Shown here: positions 1-64,000 of the stretch, one piece after another
Layout of the letters: every line of letters begins with the position of its first letter
Position numbering within the stretch: position 1 is the first letter of the stretch
Virus record (IMG/VR): IMGVR_UViG_3300045988_157167
Coordinates: 11,551 to 75,550 of that record
Source: a virus
DNA length: 64,000 bases
Strand: one strand, 5' to 3'
The notes under the pieces: generated by a model
Seen by the model: only the letters and a program-made list of their open reading frames with translations
Databases searched by the model: none
Told to the model about the DNA's origin: nothing
Position numbers and translations under genes: made by a program

Positions 1-3000
1 ACTTTATCCATATTAGCTTGGACTTGGATAGGTCTATCACTTATATCTCCTATAGTTTCTTTTAATGTTTCTCCTAGCGAATTAGCTATTTCTTTTACTG
101 TGTTATTACTTACACTATTTACAATTTTAAGATTACTGTTACTACTAGCTTCTAATGAAAATTTAGTTGTTTCAGATTGAACAGCCATTTTCATTGCATT
201 TTGCATTTCTGAAGTTACATCCCTAGCTACGGCATATACTTGTTCAGCTTTATTTTTCATACCAACAATTAAACCTTCGTCCATATATTCTCCATAATCA
301 GTGGTAACTTTTGAAGGCGAATTTATTTTAGCAGTTTTTTTCATTTCTGCATTAACTTGATTAACAAGACTTCTTGCTGCACTAACTGCTCTTGCTGTAC
401 CACTTTGAATGCCTTGAGTAACACCATTTGCTAATTGTTGACCAATTTCTCTTGATTGAGTTCTAGCAACATTTTTCATGCTTATCATTTGTCTTGTAAA
501 GTTATTTCTTGCTTCTCTTGATTGAGTAGTTATAACTCTTTTCATTGATATCATTTGATATGTAACAGCATTTCTAGCAAGTGTAATTTGTGTTCTAGAT
601 ACATTTCTAATTGATATCATTTGAGATGTAAGTTTATTCCTAGCCTCTGAAACTTGAGTTGATATAACATTCTTCATGCTTATCATTTGTGATGTAACAA
701 CATTTCTAGCATTTGTAATTTGATTACGTATTATATTACTAATAGATAGAAATTGGTTTCTTACTATATTAGATACATTTAAGCATTGATTTCTAGCTAC
801 GTTTGATATACTTACAAATTGATTTCTTGCTATATTTGCACATCCAACTAAACTAGTTCTTAAATTATTTTGTAATGATGTAAATGCTTGAGAAATTGAA
901 TTTGAAACACTTTGTACTGTTGTCTGTAAAGCTGTTAATTGTGTTTGTAATGCTTTTATTTCATCTGTGTTCATACTAGAAAGTTTAGAATTTATTTTGT
1001 TACTATTAGAATCTTTGCTAGTATTAAGAGGTTTTTCATTACCAGTCTTTTCATCAGCATAAGATTCCCCTGTAAACCAATTTACTAAACCTTGTATTAT
1101 ACCGGTACCACCTTTGCTAAAATCAGGTTTAGAACTAGTAATCCAACTTGTTATTGCTTGCCAAAGTTCTGATGCTCTACCAGTAAATCTGTCAGTTAAG
1201 TTTTCAATAAAACTATCAATAAAAATATCTGCAAAGCTACCAGTTAAAGATTTTATTTGTTCACTTCCTTCTACCCAGGAATTCATTACTGATGCAACTG
1301 CTTCTAAAGCATCATGTATATTGTCTGAATTGTTTTTTATTCCATCTCTTAAAGCATCTAAAATAACTTTACCAGCTTCCTCAACTTCTGGAGCAACATC
1401 TTTAATAAATTGAGAAATTTGTTTAATAGCACTTGAAATACCTTCTCTTATATCACCTTTACTTTTTATAATTCCTTGACAAATTTGATGTATAATTTCT
1501 TTACCGATAGCTAATACTCTGCTTAATCCACCTTTAGTTATAAAAGTATTAATTCCACTAAAAGCCTGTTGAATTGCTCCTGATATATCTGCATTTCTTA
1601 TATATCCAAGCATATTGTCTAATGCTTTTTTGAAATTATCAAATGTATATAAGACTTGGCCATCTTCTACAGTGCCTTCTTTATTTCCACTTCTCCAAAC
1701 ACTGAAAAACTCAGCTAATTTTTCAGAAGTAGATTGAATAGCTGGTTTTAAGAACTCAAATCCTTCTATAGCAACGTCTTGCAAAGCAGATGATAAAATT
1801 AATAATTTGTTTTTAGTTGTTTCATCCATAGCTTGCGCCATTTTTTCAGATAATCCAGTTACTAAATTTAAATTATCACAATATAATTTGAATTGTTCAT
1901 CAGATAAACCACATATTTCATTTATTTCATCTAAAGAATCAGATAAACCTAAATTTGTTAAAATTTGTTCTCTAGTCGCTTGATCCATGTTGCCAAATTT
2001 TTCTCTTAACTGAGTTAAATTTGCTATTAAGTCTATTTGGCCGGTAGATGCGCTTTTAGCAGACATTCCATATTCTTTTAATACTTTATTAGCTTCCTTA
2101 AGTGACATATCTGGATTTAACTTATCAATTATTTCTTGTTTAGAAACAACATCTTTTAACCCTTTAGCACTATCTACTATTCCTTTTGTATTTTCATTAA
2201 TCATGTCACAAGTAGCACTATAGTCAAAAGCATCATCATTAATTTCTTTATAAGTTAATCCAAGTTCTTTAAATTGCTTTTTCTGAGAATTTGTAGGATT
2301 TCTCATTGCATCTAATACACCGAATAAATCTTCAACATTTTTCGATGTTACTTTTGCATCAGAACCTAAAACTTGTAATGCTAAAGCCATATCTTGTGTA
2401 GTCATGTTGAATGCAGCACCTAAATATTCTGTTTGACTTAAAACTTCTTTTAAGTTATCTATTCTTTTACTACATTCTTCTCCAGTAACTCCTGCTTCTC
2501 CTAAATTTTGATTCCAATAAGAAACTGTTTGAGTAGAGTTTTGTACACTATCAGTTAAACTATCATATGCATCATCTGTAGCATTAACAATTGATAGTAA
2601 ACCTGTCATACCCGTTTTCCCAGCTAAATCTTTACATGCAGCTGCTTGCTCAACTAAAGGTAATGATTTTAAACTACTTCTTAAATTTCTTAATGTTTTA
2701 TCTAAGTCAACTGAACCATCTTTCGCAGTAATAAGTTCTATTCCGTATTTTTCCATGGCCTTTGCTACAGTATCGGTAGGTGCACTTAAATTTGCCAATA
2801 GTGTTCTCATTGCAGTACCTGCACGACTTCCCTTTACTGATGAATTCGCCATAAGGCCGATAGCTACGGATAAATCATCCATAGAAACGCCCAATGTCCC
2901 AGCTACTGAACCCGCATATTTCATTGTTTCTCCCATCATTTCAACATCTGTATTACTACGAGTAATAGTTGCTGCCATATAGTCAACAAAGTTTGATGCT

Positions 3001-3137
3001 TGAGATGCGGACATATTCATTGCTGTAAGACCATCAGTGACGATATCACTAGCTGTGCCAAGCTGAGTGGCCCCAATTGTAGTTAAGTTTAAAACATCTT
3101 TAATTGATGCGAGTGACTCTTGAAGTGAAAATCCAGC
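1..3137 (-). CDS. Tail tape measure protein, exon 2 (partial; continues past left edge of window)
   Basis: Minus-strand frame from 3137 reads AGFSLQESLASIKDVLNLTTIGATQLGTASDIVTDGLTAMNMS...MKYAGSVAGTLGVSMDDLSVAIGLMANSSVKGSRAGTAMRTLLANL (TP901-type tape-measure core). The same frame was spot-checked stop-free near 1085 and 119. It is absent from the ORF track because it has no in-window end. Confidence 0.85.
445..840. repeat. About 33-nt (11-codon) periodic tandem repeats inside the tape-measure gene
   Basis: Recurring units such as catgcttatcatttgt..catttct / cattgatatcatttga..catttct / aattgatatcatttgag. Alternate units pair up into a ~66-nt super-repeat. Confidence 0.7.
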
Positions 3138-3818
3138 ATACCGATAGGTAAAACTTTGATATACTTTATGTATAATCTCCATCTTTTCCCCCGGTCCAAA
3201 CCGTACGTGCGACTTTCATCGCATACGGCTTTCCATCGTAAAATTTTACGACTAGAGGCCTTCGCTCCTAATAGTTTTATCCTCCTTTATACATTACTGT
3301 ATATAGTAACTATCGGCTATTAATCAACACTACTATGCTTCCTCTGACTTCTTCTATTTTCAACGATATAGCAATCTCCAATAGAAGATCTCCTAAGTTC
3401 CAATAAGATTATCCCTTTTTTTACTTCGACTTAGGTTTCCTCTGTATGTTATAAGCTATATATAACTGACTACTTTAATCATCATATATTTAGTAAAACT
3501 TTAAATGTAAACAAAGTACGAATGTTTACATTAACTTATAACACTTCAAACAAGGATTCGTCTCCTAACCATATCAAAGTTTTTAAAGATGACCACTCCA
3601 TATAGTTATTTATATAACATCAGGCTTTGTCCTTACCGTACTTTATACAATTCGAGTGCTATCTCTTATGCATAACGGGGTATCATCAATATCACTTTAA
3701 AGTAGTTGTGATAGAAAGAAATTTCATCTTTCAATTCATCTTATTAGTTAAAGTTATAAATAACCTCTCAGCTTTTGTTCTCTATCTCAGAGCTTTTATA
3801 TGCTGAAACTTAGCGTAC
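3138..3818 (-). mobile_element. ORF-less group II intron inside the tape-measure gene
   Basis: 681 nt with no ORF on either strand. It starts GUACG and ends GGUAU, and has a canonical domain V near its 3' end. Flanking exons join in frame to give YMGM|AGF. Confidence 0.8.
3198..3231 (-). ncRNA. Group II intron domain V
   Basis: Minus strand reads AAGCCGUAUGCGAUGAAAGUCGCACGUACGGUUU. It has the AGC triad in the lower helix, a 2-nt CG bulge, a 5-bp upper helix and a U-G-closed GAAA tetraloop. Confidence 0.85.
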
Positions 3819-4376
3819 CATACCCATGTATTGGAAAGCTTCACTTACCTCTGTACTGGTGTACCTAGTGGTTGCTCCGTATTGCCTAGTTGTTTCTGTT
3901 AAGACTTCAATATCTTTTCCAGTAACACCCATAATTGCTGATACACGAGCCATTGAACTTTCAAATTCAATAGCATCTGCCATTAAGGAACTGAAATCAA
4001 AATTAAAATCTGTAACTTGACTAAAACAATCTAAAATAGTATTTGTTGCATTCTGAACTATATCTACAACAGGCTGTAATTTTTCAGATATATTTTGCAA
4101 GTTTTCAAAGAAATTCTGTTTACTAGCATCATATAGTTTTGAAAAAGCAGTTATCATTGTAGTTACTGCTGCAACAACTCCAGCCGCAACTGGTCCAACA
4201 ATTCCACTTAAAGCTTTAAAGGTATTTGAAAATGTTCCAACAATAGAACTCATTTCTCCAAATACTTTGCCAACACCACCTAAATCAGCAAAGGCATTTT
4301 TAAGTTCATTTAACTGACCTTCAACTTGGTCAGATTTTAATTCAACTTCTATAACAACTTTTCCATCTGCTGCCAT
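3819..4376 (-). CDS. Tail tape measure protein, exon 1 (ORF track 3810..4376 includes the read-through codons VR-stop)
   Basis: ORF ends ...TRYTSTEVSEAFQYMGM at the proposed 5' splice site. It lies directly downstream of the tail chaperone genes. Confidence 0.8.
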
Positions 4377-4432
4377 ACTCTCACCTCCTTTTTAGGCATA
4401 AAAAAAGAACACCGAAGTGTTCTACAAATTAA

Positions 4433-4939
4433 TTAATCTATTAAATCATAATAAGATTCAGACTTTTTAAGATAAGTATTATATTCATCTAAACAATGGC
4501 GATAACTTGTATCAAATTTATCTACTCTTTTACTTTGAAAATAAACATAATCGTTATATGCTTTCATAGATTTATTTAAATAATCAAAAGTTATAGCAAA
4601 ATTATTTTGTTCATCTTTATAACTTTCTTTTAGATTAAGATTTCTTATTTCATTACTTAATCCTTTTGTATTATTAAATATTTTTTTTGATATCTTCCCG
4701 CTTATACCACTGTTTATTAACTCTATACTATCATCATAAAGTTTATGATATTTTGAAAAAAGTTTTAATGTTTCACTATCACTTAATACTTGATTTTCTT
4801 CAATATTAGAATTTTCTATAGCAACACTACTTTTTTTATTAGTTATTGCACTAATTGCAGCAATTATTATAGCAATACTTAAAAAAGCTATTATTACAAT
4901 AAAAATGTTTTTCATATTGGACCCCGAGTTTCTTCTCAT
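4433..4939 (-). CDS. Hypothetical membrane-anchored protein (N-terminal TM helix; start may be the MKNIF Met at 4915)
   Basis: ORF track. Hydrophobic segment IFIVIIAFLSIAIIIAAISAI. Confidence 0.55.
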   Translation of the reverse strand: MRRNSGSNMKNIFIVIIAFLSIAIIIAAISAITNKKSSVAIENSNIEENQVLSDSETLKLFSKYHKLYDDSIELINSGISGKISKKIFNNTKGLSNEIRNLNLKESYKDEQNNFAITFDYLNKSMKAYNDYVYFQSKRVDKFDTSYRHCLDEYNTYLKKSESYYDLID

Positions 4940-4981
4940 GCTATACTCCCCCCTATAATAATATTATAGTACAAAACATAA

Positions 4982-5626
4982 CTATTGTCTTAATAATTCT
5001 CCAGGATCTTCACCTTTCAACAGCATTTCTGTTATTAATGCTTGTTTTTCCTTTTCCTCTAATGACTGAGGTAAAGCATAAAGTTTTTTCATTTTTCTAT
5101 AGAAATTCTTTTGTTGTTTATCTTGTATCTCAGATAAATCAATACTTCTATATTCTAATATTTTTATGAATTTACAATCACTTGATAAAGAATTAAATAA
5201 TGCTTTAAATTTCCACCAGTGTAATCCTTCAATATCTTGTAAATCAATGTGATAATCATGCATAAATGCACTATAAATGTAAAAATCATCATGTTCAAAG
5301 CTATAGATAATTTCATTTTTACTAGAGTTTTCGCTCTTTTCTGAATCTTCGTTAGTACTAATAATTTCTTTCCCACACTTATAAAATAATAACATTTCTT
5401 CAACAAATTGATTAATATTATTATTATTAATATATTTAATTGTATCTATTTCATAACCATAATATAGTTGTAGAGCCTCATCTGATTTTTCTTTTTCACT
5501 AATATTATTATTTAACATTAACTGTTCAAATAAAATAGAAGTGCGAAAATCCCAGTTAATTGGATATCGCACTCCTTCTATTTCAACTTCAATAGGTAAA
5601 AAATCGGTTAAAATACTTATACTCAT
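4982..5626 (-). CDS. Phage Gp15-like tail assembly protein
   Basis: N-terminus LPIEVEIEGVRYPINWDFRTSILFEQL resembles the Gp15 family. Position is just upstream of the tape measure. Confidence 0.55.
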   Translation of the reverse strand: MSISILTDFLPIEVEIEGVRYPINWDFRTSILFEQLMLNNNISEKEKSDEALQLYYGYEIDTIKYINNNNINQFVEEMLLFYKCGKEIISTNEDSEKSENSSKNEIIYSFEHDDFYIYSAFMHDYHIDLQDIEGLHWWKFKALFNSLSSDCKFIKILEYRSIDLSEIQDKQQKNFYRKMKKLYALPQSLEEKEKQALITEMLLKGEDPGELLRQ

Positions 5627-6054
5627 TAGTTATATTTTTTCTTATTTCTTTCAATAGCTCTACGTTGTTGCCTATTAAGAGAAATTTCTTCCTCTCCGAA
5701 TACTTCTTCAGAAATAGTAGTAACAGATTTTAATTCTGTTGCAAATGCTTTATCTTGTTCTAATTTAGCTTTTGTTAATTCTTTTATAGCTGTAGTACAT
5801 TTCATTAAATTGCATTTACCTGAAAAAATATCGTAAGTTTTTTCCTCACCGAACAATTCTTCAAACAAGCTAATTATGCTTTCACAATATTTTCTAGAGC
5901 TTTCAATAGAGAAATCTTTATCATCTTTAGCTACTTCTGATATTTTCTTGTTTGTTTCTGAAAAAACTGATTCAAAAAATTCTTTTTCATCTAAATCTAA
6001 AAAATCAAATTCTAATTCTACACCTAATATATTAAATTTTGTATAATCATTCAT
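5626..6054 (-). CDS. Tail assembly chaperone-like protein
   Basis: Acidic 142-aa ORF between the major tail and tape-measure genes; call is by position. Confidence 0.45.
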   Translation of the reverse strand: MNDYTKFNILGVELEFDFLDLDEKEFFESVFSETNKKISEVAKDDKDFSIESSRKYCESIISLFEELFGEEKTYDIFSGKCNLMKCTTAIKELTKAKLEQDKAFATELKSVTTISEEVFGEEEISLNRQQRRAIERNKKKYN

Positions 6055-6075
6055 ATTTTAACCTCCCTAATTTTT

Positions 6076-6609
6076 TTAGTTAGTTACACTTTGATTTTTG
6101 TTGGTATCACTTTGAGTTGCTGCTTGAGTTGCTGTAAAAGTTTTTGTTGTAACATTGAAAGTTCCTTGAATAGGATCTCCTATAGCATGTAAAACTCCTT
6201 CAACTTTCATCTTTTCTCCACCTTCACCAGAGAATTTTGAAACTTCATTTGCAACTCTAAACTTTCTTGCTTGATAAGTTCCTTCGCTTCCTGATACAGG
6301 ATCAAACATATCTACACGAACATAATCTCTTTCTGCATCTGTCCCAGTTTCATGATTTCTACCAGTTAAATATAAACTTTTTATTGCTTCTTGTTCCATT
6401 ATAATTTCAGAAGTATAAGGAAATTGTGTTTCGTATTTTGTTACTGTTGTAGATGATGTTTCATCATTTATGTAACAAGTTGTATCAGTTTGTGCACCTG
6501 GTTCTTCGTCTAAACTTTCAACTCCATAACCAAGTAAAGCATATGATGCATCAGTATCTTTTGCTGCAGTATTAAGATAATCTGCAAAATCTTTTCTTTT
6601 TAATGCCAT
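6076..6609 (-). CDS. Major tail protein
   Basis: 177-aa ORF in the canonical position after the head-tail genes, with strong RBS context. Confidence 0.55.
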   Translation of the reverse strand: MALKRKDFADYLNTAAKDTDASYALLGYGVESLDEEPGAQTDTTCYINDETSSTTVTKYETQFPYTSEIIMEQEAIKSLYLTGRNHETGTDAERDYVRVDMFDPVSGSEGTYQARKFRVANEVSKFSGEGGEKMKVEGVLHAIGDPIQGTFNVTTKTFTATQAATQSDTNKNQSVTN

Positions 6610-6621
6610 AATTTCAACCTC

Positions 6622-7071
6622 CTATTCAGCTATTTTAGTGTACACTAATTTCATTTGAATAACATAAATTGCTTTATTTGCGCTCATTTGTTCAACATAG
6701 CCATGAGTTAATACTTTTATTTGTTCAGCTATTAAAGGATAACTTAACTCAGGTAAAACACCTTCATTATTTTGAGTTTCTACCCATTCGGCTAATTTTT
6801 CATAAAAAGTAATATTTTTCTCATTGTTATATGCTTCAACACTTTCTCTGCTAGTAAAATCAAAAATTAATTGCCTTTCAGTAGAACCATCAACATAAGT
6901 TTTTAAAATGGTTTCTGAAGGCGAACCATCTACTGAGTAAGTGCCTATTTCATCACCTATGTAATCAGCAGAAATAGGAGATTTATCGTCTATTAGAGGG
7001 CATTTTAAGAAAAATTCTATTATTTTATCTGTAATAGTTCTATTTTCTATTTCATTTAAATTAAGTGTCAT
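6622..7071 (-). CDS. Head-tail / tail-completion protein (family not assigned)
   Basis: Structural operon position; overlaps the neighbouring gene. Confidence 0.45.
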   Translation of the reverse strand: MTLNLNEIENRTITDKIIEFFLKCPLIDDKSPISADYIGDEIGTYSVDGSPSETILKTYVDGSTERQLIFDFTSRESVEAYNNEKNITFYEKLAEWVETQNNEGVLPELSYPLIAEQIKVLTHGYVEQMSANKAIYVIQMKLVYTKIAE

Positions 7072-7451
7072 TTACTTGCTTTCCCTCCTATTGTATTTGC
7101 AATTTCATTTACTATTGCATCTCCTTCATTAACCCACATACGATTTATCCATTGTTTACCTCTTTTACCACCACGGTTTAAACCTTCTCTACCCATACCT
7201 CTGTTAGTATAGTAGTTAATAGCAGCATATGACTTTGTACCCCCATGATAACTAGCATATACAATACTTTTTTTGTTTTCTTGAGCGGTGTTTTTTAAGT
7301 CTCCTGATAAATAAGGTACGTATGGGTCAGCTTTTGTTCTTACTAGGTTTACGAGTTGTTTTTGCGCTCTATTTAATTTACTTTGATTTACAATTTTGTC
7401 ATAGTCTATATTAACAGTAACTTTTGCTTTTAAAGTTGCCATTTTACTCAC
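7068..7451 (-). CDS. Minor capsid / head-tail joining protein
   Basis: Structural operon position; overlapping start/stop with neighbours. Confidence 0.45.
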   Translation of the reverse strand: MSKMATLKAKVTVNIDYDKIVNQSKLNRAQKQLVNLVRTKADPYVPYLSGDLKNTAQENKKSIVYASYHGGTKSYAAINYYTNRGMGREGLNRGGKRGKQWINRMWVNEGDAIVNEIANTIGGKASK

Positions 7452-7875
7452 ATCCTAGTTCAAAGTGTTTTGTTAATTCACACTTAGTAACATTGATGAT
7501 TTTAACTACATCATCATAGTTTTTTTGAATATCATTAAACTCTTGAGAATTTGTAATTTCAATGTCATGTATTCCTTTTAAGAGAATATCTTCTCCTTCG
7601 TTGAATGTATAATAATTACTTTTATCTTCAAGTTTACTAAATTCTTTAGGACCTATGTAAGTTTTACCTTCATAAGTCCCATAATTTACAAAAACTAATA
7701 TTTTATTATCTATATCCGCAGATGAACCGGTTGTCTTTAAAAATTTAACTCCTGTAGCTTGTTGCCAATCGATACCCGTTAAATAAGTTCGGTGATAAAT
7801 GGGTTTTCGATTTTCATCTAAAGATATATTGAATAAAGTTGCACTATCTTCGTTATATCCGAACACATTTACCAC
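7444..7875 (-). CDS. Head-tail joining protein (family not assigned)
   Basis: Structural operon position. Confidence 0.4.
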   Translation of the reverse strand: MVNVFGYNEDSATLFNISLDENRKPIYHRTYLTGIDWQQATGVKFLKTTGSSADIDNKILVFVNYGTYEGKTYIGPKEFSKLEDKSNYYTFNEGEDILLKGIHDIEITNSQEFNDIQKNYDDVVKIINVTKCELTKHFELGCE

Positions 7876-8217
7876 CTAACCTCTCAATTTAACTACTGCT
7901 ACAGGTAAAAGTTCCTTGATCTCGTTAGTTATATCATAAGCACCGCTAGAACTAATACTTTCATCAAACGTAGTCTTCTTATTACCTTGAGAAATTGATT
8001 TGACACCTCTCACACTTGAATAATTAACTGCATTAGAAATTAAAAGAAACAGAGCAGGTTGATACTCTGTTTCTAATTGTTCAGCTGTTATAGTTCTATT
8101 AAGTCTATTCTTAAAATAAAGTAATAGCTTTTGAGTAGCAAGTTGTTTATGAATGACTAAACTTGATTCGCTTTCGTTAGGAAACTTTTTTTGTAATATA
8201 AAATCCAAGTTAGTCAT
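7876..8217 (-). CDS. Head-tail connector-like protein
   Basis: Position immediately after the capsid genes. Confidence 0.4.
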   Translation of the reverse strand: MTNLDFILQKKFPNESESSLVIHKQLATQKLLLYFKNRLNRTITAEQLETEYQPALFLLISNAVNYSSVRGVKSISQGNKKTTFDESISSSGAYDITNEIKELLPVAVVKLRG

Positions 8218-8463
8218 TTAAAACAACTCCTTTAAAATTTTAACTAAATCTGATTTTGTCAGTGTTGTATAGCCTTTAACTTTTTTTTCTTTAGCTAAAT
8301 TCTTTAACTCATTATATTTTAAAGAATCTAAATCTATTATTTCGGATTTTTCCTCTGAGTTGTCGATATTTTGAACTAATTCATAACCTTCAGCAATATA
8401 TTTTTTTGCCTGTTCTATGGTTTCTACTGTTCTATGAACATTTTCTTTTTTTATTTCAAACAT
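8218..8463 (-). CDS. Rho_N/SAP-like domain protein
   Basis: C-terminus LKYNELKNLAKEKKVKGYTTLTKSDLVKILKELF matches the Rho N-terminal (HeH) motif. Confidence 0.55.
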   Translation of the reverse strand: MFEIKKENVHRTVETIEQAKKYIAEGYELVQNIDNSEEKSEIIDLDSLKYNELKNLAKEKKVKGYTTLTKSDLVKILKELF

Positions 8464-8475
8464 GAAAGAATCAAA

Positions 8476-9435
8476 CTAATGACTTTCAGATTGAGTAGGT
8501 TTTGCATCTTTTATATTAGCATATACCCCCTCTTTTTTGCTTTCTAATACCCATAAATCATGGTATCTTCTGTAGTCCATAGCCCATGCATTTGCACTTT
8601 GGTTAGTTTCAGGGTCAAATATTCTCATGATATCTTGTTTAGTTACTGCTAAAGGTAAATCTAAAGGCATGATTAAAAAGTTAACATCTAATCCAGAAGT
8701 TGCTTTAATGTATCCGCCAGTAGTTTGACCACTAGTCGAACCATCATATAATTGTATTGCACTGTATAATCTATTTTGTGGAACTGGTATAATTGGGCAT
8801 CCATCAATAGCTGGAACTTTAGTGTTTATTCCACCTTGAGAAAAAGATACAGATGCTAATTTACCTAATGCAGCTTCTTCTATAGCTAGTTGTGTATCAT
8901 AGTTACACATAATAACTAGTGTTCCATTATGGCATTTTTCTCTTAATGTTTTTATACCTTTTTTTATTTTAGCTATAACAGTTGAATTTGCTACAGTATA
9001 TCCATATTCTACATTTTCATCATTAGCTACACCCATAGCAGTTGTTGCTAATTTACTTAATCTATAAGCATCTACTTCAGGTATAACTTTAGTTCTTTGA
9101 AATTCACCCATGATTGTTGTTGCTGTTAATACAAAGTTAGTTTCATCAACATCTTGAGAATCTATTTGGAATTTACGTCCTCTATCTTGTGTCATTGTGT
9201 AAGTTTTGTATTCGTATTTGATAGATCCTTTAGTATATCCACTATCAGCTTGTCTGTCATAGTTAGCAAGTCCGTCCATTGATAATTGAGGTATTTTAAC
9301 TTCTTTACCACCGTTATATTTAACTTGACCTGCATTGGCATCCATCCAGCCTGTCAATGATTCATGTACCATTTGTTTGTCTAATGCATTTTGTAAAATT
9401 TGAGCATATGATATTGTGTTAGCCATGCTAAACAC
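8476..9435 (-). CDS. Major capsid protein
   Basis: 319-aa ORF directly after the scaffold gene, in typical capsid position. Confidence 0.65.
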   Translation of the reverse strand: MFSMANTISYAQILQNALDKQMVHESLTGWMDANAGQVKYNGGKEVKIPQLSMDGLANYDRQADSGYTKGSIKYEYKTYTMTQDRGRKFQIDSQDVDETNFVLTATTIMGEFQRTKVIPEVDAYRLSKLATTAMGVANDENVEYGYTVANSTVIAKIKKGIKTLREKCHNGTLVIMCNYDTQLAIEEAALGKLASVSFSQGGINTKVPAIDGCPIIPVPQNRLYSAIQLYDGSTSGQTTGGYIKATSGLDVNFLIMPLDLPLAVTKQDIMRIFDPETNQSANAWAMDYRRYHDLWVLESKKEGVYANIKDAKPTQSESH

Positions 9436-9453
9436 CTCCTAATTAATTTATTT

Positions 9454-10140
9454 TTATGACAAGCCTAAAATTTGATTTACTTGAGCTTGAACAGGATCAA
9501 CAGAATCTCCATTTCCCCCACCACTAGGATTAAACGGATTATTTGTCATATCAGTTTTAAGGACTTCTTGTCCGTATTCGCTAAATGCATTAGCTAATTT
9601 ATCTATATTCTGTTTACTGATATCCATATCCTCACCAACTACAAACTCTAAGAAATTTTCGACTTGTTTTGGATATTTCATTTCTGCTAGATAAGTACGA
9701 CTTTCTTTGATTCTACCTTCATGAGCTAACTTAGCTTCATTCTCTGCATTTTTCTTTTCTGTTGCAGCATTTTTTTCTTCCATTTCTTTAAGTCTTGTTT
9801 CCATAGCTTCCATTTGTTCTCTTTGAGCCTTTTGTTCAGGAGTTTCGTGTTTTGGAGCAGTTGCCTTTTTTATTTCACTTTCTATAATTCCTGGCATCTT
9901 TTTAGTTTTAAAACTTTCAACTCCTTTAGATACTGCACTGTCTAATTGAGATTGGTTATATCCTTGTATTGCTTTATTTGTTTCAAGGATATTTTTATAA
10001 TCTTCAACAGTTAATTTGTTAACATCAAAAGGTATTTCTTTAACTTCTGCTATTCCATCAATCCCTTTTAAAACTTCAGTAACATCGGCAGTTTCATCTA
10101 TATCGTTTAATTTTTCTAACAAATCTTTTTTGATTATCAT
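9454..10140 (-). CDS. Capsid scaffolding protein (start moved to the Met at 10140 behind RBS gaaagagg)
   Basis: Coiled-coil, E/K-rich centre (EQKAQREQMEAMETRLKEMEEKN). Position is upstream of the capsid gene. Confidence 0.6.
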   Translation of the reverse strand: MIIKKDLLEKLNDIDETADVTEVLKGIDGIAEVKEIPFDVNKLTVEDYKNILETNKAIQGYNQSQLDSAVSKGVESFKTKKMPGIIESEIKKATAPKHETPEQKAQREQMEAMETRLKEMEEKNAATEKKNAENEAKLAHEGRIKESRTYLAEMKYPKQVENFLEFVVGEDMDISKQNIDKLANAFSEYGQEVLKTDMTNNPFNPSGGGNGDSVDPVQAQVNQILGLS

Positions 10141-10158
10141 TTTTACCTCTTTCCCCAT

Positions 10159-10227
10159 GAAGTACTAGCCCTCATAGTATTTAAATAAGAATTTAGTCCC
10201 TCGAAGTACTAGCCCCCAAAGTACTTA
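10159..10227. repeat. Direct repeats gaagtactagccc (x2) plus a partial third (aagtactta)
   Basis: Exact 13-mers at 10159-10171 and 10203-10215, in the G+C-rich spacer upstream of the scaffold gene. Confidence 0.7.
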
Positions 10228-10249
10228 GTTTACCCTCGTTTCGGAGCAT

Positions 10250-10271
10250 AAAAATAAGCCCTCTCGGGCTT
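10250..10271 (-). terminator. Rho-independent terminator (usable on both strands)
   Basis: Stem aagccc/gggctt with loop tctc, flanked by A-run and T-run. Confidence 0.6.
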
Positions 10272-10435
10272 TTATTATCTTGTTAATTTATATATTTCGG
10301 TAAATATTGTATCTGTGATATATTGTTCATGTACATAAGATTTTTGATTATACTCATTTATCTTATCGTTGTATAATTGAGCTAACTCAAACCAATCTGC
10401 ATTTTTACACTTTGCTTTGTTGAATATACTGGCTG

Positions 10436-10627
10436 CTACTTGCTTTTTGCTTTATCCTTAGCGAAACTTTTATATATGAAAGTATAATAATTTTCATCAT
10501 CTTCAGATAAATAATAAGTAGCACCATTTAATTTTAGTTTCTTTAAAGGTTTCTGTTTTGGTCTTTTTATTACTTTAACTTCTATAGCATCACAAGGTAA
10601 TGATACAAAATCAAATAATTTTTTCAT
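10436..10627 (-). CDS. Hypothetical protein
   Basis: ORF track. A stop-free -1 frame continues a further ~55 codons (see findings). Confidence 0.45.
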   Translation of the reverse strand: MKKLFDFVSLPCDAIEVKVIKRPKQKPLKKLKLNGATYYLSEDDENYYTFIYKSFAKDKAKSK

Positions 10628-10733
10628 TTAATCATTCTTTATGTAATTTCTATTTATTTCCAAAGATATAAACTATCAAGGGACTTTTTACAAGTACCTT
10701 AGAATTGATTTTAGAAGGTTGAATTATGTAAAC

Positions 10734-10886
10734 CTATCTTCTATTTCTTTTCCATTTAGTCTTTTTACTTATTCCTTGCATTCTTCTTACATAATTGCTA
10801 AAACTTTCTGACATCCAATCAAACGGAATCATGTAATTCACCTCCCCTGCTTTAGATAGTCCTAATAATTGTTTTATATCAAACAT
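10734..10886 (-). CDS. Small basic hypothetical protein (50 aa; alternative start at 10832 behind RBS ggggaggtg)
   Basis: Read by eye: MFDIKQLLGLSKAGEVNYMIPFDWMSESFSNYVRRMQGISKKTKWKRNRR. Start is coupled to the upstream stop. Confidence 0.4.
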   Translation of the reverse strand: MFDIKQLLGLSKAGEVNYMIPFDWMSESFSNYVRRMQGISKKTKWKRNRR

Positions 10887-10887
10887 A

Positions 10888-11376
10888 CTATTCCTTCTTT
10901 CTTTCTATCAATTCTGCTCTTTTTATATTCAATCTTACTACATAAACAATACTAAGTATTGATAGAACAATACTTGCTATCCAGTCTATAGCATTTGATA
11001 GATGTATATGAAGTATTGCTAATACTATTGAAAATATTGTGTATGCTAGAGCGTATACTCCTACAAAGGCATATATGCCTAAAAGGAAATCATAATCTTC
11101 TTTTCCATACTTATTTTGCTCAACTTTGTAATTCTCCCATTTCTTATAAGCATCTATGTACATTTCTTTTTTATCTCCATTGTATGTACATTCATAATAC
11201 ATTCCGTCAAATAAAGTTGTACTTAATAATGCTTTGTTATTTTGTAAAACTTTAGCACACCAAACCATAAACACGTCATCTTTTGTTATTTGCTTGTTAT
11301 CTGATTTATCTAAATGATTATTCGTATATTTTACAACTTCATCTTTACACCAATCTAAAAACTCTTGTTCGTTCAT
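10888..11376 (-). CDS. Hypothetical protein with C-terminal TM helices
   Basis: ORF track. Hydrophobic C-terminal third. Confidence 0.55.
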   Translation of the reverse strand: MNEQEFLDWCKDEVVKYTNNHLDKSDNKQITKDDVFMVWCAKVLQNNKALLSTTLFDGMYYECTYNGDKKEMYIDAYKKWENYKVEQNKYGKEDYDFLLGIYAFVGVYALAYTIFSIVLAILHIHLSNAIDWIASIVLSILSIVYVVRLNIKRAELIERKKE

Positions 11377-11385
11377 AATTTCCTC

Positions 11386-11631
11386 CTATAATTCTATATT
11401 TTCTATTTTTGCTCTTTCTTCTAATACATTTCTGTATGCTTCCATATATACTAATTGAGTGTGTAATATTTCATATGAGCAGTTAGGAGTAAAATTAAGA
11501 GTTCCATTTTTATATCCTTCTAGCATTCTTTGCAATCCAGCTATTCTATTATCTAGTTGATAATATTCAGCTTTAAATCTATCTTTAAAATCTGTTCCTA
11601 ACATTAAATCTACTGTATCTTGTAATTTCAT
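11386..11631 (-). CDS. Hypothetical protein
   Basis: ORF track; good RBS. Confidence 0.55.
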   Translation of the reverse strand: MKLQDTVDLMLGTDFKDRFKAEYYQLDNRIAGLQRMLEGYKNGTLNFTPNCSYEILHTQLVYMEAYRNVLEERAKIENIEL

Positions 11632-11644
11632 TTATTTACTCTCC

Positions 11645-12415
11645 TTATCCTTCTAAGTATTTTACAAACTCTTTGCCATTTGTACAAAACTGTGCTATCA
11701 TTGCTTTCATTAAGCCATATGACATTCCAGAATGACCTTGACTATCTAATTCATTACTAGCTCTTTTAAAACTATCCTCTGTTTTTGTTTGTAATATTTC
11801 TTCTATGTCTAATGTGCAATCCAATTCCATTCCTTCATAGAGGTCTTTGGCTCTTATTGGAACAATTTCATCCCAGTACTCCCACTTGTCTTCAGGAAGT
11901 ATTTCATGTCCTCTTTTAACCCAATTAGAAATTCCTTCGACTCCTCTTATTTTTTTTGTTCCAACTTTATTTAAATAACTTGCAACTTCTTCTAGTGATT
12001 TAAAATATTTCCCACCATTTCTTTCTACCATAACACCAACTTTGTCTAAAGATTTCATTTGCCCTTCATCAAATTGTTTTTCTGTTTCATCATGTCCTAT
12101 AAAAAATTTATTTTCTTCTCCATTCCATCTAAGATCAGGTATGTAATCTATATCTGATTTTAGCACACAGAATAAAGTTTTATTAGGTCTTTTATTACTA
12201 TCATCTATTACTTCTGCTATACTATACACTCCTGTCATTAATGGAGTTATAACATATAAGCAATAATCACATATTTCTCTTTGTTTTAATTCTTCCTGAT
12301 AGCATTCTTCCGTCCAATCATCTACTACTGGATTAAAATAATCTATATTAAGCATCGGAATTAATTTATCTCTCCATTTACTGTTATTACAAGTCCCACC
12401 TAAAAATACTTTCAT
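11645..12415 (-). CDS. Nucleoside 2-deoxyribosyltransferase-like domain protein with extra C-terminal domain
   Basis: N-terminus MKVFLGGTCNNSKWRDKLIPML..YFNPVVDDW..CDYCLYVITPLMTGVYSIAEV resembles the Nuc_deoxyri_tr2-type fold. Confidence 0.5.
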   Translation of the reverse strand: MKVFLGGTCNNSKWRDKLIPMLNIDYFNPVVDDWTEECYQEELKQREICDYCLYVITPLMTGVYSIAEVIDDSNKRPNKTLFCVLKSDIDYIPDLRWNGEENKFFIGHDETEKQFDEGQMKSLDKVGVMVERNGGKYFKSLEEVASYLNKVGTKKIRGVEGISNWVKRGHEILPEDKWEYWDEIVPIRAKDLYEGMELDCTLDIEEILQTKTEDSFKRASNELDSQGHSGMSYGLMKAMIAQFCTNGKEFVKYLEG

Positions 12416-12428
12416 TATTTTCCTCCTA

Positions 12429-13184
12429 TCATCTTATAACTATAAAATAACATTTACAGAAGTTATGCTGTGGTATTAAATCATAAGCTTCTTCAGCGGT
12501 TAAAATAGTACCATGCATACTTTCACAATCACTGCATGTTCTTTCTTCTAAAACTGAACAATACATAAATTTTTTATCTCTATTACAATAAATAAAGATA
12601 TCATTTGCTATTCTACTAAGCTCAGATATCAATATTCCTCTTGCTCTTTTTCTACTCATCTTTTGTCTTTGTGTTAGCCATGATGCAATATTATATAAAT
12701 TCTTCTTATTATAAGCTATTTTCAATCTTTTTTTAGTTCGATTGTTTATTTTAGCCATATTGCTTTGTATTCTTTGCTTATACGTTTTACTTTTGTATTT
12801 TCTATTTAATATTTTCTGTTTTTCTTCATTGTCTACAAAATATCCAAAATACTCTACAATTTCTTCAAACATTTCATCAAAGAAGTTATCTATTAAATCT
12901 TCAAGCCATTCATCTTCGTTATTAAGCATTGATAGAACTGCTATAACAATAAATCTTTCAGCACTTTCGTAATCTTTTGATGTTTTTTCTATTTGATAAG
13001 CAAAATTAGCAGTTTCCATCAACTCTCTAATCTGCTTATCTGTTTTATTCATCTTTTTAAGATATTTTTCAAGTTCCTGTTCGGCCTGATTATATGCTTT
13101 TTCCATGAAACTTTTAGTTTCTTCAGCACTTCTATTCTTCGATGTTTGCTTCTGTGTGTTGGTGTTTGTCGCCATACAATTCAC
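12429..13184 (-). CDS. Head morphogenesis protein, SPP1 gp7 / Mu F-like
   Basis: Position after the portal gene. C-terminal CSDCESMHGTILTAEEAYDLIPQHNFCKCY motif. Confidence 0.65.
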   Translation of the reverse strand: MNCMATNTNTQKQTSKNRSAEETKSFMEKAYNQAEQELEKYLKKMNKTDKQIRELMETANFAYQIEKTSKDYESAERFIVIAVLSMLNNEDEWLEDLIDNFFDEMFEEIVEYFGYFVDNEEKQKILNRKYKSKTYKQRIQSNMAKINNRTKKRLKIAYNKKNLYNIASWLTQRQKMSRKRARGILISELSRIANDIFIYCNRDKKFMYCSVLEERTCSDCESMHGTILTAEEAYDLIPQHNFCKCYFIVIR

Positions 13185-14544
13185 CTAAACTTTCATCTTC
13201 CCTCTTCATTTCTTCTTCATATTCTCTTGCAATTTGTCTTTGTTCAGCATCTAAATCTACTATAAATCCAAATCTACTTGATGCTGTTCTCTTGGAAATA
13301 ACTCCAGGAGGAACTTGACTAAGCATTTGAGCTGTAGCTAAATCATCTTGAGGGATATTTGCAGTATAAATAATTTTTATTTTTTTCCAATCAAAATTCT
13401 TTGCTTTGAAGTAATTTATATAATTGCACCAAAATTTCAATCTATTTGTAACTATATTTGAGTGAGCATTTATTTGAAGTGCACATTTATTTTCCAGTGC
13501 TATTAATCTACTTCTAAGTGTAATTCCGCTTAAATTTGATTGTAATCTTTCGTTGTGATTTATATGACAACTTATTTGATACATATCATCTTTATATCTG
13601 TCTAGCGTATTTTGTACAAAAGTATCGTTAATTTGCTTAATTAACCATTGAATTTTACCTTCTTTACCTACCATTAAGATGCCTTTTTTCTTCATTTCTA
13701 AAATTGGATCTATTTTCATTTCTTTTCCGGTTTCTTCATCAACAACTATTTTTTCTTCTTCAAATTCACAATCTGTCATAACCATATATGCGTTTCTAAA
13801 GTCTGAAATTTCATTTCCTAAATCAGATAAATTAGTTTCATAAGCATCTTGTAAACCTTTTAAGTCTTTATATAAACTATCTTCTGTTAGTTCTTCAGTT
13901 AATTTTCCTACTGAAACAGGTATTGTACCAAATCTATGGTTTGTTGGAGGTTCAACTTGATTAAACTCTCTATCTAAATGATAAATACATTTTTTTGTAT
14001 AAACATCTATATGATAAACATCTACATCTAAATGTTCTACTTTTACATCCATATAAAACAAAACATTGTCATATTCATCTTGATATGCATATCCTGTTAA
14101 AGGAGTTGAAATAACACTTTTAAAACCTTCTTCATCATATCGATAAAGTTCAAATACTTTTGTAAATATAACCATGTATTTCATTAAGTCACTATCATGA
14201 TTTTTATTCCATAAAGCCATAGTTGATGTTAATTCATCCAATAAACCTGGTTGTTCTTTACTTTCATAAGTAATAGGATTTCCTACAGTATAAGAGACCT
14301 CTTCCTTTACAAATTTTTTAAAAAAATTAGTATTTACTTTTAAATTCGACCTTTGTGTAATTGTTTTGTAATCGGCCATAGCATCTGTATTGCCTTTATA
14401 ATAGTCATACATTTTTTGATATTTATGTAAATCAGACTCAAAACATTGATACATATATCTGACAAAATTTAAATGATCAGGAATATTCAAATCTAAAGCC
14501 ATTCCTTTTTTTAGACCATCTACGATTTCTGCTACAGTCTGCAT
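13132..14544 (-). CDS. Portal protein
   Basis: 470-aa ORF immediately downstream of the terminase module with an acidic C-terminus. Confidence 0.7.
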   Translation of the reverse strand: MQTVAEIVDGLKKGMALDLNIPDHLNFVRYMYQCFESDLHKYQKMYDYYKGNTDAMADYKTITQRSNLKVNTNFFKKFVKEEVSYTVGNPITYESKEQPGLLDELTSTMALWNKNHDSDLMKYMVIFTKVFELYRYDEEGFKSVISTPLTGYAYQDEYDNVLFYMDVKVEHLDVDVYHIDVYTKKCIYHLDREFNQVEPPTNHRFGTIPVSVGKLTEELTEDSLYKDLKGLQDAYETNLSDLGNEISDFRNAYMVMTDCEFEEEKIVVDEETGKEMKIDPILEMKKKGILMVGKEGKIQWLIKQINDTFVQNTLDRYKDDMYQISCHINHNERLQSNLSGITLRSRLIALENKCALQINAHSNIVTNRLKFWCNYINYFKAKNFDWKKIKIIYTANIPQDDLATAQMLSQVPPGVISKRTASSRFGFIVDLDAEQRQIAREYEEEMKREDESLGELYGDKHQHTEANIEE

Positions 14545-14981
14545 TATTTTCGGCCTCCTTTTTTATTTATATAATTATTTTTAGTTTTACTTTTTTTAAC
14601 TTTTATTAAATCTTCAATAAATTTTATGTATTTTTCATCATTTGAAACTCTTGCATGACTTTTAAGTATATATAAATTATTCGTTTTAGGTTTTCTTTTG
14701 TAAATTACATTTTTTATTACTATTTCTGCAATAGTTCTAGAATTTAAATGAGAATGACCATTTTCCCATTCTTTTTTCGTATTATATACAATAAATCCAA
14801 TTTTTTTATTACTTTTAACTTTCAGTATAATAAATTCTTTATTTTGGTATATTTTTTCCGACTCGGTATAATTTGTTTTATTCCAGTTCGGTTTTTCTTT
14901 CATTAAACTTTCAGATTCCCATAATTCTTTAGGAACATCATAAACACTTATAACTTCATCGATAGGCTTATATTTTTTCAT
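14544..14981 (-). CDS. Hypothetical basic protein between terL and portal
   Basis: ORF track; start and stop are coupled to neighbours. Confidence 0.5.
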   Translation of the reverse strand: MKKYKPIDEVISVYDVPKELWESESLMKEKPNWNKTNYTESEKIYQNKEFIILKVKSNKKIGFIVYNTKKEWENGHSHLNSRTIAEIVIKNVIYKRKPKTNNLYILKSHARVSNDEKYIKFIEDLIKVKKSKTKNNYINKKGGRK

Positions 14982-16733
14982 TTACACACCCAATCTCCTT
15001 CTATCCATGAACCTAATTATATTTTTTGTTTTTATTTTTAGTATTTTATTTGCAAAATCAGAAACAACATCTGCAGCATCATCATGTAGTGTATATGCTG
15101 TTCCTTGAAAGTCTAATATCTGATCTGTAAATGCTTTATTATTATCTGCAAATATTATTTGGCCATTATTAACTGGATCTTGTATAGTTGCAATACGATT
15201 ATCTTTATTTTTATTATTCATATCATTAATAAATATTAAATTTCTTTTCTTTAGTTCAGGTATCTTTTCAATCATTTGTTGTATAGTAGTTACATCTGAA
15301 CCTAAGTAGGTATTTCTTTCTATAGATATATGAGTTATATCTGTAAATTCTAATAAAATATCAATAATTGTATTACAATACTCTGTGAAACTCATTTTTT
15401 CAAGTACCATTCTTCTGATATATTTAAAGTCATTTTCTCCTAATGAACCTACTATCATTGCAAATGAGTCAGTTTTCTTTTTCTTATTAGAAGAATTATC
15501 TCCCGCTGGGTCAACACAAAGCATTGTTTTTAAAAAAATATGGTCCTCTATTTCCTCTACTGATTGAGTTCTTATAGATTTAAACCATTTTTCACCTATA
15601 CTACTAGCATCATTCATTTTTTCTGACATAAATGATTTTCTATTACTCCAGTATTTAACTGCTATATCTATAAAAAAATCCCATTTTTCTTCCCATAAAA
15701 CAGGATATTTCATTTCTTCTTTATGTTTTTCATAAAATTTTCTAGCTTGTATTTGAGGATCTTCTATTTTATCGTCAAAATAAATCTTTTTACATTTAAT
15801 CCATAAATCACTTTCAAATATATCATCTATTGTTTGGCCATCTTCTAATAAAACAGCTCTATTCATAATAGTATGATAATCTCTATTTCTGCTAAGTTTA
15901 CTTATTAAGCAATCAATATGTAAAACAGTTCCTATACTTACAAACTTAGTTGCTGATTTAACTTTTTTACCTTTTCTAAATACTGCAGTATCTCCAACTT
16001 CCTCTACTTCTTTACACCATCTATTCCATTTCTTTTCTCTAGCATCTTCAGTTATAACATCAACTTCGGATTGATAGTCATCGGCAATAACCACCGTAGG
16101 TCTTACACCTCCCCAGTTAGCACCACGGACAGAAGTAGTTGAACCTACTGCTCTTATATATGTATCATTGGTAAACTCAATTTCGCCTGAATTAACCTTG
16201 TAATAATCTTTCGAATTAGGCTTTTTACCTTTTAAATCTATTAAGTTTCCAAATACATCTTTTATAAGCTCATTTTCCAGGAATTCTTTTTTTATAGAAT
16301 TTAAGAATTGCTCGGCATCATCTGCAGTTTTAGCACCTAATAGAGTAAACTTTGATTTTTTATAGCAATGTAACCATATTGCAAGTGTTTTATCGCATAT
16401 AGTTGACTTAGCAAGTCCTCTAGGTTCTACTATATTAAGTTTATCGTATAAATCCTGTACAAAGGCCTCCGAGAGAACTCTCCATATTTTATAATGTTCT
16501 TCACATAATTCCCTTGCACTGTTGTCATCACTTGGCACGAAAGTTGTTCTAAGAAAATATAAACTAAAAAAAGTTATATCCTTTTCTCCAATTACCTTTG
16601 CAACTTCATTAGGAAGATATTTTTTTCTGATATTATTTTGATTTTTAGGAAAATATTTCTTTAAATACTTATCAATCAAGTATATAGAGTATTTATTATC
16701 ATCAGCAAACTCTATATCATCAAAATAAATCAT
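14982..16733 (-). CDS. terL: Terminase large subunit
   Basis: 583 aa. Walker A-like EPRGLAKST, a DD acidic motif (VVIADDYQ), and nuclease-half acidic residues. Confidence 0.8.
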   Translation of the reverse strand: MIYFDDIEFADDNKYSIYLIDKYLKKYFPKNQNNIRKKYLPNEVAKVIGEKDITFFSLYFLRTTFVPSDDNSARELCEEHYKIWRVLSEAFVQDLYDKLNIVEPRGLAKSTICDKTLAIWLHCYKKSKFTLLGAKTADDAEQFLNSIKKEFLENELIKDVFGNLIDLKGKKPNSKDYYKVNSGEIEFTNDTYIRAVGSTTSVRGANWGGVRPTVVIADDYQSEVDVITEDAREKKWNRWCKEVEEVGDTAVFRKGKKVKSATKFVSIGTVLHIDCLISKLSRNRDYHTIMNRAVLLEDGQTIDDIFESDLWIKCKKIYFDDKIEDPQIQARKFYEKHKEEMKYPVLWEEKWDFFIDIAVKYWSNRKSFMSEKMNDASSIGEKWFKSIRTQSVEEIEDHIFLKTMLCVDPAGDNSSNKKKKTDSFAMIVGSLGENDFKYIRRMVLEKMSFTEYCNTIIDILLEFTDITHISIERNTYLGSDVTTIQQMIEKIPELKKRNLIFINDMNNKNKDNRIATIQDPVNNGQIIFADNNKAFTDQILDFQGTAYTLHDDAADVVSDFANKILKIKTKNIIRFMDRRRLGV

Positions 16734-16762
16734 CTAATCACTCCCTTCTGAATTTATTTACA

Positions 16763-16795
16763 TAAAAAAAGAGCAGCCAATTAATAACTACTCTT
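16763..16795 (-). terminator. Weak terminator-like hairpin; shares about 30 nt with the hairpin at 63382-63413
   Basis: Stem aagag/ctctt with a long loop and a T-run on the minus strand. Confidence 0.35.
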
Positions 16796-17048
16796 TTGTA
16801 TTTTTCTTTTTAACATATTTTTTCTTCTTTGATTTATTTTTCTTCTTAGGAAAAGTCTTTTCTAGTTTGCTTTTAGTCATTGCTCTACCATTTAGGTAAC
16901 AAATAACTTCTTCTTTTTCTTGCTTACTCTTTTTAACGATATTGTGAGACGTTTTTCCATTGATAAATTTATTCATAACCCCAAAATTTCTAGAGTTTTT
17001 ATCTTTTTCAACATTTAAATAAGCTAATTCATATAATTTCATAGACAT
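16788..17048 (-). CDS. Small lysine-rich protein (ORF track start at 17144 rejected; start at 17048 behind RBS agggag)
   Basis: The tracked N-terminal 32 codons overlap tRNA-Arg. The internal Met has a proper RBS. Confidence 0.5.
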   Translation of the reverse strand: MSMKLYELAYLNVEKDKNSRNFGVMNKFINGKTSHNIVKKSKQEKEEVICYLNGRAMTKSKLEKTFPKKKNKSKKKKYVKKKNTKE

Positions 17049-17065
17049 TCTCCCTTTAAATTTAA

Positions 17066-17143
17066 TGGCTGGCTTAGTGAGATTCGAACTCACAACAAAC
17101 CATGGTCCGTAGCCATGTGCTCTATCCGTTGAGCTATAAGCCA
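17066..17143 (-). tRNA. trnR: tRNA-Arg (anticodon ACG), CCA encoded
   Basis: Cloverleaf read by eye: acceptor TGGCTTA/TAAGCCA, D arm GCTC/GAGC, anticodon arm CATGG-CTACGGA-CCATG, T arm GTGAG-TTCGAAT-CTCAC. The variable loop is an unusual 7 nt. Confidence 0.75.
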
Positions 17144-17144
17144 A

Positions 17145-18017
17145 TATCTATTAGAAGGCTTGAGATTAGAGCCTTCTGTAGACACCTTTCACGGCATTAT
17201 TTATTCTCCGTTTATCCACGCACCTAATACGTATTGTCCATGACTGGTTGTAATTTTATAGTGCCACAAAACCCTAACACGAGGCACTCTACTATAGTAC
17301 TACTCAACACTTCGTATTCTGTCTGCCTTGCGAGCAACAAAGGTTTGCAAAACCACCATGCAACTTCATGTTAAACGATTCACCCTTGGGAGGTGTTACG
17401 CACTAGATTATATCATGCAATGATATTCTAGTATTAAGCCACTTTCATACTATAAGGGAACAGACTTTTCCTTTTATTGTTTTGTTATCATAGACAATTT
17501 ATCATCCAAAATTAATATTCTCTATGCCTGTATAAATCTGAATTAAATTTGACAGACGTTGTGCTGTTCTTGAAGATTCGTTTCCTTTTGAGACACGAAA
17601 TACTTCACAACATCAGTGTGTTTCATTGAATTCTTACTCCACGTTGTTAATACATACTCCAGCCCTTTCACTGTTTCACTATTAACAATGGTTAGTGCCC
17701 TTTGTTATCAGCATCGGACTATATAACCTCCTGATTATGTCTCGCTACATGACCAATTTGGCGTGAGGTAAATTATTCAGTGCCACCTGAAAATCTTCGA
17801 TATACGGTTCGCCTTTTCGAAGACTGTCCCTCTTGGGTTACGTAGTTATCTCCACTACTATCAATTCATGAAGACGTTGGACATTCAGTTCTGCTTAGAT
17901 GGACTAGTTTAACTAGCGGCATGTAGTCAGCATGCCTTTACACTGCTCACACAATGCTATCCTAAAGATACTAAGCTACCTAAAATAGATTTAGATTTAT
18001 TTTTTAAAACACATACA
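17145..18017 (-). ncRNA. Large (~870 nt) structured non-coding RNA candidate flanked by two tRNAs (GOLLD/ROOL-class guess)
   Basis: No ORF >=60 aa on either strand, and visibly higher G+C than coding DNA. Many local stems, e.g. 17153-17177, 17794-17823, 17918-17936. The minus strand is purine-rich. Confidence 0.55.
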
Positions 18018-18091
18018 TGGCTGGGCGTAATAGATTCGAACTATTATTCCAGGAATCAAAATCCTGTGTCCTACCTTTGAACGAACACCCA
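18018..18091 (-). tRNA. trnQ: tRNA-Gln (anticodon UUG), CCA encoded
   Basis: Acceptor TGGGTGT/ACGCCCA, anticodon arm CAGGA-TTTTGAT-TCCTG, T arm AATAG-TTCGAAT-CTATT; 74 nt. Confidence 0.85.
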
Positions 18092-18136
18092 ATATTTAAC
18101 TGATAATTATATTCTAATCTCCCAACAATATTTTTT

Positions 18137-18156
18137 CAATCGGAACATATTCCTAA
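18137..18156 (-). promoter_or_regulatory. Copy 1 of the 20-bp motif TTAGGAATATGTTCCGATTG, followed by N11-TTGGGA-N8-TATAAT (TATAAT at 18106-18111)
   Basis: Exact motif. The predicted transcription start is ~8 nt upstream of the tRNA-Gln 5' end. Confidence 0.6.
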
Positions 18157-18207
18157 TAAAAAAAGCCAGATTTCTCTGACTTTTAAAATGTATTATTATT
18201 TATTTTC

Positions 18208-18789
18208 TTATTGATATTCTTTCATTCTTCTAATTAGTGTAGCTTTGCTTATTCCTGTTACTTCTGTAACTTGCTTATAACTCATGCCACTTTGCTTTAG
18301 ATCAATGGCATGCTTAATTTGTTTATTTGAATACTTTTGCGGTCTACCTTCCGTAAAATCTTCTCTTTGTCTAGCTATTGCCTTGCCTTCTTTTGTTCTT
18401 TCAACTATCATGTCTCTTTCAAATTCGGCAAATCCAAGGAAGATAGTTCTTATTAGCTTTCCGTTAGGTGTATTATCCATTAAACCTAAGTTTACTATAT
18501 GAACCTTTATATCTTGTTCTAGTAATTTGTCTATTATGCTTAATCCATGTATTGTACTTCTAGCAAATCTGTCTAACTTAGTTACTACTAATGTATCTCC
18601 TGGTTTTAATTGTTTAAGAAGTTTATCAAAATTTTTGCGATCTTCTTGTTTCTTTGTTCCAGTATAAGAATCAACTACTATGTTTTCTTCTAAACACCCA
18701 TTTGCTAATAATATTTCTGTTTGACCTTCTAATGAGTTTCCATCTTTCTTTTGTGAGTAAGTACTAACTCTTGCATATCCATATTTCAT
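18208..18789 (-). CDS. Small serine recombinase (resolvase/invertase family)
   Basis: [13 protein letters not shown] catalytic Ser motif, [12 protein letters not shown], and a C-terminal HTH. Confidence 0.85.
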
Positions 18790-18888
18790 ATTTACAACCC
18801 CCTATGATTATCTTTTATACTTATATTGTATCATAAGTCTTAAAAGTTGTAAACCTATTTATGGACTTTAAATATTTGTTTTTAACAT

Positions 18889-20151
18889 TTAAACATATGC
18901 AAATGTATATCCATGCGTTGTTTTTCCTTTTCCTTGTAATACCCTTTCTATATTTTTTCTTGGGATATTTAGTTTTCTTGCACAAATCCCTATTCCCTCA
19001 ATAATTTCTTCTGAATTATCTTTTAAATTTGTTGCTTTAATAGTTTTCTTAGGAGCAACATTTTTGCTATATTTAGCTTTTACTGCCAATATAGAAGTGT
19101 AATCCTTACTTTCTATATATGGAATTAACTGTTGTTTTACATTTATAGCATCTTCTTCTGTTTTAAAATGGCCTATTGGTATCTGATTTCCATTAAAGGT
19201 TATTCTTAAAAACCAACTTTTCCTTTTAATATCATAATTAACTCCTTTTTCTTTGCTCTTATACATATTTTTATTTCTTATTTTTCTTAGCTTTTTACAT
19301 TGCTCTTGTAATCCTTCTCTTTCACACATTTTTTCAAGTGTATATCTCGAATGTCCAGTAAAATTTTCCATATCTATAAACGTTTCGATACCTTTTTCCA
19401 TTCCTTTTAAAAATTTTTGTTTCATTCGAGTATTTTTCACATCTTTAAAAACTTTACCATAATCTTTTATTTTTTCTTTGTAAAAAATAGTTCTAATGCT
19501 ATTTTCTGCAAGATTATATTTATTACAAAGTTCTTCTAAAGAATAATTATAAGAATATAAATCCTCTATAATTTTTTTATTTCTACACTCTATAAAATTT
19601 AATTGTTTGATTTTTTCATTTAAATCGGATCTCACATCTATCCAAGAGTCAAGATTTTTAATGCTATAAATGATATTTTCTCTAACTCCAGTTAATTTAG
19701 ATATTTTCTTTATAGAGATTGGATTATTTTCTAGTACTGACAACATTTCCTTAACCTTAGCAATTTGATGCTCTGTATAATCACTTCTTTCTCTATTTAC
19801 TTTCTTTAAATTTTCTAATCTTTTCTTTCGTATTTCTTCTGGAATTTCATTTAGAAAATAGTCTCCACCTTCTGTCATATTAAATCCATTATTATAAGTA
19901 TCATATTTTTTTATATAATACTTTTCTAAATCATTTAAAATGTCAAGTTCATCACAATAATATATAGCTTTAAACTTAAAAGCATCTTCTCCATATTTAT
20001 TCCAACTTCTTTGAAGATATTCATTATCATGATTACCTCTATTTAAAGCACTTATATGGCTTTTCCATCTTTTTTCAAAATCTTGGATCGTTTGTCCTAT
20101 ATACATATCACCTGTTACTACATTTGTTATTGAGTAAATTCCAAAATACAT
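18889..20151 (-). CDS. GIY-YIG homing endonuclease with AP2-like DNA-binding domain
   Basis: N-terminus YFGIYSITNVVTGDMYIGQT...R...H..L..G.H.N. C-terminal GVNYDIKRKSWFLRITFNGNQIPIGHFKTEEDA is AP2-type. Confidence 0.8.
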   Translation of the reverse strand: MYFGIYSITNVVTGDMYIGQTIQDFEKRWKSHISALNRGNHDNEYLQRSWNKYGEDAFKFKAIYYCDELDILNDLEKYYIKKYDTYNNGFNMTEGGDYFLNEIPEEIRKKRLENLKKVNRERSDYTEHQIAKVKEMLSVLENNPISIKKISKLTGVRENIIYSIKNLDSWIDVRSDLNEKIKQLNFIECRNKKIIEDLYSYNYSLEELCNKYNLAENSIRTIFYKEKIKDYGKVFKDVKNTRMKQKFLKGMEKGIETFIDMENFTGHSRYTLEKMCEREGLQEQCKKLRKIRNKNMYKSKEKGVNYDIKRKSWFLRITFNGNQIPIGHFKTEEDAINVKQQLIPYIESKDYTSILAVKAKYSKNVAPKKTIKATNLKDNSEEIIEGIGICARKLNIPRKNIERVLQGKGKTTHGYTFAYV

Positions 20152-20190
20152 TCTATCTCACCTCTTAATTATATTATATCACAAACTTAT

Positions 20191-20230
20191 ATCAGTTACA
20201 ATCAGTTGTAATCAGTTGTAATCAGTTGTA
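20191..20230. repeat. Four tandem 10-bp repeats atcagtt(a/g)(c/t)a
   Basis: Units at 20191-20200, 20201-20210, 20211-20220 and 20221-20230. They overlap the -35 of the RHH gene promoter. Confidence 0.8.
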
Positions 20231-20244
20231 ATATATTTTATAAT
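20216..20244 (+). promoter_or_regulatory. Sigma-A-type promoter TTGTAA-N17-TATAAT for the RHH gene
   Basis: Hexamers at 20216-20221 and 20239-20244. Confidence 0.55.
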
Positions 20245-20262
20245 TAACTCGAGGTGATTATT

Positions 20263-20421
20263 TTGGCAAGAAAAGATTTAAAAAACAGAGTTCCAATTGG
20301 TTCCGCTATTGATAAAGAGTTGTATCAATGGCTTAAAGAATATTCTAACCAATCATCTGTTCCAATATCTAAACTTTTAGATAAAGCTATTCAACTTCTT
20401 AAAGAGTCTACTGTTAAGTAG
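20263..20421 (+). CDS. Ribbon-helix-helix (CopG/Arc-like) protein, 52 aa, TTG start
   Basis: Read by eye: (M)ARKDLKNRVPIGSAIDKELYQWLKEYSNQSSVPISKLLDKAIQLLKESTVK. RBS gaggtg lies 6 nt upstream. Below the ORF-track size cutoff. Confidence 0.6.
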   Translation: MARKDLKNRVPIGSAIDKELYQWLKEYSNQSSVPISKLLDKAIQLLKESTVK

Positions 20422-20494
20422 GCTTTTTATTTTTTCTCAAGTTTCCAAAAAATTTTTTGTAGGATTTTTTTTGAGGTTTCATTTTCCCCTCAAG

Positions 20495-20955
20495 TCTCAT
20501 TTTTTGCTGAGCAGTTCTCTGTGGCTTGGCGCACGCGTTGAAAATACTAGGGTATAGAATGCACCGCCCCCTTACCTGGAGTACCCTACCCCACCGAGAG
20601 GCCCTTGTTTTGCCTTGTTACTTATGACACTAAGTTATAAGACAAGTAAACATATTGATATCACTTACTATGTCGAAGTGTATCATAACTTATAAGTATT
20701 GATACCTTATAGAGTACTATTAATGCTGTTGTCTTTTACTATACTGGTCTTACTGTTCACTCTGTTGTCTTATACCTTCTGTGCGCCCTTCTAAGATGTT
20801 ATACTTTGTCTTGCCTGTCCTTATTCTATTGGTAATATATTCCTTCTCTTAATAGTTCTTATAGCTTAATATTATTAAATCAACTATTTAAATAGTTTTT
20901 TAAGGGCAACACCTCGTAAATATGGACCGCGATAAGCGCCCCCCTACATTCCCTC
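20495..20955 (-). ncRNA. Second structured non-coding RNA candidate (~460 nt) immediately downstream of terS
   Basis: No ORFs. G+C-rich blocks at 20521-20604 and 20904-20944. 7-bp stem 20548-20554/20582-20588. 16-bp palindrome 20882-20897. The minus strand is purine-rich. Confidence 0.4.
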
Positions 20956-21423
20956 TTATGATATTTCACTATCTGTTATATCTATTACATTCCCTTCTAT
21001 AACATCTGAATCATTAAAATCATCCCAAGAAGGCTCATTATTATTTTCTTTTTCAGTTTCAGGAGTAATAACTGTTTTAGTTTCCACTTTTGAAATTGGA
21101 GCGCCAGCCAATCTATTAAGTAAGTATATGCTTGCATCTAGTCTAACCTTCTCGCTCTTAGCTGATCTTGATAGGTCGAGAATATTTTGTAAAAGTTGAT
21201 TAGAGAATTTCATTATACGATTGTCAACTTTATTTTTAGCAACTTCATATTGTCTATCAAGTTCTTCCATGAATTCTGGTCTTTTCTTCCAGCGCATTAT
21301 AGTTTTTTCACAAACATCTAATTGGTCTGCTACTTCTTTATTAGTTGCACCATACACTAATAATTCTGCTGCAATTAATTGGTCTTCTGTTAACCTAGAA
21401 TCTTTTTCTCGTGGCATAATCAA
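20956..21423 (-). CDS. terS: Terminase small subunit (HTH, phBC6A51-like)
   Basis: LTEDQLIAAELLVYGATNKEVADQLDVCEKTIMRWKKRPEF helix-turn-helix, with an acidic C-terminus. Confidence 0.6.
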   Translation of the reverse strand: MIMPREKDSRLTEDQLIAAELLVYGATNKEVADQLDVCEKTIMRWKKRPEFMEELDRQYEVAKNKVDNRIMKFSNQLLQNILDLSRSAKSEKVRLDASIYLLNRLAGAPISKVETKTVITPETEKENNNEPSWDDFNDSDVIEGNVIDITDSEIS

Positions 21424-21929
21424 TTACCCTCCTTCCTTTTTATTTCTTCTCTTAAGTGATAATATAAAATTTTATGGACCATTGAAGGTGATTCTTTTCT
21501 ATCACATGCAATAATATGAAGATTATCGAATTTGGCCATTAATGAAATTACCATAGCCGCGCTAGCGTTAGGATGAACATGGCTTATATATTCACCTTTT
21601 AAAAGTTTGATATAATAATCCTTGTCTTGTATAAGCAAGAATAATTTAACTCCTGCTTCTTTTGCTCTTTTTAGTTCCCTTATAAAACGGTTATCTTTAT
21701 TTTCGTCTTTTGCTGGATCCATTAAGTTTCCTAGCAATTCATCTAATCCTGCTTTTCTTTCTATTAAAATATTAGGTATATATTCTCCTTGATATCTAAT
21801 AGCATAATCTCCAGTATCTAATTTTTCTCTACTGGCCTGTATTCCATTTTTTATAAGAGTATCTTGGATTAATGTATCTTGTTCCCTTGTATCGCATATA
21901 ATTTCGTAATCTTCATTTTTTATTTTCAT
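21420..21929 (-). CDS. ERCC4/Mus81-type nuclease
   Basis: DTREQ ... GDY ... ERK..LDEL signature. Confidence 0.7.
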   Translation of the reverse strand: MKIKNEDYEIICDTREQDTLIQDTLIKNGIQASREKLDTGDYAIRYQGEYIPNILIERKAGLDELLGNLMDPAKDENKDNRFIRELKRAKEAGVKLFLLIQDKDYYIKLLKGEYISHVHPNASAAMVISLMAKFDNLHIIACDRKESPSMVHKILYYHLREEIKRKEGN

Positions 21930-22085
21930 ATTATCCCCTTCTATAAGCTAAACATATTGAATTTGCAACATTTATAGAGGTTTATGCCGTAGGCAATTAA
22001 GAGAAATTCTGTTCTGTATATAATATATAACTAACAAACTCTAAAAATAGGTTCTAAATGTTGATATTACTTAATTTGTCCTTCT

Positions 22086-22136
22086 CGTAAAAAGTTTACT
22101 TTTTGCCGTTTTTTCCACGTAAAAAGTTTACTTTTT
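22086..22136. repeat. Two exact 19-bp direct repeats cgtaaaaagtttacttttt, each containing GTAAA-N3-TTTAC
   Basis: Copies at 22086-22104 and 22118-22136. Confidence 0.8.
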
Positions 22137-22154
22137 TATTTTAAAGGCCTAATT

Positions 22155-23090
22155 TTAAGCATTAAAAAAAAGCCATGAAAGAGTTTTTCTATTCTCTTCT
22201 AGGCTATTCCCTCCCCATATTACAGCTGGGTTAATTACATAATAGTCTTTTATTCCGTATCCATTAGCAACCTTCACATAAGAAATAAGATAGTATTTTC
22301 GCCCATCTATTTTTATATAGAATTTTTTTAAACTTTCTCTAAATTTATAAACACTTTGCTTACTAGTTGAAATTCCTAATAATTTGCAAATTTCTTCTGA
22401 ATTTAGTTTTTTAAGCCTTGTAAAATCACTTTCTAATGGATTTCTACATAATATATTAAGTTCAAAATTCATAAACGGAATAAGTTGATATATATAACTA
22501 AGTGTTTTATGTTGTCTAGGTGTGCAATTCTCATAAATGTGTCTAGTTGTTGAAATAAAAACTCTTGTAAAAGATTTGTCATTATCACGTTTACCTTTAC
22601 TAAAATATTTCGGATCTATATAAAATTTATTATTAACCTCATAAATAATATTATTTTCTTTCATTTGGGCCAAGAATAAATCAAATACCGTTACACTTAG
22701 TTTTAGTAGTTTTCTCATTTCTTCTCTAGTCATAGCATGAATAACTTTGCTTTTTCCATATTTTATAAGTAAATTTGCTTGTCTGTCATTATAGTCTAAA
22801 TAAGTAGCTAAATAAATCAATCTGGCTATATTAGGTCTATCTATATTTAAATTATAAAATAACAGTTTACTATTTACATAAAACATATGAACAAAGCCTC
22901 CTTGCTTGTTGCAATACTTCTTTAAATCATTTTTTCTATTAATTAATCTTTTCTGTTTCGGAGTTAATTTTTTAGATTGTTTCTGAATAACTAACTCTTC
23001 ATCATTTTCTATTTTAAAAATATCTAGGAGATCTTCTGTTTCTGAGTTTACTATTAAAACATCTTTCATTTCACATATCTCCTTTTTCAA
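22155..23090 (-). CDS. Hypothetical protein, possibly a winged-helix DNA-binding or replication-type protein
   Basis: ORF track; no firm motif. Confidence 0.45.
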   Translation of the reverse strand: MKKEICEMKDVLIVNSETEDLLDIFKIENDEELVIQKQSKKLTPKQKRLINRKNDLKKYCNKQGGFVHMFYVNSKLLFYNLNIDRPNIARLIYLATYLDYNDRQANLLIKYGKSKVIHAMTREEMRKLLKLSVTVFDLFLAQMKENNIIYEVNNKFYIDPKYFSKGKRDNDKSFTRVFISTTRHIYENCTPRQHKTLSYIYQLIPFMNFELNILCRNPLESDFTRLKKLNSEEICKLLGISTSKQSVYKFRESLKKFYIKIDGRKYYLISYVKVANGYGIKDYYVINPAVIWGGNSLEENRKTLSWLFFNA

Positions 23091-23213
23091 AATAAAAAGA
23101 CAGTCCTGAAAAGACTGCCTTTACTTTGATACAATTAATGCATCTTAATATAATTATAGCATATTTTTTTTAAGTTTTAAATGAATTTTAAATACATTAA
23201 GTATTTATAATCA

Positions 23214-23417
23214 TTATTTCTTTTCTATTATAATTTTATTTCCATCAAAAGTAGCAATTACCTCTCTACTTTCTGAATCAATTCCCATTTCCTTAATCCA
23301 CATTGTTGGAATAGTTATTCTATTTGTTATTCCACCTTTCCCAGCAGTCCCACCACTCTTGTTAAAACTTACTTTCAAATTTCTTTGTTCTTCCATCATA
23401 TTCTCCTTAAAATTCAT
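23214..23417 (-). CDS. AbrB/SpoVT-like small DNA-binding protein
   Basis: NRITIPTMWIKEMGIDSESREVIATFDGNKIIIEKK. Confidence 0.5.
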   Translation of the reverse strand: MNFKENMMEEQRNLKVSFNKSGGTAGKGGITNRITIPTMWIKEMGIDSESREVIATFDGNKIIIEKK

Positions 23418-24852
23418 TTAGTATTTTCTTTTTAAATTCTTTTATTTTTTCTTTATCGTCCTTTATTTCGTTTATTTCTTGTCTTATACATCTAGCTAAA
23501 CTACTTTTATTTTCTATAGATTTTTCTATCATTCTGTCTATTCCAGAAAAAGATAATATATCTATAATGTGGCAGTTTTTATTTTGACCTATTCTATATA
23601 TCCTATCCTCTGACTGTATTCTTTTGGCATAATCAAACGTAGAATTATAATATATCATATAGTTTGCCTCTTGTAAGTTTAAACCTAGATTTCCTATATT
23701 TATATTTATTACTAAGGTATTTATATCTTTTGATGTTTTAAACTGTTCTATAGCTTTCTCGCGGTCTTTTAATTTTGATTTTCCGTTAACATAAACATAT
23801 TTTATTTGTTCTTTATCTAAAACATGTTGTAATAATTCTAAATCACTATTAAATTTATGCCATATTATTGTTTTGCTTCCTTTTGGCGTTAATTTAAGTT
23901 GTTCTATTGTTTCTATTGATCTATCGTAACTTTTGTGTTTAAATTCTATTATTCTGTTGCATTTTTCACCTTCTATATAATATTCTTCTTTTATTTCTAA
24001 ATCTATATATCCACTTGCTACTCTATGTAAATAGTTAAGCATATTAAGAATATATTCACCATTAAAATTATCTAAATCAATTTTGTCTATAAAATACTGT
24101 TTTATTTTGTTGTAAACTCTTTCTTGATCATCGTCAAAATAAAAATATGAATCAGTATAAGTTTTAGGCGGTAAATCTAAACATTCTTTTTTAGTAATTT
24201 GATAAACATAAGGATTGATTTTCTTTGTTATATAATCTGTATTATGTGTATCAATTATTTGCCCTGGATATTTATCTGAATACTCTAAGTGATTAGCAGC
24301 AAAAGCATAAAAGCTATTATATCCAAGTATTTTAGGATGTAAAAAATAAAATTGACTGTATAAATCCCATATACCCTGTGTAACTGGAGTTCCTGTTAAT
24401 ATCATTCTATTGCTAACTTGATTTGAAAGTTTTGAAATTCTTTCTGTTCTTACAGCTTTTGGATTTTTAAACATATGACTTTCATCTAGAATTAACATCG
24501 AATGTGTGTTTTGTTTAATCAGATTTACTAATTTCAAATAATATTTATCTGATTTGCTAATTGTTTCACTTCCTATAACACATATAAATTCATCTTGAAT
24601 ATTTTCTATATAAGCAACAGAGAATATAGAGTGTTTATTTATATCTGAAATTAAATTCTTTTTAGTAGAACAAGGGCATATCCAAAATACCCTTGTTATT
24701 TTACCTTTATTTAATTTATGTTGTATTAATTCGAGTGCAGTTCTTGTTTTACCTGTACCCATATCCATAAATAATGCGCACGCTTTCAAGTTTTTAAGTT
24801 TGTTAAAAGCATGTTGCTGGTGTTTAAACAAATTAGTCTTCAAGTAATTCAT
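23407..24852 (-). CDS. SNF2-family helicase
   Basis: GTGKT Walker A, DESH box, and helicase C motifs (QSEDRIYRIGQ). Confidence 0.8.
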   Translation of the reverse strand: MNYLKTNLFKHQQHAFNKLKNLKACALFMDMGTGKTRTALELIQHKLNKGKITRVFWICPCSTKKNLISDINKHSIFSVAYIENIQDEFICVIGSETISKSDKYYLKLVNLIKQNTHSMLILDESHMFKNPKAVRTERISKLSNQVSNRMILTGTPVTQGIWDLYSQFYFLHPKILGYNSFYAFAANHLEYSDKYPGQIIDTHNTDYITKKINPYVYQITKKECLDLPPKTYTDSYFYFDDDQERVYNKIKQYFIDKIDLDNFNGEYILNMLNYLHRVASGYIDLEIKEEYYIEGEKCNRIIEFKHKSYDRSIETIEQLKLTPKGSKTIIWHKFNSDLELLQHVLDKEQIKYVYVNGKSKLKDREKAIEQFKTSKDINTLVININIGNLGLNLQEANYMIYYNSTFDYAKRIQSEDRIYRIGQNKNCHIIDILSFSGIDRMIEKSIENKSSLARCIRQEINEIKDDKEKIKEFKKKILNEF

Positions 24853-25345
24853 CTAGAGCACCAACTTTCACTTCTTTTATTCCTACTATTTCTAAGAAGT
24901 TTTCAAATACAATTTCACCTTTTAAGTATCTCTTTAGTGTAGAAATTTTGTGTATATCATCTACATCACATATTTCAGTTATTTTGCCATTTAAAATGAT
25001 ACAATATTGTGAATAGCCGTAGTTGTTATTTCTATATCTTATATCCAAAATATCTAATTCATTAGCTTCAAAATCACCTTCTATAACTACATCATTTCTG
25101 CATCTTGTTTCTTGCAAATTATAAAAGTATCTTTCAATTCCTTTTTTACCATAAGTACATCTTGCTACGTAGCCTTTATTTCTAATATCACATTCTGTTT
25201 TAAAATAGAACGTATAAGTTTTATCTAATATTCTATTAACTTCTGCCTGAGCTTGTTTTATATCTCTAATTCTTTTATTTAGTTCTTCTTTTATATCTAA
25301 TGCTAAACTTTTTAATTCTTCTACAGTCATTTCTTTTAGTTTCAT
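24833..25345 (-). CDS. Hypothetical protein
   Basis: ORF track; overlaps neighbours. Confidence 0.55.
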   Translation of the reverse strand: MKLKEMTVEELKSLALDIKEELNKRIRDIKQAQAEVNRILDKTYTFYFKTECDIRNKGYVARCTYGKKGIERYFYNLQETRCRNDVVIEGDFEANELDILDIRYRNNNYGYSQYCIILNGKITEICDVDDIHKISTLKRYLKGEIVFENFLEIVGIKEVKVGALDELLED

Positions 25346-25354
25346 AATATCCCC

Positions 25355-26029
25355 CTAATCATAATACTTACTTTCAAATTCCTCCCATGATTTACTAAAT
25401 TCATGATTTTGAAATGCTTCTTTTAATCCAGTAATTTGTTTTAATTTGATTACCTCATCTAGTTCCATTCCTATTTTTTTACAAATTTCTTCATCAGTCC
25501 AGCCTGCCTTAGCAAGATCTAAAACTATTTCACTCATAGAACGTATTTGATGTGTTCCTCTAGCTCTATTATGTCTTATTGTACTCCCTATACGTTCATC
25601 TAAGGGCTTGTCTAATACAACTATAGGCAAATATCCATGTATTCTTTTATTTATATCTTTGTACTCTTTACCAATTCTATTTCTATGGAATCCATCAACC
25701 ACTTCATATTCTCCATTTTCAAGTTTATAAGCTACTATAGGTTGAGTATACCCATCTAATTTTATGGATGTATGGAGTAATTTCATTTCAGTAGAAGCAA
25801 CTTTATTAGGATTATATTCATTAGCTTTAACTTTGTCGGCTTTTATCCATCTTACACAATCAACAGGTTCTTCAAATGGTGAAACTTCTGTTAATGCTTC
25901 TTTTATAGAATTAATAGCATCCACCTTTTCATCTAATTCCATAGAGTTTACTTTTTCTTTTAAAAGAGTTAGTATATCTTCTAGTTTTAATTCGTTATTT
26001 ATTTTCATATTAAAAGATAATTGTTTCAT
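25355..26029 (-). CDS. ParB-like nuclease domain protein (IbrB-like)
   Basis: YEVVDGFHRNRIG ParB/Srx motif. Confidence 0.7.
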   Translation of the reverse strand: MKQLSFNMKINNELKLEDILTLLKEKVNSMELDEKVDAINSIKEALTEVSPFEEPVDCVRWIKADKVKANEYNPNKVASTEMKLLHTSIKLDGYTQPIVAYKLENGEYEVVDGFHRNRIGKEYKDINKRIHGYLPIVVLDKPLDERIGSTIRHNRARGTHQIRSMSEIVLDLAKAGWTDEEICKKIGMELDEVIKLKQITGLKEAFQNHEFSKSWEEFESKYYD

Positions 26030-26030
26030 A

Positions 26031-27350
26031 TTAATCCACTCCCTTATTTATTTTCTCAGCAACTTGTTTTAGATGCTTATCATTTGTAGCATTTGCATCT
26101 AATAAGTTGTTATATTTCTTTTTAAGTTCAAACATTCTTTCTACATCACCTTTTGTCTGACCAAAAGATAATCTTTTCATCCAGAAATCATTTCTTTCTA
26201 TAGCTCTAGCAATTCTTCTCCATGATGCTACCTTTTTAGCAGATTCTAATTTACTATCTTCTTCATCTTTTATATCTTGAAGTTTAACTCCTTCATGTTT
26301 TTCGTACCATTCCAAGAAAGTTGTAATTTTCTTATGATAATGATCACGAAGTTCTGGAGCATATAACCCAATACTTTCAAGTAACCATACGGTATATTGT
26401 TCCCATGTCATGTTAGTTGGTTTTTCTGATTTTATATTTCCTAAAAGAGAACTTCTGGCGTAGATATTACCAAAATTAACACCATGCACACGATTAAGGA
26501 CCTTTTCCCATGTTTCATATTCTAATGCTTTAAATTGGTCTAGTCCATTCCTTTGGTCATCTCCATAAGGCTGACAAAGTCTTTGTTCATGTATACTTAC
26601 ACCATTTTTATACATAAGTTCATATATTTCATTAAATTTTAAATCTAATTTTGCTACTGCACCCCAGTCATCTTCTGTTCTCCAATCATAAATTGGATAA
26701 AAATTATAAACATTTTTCATGTGCTTAAATTTAACTTGAGTGGTCCATGGTTTCCCTTTATAACGTACTTTTTTATCTGAAATTATTGTTCTAAAACGAT
26801 TAAGACTTTCATCGCTTCTTATTCCTACACCAGTTCCAGTAAGTCCTCCATGTTTTTTATTAAACCAATCAGCGAAATAAAGTATAAAATCCTCAAACTC
26901 CATACCTCTTTCAAACCAATCCCATTCTTTAGGATAATTATCTTCGTTTATTACATATTTTTTATATTTGCCCGTAGGCATATTTCTAACCCATTTAGCT
27001 TTATCTTTTTTATCCCAACACATCCATTTTGGTTGGATAACTGATACGGCATTTCTTAAGCTAAGAGGTAAACAACACCAATAAACATCCTCTAAAACAT
27101 CACTACATTCATCAATTAATACTTTTACATGATCTATTGTAGCTTTATATTGTGCTTCTAAATCGATGTATAATATTGAGAATTTTTTTCCTAGCTCTCT
27201 AGCTTTTCTAGCAGTTAGTTGCATCATTATAGAACTATCTTTTCCACCACTCACTGATAAAAATATAGAATCAAATTCATTGAATGCAAATTCAATTCTT
27301 TCAAAAGCAGCATCTAAGACATTCTTATTTTCATTATATATCTTAGCCAT
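26031..27350 (-). CDS. PAPS-reductase-like PP-loop protein (IbrA-like)
   Basis: SVSGGKDSS PP-loop. Size and pairing with the ParB-like gene fit the IbrA/IbrB pair. Confidence 0.7.
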   Translation of the reverse strand: MAKIYNENKNVLDAAFERIEFAFNEFDSIFLSVSGGKDSSIMMQLTARKARELGKKFSILYIDLEAQYKATIDHVKVLIDECSDVLEDVYWCCLPLSLRNAVSVIQPKWMCWDKKDKAKWVRNMPTGKYKKYVINEDNYPKEWDWFERGMEFEDFILYFADWFNKKHGGLTGTGVGIRSDESLNRFRTIISDKKVRYKGKPWTTQVKFKHMKNVYNFYPIYDWRTEDDWGAVAKLDLKFNEIYELMYKNGVSIHEQRLCQPYGDDQRNGLDQFKALEYETWEKVLNRVHGVNFGNIYARSSLLGNIKSEKPTNMTWEQYTVWLLESIGLYAPELRDHYHKKITTFLEWYEKHEGVKLQDIKDEEDSKLESAKKVASWRRIARAIERNDFWMKRLSFGQTKGDVERMFELKKKYNNLLDANATNDKHLKQVAEKINKGVD

Positions 27351-27369
27351 TTCATTCCTCCTTATAATA

Positions 27370-27397
27370 AAATAAAAGCCTTTTTGTTCGGAAGGCT
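27370..27397 (-). terminator. Rho-independent terminator
   Basis: Stem agcctt/aaggct followed by TTTTATTTT on the minus strand. Confidence 0.6.
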
Positions 27398-27415
27398 AAC
27401 CGATTATTTTGCTCC

Positions 27416-27655
27416 TTATTTTTTGTCATATCCTTGGTAGAAATAATATTTTCTTTCTCCATAATTATAATGTTTATCTTCTGTTTCTTCTGGAATGCCT
27501 ACCATTTCGCAAAGTTTTTTATAATCTTTTTCTTTGAAGTCTTTTCCTATACAACCAAGTGCATTAGTGTAATTGTTATCTCTTAGAATTTCATAAAATT
27601 GTTCCTTAGTGAATTTTTTGTTAAACTCTTGACCTAGTCTGTACCATTTATTCAT
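27416..27655 (-). CDS. Hypothetical protein
   Basis: ORF track. Confidence 0.55.
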   Translation of the reverse strand: MNKWYRLGQEFNKKFTKEQFYEILRDNNYTNALGCIGKDFKEKDYKKLCEMVGIPEETEDKHYNYGERKYYFYQGYDKK

Positions 27656-27669
27656 TTTTATCCCCCTAT

Positions 27670-28110
27670 TTATTCAGATTCAACACAATCGAAATATCTA
27701 AACATTTCAGTTGCTTTTTCTTTGTTTTCTTCACTTTCTTTTACAAATCTTAATAATCCACCCACGAAGTAATCAAAATCTCTCCAACCATCTTCGTCAT
27801 GATAACAATGTAAAAATGTATGTTTTTTACTTTCATCTAAATAAAATCTTACTTCATATATATTTTTTCCTACGTCTGCTGAATGATGTGTAATTTCTTT
27901 TGTAAAGTTATTTTCTAGATATTTATATATATCCCATTTGTTAACTTCGTTAAAGAATTTTTTTCTATTTATTACTGTCATTTTCTTTTCCCCTTCTTGA
28001 GCTAAGAAAGATAAACATAAACCTAATTGAGCTTGATAATCTACTTCTGGATATTGTTCTTTTATTTCCTTTGTCATTTTATGAGCTTCTTTCATTAAAT
28101 TTCTTTTCAT
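27670..28110 (-). CDS. Hypothetical protein (start moved to MKRNLMKEAHK behind RBS aaagggg)
   Basis: ORF track 27670..28155; the internal Met has a better RBS. Confidence 0.55.
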   Translation of the reverse strand: MKRNLMKEAHKMTKEIKEQYPEVDYQAQLGLCLSFLAQEGEKKMTVINRKKFFNEVNKWDIYKYLENNFTKEITHHSADVGKNIYEVRFYLDESKKHTFLHCYHDEDGWRDFDYFVGGLLRFVKESEENKEKATEMFRYFDCVESE

Positions 28111-28211
28111 CTTTCTTACCCCTTTCTTATTATTTATTATACTTATATAATACACTATTCGTTACGAATAATCAAGCGAATTTGAAACTTTTTTAAATTT
28201 ATTTTTTGACA

Positions 28212-28244
28212 ATAAAAAATAGGCTAGAATTAAGTAGCTAGCCC
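28212..28244 (-). terminator. Rho-independent terminator
   Basis: Stem ggctag/ctagcc followed by a T-run on the minus strand. Confidence 0.55.
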
Positions 28245-28266
28245 ATTTCTATAAGTCTATTTAATT

Positions 28267-28713
28267 TTATTTTTTATCAAAATTAACTAATTCAATTTCT
28301 GCTTCTTCTAGTATTTCACTTGATAATTCATCAGGATAATCTCCTAAATAAACTATTTTTTCTATTCCTGCATTTATACACATCTTTGCACATAATACAC
28401 ACGGTTTTGTAGTTACATATAACGTAGAATGATTTATATTAACTCCATTGTAAGCTGCTTGAATTATAGCATTTTGTTCAGCATGTAAAGCTCTACAAAG
28501 TTCATGTCTTTGTCCTGAAGGTATTTTTAGTTGTTTTCTTTTGCATCCGATTTCTTCACAATGTTTTAATTTTTTAGGTGCTCCATTATAACCAGTCGCT
28601 AGAATTTGTTTATCTTTTACAATAACTGCTCCTACTTGTCTTCTAATACATGTTGAACGTTTCTTTACTATTTCAGCAATTTCCATAAAATACTCGTCCC
28701 ATGTTGGTCTCAT
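28267..28713 (-). CDS. dCMP deaminase
   Basis: HAEQNAI and [14 protein letters not shown] zinc-binding motifs. Confidence 0.85.
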
Positions 28714-28721
28714 AATTTCAC

Positions 28722-29543
28722 CTACTTTCTAGGATTTTTACAACTCATGCTACCTTCTGGGCATTTACCTGTAACTGTACAAGGTGCTCCAGCATTTTTA
28801 AATAATACAGGTGCTACTTCTTTTACTAATTTAAGCATTTCATCTGCTAGTTGTCTAATTTCCCATTGAGCGCGATTGCAACATCTTTTATTAAAAAGAT
28901 TATATAAACTTCTAGCATTCATTGTTGTAACCATTTTAGTTTCACAAGCATTAGGAAATACATATCTAGCATCTTCTATAGCTTGTTTTTCTATTGCATT
29001 ATATTCTTTTTTATTATTTTCTTTATATATAAAATCAATATAGTCTTTTATGTTGGCTATATGTACGAAAGATTCAAAAAATGCTCTCGAATTTCTAAAA
29101 GCTAAATATTCATCTCTTATTTTATCCTCTATTAATATTTGTACTAAATCATCATAAGCATTTTGACATCTTTCCATATGTTTAATAAATATTTTTTTAG
29201 CTTCTTCATTTCTTTCTATCTCTGGTGGGATTATATATTCAAACTGATCAAGTTTTACATATCTTTGAGATTGTTGTGAGAAACTTGCTATTCTATGTCT
29301 CACTATTTGGTGAGAACAACTTCTTGATATTCCTTCAATTCCAAAAGTAAATGTAACATGTTCTATTGGGGATTCATGTCCCATACTTACTAAATGTTCT
29401 ACAAATTTTGCTACTTCTTCATCTGTAAGTTTTTCCATTATTCCGTCTACTCCTACTGGTGAGTAACAAAGTTTTGCTGCTGCTGCAACTATTGCATCTG
29501 AATTAGGCGTATGAGCCATTAATTTTACTTTTAATTCTGCCAT
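28722..29543 (-). CDS. thyX: FAD-dependent thymidylate synthase ThyX
   Basis: [14 protein letters not shown] ThyX signature. Confidence 0.9.
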
Positions 29544-29557
29544 TTTTAATATTCCTC

Positions 29558-29776
29558 CTATTTGTTAATTAATTCTTGCCATGCTTTTTCTTGAGCTTGT
29601 TCTGTTAATTTTTTTGATGGAATTATACCAAAACGTTTTACTTTAATTTTATATATTTTACTTAATTTATTACAACAAAACAGAGCTTCTTCTAAACTCC
29701 ATTGGCCGTCTGCTGCTCTATCATTACAATATCTGCTAAACTCTTTTAATGTCATCCCTTTAAATTTTTCTTTCAT
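29558..29776 (-). CDS. Hypothetical protein
   Basis: ORF track. Confidence 0.5.
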
Positions 29777-30102
29777 TATTCATCATCCTCCCATTCTTCT
29801 AATTCTTTTCTTAAATGATTTAATTTTGCCCATGCATAGTTAAATTTTTCTGTTCTTTCAAATACATAATTTCCTTGATAATCTCTTGTGAATTTAATTT
29901 TTAACCATGATAAAGCTAATGCTAAATATGTACTTTTTACAATTTTCTTTTCCTTTGTATCTACAGGTTTAGTTTGTTTTATAGGTCCTTGGCCATTAAG
30001 TTGTCTACATTTCTTTTCATCAGGATCTAAAAACATACATAAGTCATTAATTTTAGAACATTTTATTTCCTTCCCCATTTTCGTTGCATACTTGCATTTC
30101 AT
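29776..30102 (-). CDS. Hypothetical protein
   Basis: ORF track. Confidence 0.5.
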   Translation of the reverse strand: MKCKYATKMGKEIKCSKINDLCMFLDPDEKKCRQLNGQGPIKQTKPVDTKEKKIVKSTYLALALSWLKIKFTRDYQGNYVFERTEKFNYAWAKLNHLRKELEEWEDDE

Positions 30103-30250
30103 AAATTTTAACTTCCTCCCTCATTTTACCTTTAGTTAGACAGCCACAATCTTTGCATTGACTGACTACTCCATAATCTATTTCTAAGAAGAACACCATA
30201 CCCCCACAAAGAGGGCAGGCATTCTCTTTTCCTCCTAAGATTTTTCTCAT
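30053..30250 (-). CDS. Zinc-ribbon small protein
   Basis: CPLCGG ... CKDCGC. Confidence 0.45.
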   Translation of the reverse strand: MRKILGGKENACPLCGGMVFFLEIDYGVVSQCKDCGCLTKGKMREEVKIYEMQVCNENGEGNKMF

Positions 30251-30254
30251 GTTT

Positions 30255-30458
30255 TCACCACTTTATAGATTCTATTATCTCAAAATTGTTATTAAACTCT
30301 TCTTTGCTCATAATTAGTTGTATACCTTTCTTGAATATTCTGACTCTATTTCCAGTTATATATTGATATTCAAACTTTTTACCTCGTCCAAAATTAAGCT
30401 GATTTATTTTTTTAGATACATTCTTTTTCAATTTACATTTTCCTGTTTTAAAGTTCAA
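30255..30458 (-). CDS. Hypothetical protein
   Basis: ORF track. Confidence 0.5.
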   Translation of the reverse strand: MNFKTGKCKLKKNVSKKINQLNFGRGKKFEYQYITGNRVRIFKKGIQLIMSKEEFNNNFEIIESIKW

Positions 30459-31203
30459 TATTACACCATCTTTTCTTATTTAGATATCTCCATTGAATTT
30501 CTCCACCGGATATTCTAGTTTCTATATTTTCTATATTGTCTAATCCAAGTATCCATTCCCTATATTGATTTATTTCTTCATCAGATAAACCTTTGTAAAA
30601 TTTAAATCTACTAAGAGTTTTATCTATCTGTTCAACACACCAATCATACTCAGACAATTCTGCTTGTCTATTAAATTCTGCAATATTATCATCAACTTCT
30701 TTTTTTGCTTCTTCATAAGTAAAATATACTTTATCAGGTCTTATAGATACATGTGTTATATACGGAACAAACATCGGCCATTTTTTTACAACTCTAAAAC
30801 CTTGATTTGTAATTTCTGTTTCTATATTTCCTCCAAAGATTTTACTCTTTTTAACTAAATAACCTTTATTATATGCCTCTTTTATACCTTTAGAATCGTT
30901 AATTTTACAGTTTTTTAAGAACTCATTTTCTTCTTCATCTAAAACTTCATGTGTTACTTCAAATAATTTTGTATCATAAGACCAACCTTTAGGTAGTTTT
31001 CTATATCTTTCCTCGCTCTTAAATTCATCAAGTGGTATTCCGTCTATAATTCTACGTTCTCTTGGCACAATATAATCAATTATAACTGCATCAGAAAATT
31101 GTTCATCTACTAAGCCATATTGAACAGAATATTCATGTGCTTTTTTATGACACCAATAAACTAGATCTTCTTTATTAAAACGTTTTTCAAATCCTGGTTT
31201 CAT
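30448..31203 (-). CDS. Hypothetical protein
   Basis: ORF track. Confidence 0.55.
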   Translation of the reverse strand: MKPGFEKRFNKEDLVYWCHKKAHEYSVQYGLVDEQFSDAVIIDYIVPRERRIIDGIPLDEFKSEERYRKLPKGWSYDTKLFEVTHEVLDEEENEFLKNCKINDSKGIKEAYNKGYLVKKSKIFGGNIETEITNQGFRVVKKWPMFVPYITHVSIRPDKVYFTYEEAKKEVDDNIAEFNRQAELSEYDWCVEQIDKTLSRFKFYKGLSDEEINQYREWILGLDNIENIETRISGGEIQWRYLNKKRWCNIEL

Positions 31204-31279
31204 TTATCCCCCTTACATATATAACTTACTTATTATCCATGCACCAATAACCACTATGATTATTGCATCTGCTATTGCT

Positions 31280-31459
31280 CTATTCATGTTCTTCTATGTA
31301 CCAATCTTCTGGAATATCCTCTAAAGTGCAACTACCTAGTATATCATATATAGGGCAGTTACCTGATTCATACATATCATCACATTGTTTACCTGTAACA
31401 GATTTACAAGTTTGTTGAATTACTTTAAGTGCTTTTATTAACTCTTTTCTATCTTCCAT
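31280..31459 (-). CDS. Small Cys-containing hypothetical protein (59 aa)
   Basis: Read by eye: MEDRKELIKALKVIQQTCKSVTGKQCDDMYESGNCPIYDILGSCTLEDIPEDWYIEEHE. TAATG coupling to the upstream gene. Confidence 0.45.
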   Translation of the reverse strand: MEDRKELIKALKVIQQTCKSVTGKQCDDMYESGNCPIYDILGSCTLEDIPEDWYIEEHE

Positions 31460-31890
31460 TATTCCACCTCCAGTAGTTCTTTATTTTCGTATATATTTCC
31501 TATTACTTCTAAATATTTTGGAGGTATACCGCCTAAATCCAAATCAAAATATTGTGTATTATCTTCATCATATATATCTTGCATCATAAAACTACAACTT
31601 TCTTGATTGTAGAACACTTTAAATTTAGTTCCTATATAACAATTATCTGGATGTAAAGTTGGACCATCAACTATTTCCACTATATCTCCCTCATATATTT
31701 CTTTGTCGTTAGCATCTTTACAACCTGTATATTGTCCAGCACTTTCCTTATCTACAATAAATACTTCTCTAATACCAGCTGTTACGTATGCATTAGATGA
31801 ACCATCTATAAAAATTGATTGATGTAATCCATAACCATAAACCCATCTTTTATCGAATTTGTCATATCCTCTGAATTTAATTTCTCTCAT
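31459..31890 (-). CDS. YopX-family protein
   Basis: MREIKFRGYDKFDKRWVYG N-terminus is typical of YopX. Confidence 0.7.
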   Translation of the reverse strand: MREIKFRGYDKFDKRWVYGYGLHQSIFIDGSSNAYVTAGIREVFIVDKESAGQYTGCKDANDKEIYEGDIVEIVDGPTLHPDNCYIGTKFKVFYNQESCSFMMQDIYDEDNTQYFDLDLGGIPPKYLEVIGNIYENKELLEVE

Positions 31891-31893
31891 TTT

Positions 31894-32400
31894 TTATTTT
31901 CCTCCTATCAAATGAATTGTATTGTTTTGCTTATGATGATCATATATAGTAACATCTTTTCTTTTTATTTCTATAACCATGTTATATGTGTATCTATATT
32001 GTATTGAGGATAACTCAAATTTGATTATCTCTAATTTTTTAGCTTCAATTTGTCTTTTCATAAATTCAATATCTATATCTTTTATTTTTACTCCTGGTAC
32101 ATATATTGGTAATATTATTTTTCTATAATTATGATTTTTCATAGCATTAATAATCGGATTTACTACTCTCTCTTTATACATTGTCTTTATAGCTTCTTCT
32201 CTATATGTATACTCTTGTATTTCTTCATCTTCATCTAACATAGTCAATATTACATTTCTTACCCTCTCTGGTCTTAAATTGCAGTTCTTGCAATTAAAAA
32301 CTAATAATGCACTTCCTCTTAAAATTCTTATAAAGTTATCACATCTACAATCACATTCTTTATGCCAGATGCCCTTTTTTATCTTTATTCTTTTATTCAT
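31894..32400 (-). CDS. Hypothetical protein
   Basis: ORF track. Confidence 0.5.
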   Translation of the reverse strand: MNKRIKIKKGIWHKECDCRCDNFIRILRGSALLVFNCKNCNLRPERVRNVILTMLDEDEEIQEYTYREEAIKTMYKERVVNPIINAMKNHNYRKIILPIYVPGVKIKDIDIEFMKRQIEAKKLEIIKFELSSIQYRYTYNMVIEIKRKDVTIYDHHKQNNTIHLIGGK

Positions 32401-32683
32401 ATAGTCCCTCCAATTCCTTTTCAGCTAATTTAATTGCTTCCAATGTGCTATATCCCTTTTCTTTGAATTTTTCTACAACTTCATCACCTAAGTAATATAT
32501 GACGAATAGTAAAGCTCCTATTGTAAAAAATCCTATTATTACTTCTAAAATGGTCGTTATTATTTCACATTTTATAAAAATCATAAAACCCATCGTAATG
32601 GTAAAAACTATAGCTATTGCATATAATAAAAGTCTTATAGCACCGACTATTATTTTTATGATTATTTCTAATACATTTTTCAT
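32393..32683 (-). CDS. Small membrane protein
   Basis: Two hydrophobic helices. Confidence 0.5.
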   Translation of the reverse strand: MKNVLEIIIKIIVGAIRLLLYAIAIVFTITMGFMIFIKCEIITTILEVIIGFFTIGALLFVIYYLGDEVVEKFKEKGYSTLEAIKLAEKELEGLYE

Positions 32684-32693
32684 AAATTTCTCC

Positions 32694-32840
32694 CTAAAAT
32701 GTTTTTTTACTCATTCTTCCAGCAAAATAAATTAAGAAAAATCCTAATGTTACCATTAACCATTTTAAAGTATATAAACTCGGATTTCCTGCAGTTATAT
32801 ATACAATTGCATATCCAATTACCAATAATAACATGTACAT
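32694..32840 (-). CDS. Small membrane protein (48 aa)
   Basis: Read by eye: MYMLLLVIGYAIVYITAGNPSLYTLKWLMVTLGFFLIYFAGRMSKKTF. RBS aaaggag lies 9 nt upstream. Confidence 0.35.
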   Translation of the reverse strand: MYMLLLVIGYAIVYITAGNPSLYTLKWLMVTLGFFLIYFAGRMSKKTF

Positions 32841-33017
32841 ATTTATCATCTCCTTTATATTTTGTGTTTAGTATTGTTTCTTTTCTTCTTGTTCTATTTT
32901 TATTTCTATATTTGTTATTGCATATTCCATGGCTTTTTGTGGAGTTAAATTATATTTTTTAATATATTCCCTAGCCAGTTCTACAATTTCATTCACTCTG
33001 CTTAATAGCAAAGCTTA

Positions 33018-33203
33018 TCACCCCCTTTTTAGTACTTGTAATTCTTCAAGTTTCTTACAATCAACATACTTGCATTTATCTTTACAGTTATGTTTTATAA
33101 TCGTTCCTTCTCCATATGCTCCTACTATTTGTGGTCCTAAATAGTTGCTGCAGTATTTATCGCCAGTTTCTTTTTTAAAGTATTTACATTTCATCTTTAT
33201 CAC
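33018..33203 (-). CDS. Cys-rich small protein
   Basis: ORF track. Confidence 0.45.
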   Translation of the reverse strand: MIKMKCKYFKKETGDKYCSNYLGPQIVGAYGEGTIIKHNCKDKCKYVDCKKLEELQVLKRG

Positions 33204-33425
33204 CTAATTTTCTGTTATATCAACTATAGCTGCTACTTCTGAAAATCTTACAAAGAAATTTTGACCATCTTTATCATCTTTAAATAAATTGATTCCCTTT
33301 TCTTCTTCCTCTGCTATTTTATTTATATCTGCTAAATTTCTTATGATATTTTCCTCTTTGAAACTTCTTTCAAATTCCTTACCACTTTTTAAAATTATTC
33401 TAAATTTTCTGTATTGCTCTGCCAT
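33204..33425 (-). CDS. Hypothetical protein
   Basis: ORF track. Confidence 0.5.
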   Translation of the reverse strand: MAEQYRKFRIILKSGKEFERSFKEENIIRNLADINKIAEEEEKGINLFKDDKDGQNFFVRFSEVAAIVDITEN

Positions 33426-33429
33426 ATAC

Positions 33430-33711
33430 TTACCCCCTATTTTCCAGTTTTTTTGCGATTCTGTTTTGTTTATATGCTATCCACTTTTGTACTTCTAAAG
33501 CATCAATATCATATAATTCTTTAAGCCATTCAATTCCTATTAGTACATCAGCTATTTCCTCTGCCATGTTGTCAGCATCCAATTTGCCTCGTTTTGCTTT
33601 GCTTATTGCTTGAATTAATTCTGCACATTCTTCCATTGCGATAGTTGTAAATAATTCCTCATTTTCTGATGCCTTCATGAAGTATTTTATTGTATTTTCT
33701 TTTTTATCCAT
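33430..33711 (-). CDS. MazG-like nucleotide pyrophosphohydrolase
   Basis: EECAELIQAISK ... EEIADVLIGIEWL. Confidence 0.7.
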   Translation of the reverse strand: MDKKENTIKYFMKASENEELFTTIAMEECAELIQAISKAKRGKLDADNMAEEIADVLIGIEWLKELYDIDALEVQKWIAYKQNRIAKKLENRG

Positions 33712-33720
33712 TTTTCTCCC

Positions 33721-33921
33721 CTATTCTTTTACATTTATTTGCTCCATAGATACTCTAGCTGTTCTACCTTTGCCATTTCCTTTGTCCCAGCTTTCTCTTT
33801 CTATAAAAACAAATTCTTTTGTCTTTCTATCAACAGCTATGTATAATCCAGTTTCTTCTAATAGTCCTTTTAATACTGTGCATATCATTGTAACAGCACT
33901 TTCCATTTCTTCTTTATTCAT
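33721..33921 (-). CDS. Hypothetical protein
   Basis: ORF track. Confidence 0.5.
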   Translation of the reverse strand: MNKEEMESAVTMICTVLKGLLEETGLYIAVDRKTKEFVFIERESWDKGNGKGRTARVSMEQINVKE

Positions 33922-34139
33922 ATTTCCTCCTTGTATTCAACAATTTTAGTATTTTGTCTTAGATTTAAACATCTTTTTTCAGCATCTTCTATCAATCTGT
34001 CTTTATACTTTTCTGCACATTCTAAACTGCAAGTTTGTTTTAAAAATTTTTCTCCAGGAATGTCAATCGTATAATGTTTTTGCTCTCTACAGTCGTAAAC
34101 TTTCCCACAAAATTCACATTTATATGTATAATCGTCCAT
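33918..34139 (-). CDS. Zinc-ribbon small protein
   Basis: CEFCGK ... CSLEC. Confidence 0.45.
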   Translation of the reverse strand: MDDYTYKCEFCGKVYDCREQKHYTIDIPGEKFLKQTCSLECAEKYKDRLIEDAEKRCLNLRQNTKIVEYKEEI

Positions 34140-34159
34140 ACTAACCTCCTATATAAAAC

Positions 34160-35101
34160 TTAATTTGCCATCATTCTTTTTATATAATCTTCCATAGTTA
34201 TCTCATTCGCTCTTTCTTCAACTTTTTTAGCAGCATTTTCACAGTTTAATTTAGCTTGTTTGAAATAGCTATCTTTTAATTCTATACCTACGCCTTTTCT
34301 ATTCATTAATAGTGCTTGATATATACTAGAACCTATACCAGCAAATGGATCTAGAACTATATCCCCTGGATTGCTCCATAATTCTATACCTCTTTGTATT
34401 ACATCTAATTGTAAAGGGCATATATGTCTTTCGTCTTTTTCATCTCTTGCCGAATTTCTTTGTAGTGTATTTGATTGTTTTATATCCATCCATACTGGTG
34501 ATGCATAATTTTGCCACAAATCAACTGGGAAGCTTTCATTTGTATGTGTTATTCTTTCAAGGTTTTCTCCTGGTTTTCTCATAGTTATTAAATAATCTGG
34601 AATACCTTGTCTACACATTGAGCTATCTTTTTTTATTTGTTTATGAAGTAATCCTAGTGCTTTTGTTCTTTGCATTTCCGTTACAGGATTTTTCCATATA
34701 CAAACTTCTGAATGAAATATAAATCCAGCATCCACAAATAATTTTATAAGTTCCCCTCTAAAATCTTTTAATCCAATTACACCATCTTTAGATTTCATCA
34801 TAGGTAAATTCATACAATGAAAACTTATTAATCTACCTGGTTTTATAACTCTGTATAATTCAGATACTAAAAATTCAAATTGTTTATAAAATTGTTCGTC
34901 TTTGCTGCAATTTCCCATATCTCTATCTGAATTAGAATAAGTATATAAACTTGCAAATGGCGGACTAAATATACTGTAATGTATGCTGTTATCTGGAATG
35001 CCTTTTAATACTTCCACACAATCTCCTTGATATAATGCATAGTTTTCTTTTGTAATTTGGTCTATAACCTTCATCTCAAACCCCTCCTTTATGCTATCCA
35101 A
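34160..35101 (-). CDS. DNA methyltransferase (N4/N6 beta-class)
   Basis: IFSPPFASLY catalytic motif and DPFAGIGSS SAM-binding motif. Confidence 0.8.
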   Translation of the reverse strand: MDSIKEGFEMKVIDQITKENYALYQGDCVEVLKGIPDNSIHYSIFSPPFASLYTYSNSDRDMGNCSKDEQFYKQFEFLVSELYRVIKPGRLISFHCMNLPMMKSKDGVIGLKDFRGELIKLFVDAGFIFHSEVCIWKNPVTEMQRTKALGLLHKQIKKDSSMCRQGIPDYLITMRKPGENLERITHTNESFPVDLWQNYASPVWMDIKQSNTLQRNSARDEKDERHICPLQLDVIQRGIELWSNPGDIVLDPFAGIGSSIYQALLMNRKGVGIELKDSYFKQAKLNCENAAKKVEERANEITMEDYIKRMMAN

Positions 35102-36447
35102 CTTGGAATCTCCATTTCAATTTTAGGATTGTATTCAGTTGTTATCCTTGTTGTTTGTTTTAATTCTTTAGATGTGATATCTTTAGTTAGCTTAATCATT
35201 GCCTTTTGCATTTTCTCTGCATCTTGCTGTTTTCTCTCGATATTTTCTTTTACTGTACCTTCTTTTGAACTTATTATGATATATATGTTTACTTCCTTGT
35301 CTTGTCCGAATCTCCAGCATCTTCTAATAGCTTGATAATATGCTTCATAGCTATCTGATAATCCAACAAATATCATATTTCTGCAATTTTGCCAGTTCAT
35401 TCCGAATCCTGCGATTGACGGTTTAGTAACTAGGCATTTGATTTTATCATCTGAAAAATCTAACATAGCTGTACTTTTATGTTTTTGTTTATCTGATCCT
35501 TTTACTTCAACACTATCATTTATAAGTTGATGTAATTTTTTACTTTCATCATTTAAATCACACCATACCAGGAAAGTTTCTTCCGAATTATTAACTATAT
35601 CTGCTGCAACTTGGCATCTAACATCTAAACTTTCTTTTCTTGCATTTCTTCTTTGAGTTAGTGTTAATTTTTCAGTTGTTATTGGTAATCCATCAGCAAC
35701 TATTTGATTTATATTTAATTTTGGTAAGTCATATCCTTCTATGTTATAGCCTAAATTATTTGGATTATCTATAAATACTGACCAACTAGCCATCCATTGC
35801 CAGTAATTATTCTCTGCATGTCCTTTTAATCTCCATTTAGATGTTTGACCTCCGTCATGTACAAAGTACATAGATAGCATTTCCGCTCTTGTCATAACTC
35901 CTAAAAACTCTGAATGATTTCCTAATTCCATATAGTCATTTGGCGCTGGTGTTGCTGTACATGCTAGTTTATAAGGTGTTTTTCTAAAGTTCTCTATTAT
36001 CTGATTTCTTACTTTGCCTGTAAAACTTTTTAATATCGAACTTTCATCTAATACTATTCCAATAAATTCATTTGCTACAAATTTTTCTAATTTTTCATAG
36101 TTTGTTATATTTATACCTTCTTTTACATCATCTTGATTTTCGCATATATTAACAGGTATATGGAATTTTTCTCCTTCTCTTTGAGTTTGTGTAGCTACTG
36201 CTAATGGTGCTAATATTAATATTTTTCCACCTTCATGTTTGTATATTTGATTTGCCCATTCCAGTTGCATTGGAGTTTTCCCTAATCCACAATCTGCAAA
36301 TACTGCTGCTCTTCCTTTTTTTAATGCCCATCTAACAATATCCTTTTGAAAATCAAATAGCATTGGATTTAAATTTTCTTTTTCTATATCAAATCCATAA
36401 TTTTTCATTTGTTTATTCTTAGAATTAATAAAATCTTTATACTCCAT
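35089..36447 (-). CDS. DEAD/SNF2-like helicase
   Basis: GLGKT Walker A, DESS box, and C-terminal QAIRRCWRFGQ. Confidence 0.8.
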   Translation of the reverse strand: MEYKDFINSKNKQMKNYGFDIEKENLNPMLFDFQKDIVRWALKKGRAAVFADCGLGKTPMQLEWANQIYKHEGGKILILAPLAVATQTQREGEKFHIPVNICENQDDVKEGINITNYEKLEKFVANEFIGIVLDESSILKSFTGKVRNQIIENFRKTPYKLACTATPAPNDYMELGNHSEFLGVMTRAEMLSMYFVHDGGQTSKWRLKGHAENNYWQWMASWSVFIDNPNNLGYNIEGYDLPKLNINQIVADGLPITTEKLTLTQRRNARKESLDVRCQVAADIVNNSEETFLVWCDLNDESKKLHQLINDSVEVKGSDKQKHKSTAMLDFSDDKIKCLVTKPSIAGFGMNWQNCRNMIFVGLSDSYEAYYQAIRRCWRFGQDKEVNIYIIISSKEGTVKENIERKQQDAEKMQKAMIKLTKDITSKELKQTTRITTEYNPKIEMEIPSWIA

Positions 36448-36455
36448 ATTCCCTC

Positions 36456-36980
36456 CTAAAAAAATGTCAGTTGTTCATAATTAACTTGTTTTATTTCTTC
36501 TTGTTTGAATTCGTATTTTAGTCTTTCCCTTTCTAGATCTTCAAATTTACTTTGGTCTCCACATGCTTTATGAAAGCATTCATCACATAACCATATACAA
36601 TCTGCTTCATCACTTCGTATATTTGCTTTATGTCCTTCTTGATTGATTTCTTTTGCACAGTTGTAACATTTAATAACAAGTAACTTTTCTTGTCTCAATT
36701 CTTCATCGTTATAATTAATTTTTCTTTCTTCATTTGGCCAATCTACTCTATTGCAAGCATAAACACATAAATTAGATTTTTCACATCCATAGCAACAAGC
36801 ATTTGTACACATTTTCTCTTGTTGAATAATTGCTATCAACTCTTGTCTTCTTATTTCATTTTCTTCTTTTATGCCCTCTATCGCTTCTTCTATCTCTGCC
36901 ATGATTAATTCTTTTACTCCGTCCATACGTTCACAGCCAAATGGTGTCATGTTGCCACATTCAAATTCCATTTTATTCAC
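36456..36980 (-). CDS. Cys-rich hypothetical protein
   Basis: Multiple CxxC pairs. Confidence 0.5.
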   Translation of the reverse strand: MNKMEFECGNMTPFGCERMDGVKELIMAEIEEAIEGIKEENEIRRQELIAIIQQEKMCTNACCYGCEKSNLCVYACNRVDWPNEERKINYNDEELRQEKLLVIKCYNCAKEINQEGHKANIRSDEADCIWLCDECFHKACGDQSKFEDLERERLKYEFKQEEIKQVNYEQLTFF

Positions 36981-37341
36981 CTTGTTTATCTTCCAATTCT
37001 TTTGCTAATCTAAACATTGAAAATATCTTGCTTGATTTTGGTATGTATTTATATCCATCTATTTCGCAAGTATTACCATTTACACATTTCATTCCTTTTG
37101 CAACTCCGAATAACTTGCAAATAACTGGTCTAACTTTGTATATCAAACATTTTTTATTTTCTTCATCTCTAAAATAACAAGTGTTATCTAAACGAAAAAA
37201 TGGTTTTATATTATTCTTTATGCAATAATCCTTGATAGTTTTATATTCTCTTTCTCCCATTAAAACTGGACCACAACATTTGCCACAATTAGTGCAATTA
37301 GTGTGTTTCGGTATATACTCAACATTCTTTATATTATTCAT
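36973..37341 (-). CDS. YkgJ-type cysteine-cluster protein
   Basis: CTNCGKCCG motif. Confidence 0.6.
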   Translation of the reverse strand: MNNIKNVEYIPKHTNCTNCGKCCGPVLMGEREYKTIKDYCIKNNIKPFFRLDNTCYFRDEENKKCLIYKVRPVICKLFGVAKGMKCVNGNTCEIDGYKYIPKSSKIFSMFRLAKELEDKQGE

Positions 37342-37352
37342 TTTATTTCTCC

Positions 37353-37562
37353 CTATTTTAATCTTAGTTCAAATAAAAATGTATCGTAATTGTCTAATTC
37401 ATCATCTGTCATACTGTCTAAATCTCTGTGTTCTATTTCAAATTCATCCTCTAGCATTTCTATCCATTGTCTAAAAGTTAAATCATGATTTGCTTCTATT
37501 TCGTAATCTTTTATTTTTTTATCTAATAGTTTCTTTGTTAATTTCATTTTATTTTTCCTCAT
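37353..37562 (-). CDS. Hypothetical acidic protein
   Basis: ORF track. Confidence 0.5.
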   Translation of the reverse strand: MRKNKMKLTKKLLDKKIKDYEIEANHDLTFRQWIEMLEDEFEIEHRDLDSMTDDELDNYDTFLFELRLK

Positions 37563-38553
37563 AAAAAGTTATATTTTTTAATACTATGTCGAATGTTCCT
37601 TTTTCGTTTTTTCTAAAGCTGTATTTCATTGGATCTTCAAAATCTGTTAACTTTCCTTTTATACTAAAGCCAGTATCAGTTTTTATATTTCTGTTTTTAA
37701 GTTTCTTTTCAATCCATTTCTTGTCTATTTCAAAGTTTTCAGTTAAACCTCTATCTTCCATTTGCTCGTTAAAGTTTTCTTGTAATTCTTTGTCTTGAAT
37801 ACTATTTTCAGCAAATTTTTTAACATCTAGAGTTTCTTTTTCTTTTAAAGTATAATTAAGCATACTTCTTATATCTTCGGCCATTTTCAAATCTTCTGAT
37901 ATTGCATTTGTTATCCAGTTATCTGCAGTTTTCTTAAATACTTTTGTTTTATATTTATCATCTTCTATCTTTTCAGCATTTAGAAACTCTGTTAAAAATT
38001 TAGTTTCTAGTTGGTCCTTTTCTGCATCTTTGTCTAATAATCTAAAGTGATAATAATCATTCACTCCATTAGGTCCAACTATTACACATTGCTTTTGTCG
38101 GCCTGTTTCAGGTATACCTATCTCATTTGATGCGATTTGTATGTTAAATTTATCTTCTACATATTCTATTGAATGAGTATAAAGTTTTTTATAATCAAGT
38201 TTTATAATTGCTACATTTTTTTCATCTTTAACACTGTATAAACATATTGCTAAATCACAAGAATCTATTTCATTATTTCGTTGCATTACTTCAAATAAAT
38301 ATGCTGCTATCTCTTTTGAGTTTTGTAAGAATGTCTTTTCATCGTAAATTATTTGTTCACAGCAATTTTTTACGATATTATCGTTGTAATCTTTGAATTT
38401 TGCTTTTCTTAGATCATCATCTTTTAAAACTCTAGTTATTATCTTTTGAAAAAACTTATCTACTTCTAAACTATTTTTACATTCATAGTCATTTAATATT
38501 GGAGCATCACTATTTGTATCTAGTACATGTATTATTGATTTATGTATTATCAT
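37549..38553 (-). CDS. Nucleoid-associated protein NdpA/YejK-like
   Basis: N-terminus IIHKSIIHVLDTNSD and a size typical of the 37-kDa nucleoid-associated family. Confidence 0.6.
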   Translation of the reverse strand: MIIHKSIIHVLDTNSDAPILNDYECKNSLEVDKFFQKIITRVLKDDDLRKAKFKDYNDNIVKNCCEQIIYDEKTFLQNSKEIAAYLFEVMQRNNEIDSCDLAICLYSVKDEKNVAIIKLDYKKLYTHSIEYVEDKFNIQIASNEIGIPETGRQKQCVIVGPNGVNDYYHFRLLDKDAEKDQLETKFLTEFLNAEKIEDDKYKTKVFKKTADNWITNAISEDLKMAEDIRSMLNYTLKEKETLDVKKFAENSIQDKELQENFNEQMEDRGLTENFEIDKKWIEKKLKNRNIKTDTGFSIKGKLTDFEDPMKYSFRKNEKGTFDIVLKNITFYEEK

Positions 38554-39023
38554 TTTTCTTCCCCTTTCAATGCATCTTGGCCAAATAAGGCTACTGCCAT
38601 TTTTTCGATTATTTTCTTTTTAATGTAATGTACATTTGCTATTGTACAATCAAACTCCTCGGCAATATCTTTAAGAGTTTTTTCTTCAAAGTAAATATAT
38701 TTAAATATCTTTCTTTGTTTTTCACTCATGCTTTTAAACACTTCTGATATCACCTTTCTGTTTTTTTTATGTTCAAATATATCTCCCTCAACTTTTGCAA
38801 TTAAATCATCTATTCTTATAACTTCATTTTCTATAGGTCTATTAATTGCATGAGTTGGAGAAGATTTAACCATATCATTACAAACTGCCTTTATCGCCCC
38901 CCTATCTCCGTCCTTTATCTTTTTTATATGTTCTTCCTTTTGCTGTATATAGATAGTTATAAATTTCATGTTTTTTAAAATCATTTCTGTTTCTTCCATA
39001 ACATCTTTATTCAAACATTCCAC
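38550..39023 (-). CDS. Sigma-70 region-4-containing, sigma-factor-like protein
   Basis: SEKQRKIFKYIYFEEKTLKDIAEEFDCTIANVHYIKKKIIEKM. Confidence 0.6.
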   Translation of the reverse strand: MECLNKDVMEETEMILKNMKFITIYIQQKEEHIKKIKDGDRGAIKAVCNDMVKSSPTHAINRPIENEVIRIDDLIAKVEGDIFEHKKNRKVISEVFKSMSEKQRKIFKYIYFEEKTLKDIAEEFDCTIANVHYIKKKIIEKMAVALFGQDALKGEEK

Positions 39024-39066
39024 CTCATTATTTTTATTTTGTAGATAAAATAATTTTCTTGAATGT

Positions 39067-39471
39067 TTATATCATTTTCTTGAACTCCCAACCTCTTTCG
39101 ATTAACTTTGCCATATGTTTTATTCGACCTTCTTCTAAGAGATTGATTAATCCTATTTTGTCTAAAAGACCTAAAGATGCTTGAATCATATCAAAGAATT
39201 CTTCGATTATATGTTCTTTTTCTTCATTTGTTCCACTTTCTGCTTCGAATTTTGCTACCGCTCCAATAAATTCAGCTTGTTCTTCTGTTACTTTCATCAT
39301 TTGTTCTATAGTAGAAAGATGATTTTCAGCTAGAAGAGGCATTATATATTTGTTGTATTCTATTTTTTTGTACTCTTCTTTATAACACTCATCGCATATT
39401 CCAAAGAAGTCTCCAACAGTTTGAGGATCTTCATATTCTCTATTGCATTCTTTGCACTTCTTCATAATCAA
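39067..39471 (-). CDS. MazG-like protein with N-terminal zinc ribbon
   Basis: CKECN..CDEC, then EEQAEFIGAV ... EEFFDMIQASLGLL. Confidence 0.6.
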   Translation of the reverse strand: MIMKKCKECNREYEDPQTVGDFFGICDECYKEEYKKIEYNKYIMPLLAENHLSTIEQMMKVTEEQAEFIGAVAKFEAESGTNEEKEHIIEEFFDMIQASLGLLDKIGLINLLEEGRIKHMAKLIERGWEFKKMI

Positions 39472-39715
39472 CCTCCCAGTCTAAAAAGTAATTTAAACAA
39501 TCTTTGCAACTTTTAAATTTTGTACAATTTTTTATATAAAAATCACTTTTACATAAGTCTATTTGTATTAAATCAGTTATAACATCACAAGAGCTTTTTA
39601 AGTTTTCAACTAAATATTTAAATACCTGGTCTTTATCACTCTCTATTCTGCCTTTACTCATAAGAGCTACGTATTGAAAAACTTTCACTTTATCACCATC
39701 CTCTAACTCCAGCAT
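39440..39715 (-). CDS. Hypothetical protein
   Basis: ORF track. Confidence 0.5.
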   Translation of the reverse strand: MLELEDGDKVKVFQYVALMSKGRIESDKDQVFKYLVENLKSSCDVITDLIQIDLCKSDFYIKNCTKFKSCKDCLNYFLDWEVDYEEVQRMQ

Positions 39716-40082
39716 ATTGAACTTCTTTCGTCTTTAACTCTTTTAAATATGCATCTAGCTCATTTGGATTAAGTTTATAAACTTTAATTGTATTTCCATT
39801 AGTTTTTTCTAATTTTTGTACTTTTGGTACAAATGCATTTTTAATATTTTTACTTGTTCTTAAGCATCCACAACTTTTTACTTTCTTTTTTAGTAAACTG
39901 GATCTAACTACTAATTTTTCATTTCCACACTCACATTTACATAAGTAATAATCGTATTTTATTTTTCCTGTATTTCTTTTTCCAGCATACTCTACAACTG
40001 TAAGCTTTCCTATTTTCTTTCCTACTAAATCTTGTTTGTCAACTTTTCCAAAAGGTCTTCCCATTATATTAACCCCCTTCAA
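39693..40082 (-). CDS. Hypothetical zinc-ribbon protein
   Basis: CKCECGNEK ... CGC. Confidence 0.5.
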   Translation of the reverse strand: MKGVNIMGRPFGKVDKQDLVGKKIGKLTVVEYAGKRNTGKIKYDYYLCKCECGNEKLVVRSSLLKKKVKSCGCLRTSKNIKNAFVPKVQKLEKTNGNTIKVYKLNPNELDAYLKELKTKEVQYAGVRGW

Positions 40083-40089
40083 GATTTTA

Positions 40090-40239
40090 CTATTTTTTAT
40101 TTTCTATTTTCTTTATATATTTTTTTACAAAGGAAATAGGTCTGTTTATGTTGTAAGCTATTTCTAATGCACTATAACCTTTTTTATACAATCTTTTTAA
40201 CTTTCTTATTTCTAAATCAGTTGCTATTTTGCCTCCCAT
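40090..40239 (-). CDS. Small HTH protein (49 aa)
   Basis: Read by eye: MGGKIATDLEIRKLKRLYKKGYSALEIAYNINRPISFVKKYIKKIENKK. RBS aggtga. Confidence 0.45.
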   Translation of the reverse strand: MGGKIATDLEIRKLKRLYKKGYSALEIAYNINRPISFVKKYIKKIENKK

Positions 40240-40295
40240 ATTCATCACCTTTTCATAGCCCCAGGAGGTTTTACGCCTCCTAGGATATTTATTAG

Positions 40296-40463
40296 TTAAT
40301 TTTCTTCTTTTAAAGGTATAATTCTTATTTCTTTTAAAATTGAATCATACTCTACTGTCAGAAAAGTTTCTCTATTTATGTGTAACAATCTTCTTAATTC
40401 TGCAGGTATAGATACTCTTCCTAATTTATCTATCTTTCTTATATTTCCTACTCTTTCTTTCAT
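40296..40463 (-). CDS. AbrB/SpoVT-family small protein (55 aa)
   Basis: Read by eye: MKERVGNIRKIDKLGRVSIPAELRRLLHINRETFLTVEYDSILKEIRIIPLKEEN. Confidence 0.6.
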   Translation of the reverse strand: MKERVGNIRKIDKLGRVSIPAELRRLLHINRETFLTVEYDSILKEIRIIPLKEEN

Positions 40464-40465
40464 AG

Positions 40466-40768
40466 TTACTCCTTGTCTTTTAATAACTCTGCAAGCTTTT
40501 CTATTGCACCTTTTAAAGCTTCTTCTATGTTTGTTTCTTCTGTTTCAGTATGTGATTTGATTTTTATATCTTTACTTCTTAGTTGTATTATTTTTTCTAT
40601 TGATGTAGTTAAGATGTTTAATAATTTTGTTTCACTTATATCACATTCATCTGCCATTCCTTTTAGAGCTCCATAGTTTAAATATGCTAGTTCAGTCAAC
40701 ATTTCTGCTCTGTCTTCACCTTTTATGTTTACCTCTACTTTTCCATTATTTACGATTGCTTTTATCAT
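40466..40768 (-). CDS. Hypothetical protein
   Basis: ORF track. Confidence 0.55.
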   Translation of the reverse strand: MIKAIVNNGKVEVNIKGEDRAEMLTELAYLNYGALKGMADECDISETKLLNILTTSIEKIIQLRSKDIKIKSHTETEETNIEEALKGAIEKLAELLKDKE

Positions 40769-40778
40769 CTTTTACCCC

Positions 40779-41492
40779 CTAAAATATAATTTCTGTGCTT
40801 TTTTCTGCTATTAAAACAGGTATTCCAGTAGCTTCTTCTACCTTTTCTTTCATTATTTGACTATCTCCGTGTTTGTCACTTAAATGTAATAACATCAAAT
40901 TTCTTGTCTTACTTAAATCACTAGCTTTTAGAAAGTCAATTACATTTTCAAGTTCAAAATGTGATTCTTTTATACGAACGCTTAAACTTGTTTCTATGCA
41001 ATATTCTTCTAAATTTTCTTTGATATAGTTACATTCAACCAAGATACTATTTACATTCTTGAAGTTGTATTCACAGTAGCAAGTATCAGTTATAAATAAC
41101 AAAGTTCCTATGTCCTGATGTTTTATAAGAAATCCTAAAGGTTCTTCTGCATCATGAATAACATCAAACGGTAAAATAGTAAAATTTCCTATTTGTTGCC
41201 TTTTGTTAGCTTTTACTATTTTAGTCCTATAGTTTTTTATGTTTAACTTTTCAAAAGTCCCCTTAGCTGAATATACATCTATTCCATTTTCTGTTAAGTC
41301 TTTAATTGATTTAGAGTGATCTTTATGTTCATGAGTAACTAAACATCCAACAACTTTGTCAATTTTGTAATTAAGACCTTTTAAAATTTCTTTATATTTG
41401 ATACCTGCTTCAATTATTAGAGTTTCATCAGGAGTAATAAGTAAATAGCAATTACCCCTGCTCCCACTTGCTAAAACTTTTAAAACGGACAA
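40779..41492 (-). CDS. Metallo-beta-lactamase-fold hydrolase
   Basis: THEHKDH motif. Confidence 0.7.
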   Translation of the reverse strand: MSVLKVLASGSRGNCYLLITPDETLIIEAGIKYKEILKGLNYKIDKVVGCLVTHEHKDHSKSIKDLTENGIDVYSAKGTFEKLNIKNYRTKIVKANKRQQIGNFTILPFDVIHDAEEPLGFLIKHQDIGTLLFITDTCYCEYNFKNVNSILVECNYIKENLEEYCIETSLSVRIKESHFELENVIDFLKASDLSKTRNLMLLHLSDKHGDSQIMKEKVEEATGIPVLIAEKSTEIIF

Positions 41493-42391
41493 TCTTCTTC
41501 CTCTTGAGTTTCTTCTACAACTTCAGCATCTATTTTCGTATCTTCATCAATTATTTCTGCTTCCATTTGCTCTACTTCATCTATATCTATTGTTTTTTTA
41601 TTAGCTTTTTCTGTTATTTCACTTTCAAAAGCTTCATTTTGGAATGTCACAACATCTTCATCATCTGAATAAGGGCTTCTATTAAATGCACTTGCAAATA
41701 ACTCACTATCATCTGATGTATTTATATATAATTTACAAGCTCTATTTATAACAGTTCTTTTAGCCATTTGATCTGGGAAATTTATATGTGAAGGACTTTT
41801 ACCTTTTGTTGGTCCTTGCGCCCATGATGTTTTTATTTGTGGCATACTCATATATTCCGTATGTAAAACCCCTTCTTCTCCTATAACAACAGCAAATGCT
41901 CCTATTATCTTTGAGTTATCTATATTTTTTAAATCAGGTTTATAATCTATTACATTTATATTTCCATTTTTATACTCAAACTCAACTTCATCACCTTCAT
42001 AGATACAATAAGCTTTCACATCTTTTATATATTTACTTCTTTTCGCTGCAGCTATAGTTCCCATATAGCTTTTAGTTAGTTGGAGTTTATTTCCATGTGG
42101 AATAAAGTAACATTGCTTTTTCGAAGGACTTAATCCTTGAATAATCATATCTAAAAGAGAATTTGCTATACTTACTTTTGTACAAGTTTCTAATACACAT
42201 CTTTTATTTTTATCTTTTGTTTCTTGTAAGATTAGATAAGCTGATTTTAAAGCGTTTTGTGCTGCATAATTCTCTGGTATTACTAATTCTTTACTTGCTT
42301 GTAACTCTCTTACCCTTTCTAAAACTTCGTCTGTAACAGTTTTAGGTTTTTCTGCAATATTTTGAGATTGTTTAATTATTTGATTTTTCAA
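41480..42391 (-). CDS. recT: RecT-family single-strand annealing protein (TTG start)
   Basis: Size, acidic C-terminal tail, and context with SSB, MBL and AAA ATPase. Confidence 0.65.
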   Translation of the reverse strand: MKNQIIKQSQNIAEKPKTVTDEVLERVRELQASKELVIPENYAAQNALKSAYLILQETKDKNKRCVLETCTKVSIANSLLDMIIQGLSPSKKQCYFIPHGNKLQLTKSYMGTIAAAKRSKYIKDVKAYCIYEGDEVEFEYKNGNINVIDYKPDLKNIDNSKIIGAFAVVIGEEGVLHTEYMSMPQIKTSWAQGPTKGKSPSHINFPDQMAKRTVINRACKLYINTSDDSELFASAFNRSPYSDDEDVVTFQNEAFESEITEKANKKTIDIDEVEQMEAEIIDEDTKIDAEVVEETQEEEDCPF

Positions 42392-42450
42392 TACTCGTCA
42401 CTCTCCTAACTTTTTAGTGTTTAATTATGTTTAATTATAGACAAATGTGT

Positions 42451-43698
42451 TTATATCACACTATCTAACCAATAAATTTTATTATATTTCCAAAGTAATC
42501 TACATTTTCTTACATTGACTTTTTTGCAATGTTTTGTAGGACTTTGAAAATTTAATGCGTTCAAATGTGGATATAATGCTGTAACATATCCTTTATGAGT
42601 TTCTCCATTTCTGTAAGTATATTCAACCAAATCTCTATGTTTAATTCCTAATACATTATCTGTTTTTGCTTTTGATTTTCTACGCATCGGTTTAATCATC
42701 CATTCTTTTATATTGCAAGTATCTGGAAAACAATTTGTTATACAAATAGCATCGTTTGAATGAGATTTTTCTATATTCCATTCAATTCTTTTATTTGCAG
42801 TATCTCCACCTGTTGTAAGATGTAATATTCCTAATTGTTTAATATTTTCTCTAAGATAATTTTTACCTTGCATGACATGCATTGCATAATCAAATCTTTT
42901 TGGCTTACTTTTTATTTTGGTGAAATATCTCTCTTCAAATTCTCGTTCTTTCCCTTCTGTCTTTTGATGACAAGAAGAACAAAGAGTAATGAGATTCCCA
43001 ATAGTATTTGCTCCACCAAATCTCTTTGCTCGAATATGATGAACCTCAAGTACAGTATTTGTTTTTCCACATTCTTGACATTTACAACTATCTCTTAATA
43101 TTGTCGCTTTTCTAAGATTTTCATCTAATCTATTATTCTTCTGATATTGCCAATTATAAGGTTTATATCCATCGGCCATTGCTCTTATATCTATTGCTAC
43201 ATCTTCAAGATAATATTCTTTAATATTTATCCATTTATTTAATTGATATAAAACTCTAAGAATAGAATCTTTCTTTTGTTTAATACTTGGCGCTAATCTA
43301 TTAGTTTTTTTTGAAGATGCTCTATTATTGAATCTAGGTTTACGATATCTTTTATGATATCTACGGTATTGTCTATATCCTCTACGAACATCCATTAAGT
43401 GTTTTACATCTTGTCTTTGTTCAATAGTTCCTTTAAATACAACTTTATTTTTACTTGGACATTTTTGAACAATTGCTATTCCAACATGAGAACTACCATC
43501 GTCAATTCCACAAACCATATGACTTTCATCTTCGTCATCAGGTTCAACTTCTTTTTCTAACTGAATTACCATAGGATATTTACTTTTTAATTTTGCTCGA
43601 CCTTTTCTAATCAAATACCAACCTTTATTTACTTTAGTTGGAGCTAAAGGTCTATTGTTTTTATCTACAACAAAACAATATTCAATTTTATTTTCCAT
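42451..43698 (-). CDS. iscB: IscB RNA-guided nuclease (copy 1)
   Basis: PLMP-type N-terminus ([26 protein letters not shown]), Ruv[16 protein letters not shown], an Arg-rich bridge helix, Ruv[28 protein letters not shown], and Ruv[13 protein letters not shown]. Confidence 0.85.
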
Positions 43699-43973
43699 CT
43701 CTGGACACCTTCCTTTCGGAGAATTTTTCGTCTTGGGAATGTCAAGTAGAGGATATGTGTTTCCCTGTTATCAATACAGGACATTAGCATTGTTTCTTGG
43801 TTAGCACTCACAGAGTTTCAGACTGACGATTACATCTAAAAGTGTGTGTTTACCTTACTACTCAACATAGTTCATATCTGCAATATATGTTTCCATAAAA
43901 GCAGTCACTAACCCTTGAAACCTCTTGTTAAGCCATATACAAAAGACTAATGTGTCCACTTTTCTATATGTTT
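43699..43973 (-). ncRNA. Omega-RNA (HEARO-type) candidate for IscB copy 1
   Basis: ~275 nt ORF-free, G+C-enriched block abutting the iscB start. Contains stems such as cctgt-attgata-acagg. A 9-bp hairpin at 43974-43999 sits at its 5' edge. Confidence 0.65.
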
Positions 43974-43997
43974 GACTATATATTTCTATGTATATAG

Positions 43998-44240
43998 TCA
44001 CTTAACAATTAGTCCTGTTGCTAGTAACAATATGCGTTTAACTTTTTCTTTCCTTTGTTCTTCTGTCAGATAGTTATTTTTCTTAGTCAATCTATCTTGT
44101 TTATGTCTCTTAGCTTTTTCAAAATTAACCTTTCCTCTAACTGAAGATAATGTTCGCCCTAAATATTTTGCTATTTCTTCATCTGATATTAATTTATAAT
44201 TTTCTTCTAAAAACTTTTCTTCTTCTATGCTCCATTTCAT
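43998..44240 (-). CDS. SANT/Myb-like HTH small protein
   Basis: KWSIEEEKFLEENYKLISDEEIAKYLGRTLSSVRGK. Confidence 0.5.
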   Translation of the reverse strand: MKWSIEEEKFLEENYKLISDEEIAKYLGRTLSSVRGKVNFEKAKRHKQDRLTKKNNYLTEEQRKEKVKRILLLATGLIVK

Positions 44241-44248
44241 TTTTACAC

Positions 44249-46198
44249 CTATTCATTTATTTTTATTTCTTTATCCTCTGTGACTACCAACTTAATCAAT
44301 TGACCTTTAGTATCTGCTATTTTATTTACACATTCACTATTATCAATGAATATAGGTGCGACTAATTCGAAATACTCGGATAAAGTGTTTATTATATCTA
44401 TACCAGCATTTATTTGACCTGCAGTATTTGCATTAGAAAATGGTACTCCATTTATAGTTGCCTCACAGGTTTCTGCAATAGCTCCGTTAACTTGAGTAGA
44501 GAATAATTTAAAGCTTACGTTCTTAAAATGCTTATTTATATTTTTTTCTAAAAGTTCTACTCTCTTAGTAATAAACTTTTCATATAGCATTATAAGACCT
44601 TCTTGTCTTGCTATTTCTACTCCGATTTGTTTTTCCTCTGCTTTTAGATCTTCTATTCTTTGATTTACTTTCTTGTTATTTTTAACTGCTCCTAATTGAC
44701 TATATAACCCTTTTAGTTGTGTATTAATTTCTCCTTTTTCAATTAAAAGTCCTGATTTATCTGGATATGTATCATCTTCTTGTAAACTTTCTAAAAGCTT
44801 GTTGTTTTCTCTTTTAAGTTTTAATATTTTTTCTTTCGTTGCATCACTAGGCGTATAAGAAATACCTCCTATTTGGCTTTCTAGCTGATTTATTTTTTCT
44901 TTCTTGATGTTTATATTATTTTCTATCTCAGAAAGCTTTAAAGTATAATTTTCGATATCTTCTTGAATATCTTCTTGTTCTTTAACTTTTATTTTGCCTT
45001 TTTCTATTACTTCTTCTTTTCTTCTAGCTTTATCAAGATTGAAGTTTTTCTCTAATTCTGCTTGTTTTTCTTCTATGTCTGATTCATCAAAAGGTCGTTT
45101 ACAAGTAGGGCACTCTGTTTTTATACTACTAAAATCAACTTTCTCAGCTTGAATTCCACTAAATTCTTCTCTTAATTTAGCAGCTTCATTTTTTAGCATT
45201 TCAAACTTTCTAGTTAATCCATCTATTTTATATTCACATTCATTTTTCTTTTGTTGTTGTGAATATAAATCTTTTTCTTCTTTTCTTCTTTCTTCTTCTA
45301 ATATTCTTACTTTATTGTCATAATCTTTTCTGTCAGCTTGTCTTTCTTCTTCGATTAAGTTTTCATTTTCACTTATTTTTTTCATTACTTCATTTCTTTT
45401 AGCTAATAATTCTTTACTACTATTAGCTATATCGCTTATTTTATTGTCTATATCTTTTAACTTACTTTCTTTAAATGCTATTTCTTTTTCAACTTCTTTT
45501 ACATCTAAATCAACTACTGTTTCCATTAATTCCTCGATTTTGTAAGGAATTGACTTTTTATTTTCTCTTAGTTTTTTAATGCTACCTTTTTTACTGTCTA
45601 TTAGCTTTGATACATCTTCTTTTTCTAGATCTTGTTTTACTAAATTTAAATCTTTATCAGTTTTTACAACATCATCTACTGATATATTCCCTCCAGCAAC
45701 TTCTAAGATGACTTTTCTTTGTTCTTTCCAACCAAGAGAAGGAAAATGGAAAGGGTTAGTTAATAATTTAAATGTTTCTTCGTCTGCTATTTCATTTATT
45801 TGCTTGTTATAATCTGATTTTTTAACTGGAATATCATCAATTTCATATTTTGTTGTATTCCCATCAAATACTTTTTCGCTTTCTCCTCTTCTAGAGGTCC
45901 ATTTTTCTTTATATTCTTTTGATAGTTTTACTTCTAATCCATCTACTTCTAAGATGCCTGTTACATGAGGATTTAAACCTCTTATATATTCGTTATTTTC
46001 ATCTAAAGGTTTTAACTCAAATTTGCTATCTCCTTTACTGTTTTTATCGAATAATAACCATGTAAAAGCATCAAATATACTTGATTTTCCAGTTGCATTT
46101 TGGCCTGATATTGTTGTGATGTCTTTGAAATTTATGTCTAATTTTGATATGCCTTTAAAATTGCTTATTGATAGTTGTTTTAATTTTATCTCTTTCAT
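44249..46198 (-). CDS. AAA ATPase, SMC/Rad50/SbcC-like
   Basis: N-terminal GQNATGKSS Walker A, a long coiled coil with a CPTC hook-like motif, and a C-terminal ABC signature region. Confidence 0.7.
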   Translation of the reverse strand: MKEIKLKQLSISNFKGISKLDINFKDITTISGQNATGKSSIFDAFTWLLFDKNSKGDSKFELKPLDENNEYIRGLNPHVTGILEVDGLEVKLSKEYKEKWTSRRGESEKVFDGNTTKYEIDDIPVKKSDYNKQINEIADEETFKLLTNPFHFPSLGWKEQRKVILEVAGGNISVDDVVKTDKDLNLVKQDLEKEDVSKLIDSKKGSIKKLRENKKSIPYKIEELMETVVDLDVKEVEKEIAFKESKLKDIDNKISDIANSSKELLAKRNEVMKKISENENLIEEERQADRKDYDNKVRILEEERRKEEKDLYSQQQKKNECEYKIDGLTRKFEMLKNEAAKLREEFSGIQAEKVDFSSIKTECPTCKRPFDESDIEEKQAELEKNFNLDKARRKEEVIEKGKIKVKEQEDIQEDIENYTLKLSEIENNINIKKEKINQLESQIGGISYTPSDATKEKILKLKRENNKLLESLQEDDTYPDKSGLLIEKGEINTQLKGLYSQLGAVKNNKKVNQRIEDLKAEEKQIGVEIARQEGLIMLYEKFITKRVELLEKNINKHFKNVSFKLFSTQVNGAIAETCEATINGVPFSNANTAGQINAGIDIINTLSEYFELVAPIFIDNSECVNKIADTKGQLIKLVVTEDKEIKINE

Positions 46199-46207
46199 TT
46201 TCTCCCC

Positions 46208-46363
46208 CTATTTAAAAAACTCTAATGGTGATACATTTAAAGCTTTCGAAAGTCCTTTTAGCACTACTAGAGTAGGATTTGTTATAACCCCATTCTCTAG
46301 TTTTGCTATATAGCTTTCTGTAACACCAACTGCGTTTGCTAATTCTGTTCGGCTTTTTTTCAT
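46208..46363 (-). CDS. XRE-family HTH protein (51 aa)
   Basis: Read by eye: MKKSRTELANAVGVTESYIAKLENGVITNPTLVVLKGLSKALNVSPLEFFK. Confidence 0.6.
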   Translation of the reverse strand: MKKSRTELANAVGVTESYIAKLENGVITNPTLVVLKGLSKALNVSPLEFFK

Positions 46364-46610
46364 ATTTAGCCTTTTACTCCTAACATAACCCCCCTATGTT
46401 CATTTGATTACCCCCTTATAAGTTTCTATAAATTCTAAAATTGTAAGTGTCGGATACTTTTCTGCTATTTTTTTTAAGGTTTCTATTTTGCAAATCAATT
46501 TAATCATCTCCTTCTGCATTAGCACACCACCATGCTCCAACCACAAAACCTATACAGAAAATTAAACTTATTTCTAAAAATTTAATTATCATTTATACTC
46601 CCCATTTAAA

Positions 46611-47021
46611 TTAAAAAGGTATGTCATCATCATCTATAGCTTGAAATCCATTTGGATCTAACCCTGGATTTGTTATATTATTTGTTCCTTGTTGATTATC
46701 TTTCGGATAATCTAATGCTTGTACACTTCTACCACTAACCTTAGTAAAAGTTCTATTTTCTCCATCTTGAGTTTGATATCTATCAACTCTAAGATTTCCT
46801 TGAATAGCAACTAATCTACCTTTTGTTATATAATTAGCACAAAATTCAGCTGCTTTCCCTATAACTTCTATTGGTATAAAGTCTGTTTCTTTTGTCCCAT
46901 CTTTTTTCTTATAGTCTCTGTCTATTGCCATCGTAAAAGTAGCAACAGGTGTTCCAGAATTAGGTATGTATCTTAACTCTGGGTCTTTTGTTAATCGTCC
47001 TACTAAAACTACATTATTCAT
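46611..47021 (-). CDS. ssb: Single-stranded DNA-binding protein
   Basis: MNNVVLVGRLTKDPELRY OB-fold N-terminus and a DDDIPF tail. Confidence 0.9.
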   Translation of the reverse strand: MNNVVLVGRLTKDPELRYIPNSGTPVATFTMAIDRDYKKKDGTKETDFIPIEVIGKAAEFCANYITKGRLVAIQGNLRVDRYQTQDGENRTFTKVSGRSVQALDYPKDNQQGTNNITNPGLDPNGFQAIDDDDIPF

Positions 47022-47613
47022 CTTTACCTTTCCTTTCACTAACTTTCATTATTAATTTAGCTATATTTGAACCCGTTTTCGTCAATTCTTTATCATGAAA
47101 AATTAATTTTTCATGGTTCATTCTTAGTAATTGACTTTTATTAATTAATATTAAATTATCTTTTTCTAAGTTCAATTTGTTTTGATCAGCAAATATAACT
47201 ACATCATCTTGTGTTAATTTGATATTATGATATTTTTCATATAGAATCCTATGCTTCAACTTCCACACATTAGGTTCTTTTACTTTCATTAGAATATATC
47301 CATTACTATCAATTCTTTCACTACCAATTTCTTTTTTATTCCAAGGTTTACAACCTTTTTGAAAAGAAGTTTTATTTGGACCAGTAAGTCCTTTAGTTCC
47401 TTTATTCCACGTTTTATGTCCCTTTTGAAACTGGCCATCAAACTCTGTGTTATATCCATATCTTTTAATTGCACTTGTTATTTGACTTAGTTTGAATTTA
47501 TACTCAAATTTTTCGTTCATTAAGTCTAATATTTCCTTACGATGTTTCCCTGGAGTAATTTCTCCAAGATACTTTTTTTCTTCTTCACTCCATTTATGTG
47601 GTTTTTCGCTCAT
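47014..47613 (-). CDS. HNH homing endonuclease (HNH_3-like with Myb-like N-terminus)
   Basis: SNGYILMKV...WKLKHRILYEKY...ADQNKLNLEKDNLILI. Confidence 0.65.
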   Translation of the reverse strand: MSEKPHKWSEEEKKYLGEITPGKHRKEILDLMNEKFEYKFKLSQITSAIKRYGYNTEFDGQFQKGHKTWNKGTKGLTGPNKTSFQKGCKPWNKKEIGSERIDSNGYILMKVKEPNVWKLKHRILYEKYHNIKLTQDDVVIFADQNKLNLEKDNLILINKSQLLRMNHEKLIFHDKELTKTGSNIAKLIMKVSERKGKDE

Positions 47614-47855
47614 TATTCACCACCTTCTAGCATTTTAGGCATTTCTTTTTCATTGTTTTTACCATATTCTAATTCTATGGATTTTGCTTTTAATACAACA
47701 TTTGCATTGGCAATAATTTGTTTTGAAACTCCTATAACTGCTTTACTTCTTATAATTTCATCTTCTAATTTTTCTCCTGTTATCTCTTCGTCATTTAAAC
47801 GTTCTAATTGAGCGAATAAATGATTGTTTAGATCACCCAAAGTATTCCTAGGCAC
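47613..47855 (-). CDS. Hypothetical protein
   Basis: ORF track. Confidence 0.5.
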   Translation of the reverse strand: MPRNTLGDLNNHLFAQLERLNDEEITGEKLEDEIIRSKAVIGVSKQIIANANVVLKAKSIELEYGKNNEKEMPKMLEGGE

Positions 47856-47858
47856 TTT

Positions 47859-48542
47859 TTAAACCCCCTTAGTTATTCTCATATTCGGTACATTTTTAAA
47901 CTCGATTATATTTTCTCTACACATTTCTATGATTCTACTAGTTATAGCAGCATCATAATTCATCAATTCATCTAGTGATTTTTCTGTACTTACTATAATC
48001 GGTTTTTCTGTCATGTAACGATAATTTATTATTTCATAGATATACTTTCTATCAGCTTCGCTTGTTTGACCTTTGAGTAAATCATCAACGAATAGCACAG
48101 TGCAATTCTTATACTGGTCTATTTCTTTGTTGTAATTAATTGGATCCATACAACATTGTTTTAGTTTCATAATTAAGCTAACATATTCAGCATATCTACA
48201 TCCTACATTTTGATTTACGAGTTGCATCATCATTGCAATTCCTAAATGGGTTTTTCCCGTTCCTGGTTTTCCAGTTAATAAGAAACTACCCTTTTCCTCT
48301 TTAAACTTCTTACAGTAGCTCATGGCTCGTAATTTTGCCTGTTTCTGATGCTCTGTATCTGTTTTGAAGTTTAAAAAAGTTTTCTTTTTAAAAGAATCCG
48401 TTAGGCCACATCTTTCTAACTTTTCTTTTATGTGTCTTTTCTTGATACATTCACAAGGAACGGCTTGAGTATAGCCTTCTTTATCTTCTTGTAAAGTGTA
48501 TCCTAAATCTCTACACTTCTCACATTGATATTCTATAGCCAT
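47859..48542 (-). CDS. DnaC/IstB-like helicase-loader ATPase
   Basis: LTGKPGTGKTHL Walker A and an FVDDL Walker B. Confidence 0.8.
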   Translation of the reverse strand: MAIEYQCEKCRDLGYTLQEDKEGYTQAVPCECIKKRHIKEKLERCGLTDSFKKKTFLNFKTDTEHQKQAKLRAMSYCKKFKEEKGSFLLTGKPGTGKTHLGIAMMMQLVNQNVGCRYAEYVSLIMKLKQCCMDPINYNKEIDQYKNCTVLFVDDLLKGQTSEADRKYIYEIINYRYMTEKPIIVSTEKSLDELMNYDAAITSRIIEMCRENIIEFKNVPNMRITKGV

Positions 48543-49450
48543 TTTTCTATGCTGCCGCCTCCCATTTCATCTAATTCTTTTTGTAATTCGTCTATTTCAT
48601 CTAAGTCATCTTGACTTACTGGTTTCATTTTCTCGGGATCTATATAACCTTGATATTTTTGTAAGTCCTCTAATATGTTTGAATTGTTATTGTCTTGATG
48701 TTTATTTGAGTTGTAGTTACTGAAGTTGTCTTTTAGTGGAAAAACTCCTTGCCAACAATTTTCAATCGAGTTTTCCAGTATTTTTATTTTGATATCATCT
48801 GTTGTTGCTAACTTATCTAGTTTATTTAGTATTCCTTTTAATGCTCTTTCTGTAACAGGCTTTTTAATGCTCTTTCGCATTTTCATAAAATCTATTATTG
48901 TTTCCTGTAAGAAAGAGTTAGAAGTATACTCATTTATAAGAACATCTAAATCAGTTCTTTTTTTCTTTTTTTCTTTTTTATTAAGACTGTTATTATTAAC
49001 ACTATTAATATTTAAACTGTTATTATTAAGACTGTTAATATTAGTGTATTCGTTTTCGAGATATTCATTTTCGATATCTTTATTTTCGTGATATTCATTT
49101 TCGATATCTCTAAAATTAATACATCGGTCTCTTTCATCCATTATGATTTCATATATATTTTTTGCTTTTAAATTACCTGATTTTATTCTTTCTACTTTTA
49201 TGTACCCGGATTCTTTTAATGTTTTTAAGTGTTTAGTAAATCTATTGATTGAGATTCCTAATTCTTCACACATTAAATCTCTACTTGGATAACATGTTTT
49301 TTTATCTCCAGCGAAGGCTATTAAATATGCATAAATTGCTTTTGCCTCAATTGAAAGATTCTTATCTCTCATAACTATCTTAGGTATTATTCCATACCCA
49401 TCACGTAAAATACTATTTTTGTTGTATTTTACCTCCATTGAATCTGTCAT
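48533..49450 (-). CDS. Replication protein, HTH plus DnaD-like C-terminal domain
   Basis: N-terminal winged helix, an N-rich low-complexity linker, and a DnaD-like C-terminal domain. Position is upstream of the DnaC-like gene. Confidence 0.65.
   Translation of the reverse strand: MTDSMEVKYNKNSILRDGYGIIPKIVMRDKNLSIEAKAIYAYLIAFAGDKKTCYPSRDLMCEELGISINRFTKHLKTLKESGYIKVERIKSGNLKAKNIYEIIMDERDRCINFRDIENEYHENKDIENEYLENEYTNINSLNNNSLNINSVNNNSLNKKEKKKKRTDLDVLINEYTSNSFLQETIIDFMKMRKSIKKPVTERALKGILNKLDKLATTDDIKIKILENSIENCWQGVFPLKDNFSNYNSNKHQDNNNSNILEDLQKYQGYIDPEKMKPVSQDDLDEIDELQKELDEMGGGSIEKWL
48975..49112. repeat. Iteron-like repeats inside the replication gene (putative phage ori)
   Basis: ttttcg(a/t)(g)atat repeated four times at ~15-bp spacing (49053-49110), plus actgttattattaa repeats at 48982-49045. 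Confidence 0.55.
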
Positions 49451-49463
49451 TTAATCACCTCGT

Positions 49464-49646
49464 TTAAACTTGCTGGCTTTCCTTCTCTTTTACTAATTCA
49501 GAAAGTTTAGAAGGGTCTATTCCTAAAATTTTTGCTGATTCAGAAACTTGAAAAGCTTTTATAATTTTAAGAACCGTGTTGTAATTTTCTTTATTAAGTC
49601 CTTGTAAATCTGATGCTATTTTTAGTCTTTCTTCATATCTAGTCAT
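49464..49646 (-). CDS. Hypothetical small protein, first gene of the leftward early operon
   Basis: ORF track; divergent from the cI-like gene. Confidence 0.5.
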   Translation of the reverse strand: MTRYEERLKIASDLQGLNKENYNTVLKIIKAFQVSESAKILGIDPSKLSELVKEKESQQV

Positions 49647-49877
49647 CTAATTACCTCCTTCGTTGTTTTTCGTTTATATATACATTATATTCCATTTTTT
49701 TACGTTAGTCAACGAATTTTTAAACATTTTTAATTATTATTTCTCGTTTTGCATCGTTGATATTTTTGTTTTATTAACGACTTTTTGTAATTTTCTCGTT
49801 TATTTTTTTCTATTAATATGTTACAATTATTGTATATTAATAAAATAAAAACTTTTAAATATAATTGGAGGCAAGAT

Positions 49878-50264
49878 ATGAATGGTGTAAATGAAAAAGA
49901 TATTGGTAAAAGAATTGAATTTATAAGAAAGAAAGAAAAGCTTTCAAGACGAGAGTTTGGAAAAATAGTAAATAAAAGTGAAGATGCTGTATATAATATT
50001 GAGAAAGCTAGAGCTAAAATAAGTGATGATATTATTTATAGCATATGTAATATTTTCCACATTAATAAAAATTGGCTGCTTAATGGAGAGGATGGTATGT
50101 ATGAAACTAATTCCAAACATATTAGACTTGCAAATATAGTTGGAAATTTAGAAAAAGAAGAAAATCTATTTGAATTAACAGAAATGCTTCTAGATCTAAA
50201 TGATAGACAAATTGAGGTAATTAAAGATTTAATAGATGTGTTTAAAGAATCAGAAAAAAAATAG
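49878..50264 (+). CDS. XRE/cI-like repressor (start moved to the Met at 49878 behind RBS ggagg)
   Basis: IGKRIEFIRKKEKLSRREFGKIVNKSEDAVYNIEKARAK HTH. One of the few plus-strand genes. Confidence 0.7.
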   Translation: MNGVNEKDIGKRIEFIRKKEKLSRREFGKIVNKSEDAVYNIEKARAKISDDIIYSICNIFHINKNWLLNGEDGMYETNSKHIRLANIVGNLEKEENLFELTEMLLDLNDRQIEVIKDLIDVFKESEKK

Positions 50265-50289
50265 GTGCTATGCACCTACTTTTTATTTT
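50262..50289 (+). terminator. Rho-independent terminator of the cI-like gene
   Basis: Stem taggtgc-tat-gcaccta followed by ctttttatttt. Confidence 0.7.
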
Positions 50290-50407
50290 CCTCGTTTTTT
50301 TTATTTTTCTTTGTTAAATATTGATAAACGAACCCCAGTGTATCAATATCTTTATTTTGTTTTAACAAAATTATTATTTCTTCTTTTAATTTTGTTATAT
50401 AGTCCAT
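50276..50407 (-). CDS. Small hypothetical protein (43 aa)
   Basis: Read by eye: MDYITKLKEEIIILLKQNKDIDTLGFVYQYLTKKNKKNEENKK. RBS gggggag. Confidence 0.35.
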   Translation of the reverse strand: MDYITKLKEEIIILLKQNKDIDTLGFVYQYLTKKNKKNEENKK

Positions 50408-50554
50408 AGCATCTCCCCCAAAACAGCTTAATAATATCGAACTTACGTTCTATGTAGATATATTATAATACTAATTTTCATAAAATTCTATACCTTATTT
50501 ACATTATACTTCCATTTATTGCCATTTTGTCTATTTGTCCCCCATTGCGGGACA

Positions 50555-50755
50555 CTATTTGTATTCAGAATCAAATAAGTCAGTTATTCTACAACCTAAA
50601 GCTATCGCTATTTTTTCTAGCTTTACTAGATCCAGTACTGTATCGTTATTCTCCAGTCTAAAGAGAGTACTTTTACTTAGTTTAGTTTTGTATGCTAACT
50701 TTCTAAGACTATGATTTTTCTCGTTTCTTACCTTTGAAATATTGTTGATTATCAT
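50555..50755 (-). CDS. XRE-family HTH (cro-like) protein
   Basis: RNEKNHSLRKLAYKTKLSKSTLFRLENN. Confidence 0.65.
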   Translation of the reverse strand: MIINNISKVRNEKNHSLRKLAYKTKLSKSTLFRLENNDTVLDLVKLEKIAIALGCRITDLFDSEYK

Positions 50756-50832
50756 AAAATTTATTCTAAAATAACTGCTTTTTCTCGTAAATGTAAAATA
50801 TTTGGTTAATATTCCACAAAAACACTAGAAAA

Positions 50833-50862
50833 GAAAAAAAATCCACCTTCCGCAAGATGGAT
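50833..50862 (-). terminator. Rho-independent terminator of mini-cassette 3
   Basis: Stem atccaccttccgcaagatggat plus an 8-T run on the minus strand. Confidence 0.65.
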
Positions 50863-50945
50863 TTTCTTCTAAATAATCATAGGTCATATATAAGATATAG
50901 AAATACTTTTAACAATTTAATTATAACATTCCAATACTTATTTGA

Positions 50946-50965
50946 AAATCGGAACATATTCCTAA
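50946..50965 (-). promoter_or_regulatory. Copy 2 of the 20-bp motif (TTAGGAATATGTTCCGATTT)
   Basis: 19/20 identity to the other copies. TGtTATAAT follows 20 nt downstream on the minus strand. Confidence 0.55.
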
Positions 50966-50971
50966 CTTTTA

Positions 50972-51010
50972 CAAAAAAACAACCGCTCTTGATGAGGGTT
51001 AAGAGCGGTT
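50972..51010 (-). terminator. Rho-independent terminator of mini-cassette 2
   Basis: 10-bp stem aaccgctctt/aagagcggtt plus a T-run on the minus strand. Confidence 0.7.
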
Positions 51011-51133
51011 AGGGAGTATTGTTTCATACCATAAATTCTAATGATAAACAATATACTAGAAATATTTTAGGAATAAAAAAATATAATCTTAGATAACTAT
51101 ATTATTAATGATACTACTGTTTTTTCAAAACTT

Positions 51134-51153
51134 CAATCGGAACATATTCCTAA
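51134..51153 (-). promoter_or_regulatory. Copy 3 of the 20-bp motif
   Basis: Exact TTAGGAATATGTTCCGATTG. Confidence 0.55.
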
Positions 51154-51160
51154 TTAACAA

Positions 51161-51197
51161 TAAAAAATAACTACCTCACAGATGGAAAGGTAGTTAT
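51161..51197 (-). terminator. Rho-independent terminator of mini-cassette 1
   Basis: 10-bp stem ataactacct/aggtagttat plus a T-run on the minus strand. Confidence 0.7.
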
Positions 51198-51285
51198 TCT
51201 TTAAGAAAGGAGTACTTATATTAGTAATATAGCTAAAACTTTAAGTCTTATACAATATAAGATTAACACCTTTCATTTCCAATTA

Positions 51286-51305
51286 CAATCGGAACATATT
51301 CCTAT
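51286..51305 (-). promoter_or_regulatory. Copy 4 of the 20-bp motif (ATAGGAATATGTTCCGATTG); contains the TAG stop of the upstream ORF
   Basis: 19/20 identity. Confidence 0.55.
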
Positions 51306-51619
51306 ATATTTTTATAAGTGAATTTTACAAAAGTTCCGTTTTCAGTTTTAGCCTTAACTCTGGCAACTTCTGTTGTTTCATCTATTTCTAGACTTTTAAT
51401 AGCTTGAAGAACCATATTTGTTGTACAATTTTTAGTTTTAAATTCAATAATATCATCTGTATATTTTACAGTTGCATTTGACATACTAAAATCTACCCCA
51501 CAAATAGTTAATACATATACATTAACTTTTTCTCCTTCAAATGGTTCTAGAAATTTTTTAATTTCCCATTGTTCAAATAATTTTTTAACCTTTTCGAGAA
51601 AGAAGTCCCCTTCTATAAT
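51302..51619 (-). pseudogene. 3' part of a small gene split by the IscB element (ORF track lists only 51302..51484)
   Basis: The reading frame stays open 45 codons upstream of the tracked ATG (..IIEGDFFLEKVKKLFEQWEIKKFLEPFEGEKVNVYVLTICGVDFS-MSNATV..), right into the element's end hairpin. Confidence 0.5.
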
Positions 51620-51645
51620 TTAGCCGTAGGCAAATTTAGGAGGGG
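51607..51645 (-). repeat. Right-end (RE) subterminal hairpin of the IscB element
   Basis: Plus strand reads ccccttctataatttagccgtaggcaaatttaggagggg. Confidence 0.7.
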
Positions 51646-51679
51646 ATGAATTTCTCTGATATTGAATCAATATAGAATT

Positions 51680-53062
51680 TTATATCGCAAAATTACTTTC
51701 GTATTGCCAATTATTATTATGATTTATGAATTTCAAGGCATAAATTGAAACTTGTTTATATTTTTTGCCTGGTATAGTTATATACTCATCATTTATATTT
51801 TTTACATAAGCAGATGATTTGCCAGAAAAACCTGTAATATAACCAATTTGACCAAAGATTTCTACTTTATCATTAAGGTAAAAACCATTTGCAAAACTTG
51901 TATTTTTCTCATTTCTTTTGCTTTCAGTGTTTTTAGTTTTTCTACCTTTTCTAGCTGTCGCTTCATGCAGTGAACGTTTTTTCTTTCTAAACTGCTTTAT
52001 TTTAAAAACTTCATCACAGTTTTGATTTATACATTCAACTTTACTTATTGCAATAGCATCGTTATAATGAGTTTTCTCAAGTCCAAGTTTTTTTCTTCTT
52101 GGTGTTGTTATAGAACCATAAGTTATGTTAGCTTGAGGATATTTTTTAAATACTTTTACCCTCATTGAGTTCATAAACGGTGGTTCTTTATAAGTTTTCA
52201 TCTTTTTCTTTTTTATCATCCATTCATAAAGTATGCCGCCTGGTTTATGATTCTCAGATGTGTGACAATCAGTACAAATTGTAGCTAAGTTGTCAGCTCT
52301 ATCGCTTCCACCTTTACTTTTATAAATTACATGATGTGTATGAAGTACTTTATCTTTACTTTTTTTACAAACCTGGCAAGTGTAATTATCTCTTGCAAAG
52401 ACAAAGTATCTCGTATTATAAAAGCCGAAGGCTTCGCCTTGTTGATAATCAGCACCTTCTATTTCTGGATTTATCATTTTAGCCATATCAAATTTACCTA
52501 CTTCAATACTTAAATTGCATTTTGGAAGTAAATTATAATATTTATCAATCCAGAAAAATGTATTATCTATTTTAGACTGTATGCTTGGCGGCAGCCAACC
52601 AACAGGTCTATTTGAATCTATGTTTGTAGATAGTGTTCTCCAGTTCTTTTTGGAGTCACTACCTTTTTTAAGAGTTTTTAGTTTTGCTCCTTTTGGAGCA
52701 TTAAAAACTCTTTTATTTCTGAAGTTAAATTTACATCTTCTATATCTAGTTTTTCTAGAACGTCTACCTCTTCTTAGAATTTTTTTAGTTTCTATTAAAC
52801 TACTTACATCTTGTCTAAGTTCTATTTCACCTTTTGCTAATACTTTATTTTGGGTAGTTACAGCTATACCAATGTTTTTAGAACCTAAATCGACACCTAA
52901 ATTAGTATTTTGTGTATATCCATAAGAACCGTAAATAAGTTTTATTGTAAATGGTTTATAATTTACTATCTTTGCTTTCTTTTCTTTTATTAATTTTCTA
53001 GCACGTTGAGGCTTACAAGGCATCAACGGCTTATTGTTTTTATTAAGTACGTATACTACCAT
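51680..53062 (-). CDS. iscB: IscB RNA-guided nuclease (copy 2; start moved to MVVYVLNKNNKPLMPC behind RBS ggagg)
   Basis: Literal PLMP motif, RuvC-I GVDLGSKNIGIAV, RuvC-II SIEVGKFD, HNH CQVCKK..HTHHV..N..TIC..CH, and RuvC-III HYNDAIAIS. The tracked 28-codon N-terminal extension overlaps the RNA block. Confidence 0.85.
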   Translation of the reverse strand: MVVYVLNKNNKPLMPCKPQRARKLIKEKKAKIVNYKPFTIKLIYGSYGYTQNTNLGVDLGSKNIGIAVTTQNKVLAKGEIELRQDVSSLIETKKILRRGRRSRKTRYRRCKFNFRNKRVFNAPKGAKLKTLKKGSDSKKNWRTLSTNIDSNRPVGWLPPSIQSKIDNTFFWIDKYYNLLPKCNLSIEVGKFDMAKMINPEIEGADYQQGEAFGFYNTRYFVFARDNYTCQVCKKSKDKVLHTHHVIYKSKGGSDRADNLATICTDCHTSENHKPGGILYEWMIKKKKMKTYKEPPFMNSMRVKVFKKYPQANITYGSITTPRRKKLGLEKTHYNDAIAISKVECINQNCDEVFKIKQFRKKKRSLHEATARKGRKTKNTESKRNEKNTSFANGFYLNDKVEIFGQIGYITGFSGKSSAYVKNINDEYITIPGKKYKQVSIYALKFINHNNNWQYESNFAI

Positions 53063-53403
53063 AAAGTATACCTCCTTCGAGTTATTTGAATCACCGACCA
53101 AAAGTGGTGGGCGACACGAAATTTTCCCTTCGCCAATGTTAAGCATACTTCTTGCACCAAGTTGACTGTTCTTACCTCACAGAACTGTTTACAGAGCCCG
53201 AACAACAAAAGGTGCTAGGGAATCACACCAAGCTGTATTGATACACTTAACGTAGCTTATTCGCTGTGCCAAATCGCACATCCCGACAAGCTAAGGCTAG
53301 ACAATATTAAGGCAAAAGCCTTACCCCCAAATCTAGAGTCATACTGGGGCTTATATTGAAATACAAGCCCCTTCTATAATCTCCGTAGGTGATTTAGGAG
53401 GGG
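53063..53403 (-). ncRNA. Omega-RNA (HEARO-type) candidate for IscB copy 2, including the left-end hairpin
   Basis: ~340 nt, ORF-free and markedly G+C-rich. Stems include ggggctt/aagcccc, aaggc-tttt-gcctt, tgtgc/gcaca, ggcga/tcgcc and cacc/ggtg. Confidence 0.7.
53368..53403 (-). repeat. Left-end (LE) subterminal hairpin of the IscB element
   Basis: Plus strand reads ccccttctataatctccgtaggtgatttaggagggg. Confidence 0.7.
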
Positions 53404-53427
53404 TTATTGACTGTTATTATTTTTCAT
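53404..53427 (-). pseudogene. 5' stub (RBS + ATG + 6 codons, MKNNNSQ-stop) of the gene split by the IscB element
   Basis: RBS gaagggg, then ATG at 53427. The stop lies exactly at the hairpin boundary. Confidence 0.45.
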
Positions 53428-53490
53428 TTTTACTACCCCTTCTCTAATTAATATCATTCAACTTTAAAACCTGAATAGTCGGTAAAAATA

Positions 53491-53588
53491 GTCCCTGTCA
53501 TGTTGATTGTCCCTGTCACTCTTACCCACTATCATCATTATAAAATCAATAGCTAAAACCTCTCTCTGTTTTTATAATAGTCCCTGTC
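53491..53588. repeat. Three copies of gtccctgtc (two extended to aatagtccctgtc)
   Basis: Copies at 53491-53499, 53509-53517 and 53580-53588, in the promoter region upstream of the split gene. Confidence 0.65.
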
Positions 53589-53669
53589 TCTCTTAAAAGT
53601 AATTTTTCATTTAGAGTAGAGGCTTTAGCATTTTTTATGTTATTTTTAATCCGCTAGGGTAGTGGAAAT

Positions 53670-54128
53670 TTACCCTAGTAATTCATATAATCGTTGTTGT
53701 CTTTCATACTCTTTTAAAGTCTTTTGAGATTTATTTCTAAACTCTAATCTTAGGTTAGATCTTCTACAATTTTCAGGATTATTATCTTTGAATACTATTT
53801 TAAAAAATCTTGTATTATACGCTCCAAAGAATCCTTCGTAAACTAATTTATGAACTGGAATATTTTTTCTTTTACCATTTTGGACCAATGTTACAGTTTT
53901 ATATCTGTGAGTATAAAAAACTTTCAACTCTTTCCAAACAACACTTCCATAATCAATTTTATCTAGTGTTTGATGCTCAAATCTTTTCTTGCTGCTAAAT
54001 ACTCTTCCAAAACTAGTTATGTAATAATCATCAAAGTTTGTAACTGGAACAGCATCTTCATCTATAAATAAATAATCTTTAATTGTATCTTTCATCAAGT
54101 TCTTCCAGTTGTTCTCTGTTATATTCAC
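53670..54128 (-). CDS. NUMOD4/HNH_3-like homing-endonuclease-family protein (HNH His possibly degenerate)
   Basis: YYITSFGRVFS (NUMOD4-like), HKLVYEGFFG, DNNPENCRRSNLRL. Confidence 0.5.
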   Translation of the reverse strand: MNITENNWKNLMKDTIKDYLFIDEDAVPVTNFDDYYITSFGRVFSSKKRFEHQTLDKIDYGSVVWKELKVFYTHRYKTVTLVQNGKRKNIPVHKLVYEGFFGAYNTRFFKIVFKDNNPENCRRSNLRLEFRNKSQKTLKEYERQQRLYELLG

Positions 54129-54729
54129 GATAATCCTCCCCTCTTAAAACTCTATCTTCAATATATTTGTCAAATTCCTCTGTGCTTTCAAATTTATATC
54201 TAGTTTTCTTTGCAAATTTATATCCTTCTGCATGTGCTTGTCTTTCTGCTTCTGTAATGATAATATCTATTCTTTTCATAATGTCTTTATATAGATCTTC
54301 GTTCATTTCCGCATCATGCTTTGCACAATTAGAAAGTAATTTATCTATTTTTAGATAGTTACGAGCAAATACTTTACTTCTAATAAACTCGTAGTTGTGT
54401 GAAGTTACTGCATGCGGTTTTGTGTTTCTTTTAATATAATCTTCTACTTTTTTATCTTGTTTTTCTTTATAAACATCACTAATAGGTTTAAAAGGTTCAT
54501 AATCTCTTAAAAATAATCCCTCTATGACCTTTATAAGCATTTTTAAAAGATTAATAACTAAATATAAGCTAAATCTACAAAGTTTTATTACAAGGGCAAA
54601 TACAACCTCAAGCCATGAACTATATTCAGTTTTTTCTTTATATCCTTCTAAATGTTCTTCTTTGCTTAAAATATAAGTTGCTTTTGTTTTTTTATCTCTA
54701 TCTAATATTTCTATACTATCATTTTGCAT
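54079..54729 (-). CDS. Hypothetical protein with a central TM segment
   Basis: ORF track. Confidence 0.5.
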   Translation of the reverse strand: MQNDSIEILDRDKKTKATYILSKEEHLEGYKEKTEYSSWLEVVFALVIKLCRFSLYLVINLLKMLIKVIEGLFLRDYEPFKPISDVYKEKQDKKVEDYIKRNTKPHAVTSHNYEFIRSKVFARNYLKIDKLLSNCAKHDAEMNEDLYKDIMKRIDIIITEAERQAHAEGYKFAKKTRYKFESTEEFDKYIEDRVLRGEDYREYNREQLEELDERYN

Positions 54730-54913
54730 TCCAACCCCTCCAATCTAAAATTTTAATTGCAAGTGATCTTAAAATTGGATTAGAATACAAAAAATCTTTT
54801 ATTTCTTCCTCTTTTCTTTTTATTGCCTTTTCTTCATCTGACAATACATCGACAAAAAATATTTTTTCTAAATTCATATTATCGTCGAACATTTTGACTT
54901 TATGTCTTCTCAT
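54719..54913 (-). CDS. Hypothetical protein
   Basis: ORF track; RBS ggagga. Confidence 0.5.
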   Translation of the reverse strand: MRRHKVKMFDDNMNLEKIFFVDVLSDEEKAIKRKEEEIKDFLYSNPILRSLAIKILDWRGWNAK

Positions 54914-54930
54914 TATTCTTCCCCTTCCTC

Positions 54931-55026
54931 CTGGAGAAAAACTATGTTATAATTTACTTGCTACGGTTAGTTATAACATAGTTGTAACTTCCAGGGTCGC
55001 TCATCTTTGTGTGGGCGACTTTTTTA
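54931..55026 (+). promoter_or_regulatory. Long hairpin (perfect 12-bp inverted repeat actatgttataa/ttataacatagt) followed by a plus-strand terminator hairpin
   Basis: Inverted repeat at 54941-54952/54971-54982 and outer ctgga/tccag stem. gtcgc..gcgac plus a T-run at 54996-55026. Confidence 0.5.
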
Positions 55027-55028
55027 TT

Positions 55029-55196
55029 TTATTTTTTTATTTCAACATCTAAATAGATGCTAGAATACTTACTTTTACCTCTGCTTTTATAAGCTTGTGA
55101 TTGACTTATAATTTCAAATTCCTTTTCTAACTTTTTAATAGCACTTTCTAATTCTTCTGGTCTTTCATGGTTGTATGTAATTCTTATTTTTAGCAT
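55029..55196 (-). CDS. Small conserved-looking protein (55 aa) downstream of rep
   Basis: Read by eye: MLKIRITYNHERPEELESAIKKLEKEFEIISQSQAYKSRGKSKYSSIYLDVEIKK. Strong RBS aaggaggtga. Confidence 0.6.
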   Translation of the reverse strand: MLKIRITYNHERPEELESAIKKLEKEFEIISQSQAYKSRGKSKYSSIYLDVEIKK

Positions 55197-55208
55197 ATTC
55201 TCACCTCC

Positions 55209-56291
55209 TTATTTTGGAATATCTAAATTATTTTCTGTAGCATAATGTAATACTCTACTTTGTGACAAATCGCTTAAAGAATTAAAACCATTTTCAACTG
55301 CTGCTAAATATAATTGTTCTTCTAAATTATTATTGTTATTAGATTTAGACTGTCTAAGCTTATCGTCTAATTCATCAGATGTATAATTTTTATAGTGTTC
55401 ATTAAATGTATCGTGATATTTTGTTAAAGGTTTTTTATTCTCTTTTCCAGTATCTTTTGTAACAGTTTTTCCTTTGCCTTTTTTATTTTTAAATTCTGCT
55501 TGATCCTTTTGATAATCATCTAAAGTTACTATATTTTTTTTATCTAGATTTTCAAAAACTTGTTTCATATAAGCATATTTTTTACTAACACTTTCTTCAC
55601 TTGCTGCTATAAAAACTTGTTCAAATACATCTAAATCAAATTTATTTGCATATTCTAAAAGTAATTTTTTAGTATGTGGCATAAATCTTTTTTCAATTTT
55701 AAAAGACTTATATAGTTCTATAAGTTTTGTTTCTTTTTCAACACCAACAACAACTTCATTTTCTTTATTAATATAGTTGTTATTATTATTTTCTTTATTA
55801 GCGTATCGAAAATCGGTATCGCAGAAATTGGTATCCCTATTTTCGGTATCCCAGTTTTTAGGATTACGGTGAGATGTAGTGTTTTCAATGCTTTCATCGT
55901 TATTAGTTTTTTCGCTTACGTTCGTATTTACGTTATCGTTTACGTTCGTAATATCTACGTTTTGTTTTTCGCTAAAAACTTCGTATAAATAACCATTTGT
56001 AAGGTTACCGTTTTTTAGAGGTGTTCTTTTTATATAACCAACCTCTATAAGCTTATTTAAGCCATTAGATACTCTAGTTTTACTTACTCCTAATTGAGTA
56101 GCTAAGCCTTGTATACTTATTACATGATTTGGATTAGATATATATTGTAAAATCTTTGCAAATACAAAAAATGCATTTGGGCCTAATAAATTCATATCGT
56201 TCATAATTTCATTTGGAATAACTGTAAAACCTTTGGCTAGTTCTGCGCTTGCTATAAATTTGGATTCATTGCTACTTTCGAACTTAGACAT
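55209..56291 (-). CDS. Plasmid-type replication initiator (winged HTH plus DnaD-like C-terminal domain; start moved to MSKFESS behind RBS ggaggg)
   Basis: GLATQLGVSKTRVSNGLNKLIEVGYIKR HTH and a C-terminal DnaD-like repeat. Internal iterons. Confidence 0.65.
   Translation of the reverse strand: MSKFESSNESKFIASAELAKGFTVIPNEIMNDMNLLGPNAFFVFAKILQYISNPNHVISIQGLATQLGVSKTRVSNGLNKLIEVGYIKRTPLKNGNLTNGYLYEVFSEKQNVDITNVNDNVNTNVSEKTNNDESIENTTSHRNPKNWDTENRDTNFCDTDFRYANKENNNNNYINKENEVVVGVEKETKLIELYKSFKIEKRFMPHTKKLLLEYANKFDLDVFEQVFIAASEESVSKKYAYMKQVFENLDKKNIVTLDDYQKDQAEFKNKKGKGKTVTKDTGKENKKPLTKYHDTFNEHYKNYTSDELDDKLRQSKSNNNNNLEEQLYLAAVENGFNSLSDLSQSRVLHYATENNLDIPK
55800..55955. repeat. Iteron-like repeats inside the rep gene (putative plasmid ori)
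   Basis: (c/t)ggtatc at 55814, 55829 and 55844 (15-bp phasing). ttacgtt repeated four times at 55906-55950. Confidence 0.55.
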
Positions 56292-56353
56292 ATCTATTTC
56301 CCTCCTATGTTGAATTTTATCGATTTGTAGCAATTTTTATCTATCTTAAAGAA

Positions 56354-56382
56354 TTGAAAATATAATAAATGCATGATATAAT
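56354..56382 (+). promoter_or_regulatory. Consensus promoter TTGAAA-N17-TATAAT, antisense to the rep leader
   Basis: Hexamers at 56354-56359 and 56377-56382. Confidence 0.65.
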
Positions 56383-56389
56383 ATAAATA

Positions 56390-56481
56390 CAACATTGATA
56401 TATGTGATACAAGATAGACCTACTTTGCTACAGTTTCTGTACAATTTGATTGTTGGCGCGATCAAAAAAGTAGGTTTTTTT
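56390..56481 (+). ncRNA. Counter-transcript (antisense) RNA candidate for rep copy control
   Basis: ~90 nt between the consensus promoter and the terminator (acctacttt ... aaagtaggt plus 7 T). Two internal hairpins. Fully antisense to the copG-rep intergenic leader. Confidence 0.6.
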
Positions 56482-56485
56482 ATGT

Positions 56486-56644
56486 TTATTTTTCTTTATT
56501 TTGTTTCTCTAAATATTCTAAAACGATTTCACTTACAAATCCTGATGTACTTTTGTTTGCAGCTTTTGCCATTTTATCTAAATCTTCTTTTTTCTTTTTA
56601 GAGATAACTATATTTATTCGGGTATTATTTTTAGAAATTGCCAT
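56486..56644 (-). CDS. CopG-like ribbon-helix-helix protein (52 aa)
   Basis: Read by eye: MAISKNNTRINIVISKKKKEDLDKMAKAANKSTSGFVSEIVLEYLEKQNKEK. Confidence 0.65.
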   Translation of the reverse strand: MAISKNNTRINIVISKKKKEDLDKMAKAANKSTSGFVSEIVLEYLEKQNKEK

Positions 56645-56742
56645 ATATTCACCTACCTAGAATTGTACTTGAATTAAGTGTAACACTTTTAGGTTAAAAA
56701 ATAAAGGGATAGATTTAATTATTTTTACCTATCCCCTTTGTA

Positions 56743-57036
56743 TTAATCGTCAAATTCATCTTCTATATTGCTGTTAAAATCTGTACCTTTATCTATTTCT
56801 TTAGATTCTTCTTGTTTATCTGTTTCTATATTAAAGCCATTTATTTGTAATAAATTTAGAATTTCTCTAGCAACTTCATCAACGTTTTTTATTAGATTGT
56901 TTTCTCTTTTCATTTCTACAGTAGCTAAATCTTTTAAAAATCCAGAAGCACTTCGTTTTGAAGTTATATAGTTAAATAATTCAATTTCACTATCAGAAAA
57001 TCGAATTCTAACCTCTCTGTTTATTTTATTTTCCAT
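56743..57036 (-). CDS. parR: ParR-like centromere-binding protein (RHH N-terminus)
   Basis: Follows and overlaps parM. REVRIRFSDSEIELFNYI beta-strand/helix, with an acidic tail. Confidence 0.6.
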   Translation of the reverse strand: MENKINREVRIRFSDSEIELFNYITSKRSASGFLKDLATVEMKRENNLIKNVDEVAREILNLLQINGFNIETDKQEESKEIDKGTDFNSNIEDEFDD

Positions 57037-57953
57037 TTTGCAACTCCTAACATGTAAAATGCTTTCGCATTAACTTGAACATCGGAAACTGCTATTGTTT
57101 GAGGATATTTTTGTTTAAAGTATTTATATCCGAATCTTTCTCCGCCTCCAGCTAAAATTATATTACAAGCTGATGCATCAGGGAAAGCTCCTTTAAATTC
57201 GTTTATAACTTCTTCCATAAAGTCATCTAAGTATTCTTCTTTGAATTTATAATCTGTTATATTAAACATTTTCATATCTCCATCAAACACTTTCTTAGTA
57301 TCTTCTAGAGATATTTTACAGTATTTAGTGCTTATATATCTTCTAACTTTCTTATAAAGATCTAAAAGACCAATATCTAAACTTTCACCATCAATAAATT
57401 TCATACTTTCATCAAATATAGCTACATCAGTAGAACCTCCACCAATATCAACTATAAGAGTTCTAACACCTTTTTCACATTGATTGATAACTTTTAGATT
57501 CTTAATACCATAACTTTCTGGTCTAACAATAACTTCTTCTATCAGAATGTTTCTTGTTATTTGGTCTTCACCAACTCCAATTTGTATTTTTTTGAAATTG
57601 TTATCAGTTATAAATTGTTTCAATTGTTTGTGATACTCATTAAACTGACCAGCTGGAATTCCTATAACCAACTTTACTCTATCATGTTCACAAGTCTTTG
57701 CTAAACCATAATATAATAGTTGAAGAAAATTATCTTTTTCAAATTTTAGATGTTCATTTTTAAATAGCCCTTGATTAACTACCCATTTTTCACCATCAAT
57801 TTCAAAAATTTCGTTTTCTCCTAATTCTTTTACATTAGAATATTTTTCAATTCTACTTTCAATTATTAATTCGCTTGTTGTTCCTGTAATATCCCCGGAA
57901 AAAATACTAGTGATGTTTCCGATATCAGCTCCTGCAACACTAAAATTACTCAT
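57021..57953 (-). CDS. parM: ParM-like actin-family partition ATPase (start at MSNFSV behind RBS ggagg)
   Basis: AGADIGN phosphate-1 motif, VDIGGGSTDV phosphate-2 motif, LAGGG adenosine motif. Confidence 0.8.
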   Translation of the reverse strand: MSNFSVAGADIGNITSIFSGDITGTTSELIIESRIEKYSNVKELGENEIFEIDGEKWVVNQGLFKNEHLKFEKDNFLQLLYYGLAKTCEHDRVKLVIGIPAGQFNEYHKQLKQFITDNNFKKIQIGVGEDQITRNILIEEVIVRPESYGIKNLKVINQCEKGVRTLIVDIGGGSTDVAIFDESMKFIDGESLDIGLLDLYKKVRRYISTKYCKISLEDTKKVFDGDMKMFNITDYKFKEEYLDDFMEEVINEFKGAFPDASACNIILAGGGERFGYKYFKQKYPQTIAVSDVQVNAKAFYMLGVAKWKIK

Positions 57954-57970
57954 ATATATAACCTCCATGA

Positions 57971-58073
57971 TTTGTATTTAAATAGTACTCTGTGTACCTT
58001 ATATTATATATTATAAGGTAAAAATGGTAAAAAAGCAACATTAAAATAAAAATATTTGTATTTAAATAGGACT
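57971..58073. promoter_or_regulatory. parC-like centromere/promoter region
   Basis: 19-bp direct repeats tttgtatttaaatag(t/g)act at 57971 and 58055. They flank a 24-bp near-palindrome (57996-58019) and a minus-strand TTGCTT-N17-TATAAT promoter. Confidence 0.55.
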
Positions 58074-58148
58074 TTAAGTACAAATAATAGTTGATTTTTA
58101 TAAAAGAAGGTGTTACACTTTTAGTATAAAGATAAGGAGGTAAGAAAA

Positions 58149-58397
58149 ATGAAAAAAACTTGGTGTATAACAAAATGGTGTAAATCCATTACAGATGATG
58201 GGAAAGATAAATACATAAATAAAGACATTGATAAATCTAACATGCAATACAAATTTAGAATTTTAGATGATGATGGTATAGTTTATGGATATGGAGTTTC
58301 AGAAAAAATAAGCTTTAAACCACTAAACAGATATATGAATTCTTTAGGAGTAACAGAAATCCAGTATAAAAACAATGGTAAATATGAAGTATTATAG
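58149..58397 (+). CDS. Hypothetical protein
   Basis: ORF track; RBS aaggagg. Confidence 0.55.
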   Translation: MKKTWCITKWCKSITDDGKDKYINKDIDKSNMQYKFRILDDDGIVYGYGVSEKISFKPLNRYMNSLGVTEIQYKNNGKYEVL

Positions 58398-58467
58398 TAT
58401 GTTGATAATTTAAAGGTTTTAAGATTTATTCTTAGAGCCTTTTATTTTACAAAAAGAGGGGATATAC

Positions 58468-58926
58468 ATGAATATAGCAATAGAACAAGCAACTTACAAC
58501 GAACGATTTATGTTAAAAGCAACAAATGAAATATCAAAACAATTTGGGTTCAATATTATTCAAGAACGAGCTTTATATGATACATTATACAAATGTACAC
58601 GAAATGTAGAAATGTACTTGATTACAAGTGAGGAGGGAGATTTTTACACATATATAGACTTATATTTAAAATCTAAAAGATTAGAAGGAATTCAAAGTAA
58701 TACTTTACAAAATACAAAATATAAACTAGTAGAATTGAATAATTACATAGGAAAGAAAATTGAAGATATAACAGTAACTGATTTAAAAATGTATATTTTT
58801 CATAAACAAAATGATTGCTTACCGAGTACTGTAAACGGACTAATCACATGCATAAAAGAATTTTTTAAATATTTATATGAAGACGAGTATATAAGTACTA
58901 ATCCAGCTAGGAAATTAAAAAAATGA
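58468..58926 (+). CDS. Tyrosine recombinase (XerC/D-like), N-terminal SAM-like domain; ends at the A7 frameshift site
   Basis: The ..STNPARKLKK C-terminus is typical of the linker before the catalytic domain. Confidence 0.7.
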   Translation: MNIAIEQATYNERFMLKATNEISKQFGFNIIQERALYDTLYKCTRNVEMYLITSEEGDFYTYIDLYLKSKRLEGIQSNTLQNTKYKLVELNNYIGKKIEDITVTDLKMYIFHKQNDCLPSTVNGLITCIKEFFKYLYEDEYISTNPARKLKK

Positions 58927-59474
58927 AGGAAGATAAAAGATTAAAACATTCGCTAAACGAAGTTGTATTTGAACATGTAAGAATGAGTTGTAAAAATTCT
59001 AGAGATAGAGCAATAATAGAATTTCTATATGCTACAGGTTTAAGAGTTTCAGAACTAGTGAATCTTAATAGATCTGATATAGACCCGAATGCAAATAGTT
59101 TAAAAGTAATTGGAAAGGGAAATAAAGAAAGAGTAGTTATATATTCTGATGTAGCAAAGTTTTATTTACAAAATTATTTAAATGAAAGAAAAGACGATAA
59201 TGATGCTTTATTTGTATCAGTTAAAAAACCATATAAAAGACTTACAACTAGAGTTGTGCAAAAGATGTTTGAAAGAATAAAAAAAGATATAGGACTATCA
59301 GGAGATTTTAGCCCTCACGTTTTACGACATACTTTCGCAACTCGTTTAGCTGCTACTGCAGATATTACAACAGTACAAAAGCTTTTGGGCCACACAAACA
59401 TAAATACAACACTCATATATGCTGAAATGAGTGACGATAAAATAGCATATGAATATAAAAAATCAAAATTATAA
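58923..59474 (+). CDS. Tyrosine recombinase catalytic domain (-1 frame relative to 58468..58926)
   Basis: ATGLRVSEL (Arg), HVLRHTFAT (HxxR), GHTNINTTLIYAE (His..Tyr). Confidence 0.75.
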   Translation: MKEDKRLKHSLNEVVFEHVRMSCKNSRDRAIIEFLYATGLRVSELVNLNRSDIDPNANSLKVIGKGNKERVVIYSDVAKFYLQNYLNERKDDNDALFVSVKKPYKRLTTRVVQKMFERIKKDIGLSGDFSPHVLRHTFATRLAATADITTVQKLLGHTNINTTLIYAEMSDDKIAYEYKKSKL

Positions 59475-59495
59475 ATAATTTTATAAAATAAAAAA

Positions 59496-59524
59496 AGCTA
59501 GAGGAGAGTATCCCCTAGCTTTTA
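59496..59524 (+). terminator. Rho-independent terminator (bidirectional context)
   Basis: Stem agctag/ctagct, with an A-run before and a T-run after. Confidence 0.6.
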
Positions 59525-59529
59525 ATATT

Positions 59530-59600
59530 ATCGGTCGCTATCGGTTGCTTATCGGTCGCTATCGGTCGCTATCGGTCGCTATCGGTCGCTATCGGTCGCG
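59530..59600. repeat. Seven tandem 10-bp (one 11-bp) repeats atcggtcgct
   Basis: Unit starts at 59530, 59540, 59551, 59561, 59571, 59581 and 59591. The last unit forms an inverted repeat with tccgat at 59601-59606. Confidence 0.85.
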
Positions 59601-59610
59601 TCCGATAGAA

Positions 59611-60426
59611 TTATTTTTTAAATACTTCTACATATTTTGGGCTGGCAGTGATATATACTCCTGATTTTAATTTATACATATCTGTTCCAGTTCTTTTTAT
59701 AGTTTCTACTACAGTATAAGCTCCACCAGCGGTAACTTTACCTACCACACTGCTTGAATTAAAATCAGCTTTGCTATGTATATTTACATCTTTTAATATT
59801 CTAATGTATTTAGTTTTAGTAGTAGCAGTAGTAGGTATAACTGTGACTTTTCCTTTTCCATTAGTACAATTAATTATATTTGATGTTTTTATCTTACCAG
59901 CTTTTAAATTAGCACAATCTAATTTGAATTGAGTGTATTTTGAAGGATTAAGAACCATATATATTGGGCATAATTTATATGCTCTACCCACCACATCTGT
60001 ATGTCTTATTATATCTTTTTTACAGTCTAATCCTTTTCTGTCGCATAACCATGCACATAAATGAACCATACTTTTATATGTAGCATCTGTGTAATGATTA
60101 TCTTGCCCTGTTGTGGCAACTTCTATACCTATAGCATATCTATTAGCTGAGTTTGTGCAATAGCATCTTTCATCAGTTGGAATAAGTTGATAAATAGTTC
60201 CGTCTAGATCAATAACAAAATGTGCTGATGCATATACATATTTACCATTAACTTTTGTTCCATTTGCAACTACATTGTTAAAATAGTTAACTGTAGCAGA
60301 ACCTTTAACATCTGCTTCACCAGTATAGTGAATTGCTACTTTTGTATAATTTAATGGAGTTCCAGGTCTACCATATTTGTTTTTCTTTTGCCATTTTTCA
60401 ACGATTGTTGGTTTTACTATTGACAT
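59611..60426 (-). CDS. Endolysin: N-acetylmuramoyl-L-alanine amidase (Amidase_2) with SH3b-like C-terminal domain
   Basis: AIHYTGE ... AHFVIDLDG ... IGIEV motifs, next to the holin. Confidence 0.8.
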   Translation of the reverse strand: MSIVKPTIVEKWQKKNKYGRPGTPLNYTKVAIHYTGEADVKGSATVNYFNNVVANGTKVNGKYVYASAHFVIDLDGTIYQLIPTDERCYCTNSANRYAIGIEVATTGQDNHYTDATYKSMVHLCAWLCDRKGLDCKKDIIRHTDVVGRAYKLCPIYMVLNPSKYTQFKLDCANLKAGKIKTSNIINCTNGKGKVTVIPTTATTKTKYIRILKDVNIHSKADFNSSSVVGKVTAGGAYTVVETIKRTGTDMYKLKSGVYITASPKYVEVFKK

Positions 60427-60437
60427 TATATCATCTC

Positions 60438-60698
60438 CTATTTATTTTCAATTAAAGCTTTGAAACTTTGGTGCAATCCTACACTAGAAAGCCCACTTAA
60501 AAGCCCTCCTAAGAAAATATTCATATCAAATGATTTAGATATTGCTATGTTTAATACAACACCTAATACAGCCATTATGAAAGGAATATACTTATTAGGA
60601 ATAAAATCAAAGCTAGTTTTTATAACATATCCTATTCCACAACAACCTAATACAACTCCAATGACTAAATAACTATTAATAACATTTAAATCTATCAT
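60438..60698 (-). CDS. Holin
   Basis: 86 aa with hydrophobic helices, immediately upstream of the endolysin. Confidence 0.7.
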   Translation of the reverse strand: MIDLNVINSYLVIGVVLGCCGIGYVIKTSFDFIPNKYIPFIMAVLGVVLNIAISKSFDMNIFLGGLLSGLSSVGLHQSFKALIENK

Positions 60699-60708
60699 AA
60701 TTAACCTC

Positions 60709-60942
60709 CTATTCTTCTAAGTGATCTATTCTGTGATGTGCAGACTTTGTTGAATCTTCTACTTTTGCCATTCTTTCTACTAAATTATTATGTTTATCTA
60801 CTCTAGTTGACAAAATATTTATCTCTTCTTTTAAACTTTTTATTTGTTCTTGCATTACTGCAGTAGTTTTACTATTTGCAAAATAAGAACCAGCTAAAGT
60901 CCCTATAAATGCTATAATAGCAACAATTATTTCTGTTTGCAT
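60709..60942 (-). CDS. XhlA-like membrane/coiled-coil lysis accessory protein (start at MQTEI)
   Basis: N-terminal TM helix then a coiled coil (MQEQIKSLKEEINILSTRVDKHNNLVERM). Confidence 0.55.
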   Translation of the reverse strand: MQTEIIVAIIAFIGTLAGSYFANSKTTAVMQEQIKSLKEEINILSTRVDKHNNLVERMAKVEDSTKSAHHRIDHLEE

Positions 60943-60962
60943 ATTAATACCTCTCAATTTTC

Positions 60963-61232
60963 TTAAGTATGTTTTACTCTATCTCTAAGTTCTCCTTTTT
61001 TACCATCGTTAAATTGTCGAACTTCACTTAAATAACCTGTAATTCTTCTGATTCTTTCAAATGAAACAGGAACAAGTTTATATTCTAAATCTACATACCC
61101 TTTATCGTCTATTGTTATATTTAAATAATCAATTTCTCGATTTGGATATTTTTTATGAATATGTTTTATGTAAGCTTCGATTTCTCTTTGTTCAGCATGA
61201 ACTCCTTCTGGAGTTTTTATATTTATTTTCAT
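60963..61232 (-). CDS. Small protein carrying an NrdD-type C-terminal glycyl-radical motif
   Basis: C-terminus RIRRITGYLSEVRQFNDGKKGELRDRVKH matches the R-x-x-G-Y...N-x-G-K..E...R..H tail of anaerobic ribonucleotide reductases. Confidence 0.5.
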   Translation of the reverse strand: MKINIKTPEGVHAEQREIEAYIKHIHKKYPNREIDYLNITIDDKGYVDLEYKLVPVSFERIRRITGYLSEVRQFNDGKKGELRDRVKHT

Positions 61233-61545
61233 CTTTTCAAACTCCTTTTTACAAAATAAAAGGGATTACAAATTAGTAACCCCCTTAGAAAAAATGGTAA
61301 GTGCCTCTAAATACTATATACACATATAACTTTTAAAATTAAAATTCGATTAAAATATAAATGTTTTTTTATTAAGTCCACATTGGAATCACCCTCTTTC
61401 ATAGCCAATAAGCAAAAGAAGGACCCACTCTAAAAGTAAGTCCTTTCCGGAAAAGGTTATTAAACCGATTCCTTTGCTCGTTGGGGTTTCAAATGAGAAA
61501 TTATTTTATCTACAATTATAGTGTAAATTCCCAATAACAAATTTG
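61233..61545 (-). promoter_or_regulatory. Late-type promoter plus a ~280-nt structured leader upstream of the lysis operon
   Basis: TTGGGA-N8-TATAAT at 61515-61534. G+C-rich nested stems at 61380-61490 (ccttttccggaaagg; aaggac..gtcctt followed by cttttgc). Confidence 0.45.
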
Positions 61546-61565
61546 CAATCGGAACATATTCCTAA
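61546..61565 (-). promoter_or_regulatory. Copy 5 of the 20-bp motif; contains the TAG stop of the FtsK-like gene
   Basis: Exact TTAGGAATATGTTCCGATTG, followed by N11-TTGGGA-N8-TATAAT as at copy 1. Confidence 0.6.
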
Positions 61566-62566
61566 CAATCATTAGGGATATAAAAACATTGTATTTCTTT
61601 TGTATCTGTAGCTGTAAATATTTTACCATGGCCTTTGCCTCTAAGTTCAGTTAATGCATCATAATCTCCACAAACCACTTTGCTTGCTTCTTTAGTATTA
61701 ACTTTTAATCCTATTTTAGTATTTATATTAGATTTAAGTAAACCTGGCAAAACTTCAGCATACGGTGTTTGAGTTGTTAATATTACATAAATATTAGCTG
61801 CTCTACCTTTAGACAATAATTCACCTAATAACTTATAAATAATTTTATTTTCTTTAGGATCAAAGGTAGCTAGTTCCTCAATGATTAAAAATATTGATTT
61901 AAATTTTTTATTATTTTTTCTTATTTCAAGATATCTTTTATTCATTTCATTAATTAATCTGTTTAATATTTCTTCTATACCATTAATACCTTCGCCATAG
62001 TATACAGCTTTATCCTTATATTTATATAAATCAATATACTTAGTATCTTGAATGTACAATTCAACATCTTTTCTTTTAATAAGATTATTTATAACAACAT
62101 TTAAACAAACTGATTTACCACTACCCGTTGCACCTGCAATCAATAAATGACACTCATTAGGTGAGTAATATTTCCAGTAGACTATATTTCCATTATCTAA
62201 ATCTATTCCTATTGGAACACCTTTTTTATCATTAAACAAATAATCGTTATAATTATTGTTAATTACACCATCTGTAATACTAATTAATGCTAAATTGTTT
62301 TTATATTCAATTTTTAAATTATTCTTTGGGACTTTAAGAAAAGTACTTATGTCTAATTTATGTTTTATAAAATCATTTATATTTAAACCTATTGGAATAG
62401 TGAAATAATATTTATTTACGCATTGGTTAATCAATAAAGGATATTCTTCGCTTCTATTACATAATTTAATTTCATAAAACAACCTATCCCATTGATCTAT
62501 TTTGAAAATCATATTATATAAAGAATTAGCAGCATTAAAAATGCCATTTACAAATAATTTAACCAA
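61562..62566 (-). CDS. FtsK/SpoIIIE-family DNA translocase ATPase
   Basis: GATGSGKS Walker A and FLIIEE Walker B. Confidence 0.8.
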   Translation of the reverse strand: MVKLFVNGIFNAANSLYNMIFKIDQWDRLFYEIKLCNRSEEYPLLINQCVNKYYFTIPIGLNINDFIKHKLDISTFLKVPKNNLKIEYKNNLALISITDGVINNNYNDYLFNDKKGVPIGIDLDNGNIVYWKYYSPNECHLLIAGATGSGKSVCLNVVINNLIKRKDVELYIQDTKYIDLYKYKDKAVYYGEGINGIEEILNRLINEMNKRYLEIRKNNKKFKSIFLIIEELATFDPKENKIIYKLLGELLSKGRAANIYVILTTQTPYAEVLPGLLKSNINTKIGLKVNTKEASKVVCGDYDALTELRGKGHGKIFTATDTKEIQCFYIPNDC

Positions 62567-63134
62567 TTATTTCACCAACCTTTTCAATCTTTACATTATC
62601 ATAGATAACTTTCATATCTATTAATTTTTTATTCAAACCTTGATTGTTAATAACGTAAAGCAAAGGCATGACCTCCCAATTTGTATTATTAATTATAACT
62701 TCTTTGAAATTGTAATACTTACTAATACAATCATGTGGGCTTAATTGTACTTCTAATAATATTTTTTTTGTTCTGTTATTCTTTTTTACATTTATATAAC
62801 CATCAGAAATTATATTGCCTAAAGAAAAATTTTTCTTAAATTCTATAATTTCATAATTGTTTTTAATTAATTTTACAAGAAAATCAGTTATATAAAGATC
62901 ATGTTCCACTAATTTCTTACTTGGCTTTTTGTCTAAATAATAAACATAAACACTTCTAGTATTTTCTACTTTAAACATTTTTCTATTTACATAACCATCA
63001 TCAGCTAATCTTTTCAATCTTCTCAAAGGTACATTTTGATGCTTATTTTCAAACAATAATTCTTGCACTTGTTTTCTAGTACATATTCTACTTAATGTTA
63101 AAAATTCTAAAATCTCCATATCTCTATTTGTCAT
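62559..63134 (-). CDS. Replication-relaxation family protein
   Basis: N-terminal wHTH (RDMEILEFLTLSRICTRKQVQELLF). Typical pairing with an FtsK-like ATPase on Firmicute plasmids. Confidence 0.6.
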   Translation of the reverse strand: MTNRDMEILEFLTLSRICTRKQVQELLFENKHQNVPLRRLKRLADDGYVNRKMFKVENTRSVYVYYLDKKPSKKLVEHDLYITDFLVKLIKNNYEIIEFKKNFSLGNIISDGYINVKKNNRTKKILLEVQLSPHDCISKYYNFKEVIINNTNWEVMPLLYVINNQGLNKKLIDMKVIYDNVKIEKVGEIIG

Positions 63135-63381
63135 AATATCACCTCTTACATATATGATATGTATAAGGTATTAAATATGTGATAACCTTTTAAAAAATAT
63201 ATGATTTATCGTGTGATAACTAATGTAAAGTAGGTTTTTTCTAGTTCACACCTTAAAATAAGTATTTCACTAGTTTTGGGGTTGTCCAACTGCAAGGTTT
63301 AAATAAAGAAAAAATACAAGATAATATATTTTTATATAATACACCGGACCAATCTAAATTAGTTTTTATTTATTTTTTCAA

Positions 63382-63413
63382 ATAAAAAGAGCAGCTAAAT
63401 TAATAACTGCTCT
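63382..63413 (-). terminator. Rho-independent terminator
   Basis: 7-bp stem agagcag/ctgctct plus TTTTATTT on the minus strand. Confidence 0.6.
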
Positions 63414-63423
63414 ATGATCTTAC

Positions 63424-63609
63424 TTATTGTAACCAGCTAGAATCAAAATTTATTATCTTTTTAATAATTAAAAAAATATAAATCAGAGTTGTTAAAATTA
63501 GTACAGAGTAACTAATTCCAAACACTTTAAAAGCTAAAGCTACTACTAAACTATAAATAAGCAACATTAAACTATATTTAGAAATATAATGCATTACTTT
63601 ATAAAACAT
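63424..63609 (-). CDS. Small membrane protein
   Basis: Two hydrophobic helices. Confidence 0.5.
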   Translation of the reverse strand: MFYKVMHYISKYSLMLLIYSLVVALAFKVFGISYSVLILTTLIYIFLIIKKIINFDSSWLQ

Positions 63610-63650
63610 TTTTACACCTCTATTTTTTATATAAATAAGTTCACAATATT

Positions 63651-63941
63651 TTATCTATACTTATTTAAATAAGAAAGTCTATCTTTTATATCTTTATGTA
63701 TAATTTTTTGCTTTTCGACAAACCTTTTTCTGCTAATTTCCATTTGTTCCTTAGATACAAATCTTTCATACTTACTAATTTCTTCATAATTATACTTAAA
63801 CTCTGCTTCAACTTCACTTCTATCTAATAAGTAGGAAACATCATCCCAAAATAATTTTTCAGCATCTGCAGTAGTAAACTTTTGATTTTTTATTTGTCCT
63901 AATTTTTTTTTACCTTCAACATCTAGCATTTGAATAGTCAC
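63651..63941 (-). CDS. Hypothetical protein
   Basis: ORF track. Confidence 0.5.
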   Translation of the reverse strand: MTIQMLDVEGKKKLGQIKNQKFTTADAEKLFWDDVSYLLDRSEVEAEFKYNYEEISKYERFVSKEQMEISRKRFVEKQKIIHKDIKDRLSYLNKYR

Positions 63942-64000
63942 TGTTTTACTAAATGTATAAGGTATAAGATATTGAACATTTTTTATTTTATATCCTGTTC

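Follow-up and report, generated by a model that had tools for sequence, protein, structure and literature searches.

An IscB insertion element at a phage ribosome-binding site, present in some and absent from other near-identical phages, with a candidate guide encoded in its flank

IscB/omega-RNA systems are already well characterised. The nucleases, among them OgeuIscB (7XHT/8CSZ) and KraIscB, share a domain order of PLMP, RuvC-I, bridge helix, RuvC-II, HNH and RuvC-III, possess a C-terminal TAM-interacting region, and have the omega-RNA directly upstream. The general mechanism of IscB elements has been described (PMC10055086), including the rule that the guide is positioned just outside the end of the scaffold (Meers et al., PMC10055086). 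The locus described here, from a 64,000-nucleotide stretch of viral DNA (the window), has the same domain order, C-terminal region, catalytic residues and upstream omega-RNA, and its identification in itself adds little, because the structure of a close relative has been solved and HEARO RNAs are already annotated in phage genomes. All known sequences of the phage come from metagenomic contigs, and a megablast search of positions 41400-46300 against phage and plasmid collections returned no match.

The locus is an IscB/ISC-type insertion element of the IS200/IS605 superfamily; iscB is its sole gene, and the omega-RNA scaffold makes up one of its ends. The element and the genes on either side of it are arranged as follows.

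42410-44016, minus strand: whole IscB (ISC-type) insertion element, ~1.6 kb, delimited by blastn, end alignments and empty alleles
42451-43698, minus strand: iscB ORF, 415 aa
43699-44016, minus strand: predicted omega-RNA scaffold (HEARO-class), from RNAalifold, covariation and folds in clades
43998-44240, minus strand: upstream co-directional 80-aa ORF, from the comparison of occupied and empty alleles
41480-42391, minus strand: recT, co-directional and downstream (TIGR00616, 58.8 bits against a cutoff of 52.65; Pfam RecT)

Judged by profiles and alignments, the 415-aa ORF encodes a true IscB RNA-guided nuclease, in which the full domain order read by the original prediction is present. The NCBIfam equivalog model NF040563 (guided_IscB) matches over profile positions 1-313 of 314 with 295.1 bits, well above its cutoff of 175; Pfam PF14239 (RRXRR) covers residues 9-187, the region of the N-terminal PLMP and Arg-rich bridge helix, at E 8e-49, and Pfam HNH is detected at E 1e-12. 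RuvC is split into parts I, II and III with HNH inserted between RuvC-II and RuvC-III, and every motif quoted in the prediction is present: PLAP at residue 17 (a variant of the PLMP-type N-terminus), GIDDG at 64, YLEDV at 163, CQECG at 207, EVHHI at 218, GNLITLC at 234, CHQK at 243 and HSNDA at 313. The protein aligns with HfmIscB (PDB 9k2z_A) end to end, over residues 4-413, with few differences (E 3.5e-240); our literature search found neither a publication on HfmIscB nor a TAM for it. Similarity to OgeuIscB is modest (E 1e-21), and the beta-hairpin REC linker features of the OgeuIscB clade are absent from the 415-aa protein. The catalytic D, E, H and H/D align with both OgeuIscB (7xht) and HfmIscB (9k2z), bearing out the earlier impression of intact catalytic residues. 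At the catalytic histidine, the 9k2z chain reads VAHI and the window protein VHHI, the former presumably being an engineered change. The G+C content is 28.3% for iscB and 28.5% for the window.

On the same strand and directly upstream of iscB, as predicted, lies what covariation and folding indicate is a real, conserved, structured omega-RNA scaffold, which is presumably expressed. In an alignment of 37 relatives and 338 columns, RNAalifold predicted 66 pairs, 46 of which show compensatory changes, and 97.1% of the cells at these positions are paired, as against 82.6% in shuffled alignments (0 of 500 reach the observed value) and 30-45% in slid controls. The scaffold combines a three-way junction on its 5' side with long-range helices, and ends in a GAAA hairpin bearing the iscB ribosome-binding site. 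Its 102-nt 5' domain has a z score of -5.8, with 0 of 200 shuffles folding as well; the three-way junction is common to 11 clade representatives, although in Staphylococcus phage JDF86 it is reduced to a single hairpin. The P1 helix, which is built with the first bases of the element, is intact in the window copy. The block at 43699-43973 had been described as G+C-enriched and free of ORFs, and this much stands, since its G+C content is 36.7% and it holds only two trivial ORFs (47-48 aa). Its proposed start at 43973 does not: the RNA block extends to 44016, so that the final six codons of the upstream ORF fall within it, as does the 9-bp hairpin. Two features lie inside the scaffold.

43974-43999, minus strand: perfect 9-bp hairpin GACTATATA-N8-TATATAGTC, present in the minimum-free-energy fold
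43721-43956, minus strand: sub-threshold match to Rfam HEARO (RF02033), 31.3 bits, E 0.0004, gathering score 83

The hairpin does span the stop codon of the preceding gene, its first two bases overlapping the TGA (44000-43998) of the 80-aa ORF. It forms one arm, the first hairpin, of the 5' three-way junction, and a hairpin of varying length and sequence occurs at the same position in all clades folded. It might also act as a subterminal RE hairpin. A role as terminator was rejected: the hairpin lacks a T-run, drew no terminator call, and is a conserved arm of the RNA scaffold. The HEARO match, which the original prediction had expected on this strand, is in place and spans the full model (1-211); its score falls far short of the gathering threshold, and the RNA is therefore called HEARO-class rather than a member of the Rfam family. 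The first helix of the model is unmatched because the 5' domain of this clade is enlarged, the Rfam model not covering the resulting three-way junction. At the gathering threshold, Rfam returned HEARO for neither IscB of the window. The second IscB in the window has a HEARO score of 80.2 bits.

It is very improbable that the locus is an inactive relic, that is, a recent but now dead insertion with a non-working protein or RNA, whose polymorphism reflects phage mosaicism. Although degraded or partial copies exist in the family (internal deletions in L075 and L093), the window allele has a junction deletion of 15-17 nt, and no transposase is present, the ORF is full length with all catalytic residues intact and the identical protein recurs in contigs of many samples. 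Pairing in the scaffold is kept at 97%, with compensatory changes found from clade to clade, and the P1 helix is intact in the window copy.

The absence of IS ends, as first reported, was not upheld, in that sharp conserved boundaries are common to ~90 loci in unrelated contexts. When the window was compared with 100 related loci by blastn, homology in unrelated contexts was confined to the interval between 44016 and about 42410-42420, and in the empty alleles L104-L106, L109, L111 and L113 homology ends at 44013 and restarts at 42409. Position 44016 thus marks the omega-RNA (RE) end and 42410 the LE end, with an uncertainty of ~2 nt at LE and at most 4 nt (AGGA) at RE. The two ends, AGGACTAATTG... 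and ...CACTAAAAAG, are not inverted repeats. There is no target-site duplication, and the insertion adjoins a short specific motif, AGGAG. The RE has a hairpin, yet this is part of the RNA scaffold; at the LE there is one further candidate.

42438-42467, plus strand: imperfect LE palindrome overlapping the iscB stop codon, from DNA folds

This palindrome, a possible subterminal LE hairpin, occurs in some clades only and does not fold better than shuffles (z of -0.7 to -2.9, DNA folds).

Close relatives of the phage are divided in their possession of the element. Empty sites were located through the neighbouring ATPase gene: among 18 contigs in which the ATPase is 94-100% identical, 10 are occupied and 8 lack the element, the upstream gene in the latter being joined straight to the ribosome-binding site of the downstream gene (recT in 6). 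The same junctions occur in two downstream-gene backgrounds, each of which is also found empty. The family as a whole occupies at least 38 independent insertion sites, including sites in cultured Staphylococcus phages; one MAG alone accounts for seven matches, of which five are incomplete or truncated at a contig end. The flanks differ at every site, so the flank-encoded guide would also differ, and there is neither a conserved guide nor fixed synteny. Two clean sets of occupied and empty genomes come from cultured Staphylococcus phages, JDF86 with phiSA_BS1, and VL10 with Romulus and Remus. In the first, the insertion is precise and immediately 5' of AGGAG, the only ambiguity being the 4 nt (AGGA) present at both junctions; in VL10/Romulus, the left junction has no GG.

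Insertions separate two genes read in the same direction, entering after the stop codon of the first and ahead of the ribosome-binding site of the second. A co-directional downstream ORF, with a Shine-Dalgarno sequence and start codon following the element, is present at 36 of 38 sites, the exact 3' flank AGGAG at 31 of 38, 6-10 nt before the start codon, and the element begins with AGGAC at 28 of 38. The enrichment for ribosome-binding-site flanks could stem in part from selection against disruptive insertions rather than from TAM specificity.

By the measure of this distribution, the element is an ordinary, recently mobile insertion element and not a captured phage gene. The original prediction had taken it for a possibly domesticated or immobilised copy, a view contradicted by the 10 occupied and 8 empty alleles among near-identical phages, by the many independent sites with different guides, and by the clean Staphylococcus phage pairs. 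In its fullest form, domestication would mean that the phage keeps IscB and its RNA for cutting host or competitor DNA or for aiding the adjacent recombination genes. The setting agrees with this: tnpA is absent from the window, the intact gene sits in a co-directional early/recombination operon beside recT and an SbcC-like ATPase, and the exclusion of competitors would also follow from the cutting of empty siblings. The recombination-module context had been recognised correctly, with RecT (TIGR00616), an SMC/SbcC-like ATPase, SSB and a metallo-beta-lactamase-fold protein identified by profile, and recT does start 59 nt from iscB (TTG at 42391), retaining its own ribosome-binding site; the "Myb-like" label given to the 80-aa ORF has no profile support. 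But the flanking genes are otherwise intact in the 8 of 18 relatives without the element, neither guide nor synteny is conserved, and the adjacency to recT is explained by the insertion rule of this family, whose copies settle after a stop codon and just before the AGGAG ribosome-binding site of the gene that follows. No evidence tying the element functionally to recT or recombination was found beyond adjacency, and we consider domestication quite unlikely.

The occupied allele of the window departs from a simple insertion: 15-17 nt that the empty allele has between two AGGAG motifs are missing from it, so the guide that it has today may differ from the original. A scan for the simple-join empty site, TTGTTACTAGCAACA-N-AGGAG, gave no match because the real empty allele holds these 15-17 additional nucleotides. 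In the occupied allele, the last four residues and the stop codon of the 80-aa ORF are now supplied by the element (LIVK-stop, as opposed to VLLD-stop in the empty allele). This ORF probably supplies the transcription that reads through into the element; a search of the minus strand from 46400 to 42300 turned up no terminator-like site. Application of the IscB rule to the boundary at 44016 places the guide and the motif at the opposite flank as follows.

44017-44036, minus strand: candidate guide 5'-CGCAUAUUGUUACUAGCAAC-3', from the boundary and the IscB rule, outside the element
42403-42407, minus strand: AGGAG, the putative TAM and the recT Shine-Dalgarno sequence, directly 3' of the element

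The candidate guide, with an assumed length of 20 nt, is encoded in the 3' end of the 80-aa ORF. The empty alleles contain these same 20 nt followed by AGGAG, the matching sequence being CGCATATTGTTACTAGCAAC-AGGAG. We infer that AGGAG is the TAM, and the guide match next to AGGAG in the empty allele fits RNA-guided homing.

The reading that we favour, at a probability of roughly 75%, is that of a non-autonomous IscB element whose flank-guided RNA directs the cutting of empty alleles and the re-installation of the element by homing or retention. Read-through from the upstream co-directional gene would yield an RNA whose 5' ~16-20 nt (44017-44036) form the guide and whose remainder is the scaffold. 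IscB with this RNA would cut DNA in which a match to the guide is followed by the motif of the other flank of the element, AGGAG, that is, the empty allele, both in sibling phages and after excision, and repair from an occupied copy would re-install the element (homing, or transposon retention). Placement between a stop codon and an AGGAG ribosome-binding site would be harmless to the phage and would ensure transcription of the guide. Within this explanation, the parts that we infer are RNA expression, guide length, TAM identity, cleavage, homing, and the transposase behind new insertions.

Neither in the window nor up to ~6 kb from any related locus was a transposase found linked to a copy of the element, which is therefore regarded as non-autonomous. 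The search, by tblastn with an IS608 TnpA sequence and by a scan for serine-recombinase motifs, covered the window and the related loci. It agreed with the original prediction that the window has no tnpA; the sole Y1 TnpA belongs to a separate, unrelated IS605 tnpA-tnpB element in L083, and the serine-recombinase motifs matched a single gene, an unrelated one of resolvase type at about 18.7 kb of the window.

The same element with the same nuclease function might instead be moved by an IS607-type serine recombinase with a GG core, or by no transposase, rather than by a Y1 (HUH) TnpA, and we think this unlikely. It would account for the A-GG-A at both junctions (AGGAC at the element start and AGGAG in the flank), for the 4-nt AGGA identity at both junctions of JDF86/phiSA_BS1, for the weak LE hairpin, and for the lack of linkage of any copy to Y1 TnpA. 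Moreover, AGGAG is the TAM used by Firmicutes IS607 TnpBs (PMC11061315), GG is the IS607 insertion site (PMC13565253), and RAGATH-18 and HEARO RNAs have been reported together in Silviavirus phage genomes (PMC13346280). The IscB elements described so far, however, pair with Y1 TnpA (PMC13565253; PMC9755519). A serine recombinase is likewise linked to no copy, and the VL10/Romulus left junction has no GG. The one-base difference between AGGAG and AGGAC is also typical of IS200/IS605 elements, in which the TAM/TEM pair is reportedly a 5-nt flank motif one base off the terminal motif of the element.

More tentatively, and at somewhat less than even odds, the family may be a phage-specialised IscB lineage whose TAM is the Shine-Dalgarno core AGGAG and whose members are transposase-free, RNA-guided homing drives among co-infecting phages. 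In operons of co-directional genes, new copies of such a lineage would fit precisely into the gap that separates a stop codon from the ribosome-binding site after it, so that both genes stay intact, the orientation is fixed, and read-through into the guide is ensured; candidates for the insertion agent are a Y1 TnpA of the host and an IS607-type recombinase with a GG core. We found no literature linking IscB to AGGAG or to Shine-Dalgarno targeting.

The value of the locus is that of a natural experiment, in which near-identical phages occur with and without the element and the empty allele has, beside AGGAG, a match to the candidate guide in the flank. The family also occurs in cultured phages, Staphylococcus Herelleviridae for which relatives with an empty site are known. 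Because occupied and empty phages and a guide match are thus at hand, RNA-guided homing between co-infecting phages is directly testable, as is the ribosome-binding site as the landing mark of a transposon.

Among known systems, the element closely resembles the non-autonomous ISC/IS200-IS605 IscB elements (Kapitonov 2016; Meers et al. 2023, PMC10055086). As in those, the scaffold forms one transposon end, the guide would lie just outside it, a co-oriented upstream gene would supply transcription, the flank motif resembles the terminal motif of the element itself, and tnpA is missing, as it is from most iscB loci; the expected role, cutting of the empty site followed by homing, is also the same. 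The two differ in that the element here is carried by phages, with sibling phage genomes, not sister chromosomes, providing the empty alleles, and in that the putative TAM is the Shine-Dalgarno core AGGAG and not an AT-rich motif such as TTCAT. In addition, the LE hairpin is weak, and the window copy has the extra junction loss of 15-17 nt.

IS607 TnpB with its RAGATH-18 reRNA (PMC11061315) is also RNA-guided, is of gut/Firmicutes origin, and uses as its TAM the same AGGAG proposed here; RAGATH-18, like HEARO RNAs, has been reported in Staphylococcus Silviavirus phage genomes (PMC13346280). Unlike the IscB/Cas9-like window nuclease, which has both RuvC and HNH, IS607 TnpB is TnpB/Cas12-like with RuvC only, its TAM is 5' of the target, and its RNA carries the guide at the 3' end. 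IS607 TnpB elements are moved by a serine TnpA, none of which is linked to the window element.

Free-standing phage homing endonuclease genes of the T4 Seg/Mob type (PMC13565253) offer a parallel in behavior. These, too, are small nuclease genes situated between conserved phage genes and present or absent among close relatives, and they spread by cutting the allele that lacks them during co-infection, which is what we expect of the element described here. In contrast to the T4 type, the element described here would find its target through an RNA guide encoded in the flank and a short motif instead of through the protein, and it has discrete transposon-like ends and occupies many unrelated sites.

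The iscB ORF of the window scores 295 bits against the NCBI equivalog model for the RNA-guided endonuclease IscB (cutoff, 175), and its product contains the Pfam domains RRXRR and HNH.

42410-44016, minus strand: IscB element
42451-43698, minus strand: iscB ORF, 415 aa
43699-44016, minus strand: omega-RNA scaffold

Each motif quoted in the original prediction is found in this protein, in the order stated there (by residue, PLAP at 17, GIDDG at 64, YLEDV at 163, CQECG at 207, EVHHI at 218, GNLITLC at 234, CHQK at 243, and HSNDA at 313), and the recT start, a TTG at 42391, lies 59 nt away, as had been noted. Residues 4 to 413 align with few differences to PDB 9K2Z chain A (HfmIscB; E, 3.5e-240), for which a literature search turned up no paper. 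In an alignment to OgeuIscB (7XHT), the RuvC-I aspartate, RuvC-II glutamate, HNH histidine, and RuvC-III H..D are aligned and intact, and the identification as IscB is secure. The window protein reads VHHI where the 9K2Z chain reads VAHI, which probably reflects an engineered change of the catalytic histidine.

The omega-RNA had been placed in 43699-43973, a block that contains no notable ORF and has a G+C content of 36.7% (window, 28.5%). A full-length match to the Rfam HEARO model does occur there (43721-43956, minus strand), but at 31.3 bits (E, 4e-4) it falls under the gathering score of 83, a poor fit that stems from an enlarged 5' domain. Loci encoding IscB relatives (77 viral and 23 genomic) yielded an alignment of 37 non-redundant upstream regions, in which RNAalifold predicts 66 pairs, 46 of them with compensatory changes. 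On this structure 97.1% of cells are paired, as opposed to 82.6% in column shuffles, none of 500 of which got as high; when partners are slid by 1 to 3 columns, only 30 to 45% of cells are paired. Covariation and the HEARO match bear out an omega-RNA encoded upstream of iscB. Because helix P1 (GGACU and UUGUUAAG pairing with CUUAACAA and GGUUU) includes the bases with which the conserved region opens, and the scaffold starts there, the scaffold spans 43699-44016, some 45 nt beyond the block first proposed. The predicted 9-bp hairpin (GACTATATA-N8-TATATAGTC, 43974-43999) is present, overlapping the TGA that ends the 80-aa ORF upstream, but belongs inside the scaffold as the first hairpin enclosed by P1, conserved in position and variable in sequence and length. 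P1 encloses two hairpins in the 11 clade representatives folded and a single one in Staphylococcus phage JDF86. At its 3' end the scaffold forms a GAAA-loop hairpin containing the iscB ribosome-binding site, an arrangement known from the related IsrB RNA (PMC9581776).

In blastn comparisons with the 100 loci, contigs of the same phage match the window along their whole length, and the matches of the remaining loci (70 to 94% identity) are confined to about 44016 to about 42420. These matches end sharply on the upstream side: all copies open with (A)GGACTAATTGTTAAG, preceded by unrelated sequence. Searching with the neighboring ATPase gene recovered 18 contigs in which this gene is 94 to 100% identical, 10 occupied by the element and 8 empty. 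Homology to the window extends until 44013 in all eight empty contigs and restarts at 42409, past 11 nt, in six; in the other two another gene lies downstream, past which DNA homology restarts, and the junction and ribosome-binding-site sequence are shared. We counted 38 independent insertion sites. The original prediction was right about IscB and its omega-RNA, whereas its suggestion of a locus without insertion sequence ends, perhaps domesticated or immobilized, is not supported, given these sharp boundaries in unrelated contexts, the empty contigs, and the number of sites.

Where recT is replaced, the element is present with identical junctions in contigs L022 and L112 and absent from L110 and L124. 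Element presence and recT allele therefore occur in all four combinations, which points to spread through recombination rather than repeated transposition. The replacement itself (41533-42368) exchanges recT for an unrelated gene (start, ATGAATCAAATTGC...) in these four phages, otherwise 99% identical; both alleles share the ribosome-binding-site sequence.

The junctions of the window's own copy read as follows, with the element in parentheses.

Empty: ...CGCATATTGTTACTAGCAAC AGGAG TTTTATTAGATT AGGAG AGTGACGAGTATTG
Occupied: ...CGCATATTGTTACTAGCAAC (AGGACTAATTG...CACTAAAAAG) TT AGGAG AGTGACGAGTATTG

The right junction is at the AGGAG proximal to the ribosome-binding site and the left junction at the distal one, and the 15 to 17 nt between them are missing from the occupied allele; the upstream ORF still encodes 80 aa, with LIVK* replacing the terminal VLLD*. 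Most simply, this allele would have arisen by insertion at the proximal AGGAG and subsequent slippage between the AGGA repeats; an aberrant transposase cut at the second TAM-like site is the alternative. The candidate guide, encoded in the flank (44017-44036, minus strand; 20 nt assumed), matches the eight close empty alleles with 0 or 1 mismatch and is followed by AGGAG in seven and by AGGAA in L124; in the occupied allele, AGGAC follows.

Cultured Staphylococcus Herelleviridae phages carry the same IscB family, annotated as HNH endonuclease or hypothetical protein. Their HEARO RNAs are annotated in some GenBank records and in a 2025 paper (PMC13346280).

JDF86 (L126, OQ129426) and VL10 (L127, OP940114): same IscB family, 51 to 60% protein identity
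phiSA_BS1 (L134) and Romulus (L135): close relatives with clean empty sites

In JDF86 and phiSA_BS1, the empty site ...CCTATAA/AGGAGAAAAG becomes ...CCTATAA(AGGACTTACT...AAGAAGG)AGGAGAAAAG, a clean insertion with no nucleotides lost and a 4-nt AGGA ambiguity. These four phages are an experimental system at hand.

At 36 of the 38 sites, a co-directional ORF begins right after the element, with its Shine-Dalgarno sequence at the junction, and at most sites a long co-directional ORF terminates no more than about 20 nt from where the element begins. The flank on the 3' side reads exactly AGGAG at 31 sites and mostly AGGGA or AGGGG elsewhere, 6 to 10 nt before the start codon (regex scan, three mis-hits corrected by eye). 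From these counts and the clean JDF86/phiSA_BS1 junction, the TAM is probably AGGAG on the iscB-sense strand. The element's own first bases are AGGAC at 28 of the 38 sites, one base from the flank motif; TAM/TEM pairs of this kind are reportedly, following Meers et al., typical of IS200/IS605. A strand-specific motif marking gene starts would also account for the co-orientation of iscB with upstream genes. Meers et al. reported that co-orientation for iscB loci, whose guide lies outside the element and therefore requires read-through transcription (PMC10055086).

Transposases were sought in the window and all loci by tblastn with an IS608 TnpA sequence and by a serine-recombinase motif scan, which returned only the following.

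L083 (in a genome bin, MAG), 9041-11057: IS605-type tnpA (137 aa, HUH Y1) and tnpB (536 aa), separate, 1.8 kb from an IscB copy
Window, about 18.7 kb, minus strand: small serine recombinase with N-terminal catalytic motif, resolvase/invertase type, not IS607 TnpA-like

No tnpA accompanies the element in the window, as predicted, and the palindrome at its recT-side end (42438-42467) is weak and not in all copies; the family is therefore non-autonomous. The bin containing the L083 pair holds seven matches to the window's IscB, five partial or cut by contig ends, and its tnpA is a possible source of TnpA in trans in that host. Other IscB elements suggest, by analogy, a Y1 TnpA supplied in trans as the default mover. 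Less likely is an IS607-type enzyme working at the GG core, an alternative that the A-GG-A junctions fit and the VL10/Romulus pair does not.

The window holds further features, among them a second, larger IscB element.

51351-53420, minus strand: second IscB element, ORF 51680-53062
17157-17615, minus strand: GOLLD RNA (RF02032), 187 bits (gathering score, 150)
17069-17143 and 18021-18091: two tRNA genes flanking the GOLLD RNA
3138-3233, minus strand: group II intron catalytic domain (RF00029), 64 bits (gathering score, 40)
40779-41492, minus strand: metallo-beta-lactamase-fold gene next after recT, weak Pfam match to the anti-Pycsar Apyc1 family

The second ORF (460 aa from an internal ATG; NCBIfam guided_IscB, 325 bits) has an upstream HEARO match at 53118-53411 (80.2 bits, slightly below the gathering score of 83). 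The element is cleanly inserted, TGAAAA standing at either junction, and is absent from relative L133 (empty site, ...AAAATGAAAA/CGGAAC). The phage thus has two unrelated IscB elements that differ in flank motif. The RF00029 match suggests an intron inside a phage gene near the window start.

The published model of IscB elements is the best supported for the element at 42410-44016, for which we infer expression, guide length, TAM, cleavage, and homing. Since no minus-strand terminator was found between the ATPase gene and iscB, read-through from the operon into guide and scaffold is plausible. The IscB-RNA complex would cleave an unoccupied site, which would then be repaired from an occupied copy, restoring or spreading the element. 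Among phages, that unoccupied site would belong to a co-infecting sibling, so that cutting and repair would amount to homing. The natural occupied and empty phage pairs, the putative ribosome-binding-site TAM, and the lack of a linked transposase at the loci searched are each of moderate interest. Our literature search found no report of AGGAG as the TAM of an IscB; for IS607 TnpBs, experiments have identified AGGAG as the TAM (PMC11061315). Homing of the kind proposed for this element is that of free-standing phage endonuclease genes (reviewed in PMC13565253).

Follow-up and report, generated by a model that had tools for sequence, protein, structure and literature searches.

IscB elements have been characterized by Meers et al. 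(bioRxiv 10.1101/2023.03.14.532601), who reported that the target motif of insertion is also the TAM, that the nuclease cuts the donor joint and that the elements are co-oriented with the upstream gene. In the same work (Meers et al. 2023), only about 1.5% of iscB genes were found near tnpA. A gene drive by TnpB has been demonstrated in plasmids (PMC11870625).

Here we analysed a 64,000-nucleotide stretch of the viral record IMGVR_UViG_3300045988_157167 (the window), in which the second of two iscB genes (copy 2) lies within an element on the minus strand. We consider it about 85% probable that positions 51589-53411 are a non-autonomous insertion sequence of the IS200/IS605 family, the cargo of which consists of IscB, an RNA-guided nuclease, and the associated omega-RNA (HEARO). 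The element is intact, apparently recently mobile and of a well-known kind. It brings no new principle: IscB/omega-RNA elements that lack tnpA, take their guide from the flank and have a TAM identical to the insertion motif are already the published norm.

Boundaries and hairpin ends

Comparison of filled and empty sites on the same phage-plasmid backbone delimited the element to 1823 bp (51589-53411, minus strand), and these positions are also the points at which homology to elements in other contexts begins and ends. The empty site reads ...AATAACA|TTAAAAAA... and the filled site ...AATAACA|GTCAATAA...GAAAAGG|TTAAAAAA..., with exact junctions and nothing duplicated; the element has neither terminal inverted repeats nor a target-site duplication. 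A preliminary description of the sequence had placed the unit at 51600-53410. The location was correct, but the limits were not: the element reaches 18 and 8 nt past its two hairpins, and the predicted guide (53412-53427) lies just outside that range.

Each end carries a subterminal imperfect hairpin, at exactly the coordinates given in the preliminary description. The left-end hairpin (IPL, plus strand, 51607-51645, 39 nt) is conserved in relatives and is separated from the cleavage site by an 18-nt tail (51589-51606, plus strand), the last 7 nt of which, AAGAAGT, are conserved and form a candidate for the TnpA 'guide' tetranucleotide region. The right-end hairpin (IPR, plus strand, 53368-53403, 36 nt) is followed by an 8-nt tail, TTATTGAC, between its foot and the cleavage site (53404-53411, plus strand). 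The cleavage distances are therefore asymmetric (18 nt on the 5' side of the left hairpin, 8 nt on the 3' side of the right one), and the end sequences in order are AAGAAGT-CCCCTTCTA (left) ... GGAGGGG-TTATTGAC (right). The two hairpins stand in direct orientation and have identical arms of 13 nt and 12 nt that are unique to them within the 64 kb. Both fold better as single-stranded DNA on the plus strand, with −14.7 kcal/mol (z −4.5) versus −12.9 on the minus strand for a 72-nt left-end stretch containing IPL, and −9.4 kcal/mol (z −3.3) versus −6.8 for a 57-nt right-end stretch containing IPR. Read on the other strand, IPR corresponds to HEARO model positions about 9-31, and GUCAAUAA, the complement of the right-end tail, is the first omega-RNA helix. 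Both hairpins are kept in relatives with at least 80% protein identity, with one exception (L118) in which the left hairpin is inverted and tail-less.

In canonical terms, the right end is the hairpin on the omega-RNA side, the left end is the hairpin past the iscB stop, and the active 'top' strand is the plus strand of the window, opposite iscB. The preliminary description had the left and right ends reversed. We rejected an arrangement with the left end beside the omega-RNA, which conflicts with where TTTAA lies, with the 18/8-nt asymmetry, with the strand on which the hairpins fold better and with the findings of Meers et al. A third 13-mer, at 53436-53448, was likewise rejected as part of the element because empty sites have it too; it belongs to the phage backbone, in the ribosome-binding region of the interrupted gene.

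The IscB protein, the omega-RNA and the predicted guide

The iscB gene (51680-53062, minus strand) encodes 460 aa plus a stop and matches the Pfam families RRXRR (1e-52) and HNH (5e-11). Both a GGAGG ribosome-binding site and the alignment to relatives back its start at 53062, proposed from the outset. All of the PLMP, RuvC, HNH and RuvC-III motifs noted earlier are in the sequence: KPLMPC at residues 11-16 (PLMP at 12-15), GVDLGS at 56-61, SIEVGKFD at 185-192, CQVC at 229-232, HTHHV at 241-245, CTDCH at 263-267 and HYNDAIAIS at 332-340, with D58, E187, H241-H244 and H332/D335 inside the aligned catalytic motifs. The protein has, by sequence, the PLMP motif, the split RuvC with HNH insert and the arginine-rich bridge helix (Pfam RRXRR) of the IscB family. 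Solved IscB structures match it at E about 1e-36, and their D, E, HxHH and HxxD motifs align. The nearest named relatives are Bacillus IscBs, about 62% identical, and a scan of GTDB genomes with this protein returned only relatives at 52-60% identity (Paenibacillus, Aneurinibacillus, Sulfobacillus and one Eubacteriales MAG). Against relatives, the dN/dS of iscB is 0.10-0.15.

Directly upstream of iscB, and on the same strand, lies the omega-RNA scaffold (53063-53411, minus strand). The Rfam model HEARO (RF02033) matches from 53411 to 53118 over its whole length (positions 1-211; E 5.4e-16) at 80.2 bits, 3 bits under the curated gathering cut-off of 83, a deficit that goes with two long insertions absent from the model. 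At the gathering threshold, Rfam missed the omega-RNAs of both IscB copies, which appear only in E-value mode; the omega-RNAs of relatives score 73-114 bits. On its 3' side the match gives way to a further hairpin (about 53111-53092) and then to the iscB ribosome-binding site. We found that the block has 43% G+C, compared with 28.5% for the window, which bears out the earlier remark that a G+C-rich block precedes iscB. Conserved structure was also found: in an RNAalifold alignment of six omega-RNAs, from IscBs 56-100% identical, 18 of the 43 predicted pairs had double-sided compensatory changes, in a small sample with phylogeny uncontrolled. A promoter and terminator scan of 51300-53900 gave hits no commoner than in shuffled sequence, and located no omega-RNA promoter.

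The predicted guide, AUGAAAAAUAAUAACA, occupies the 16 nt directly 5' of the scaffold (53412-53427, minus strand), a length borrowed from published IscB systems. It lies in flanking phage DNA outside the transposon, and its start is the ATG of the phage gene that the insertion interrupts; the stretch 5' of the omega-RNA differs in eight of the eight contexts where it is readable. At the opposite end, TTTAA (51584-51588, plus strand; TTAAA in the orientation of iscB) stands directly 5' of the left end, and it was found at the omega-RNA-distal junction in 10/10 independent insertion contexts. Given this constant motif and the variable 5' flank, the guide (53427-53412) matches the empty site, where the protospacer ATGAAAAATAATAACA is followed by TTAAA. 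In the window, where the site is occupied, GTCAA stands after the protospacer in place of TTAAA. By analogy with Meers et al., TTTAA/TTAAA is the predicted TAM, and the predicted match of the guide to the empty site plus TTAAA agrees with the published homing and retention model for TnpB and IscB.

Carrier, insertion sites and mobility

The carrier is a clostridial phage-plasmid-like genome. Its phage genes include a portal gene and a weak, below-cut-off terminase match, with a holin and an amidase in sister contigs, and its plasmid-type genes encode an actin-like ParM-type ALP_N protein and a winged-helix Rep-like protein. The contigs span 62-103 kb. The G+C skew of the window suggests leading-strand composition for the minus strand, in which case the inferred top strand would not obviously be on the lagging-strand template. 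A megablast of 50300-54800 against phage and plasmid collections matched nothing.

Copy 1 of IscB, elsewhere in the window, is 29% identical to copy 2. The two were rightly described as clearly different in sequence, but at this identity they are distant relatives rather than unrelated. Ten related viral loci carry copy 1 with 100% identity, and five or more of these are contigs without copy 2 at site 1. Copy 2 is a polymorphic insertion. Both IscB families occur in several unrelated sequence contexts. Two independent selfish insertions suffice to explain this pattern, and the earlier suggestion that two IscB systems in one genome point to selection is therefore unsupported.

At site 1, the insertion split a 100-aa phage ORF after codon 5. 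The 3' part remains at 51302-51588 (minus strand), in which the only start-codon-bearing piece is a 60-aa internal ORF (51302-51484), and the ORF is intact in an empty-site relative (L025). Nine related contigs of the phage-plasmid have both site 1 and site 2 empty. The latter lies about 670 bp from site 1 and is unoccupied in the window (50916-50936, minus strand), reading TATTGGAATGTTATAA and then TTAAA. In IMGVR_UViG_3300045988_162897 and OGMJ01000062.1, it is filled by the same element at 98.9% identity, the copies at the two sites differing by 1.1%. At both sites the insertion lies 3' of a short specific motif that is retained when the site is empty. The presence of the same element at a second TTTAA in sister genomes argues, through site polymorphism and so indirectly, for recent movement. 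Furthermore, homologous elements were found in unrelated sequence contexts, and the identical IscB protein and junctions recurred across metagenomes, in 119 index blocks and in all ten of the loci inspected. The empty and filled sites, the second site and the homologous elements elsewhere all support the earlier proposals of IS200/IS605-type ends and of a complete, non-autonomous element on a phage-plasmid-like genome.

Site 2 of a third contig contains a 62-bp single-hairpin mini-element, a remnant. Derivatives of 62-65 bp, in L121 and L125, consist of the left tail, one hybrid hairpin and the right tail, abutting TTTAA. Palindrome-associated transposable elements (PATEs) are miniature IS200/IS605 derivatives, and we take these derivatives to be PATE-like in their left tail, hairpin, right tail and TTTAA, differing by the single hybrid hairpin. 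Rather than mobile miniatures, they may be scars of deletion by recombination between the direct-repeat hairpins.

The earlier statement that the 64 kb holds no Y1 transposase was borne out. Six-frame tblastn and phmmer with an IS608 TnpA query validated by Pfam found none in the window (best E 0.37), nor did Pfam scans of 29 ORFs. No TnpA was found either in 115 loci (742 kb; tblastn and phmmer) or in six further metagenome loci (tblastn), and a scan of metagenome and viral collections with the left-end pattern yielded no elements other than miniature ones and ones with IscB. This absence is normal and unsurprising, given that about 1.5% of iscB genes lie close to tnpA.

Proposed mechanism, rival readings and known systems

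Filled and empty sites define the insertion as precise and duplication-free, 3' of the plus-strand TTTAA and five codons into the 100-aa phage gene. The TnpA, transcription and cleavage steps of the scheme that we propose are modelled on IS608 and ISGst. In this scheme, a Y1 'HUH' TnpA supplied in trans, by the host or a co-resident element, would bind both subterminal hairpins on the plus strand and cut 18 nt before the left hairpin and 8 nt after the right one, and the single strand would move by peel-and-paste. Transcription of the omega-RNA would start in phage DNA beyond the right end, with the promoter of the interrupted gene as the probable source by read-through, and the first ~16 nt of the RNA would therefore copy the flank (AUGAAAAAUAAUAACA). 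IscB with this RNA should recognise only the uninterrupted site, protospacer plus TTAAA, and spare the occupied one, where GTCAA follows the protospacer. Cutting of the empty copy after excision would restore the element. Where other empty copies are present, as sister copies in a multicopy phage-plasmid or in relatives that co-infect, cutting would force repair from the occupied copy, by which the element would be retained and spread like a homing endonuclease or gene drive. Against this reading stand the want of a transposase partner in all loci scanned, the HEARO score 3 bits under the cut-off, the promoter scan that located no omega-RNA promoter, and the G+C skew.

Three other readings were weighed. 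The element might have been immobilised and co-opted as a weapon of the phage-plasmid, its fixed guide cutting relatives with the uninterrupted allele and so excluding competitors. No tnpA was found in any locus scanned, identical protein and junctions occur across many metagenomes (the 119 index blocks and 10/10 inspected loci), the guide matches the allele of the nine sister contigs, and the site-1 and site-2 variants would target one another. However, the transposon is intact at both ends, the guide of the same element is a new one at site 2 and elsewhere, and mini-elements exist; exclusion would be a by-product of homing that needs no separate mechanism. We regard this reading as improbable. 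Still less credit is due to the idea that the hairpins are not transposase sites at all, the upstream one being an omega-RNA stem and the downstream one the iscB terminator, with spread solely by IscB breaks and recombination. It does account for the upstream hairpin lying within the HEARO consensus and for the U-rich stretch that follows the downstream hairpin in the iscB sense. Homing by recombination only, however, cannot yield a new site with a new guide, as at site 2 and in the other contexts; the insertions always adjoin TTTAA without duplication; the hairpins of one element have common arm sequences and fold better on the strand opposite the RNA; and the 62-bp single-hairpin derivatives retain both tails.

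The least probable reading, to which we give hardly any weight, is that of an inactive relic, a decaying IscB pseudo-element without current function. Although there is no nearby transposase and a phage gene is interrupted without apparent consequence, the ORF and all catalytic motifs are intact, dN/dS is about 0.1, the omega-RNA is intact with covariation, and the site-1 and site-2 copies are only 1.1% apart.

The two sites invite a more tentative proposal, which we hold to be possible but rather doubtful. One IscB element sits at either of two sites about 670 bp apart, never at both in the contigs seen, and each guide matches the other's empty site; this could be a reciprocal RNA-guided gene drive or an exclusion weapon between co-infecting variants, with the 62-bp site-2 remnant as a cleavage-resistant allele. 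If true, it would be a natural population-level case of IscB-driven homing and resistance on a virus. The value of the locus is that of a well-defined natural case, in which empty, filled and remnant alleles of a single phage-plasmid lineage fix the boundaries, TTTAA and the guide and TAM that we predict. It offers a compact IscB (460 aa) with an AT-rich predicted TAM and lends itself well to studies of homing or gene drive by IscB on a multicopy viral replicon.

Among known systems, OgeuIscB (7XHT, 7UTN, 8CSZ) has the same domain order (PLMP, RuvC-I, bridge helix, RuvC-II, HNH, RuvC-III), aligned catalytic motifs and, likewise, a HEARO-family omega-RNA. It has 496 aa compared with 460 aa here, and only residues 2-369 are matched (E 5e-36); the TAM-interacting region at the C terminus does not align by sequence. 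IS608 of Helicobacter pylori (PMC3201880) shares the imperfect subterminal hairpins at both ends, similar cleavage distances (19 nt 5' left and 10 nt 3' right, versus 18 and 8 here) and insertion 3' of a short specific motif with no bases gained or lost. Its target is TTAC rather than TTTAA, and it carries tnpA and tnpB on the top strand, whereas here iscB is on the bottom strand and tnpA is absent. ISGst of Geobacillus stearothermophilus (Meers et al. 2023) differs in that it belongs to another branch of the IscB family and resides on a chromosome, whereas our carrier is a clostridial phage-plasmid-like genome and activity here is predicted. Both elements have iscB as sole cargo, without tnpA, and a flank-derived guide, predicted in our case; in both, five AT-rich nucleotides 5' of the left end are target and TAM (TTCAT in ISGst, TTTAA here, where its TAM role is predicted); and both are oriented like the upstream gene.

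The IscB2 protein and its omega-RNA

The iscB gene of the element runs on the minus strand from an ATG at 53062 to a stop at 51680 and encodes 460 aa. Its product, IscB2, carries the motifs KPLMPC (11-16), GVDLGS (56-61), SIEVGKFD (185-192), CQVC...HTHHV...CTDCH (229-267) and HYNDAIAIS (332-340), and Pfam detected RRXRR (1e-52) and HNH (5e-11). The closest solved structures are IscBs (TbaIscB and OgeuIscB, 7XHT/7UTN; E about 1e-36), with which the RuvC-I Asp, RuvC-II Glu, HNH His and RuvC-III His/Asp motifs all aligned. A GGAGG precedes the ATG, and relatives use the same start; a longer ORF from 53146 is unsupported and overlaps the RNA. IscB2 is 29% identical to the other IscB of the window, copy 1 (42451-43698). 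The preliminary description had proposed a second, divergent IscB starting at 53062, and the Pfam matches, the structures, the GGAGG and the shared start bear this out. The dN/dS of iscB was 0.10-0.15, indicating that the gene is under purifying selection.

The 349 nt 5' of iscB (53411 to 53063, minus strand) contain 43% G+C, compared with 28.5% window-wide. This block matched the whole Rfam HEARO model (RF02033) with an E of 5.4e-16 and 80.2 bits, a score 3 bits under the curated cut-off; a scan at the gathering threshold did not report it. HEARO matches of 73-114 bits came from elements with 56-87% IscB identity, and in an alignment of six omega-RNA sequences two-sided changes maintained 18 of 43 predicted pairs. 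The G+C-rich structured block claimed to precede iscB is thus supported by composition, a full-length covariance-model match and compensatory pairs, and the omega-RNA of the element is intact.

Ends, target motif and recent movement

The exact IscB2 protein was found in 119 blocks of public metagenome assemblies in the index. All ten loci inspected share one phage-plasmid-like backbone (contigs of 62-103 kb) and identical junctions. An IMG/VR search with the neighbouring 216-aa protein yielded 13 loci of this backbone, nine of which were uninterrupted both at the insertion point in the window (site 1) and at a second TTTAA about 670 bp away (site 2). Empty site 1 reads ...AAAAATGAAAAATAATAACA|TTAAAAAATTATTTG..., and the filled site in the window reads ...AATAACA|GTCAATAACCCC...CTCGAAAAGG|TTAAAAAATT.... 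This comparison showed that the element spans 51589-53411 (1823 bp) and lacks terminal inverted repeats, and that its insertion neither duplicated nor removed bases. It interrupts a 100-aa phage ORF after codon 5.

Site 1 is empty and the element occupies site 2 in two contigs, IMGVR_UViG_3300045988_162897 (L011/L033) and OGMJ01000062.1 (L122), and site 2 is vacant in the window (GGAATGTTATAA|TTAAATTGTT, about 50918). Among the contigs compared, none had both sites filled. The site-2 copy differs from the window element at 20 of 1823 nt (1.1%), and this small distance indicates that the element moved recently. Nine of the 20 differences from L033 fall in the 349-nt omega-RNA (53063-53411), a rate of 2.6% against 0.75% elsewhere, and several of these sit within an insertion relative to the HEARO model. 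Relatives with 80-87% protein identity occupy other contexts: a phage ERF/SSB/resolvase region, and positions next to GmrSD genes, a DNA ligase and helicases. Between contexts, homology starts exactly at GTCAATAA and stops 11-12 nt past the second hairpin; the 16 nt before GTCAATAA differed in all eight contexts with a readable junction. The omega-RNA-distal junction was TTAAA in the iscB sense, that is TTTAA| on the opposite strand, in ten independent contexts. Insertion is precise and motif-specific, without duplication.

The hairpins lie exactly where first described (51607-51645 and 53368-53403); they share identical arms of 13 nt and 12 nt that are absent elsewhere in the window, and the one upstream of iscB corresponds to HEARO positions about 9-31. 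The IS200/IS605 layout proposed from them holds, but the left and right labels were reversed, because the canonical top strand is the window's plus strand, with 51589 as the left end and 53411 as the right. This orientation follows from the position of the motif, which fits IS200/IS605 insertion 3' of a motif lying 5' of the left end, from the spacing (18 nt from the left end to its hairpin and 8 nt from the right hairpin to its end, compared with 19 and 10 in IS608; PMC3201880), and from the better folding of both hairpins on the plus strand, which has a G·T wobble in place of the minus strand's C·A mismatch.

Mini-elements of 62-65 bp with a single hairpin were also seen, at L121:3121-3182 and around L125:1164-1225 (minus strand). 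Each consists of the left tail, a single hybrid hairpin and, as right tail, TTATTGAC, and abuts TTTAA. In L121, which has the same phage-plasmid-like backbone, the mini-element occupies site 2 and site 1 is empty. The crossover points differ (a right-type loop in L121, a left-type loop in L125), which suggests that recombination between the two hairpins, which are direct repeats, caused a deletion, or that these are PATE-like miniatures. At L118:2883-3000, a locus whose IscB is 86% identical, the hairpin at the left end has the opposite orientation to that of the family, and neither the conserved ACTTCTT tail nor the TTAAA junction is present; the left end of this copy has probably been lost.

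Transposase search and proposed mechanism

The preliminary description reported no Y1 transposase in the 64 kb, and our searches agreed. With an IS608 TnpA query confirmed as Y1_Tnp (1e-42), six-frame tblastn and phmmer searches found no Y1 TnpA in the window (best E 0.37) or in 115 related loci (742 kb). None was found in six further metagenome loci, nor any Y1_Tnp among 29 ORFs scanned with Pfam. Searching metagenome and viral collections with the left-end pattern for an autonomous partner returned only IscB-bearing or miniature elements. A missing tnpA is typical of iscB, since about 1.5% of iscB genes have tnpA nearby (Meers et al., the 2023 ISGst study). The best TnpA-like tblastn match in the window (43669-43836, plus strand; 28% identity over 58 aa, E 0.37) is on the strand opposite to copy 1, overlapping its omega-RNA, and is most likely due to chance. 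A sister contig of the phage-plasmid-like backbone, L008, carries a TnpB gene (351-1493; OrfB_IS605/Cas12f-like) where the other sister contigs have their lysis genes, with no tnpA nearby.

By analogy with the IS200/IS605 family, the plus strand would be moved by a Y1 TnpA supplied in trans, and the omega-RNA would be transcribed from outside the right end. The latter is consistent with the orientation bias of IscB elements (Meers et al.) and with the position of this element, just inside an expressed phage gene and co-directional with it. Upstream of the interrupted gene, the intergenic region holds three TAGTCCCTGTC-like repeats (53483-53595), which may be operator or promoter elements and would then drive the omega-RNA too. 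With AUGAAAAAUAAUAACA as the putative 5' ~16 nt of the omega-RNA, IscB is predicted to cut the uninterrupted site, protospacer plus TTAAA. The occupied site would be spared, the protospacer there being followed by GTCAA, as at site 1 in the window. Such cutting would retain the element after excision and, on a multicopy replicon, convert or eliminate empty copies, an effect that experiments have demonstrated for TnpB in plasmids (PMC11870625). Because the site-2 target is still intact in the window, site-1 and site-2 variants would target each other.

The carrier, the two IscB copies and known elements

The portal encoded by the carrier shares 41-46% identity with portals of Clostridium perfringens and Clostridioides difficile phages. 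The carrier also has a ParM-like ALP_N protein and a Rep-like protein, the latter 48% identical to a Paraclostridium plasmid protein; its terminase match is weak and below cut-off. Two tRNA genes (17069-17143 and 18021-18091) occur in the same stretch as a full-length GOLLD RNA (17157-17615, minus strand; 187 bits, E 5e-51). An Intron_gpII match (group II catalytic intron; 3138-3233, minus strand, 64 bits) borders the morphogenesis genes on their downstream side, and the window start may cut this intron and its ORF. Further homing-type nuclease genes on the minus strand (18889-20151, 53670-54128 and 47014-47613) comprise a gene for a GIY-YIG/NUMOD protein and two ORFs whose weak HNH_3 matches fall short of the Pfam cut-off; one of these is directly upstream of the IscB2 insertion site. 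The carrier genome is rich in selfish elements. Its tyrosine recombinase is split into overlapping plus-strand ORFs for the SAM-like N-terminal (58468-58926) and catalytic (58923-59474) domains; the sister contig L002 has both in a single 334-aa integrase ORF, and the split may be a frameshift or an assembly error.

Two IscBs in one genome had been taken to suggest selection. Copy 1 (42451-43698, minus strand; 415 aa) has an RNA region at 43721-43956 (minus strand) with only a weak HEARO match (31 bits, E 4.5e-4), and the 59 nt that separate its stop from the following gene, RecT, show no GC-rich hairpin. Copy 1 may represent an older insertion, fixed or decayed. Ten IMG/VR loci of the window's lineage carry it at 100% identity, at least five of them contigs without copy 2 at site 1, and its family recurs in 67 further viral loci in other contexts (57-96% identity). 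Selection is not needed to explain the pair; two IscBs do not in themselves point to it, and two independent selfish insertions are the simpler reading.

Taken together, these data confirm the IscB2 element, and its earlier reading as complete but non-autonomous was essentially right. Its chief value lies in its natural polymorphism, which would allow tests of IscB homing. Judged by all sequence-level criteria it appears to be an ISGst-type IscB element, non-autonomous and of the IS605 family, the sole caveat being its HEARO score. It belongs to an already known kind of element, and differs from the ISGst type in its motif (TTTAA), protein branch and carrier.
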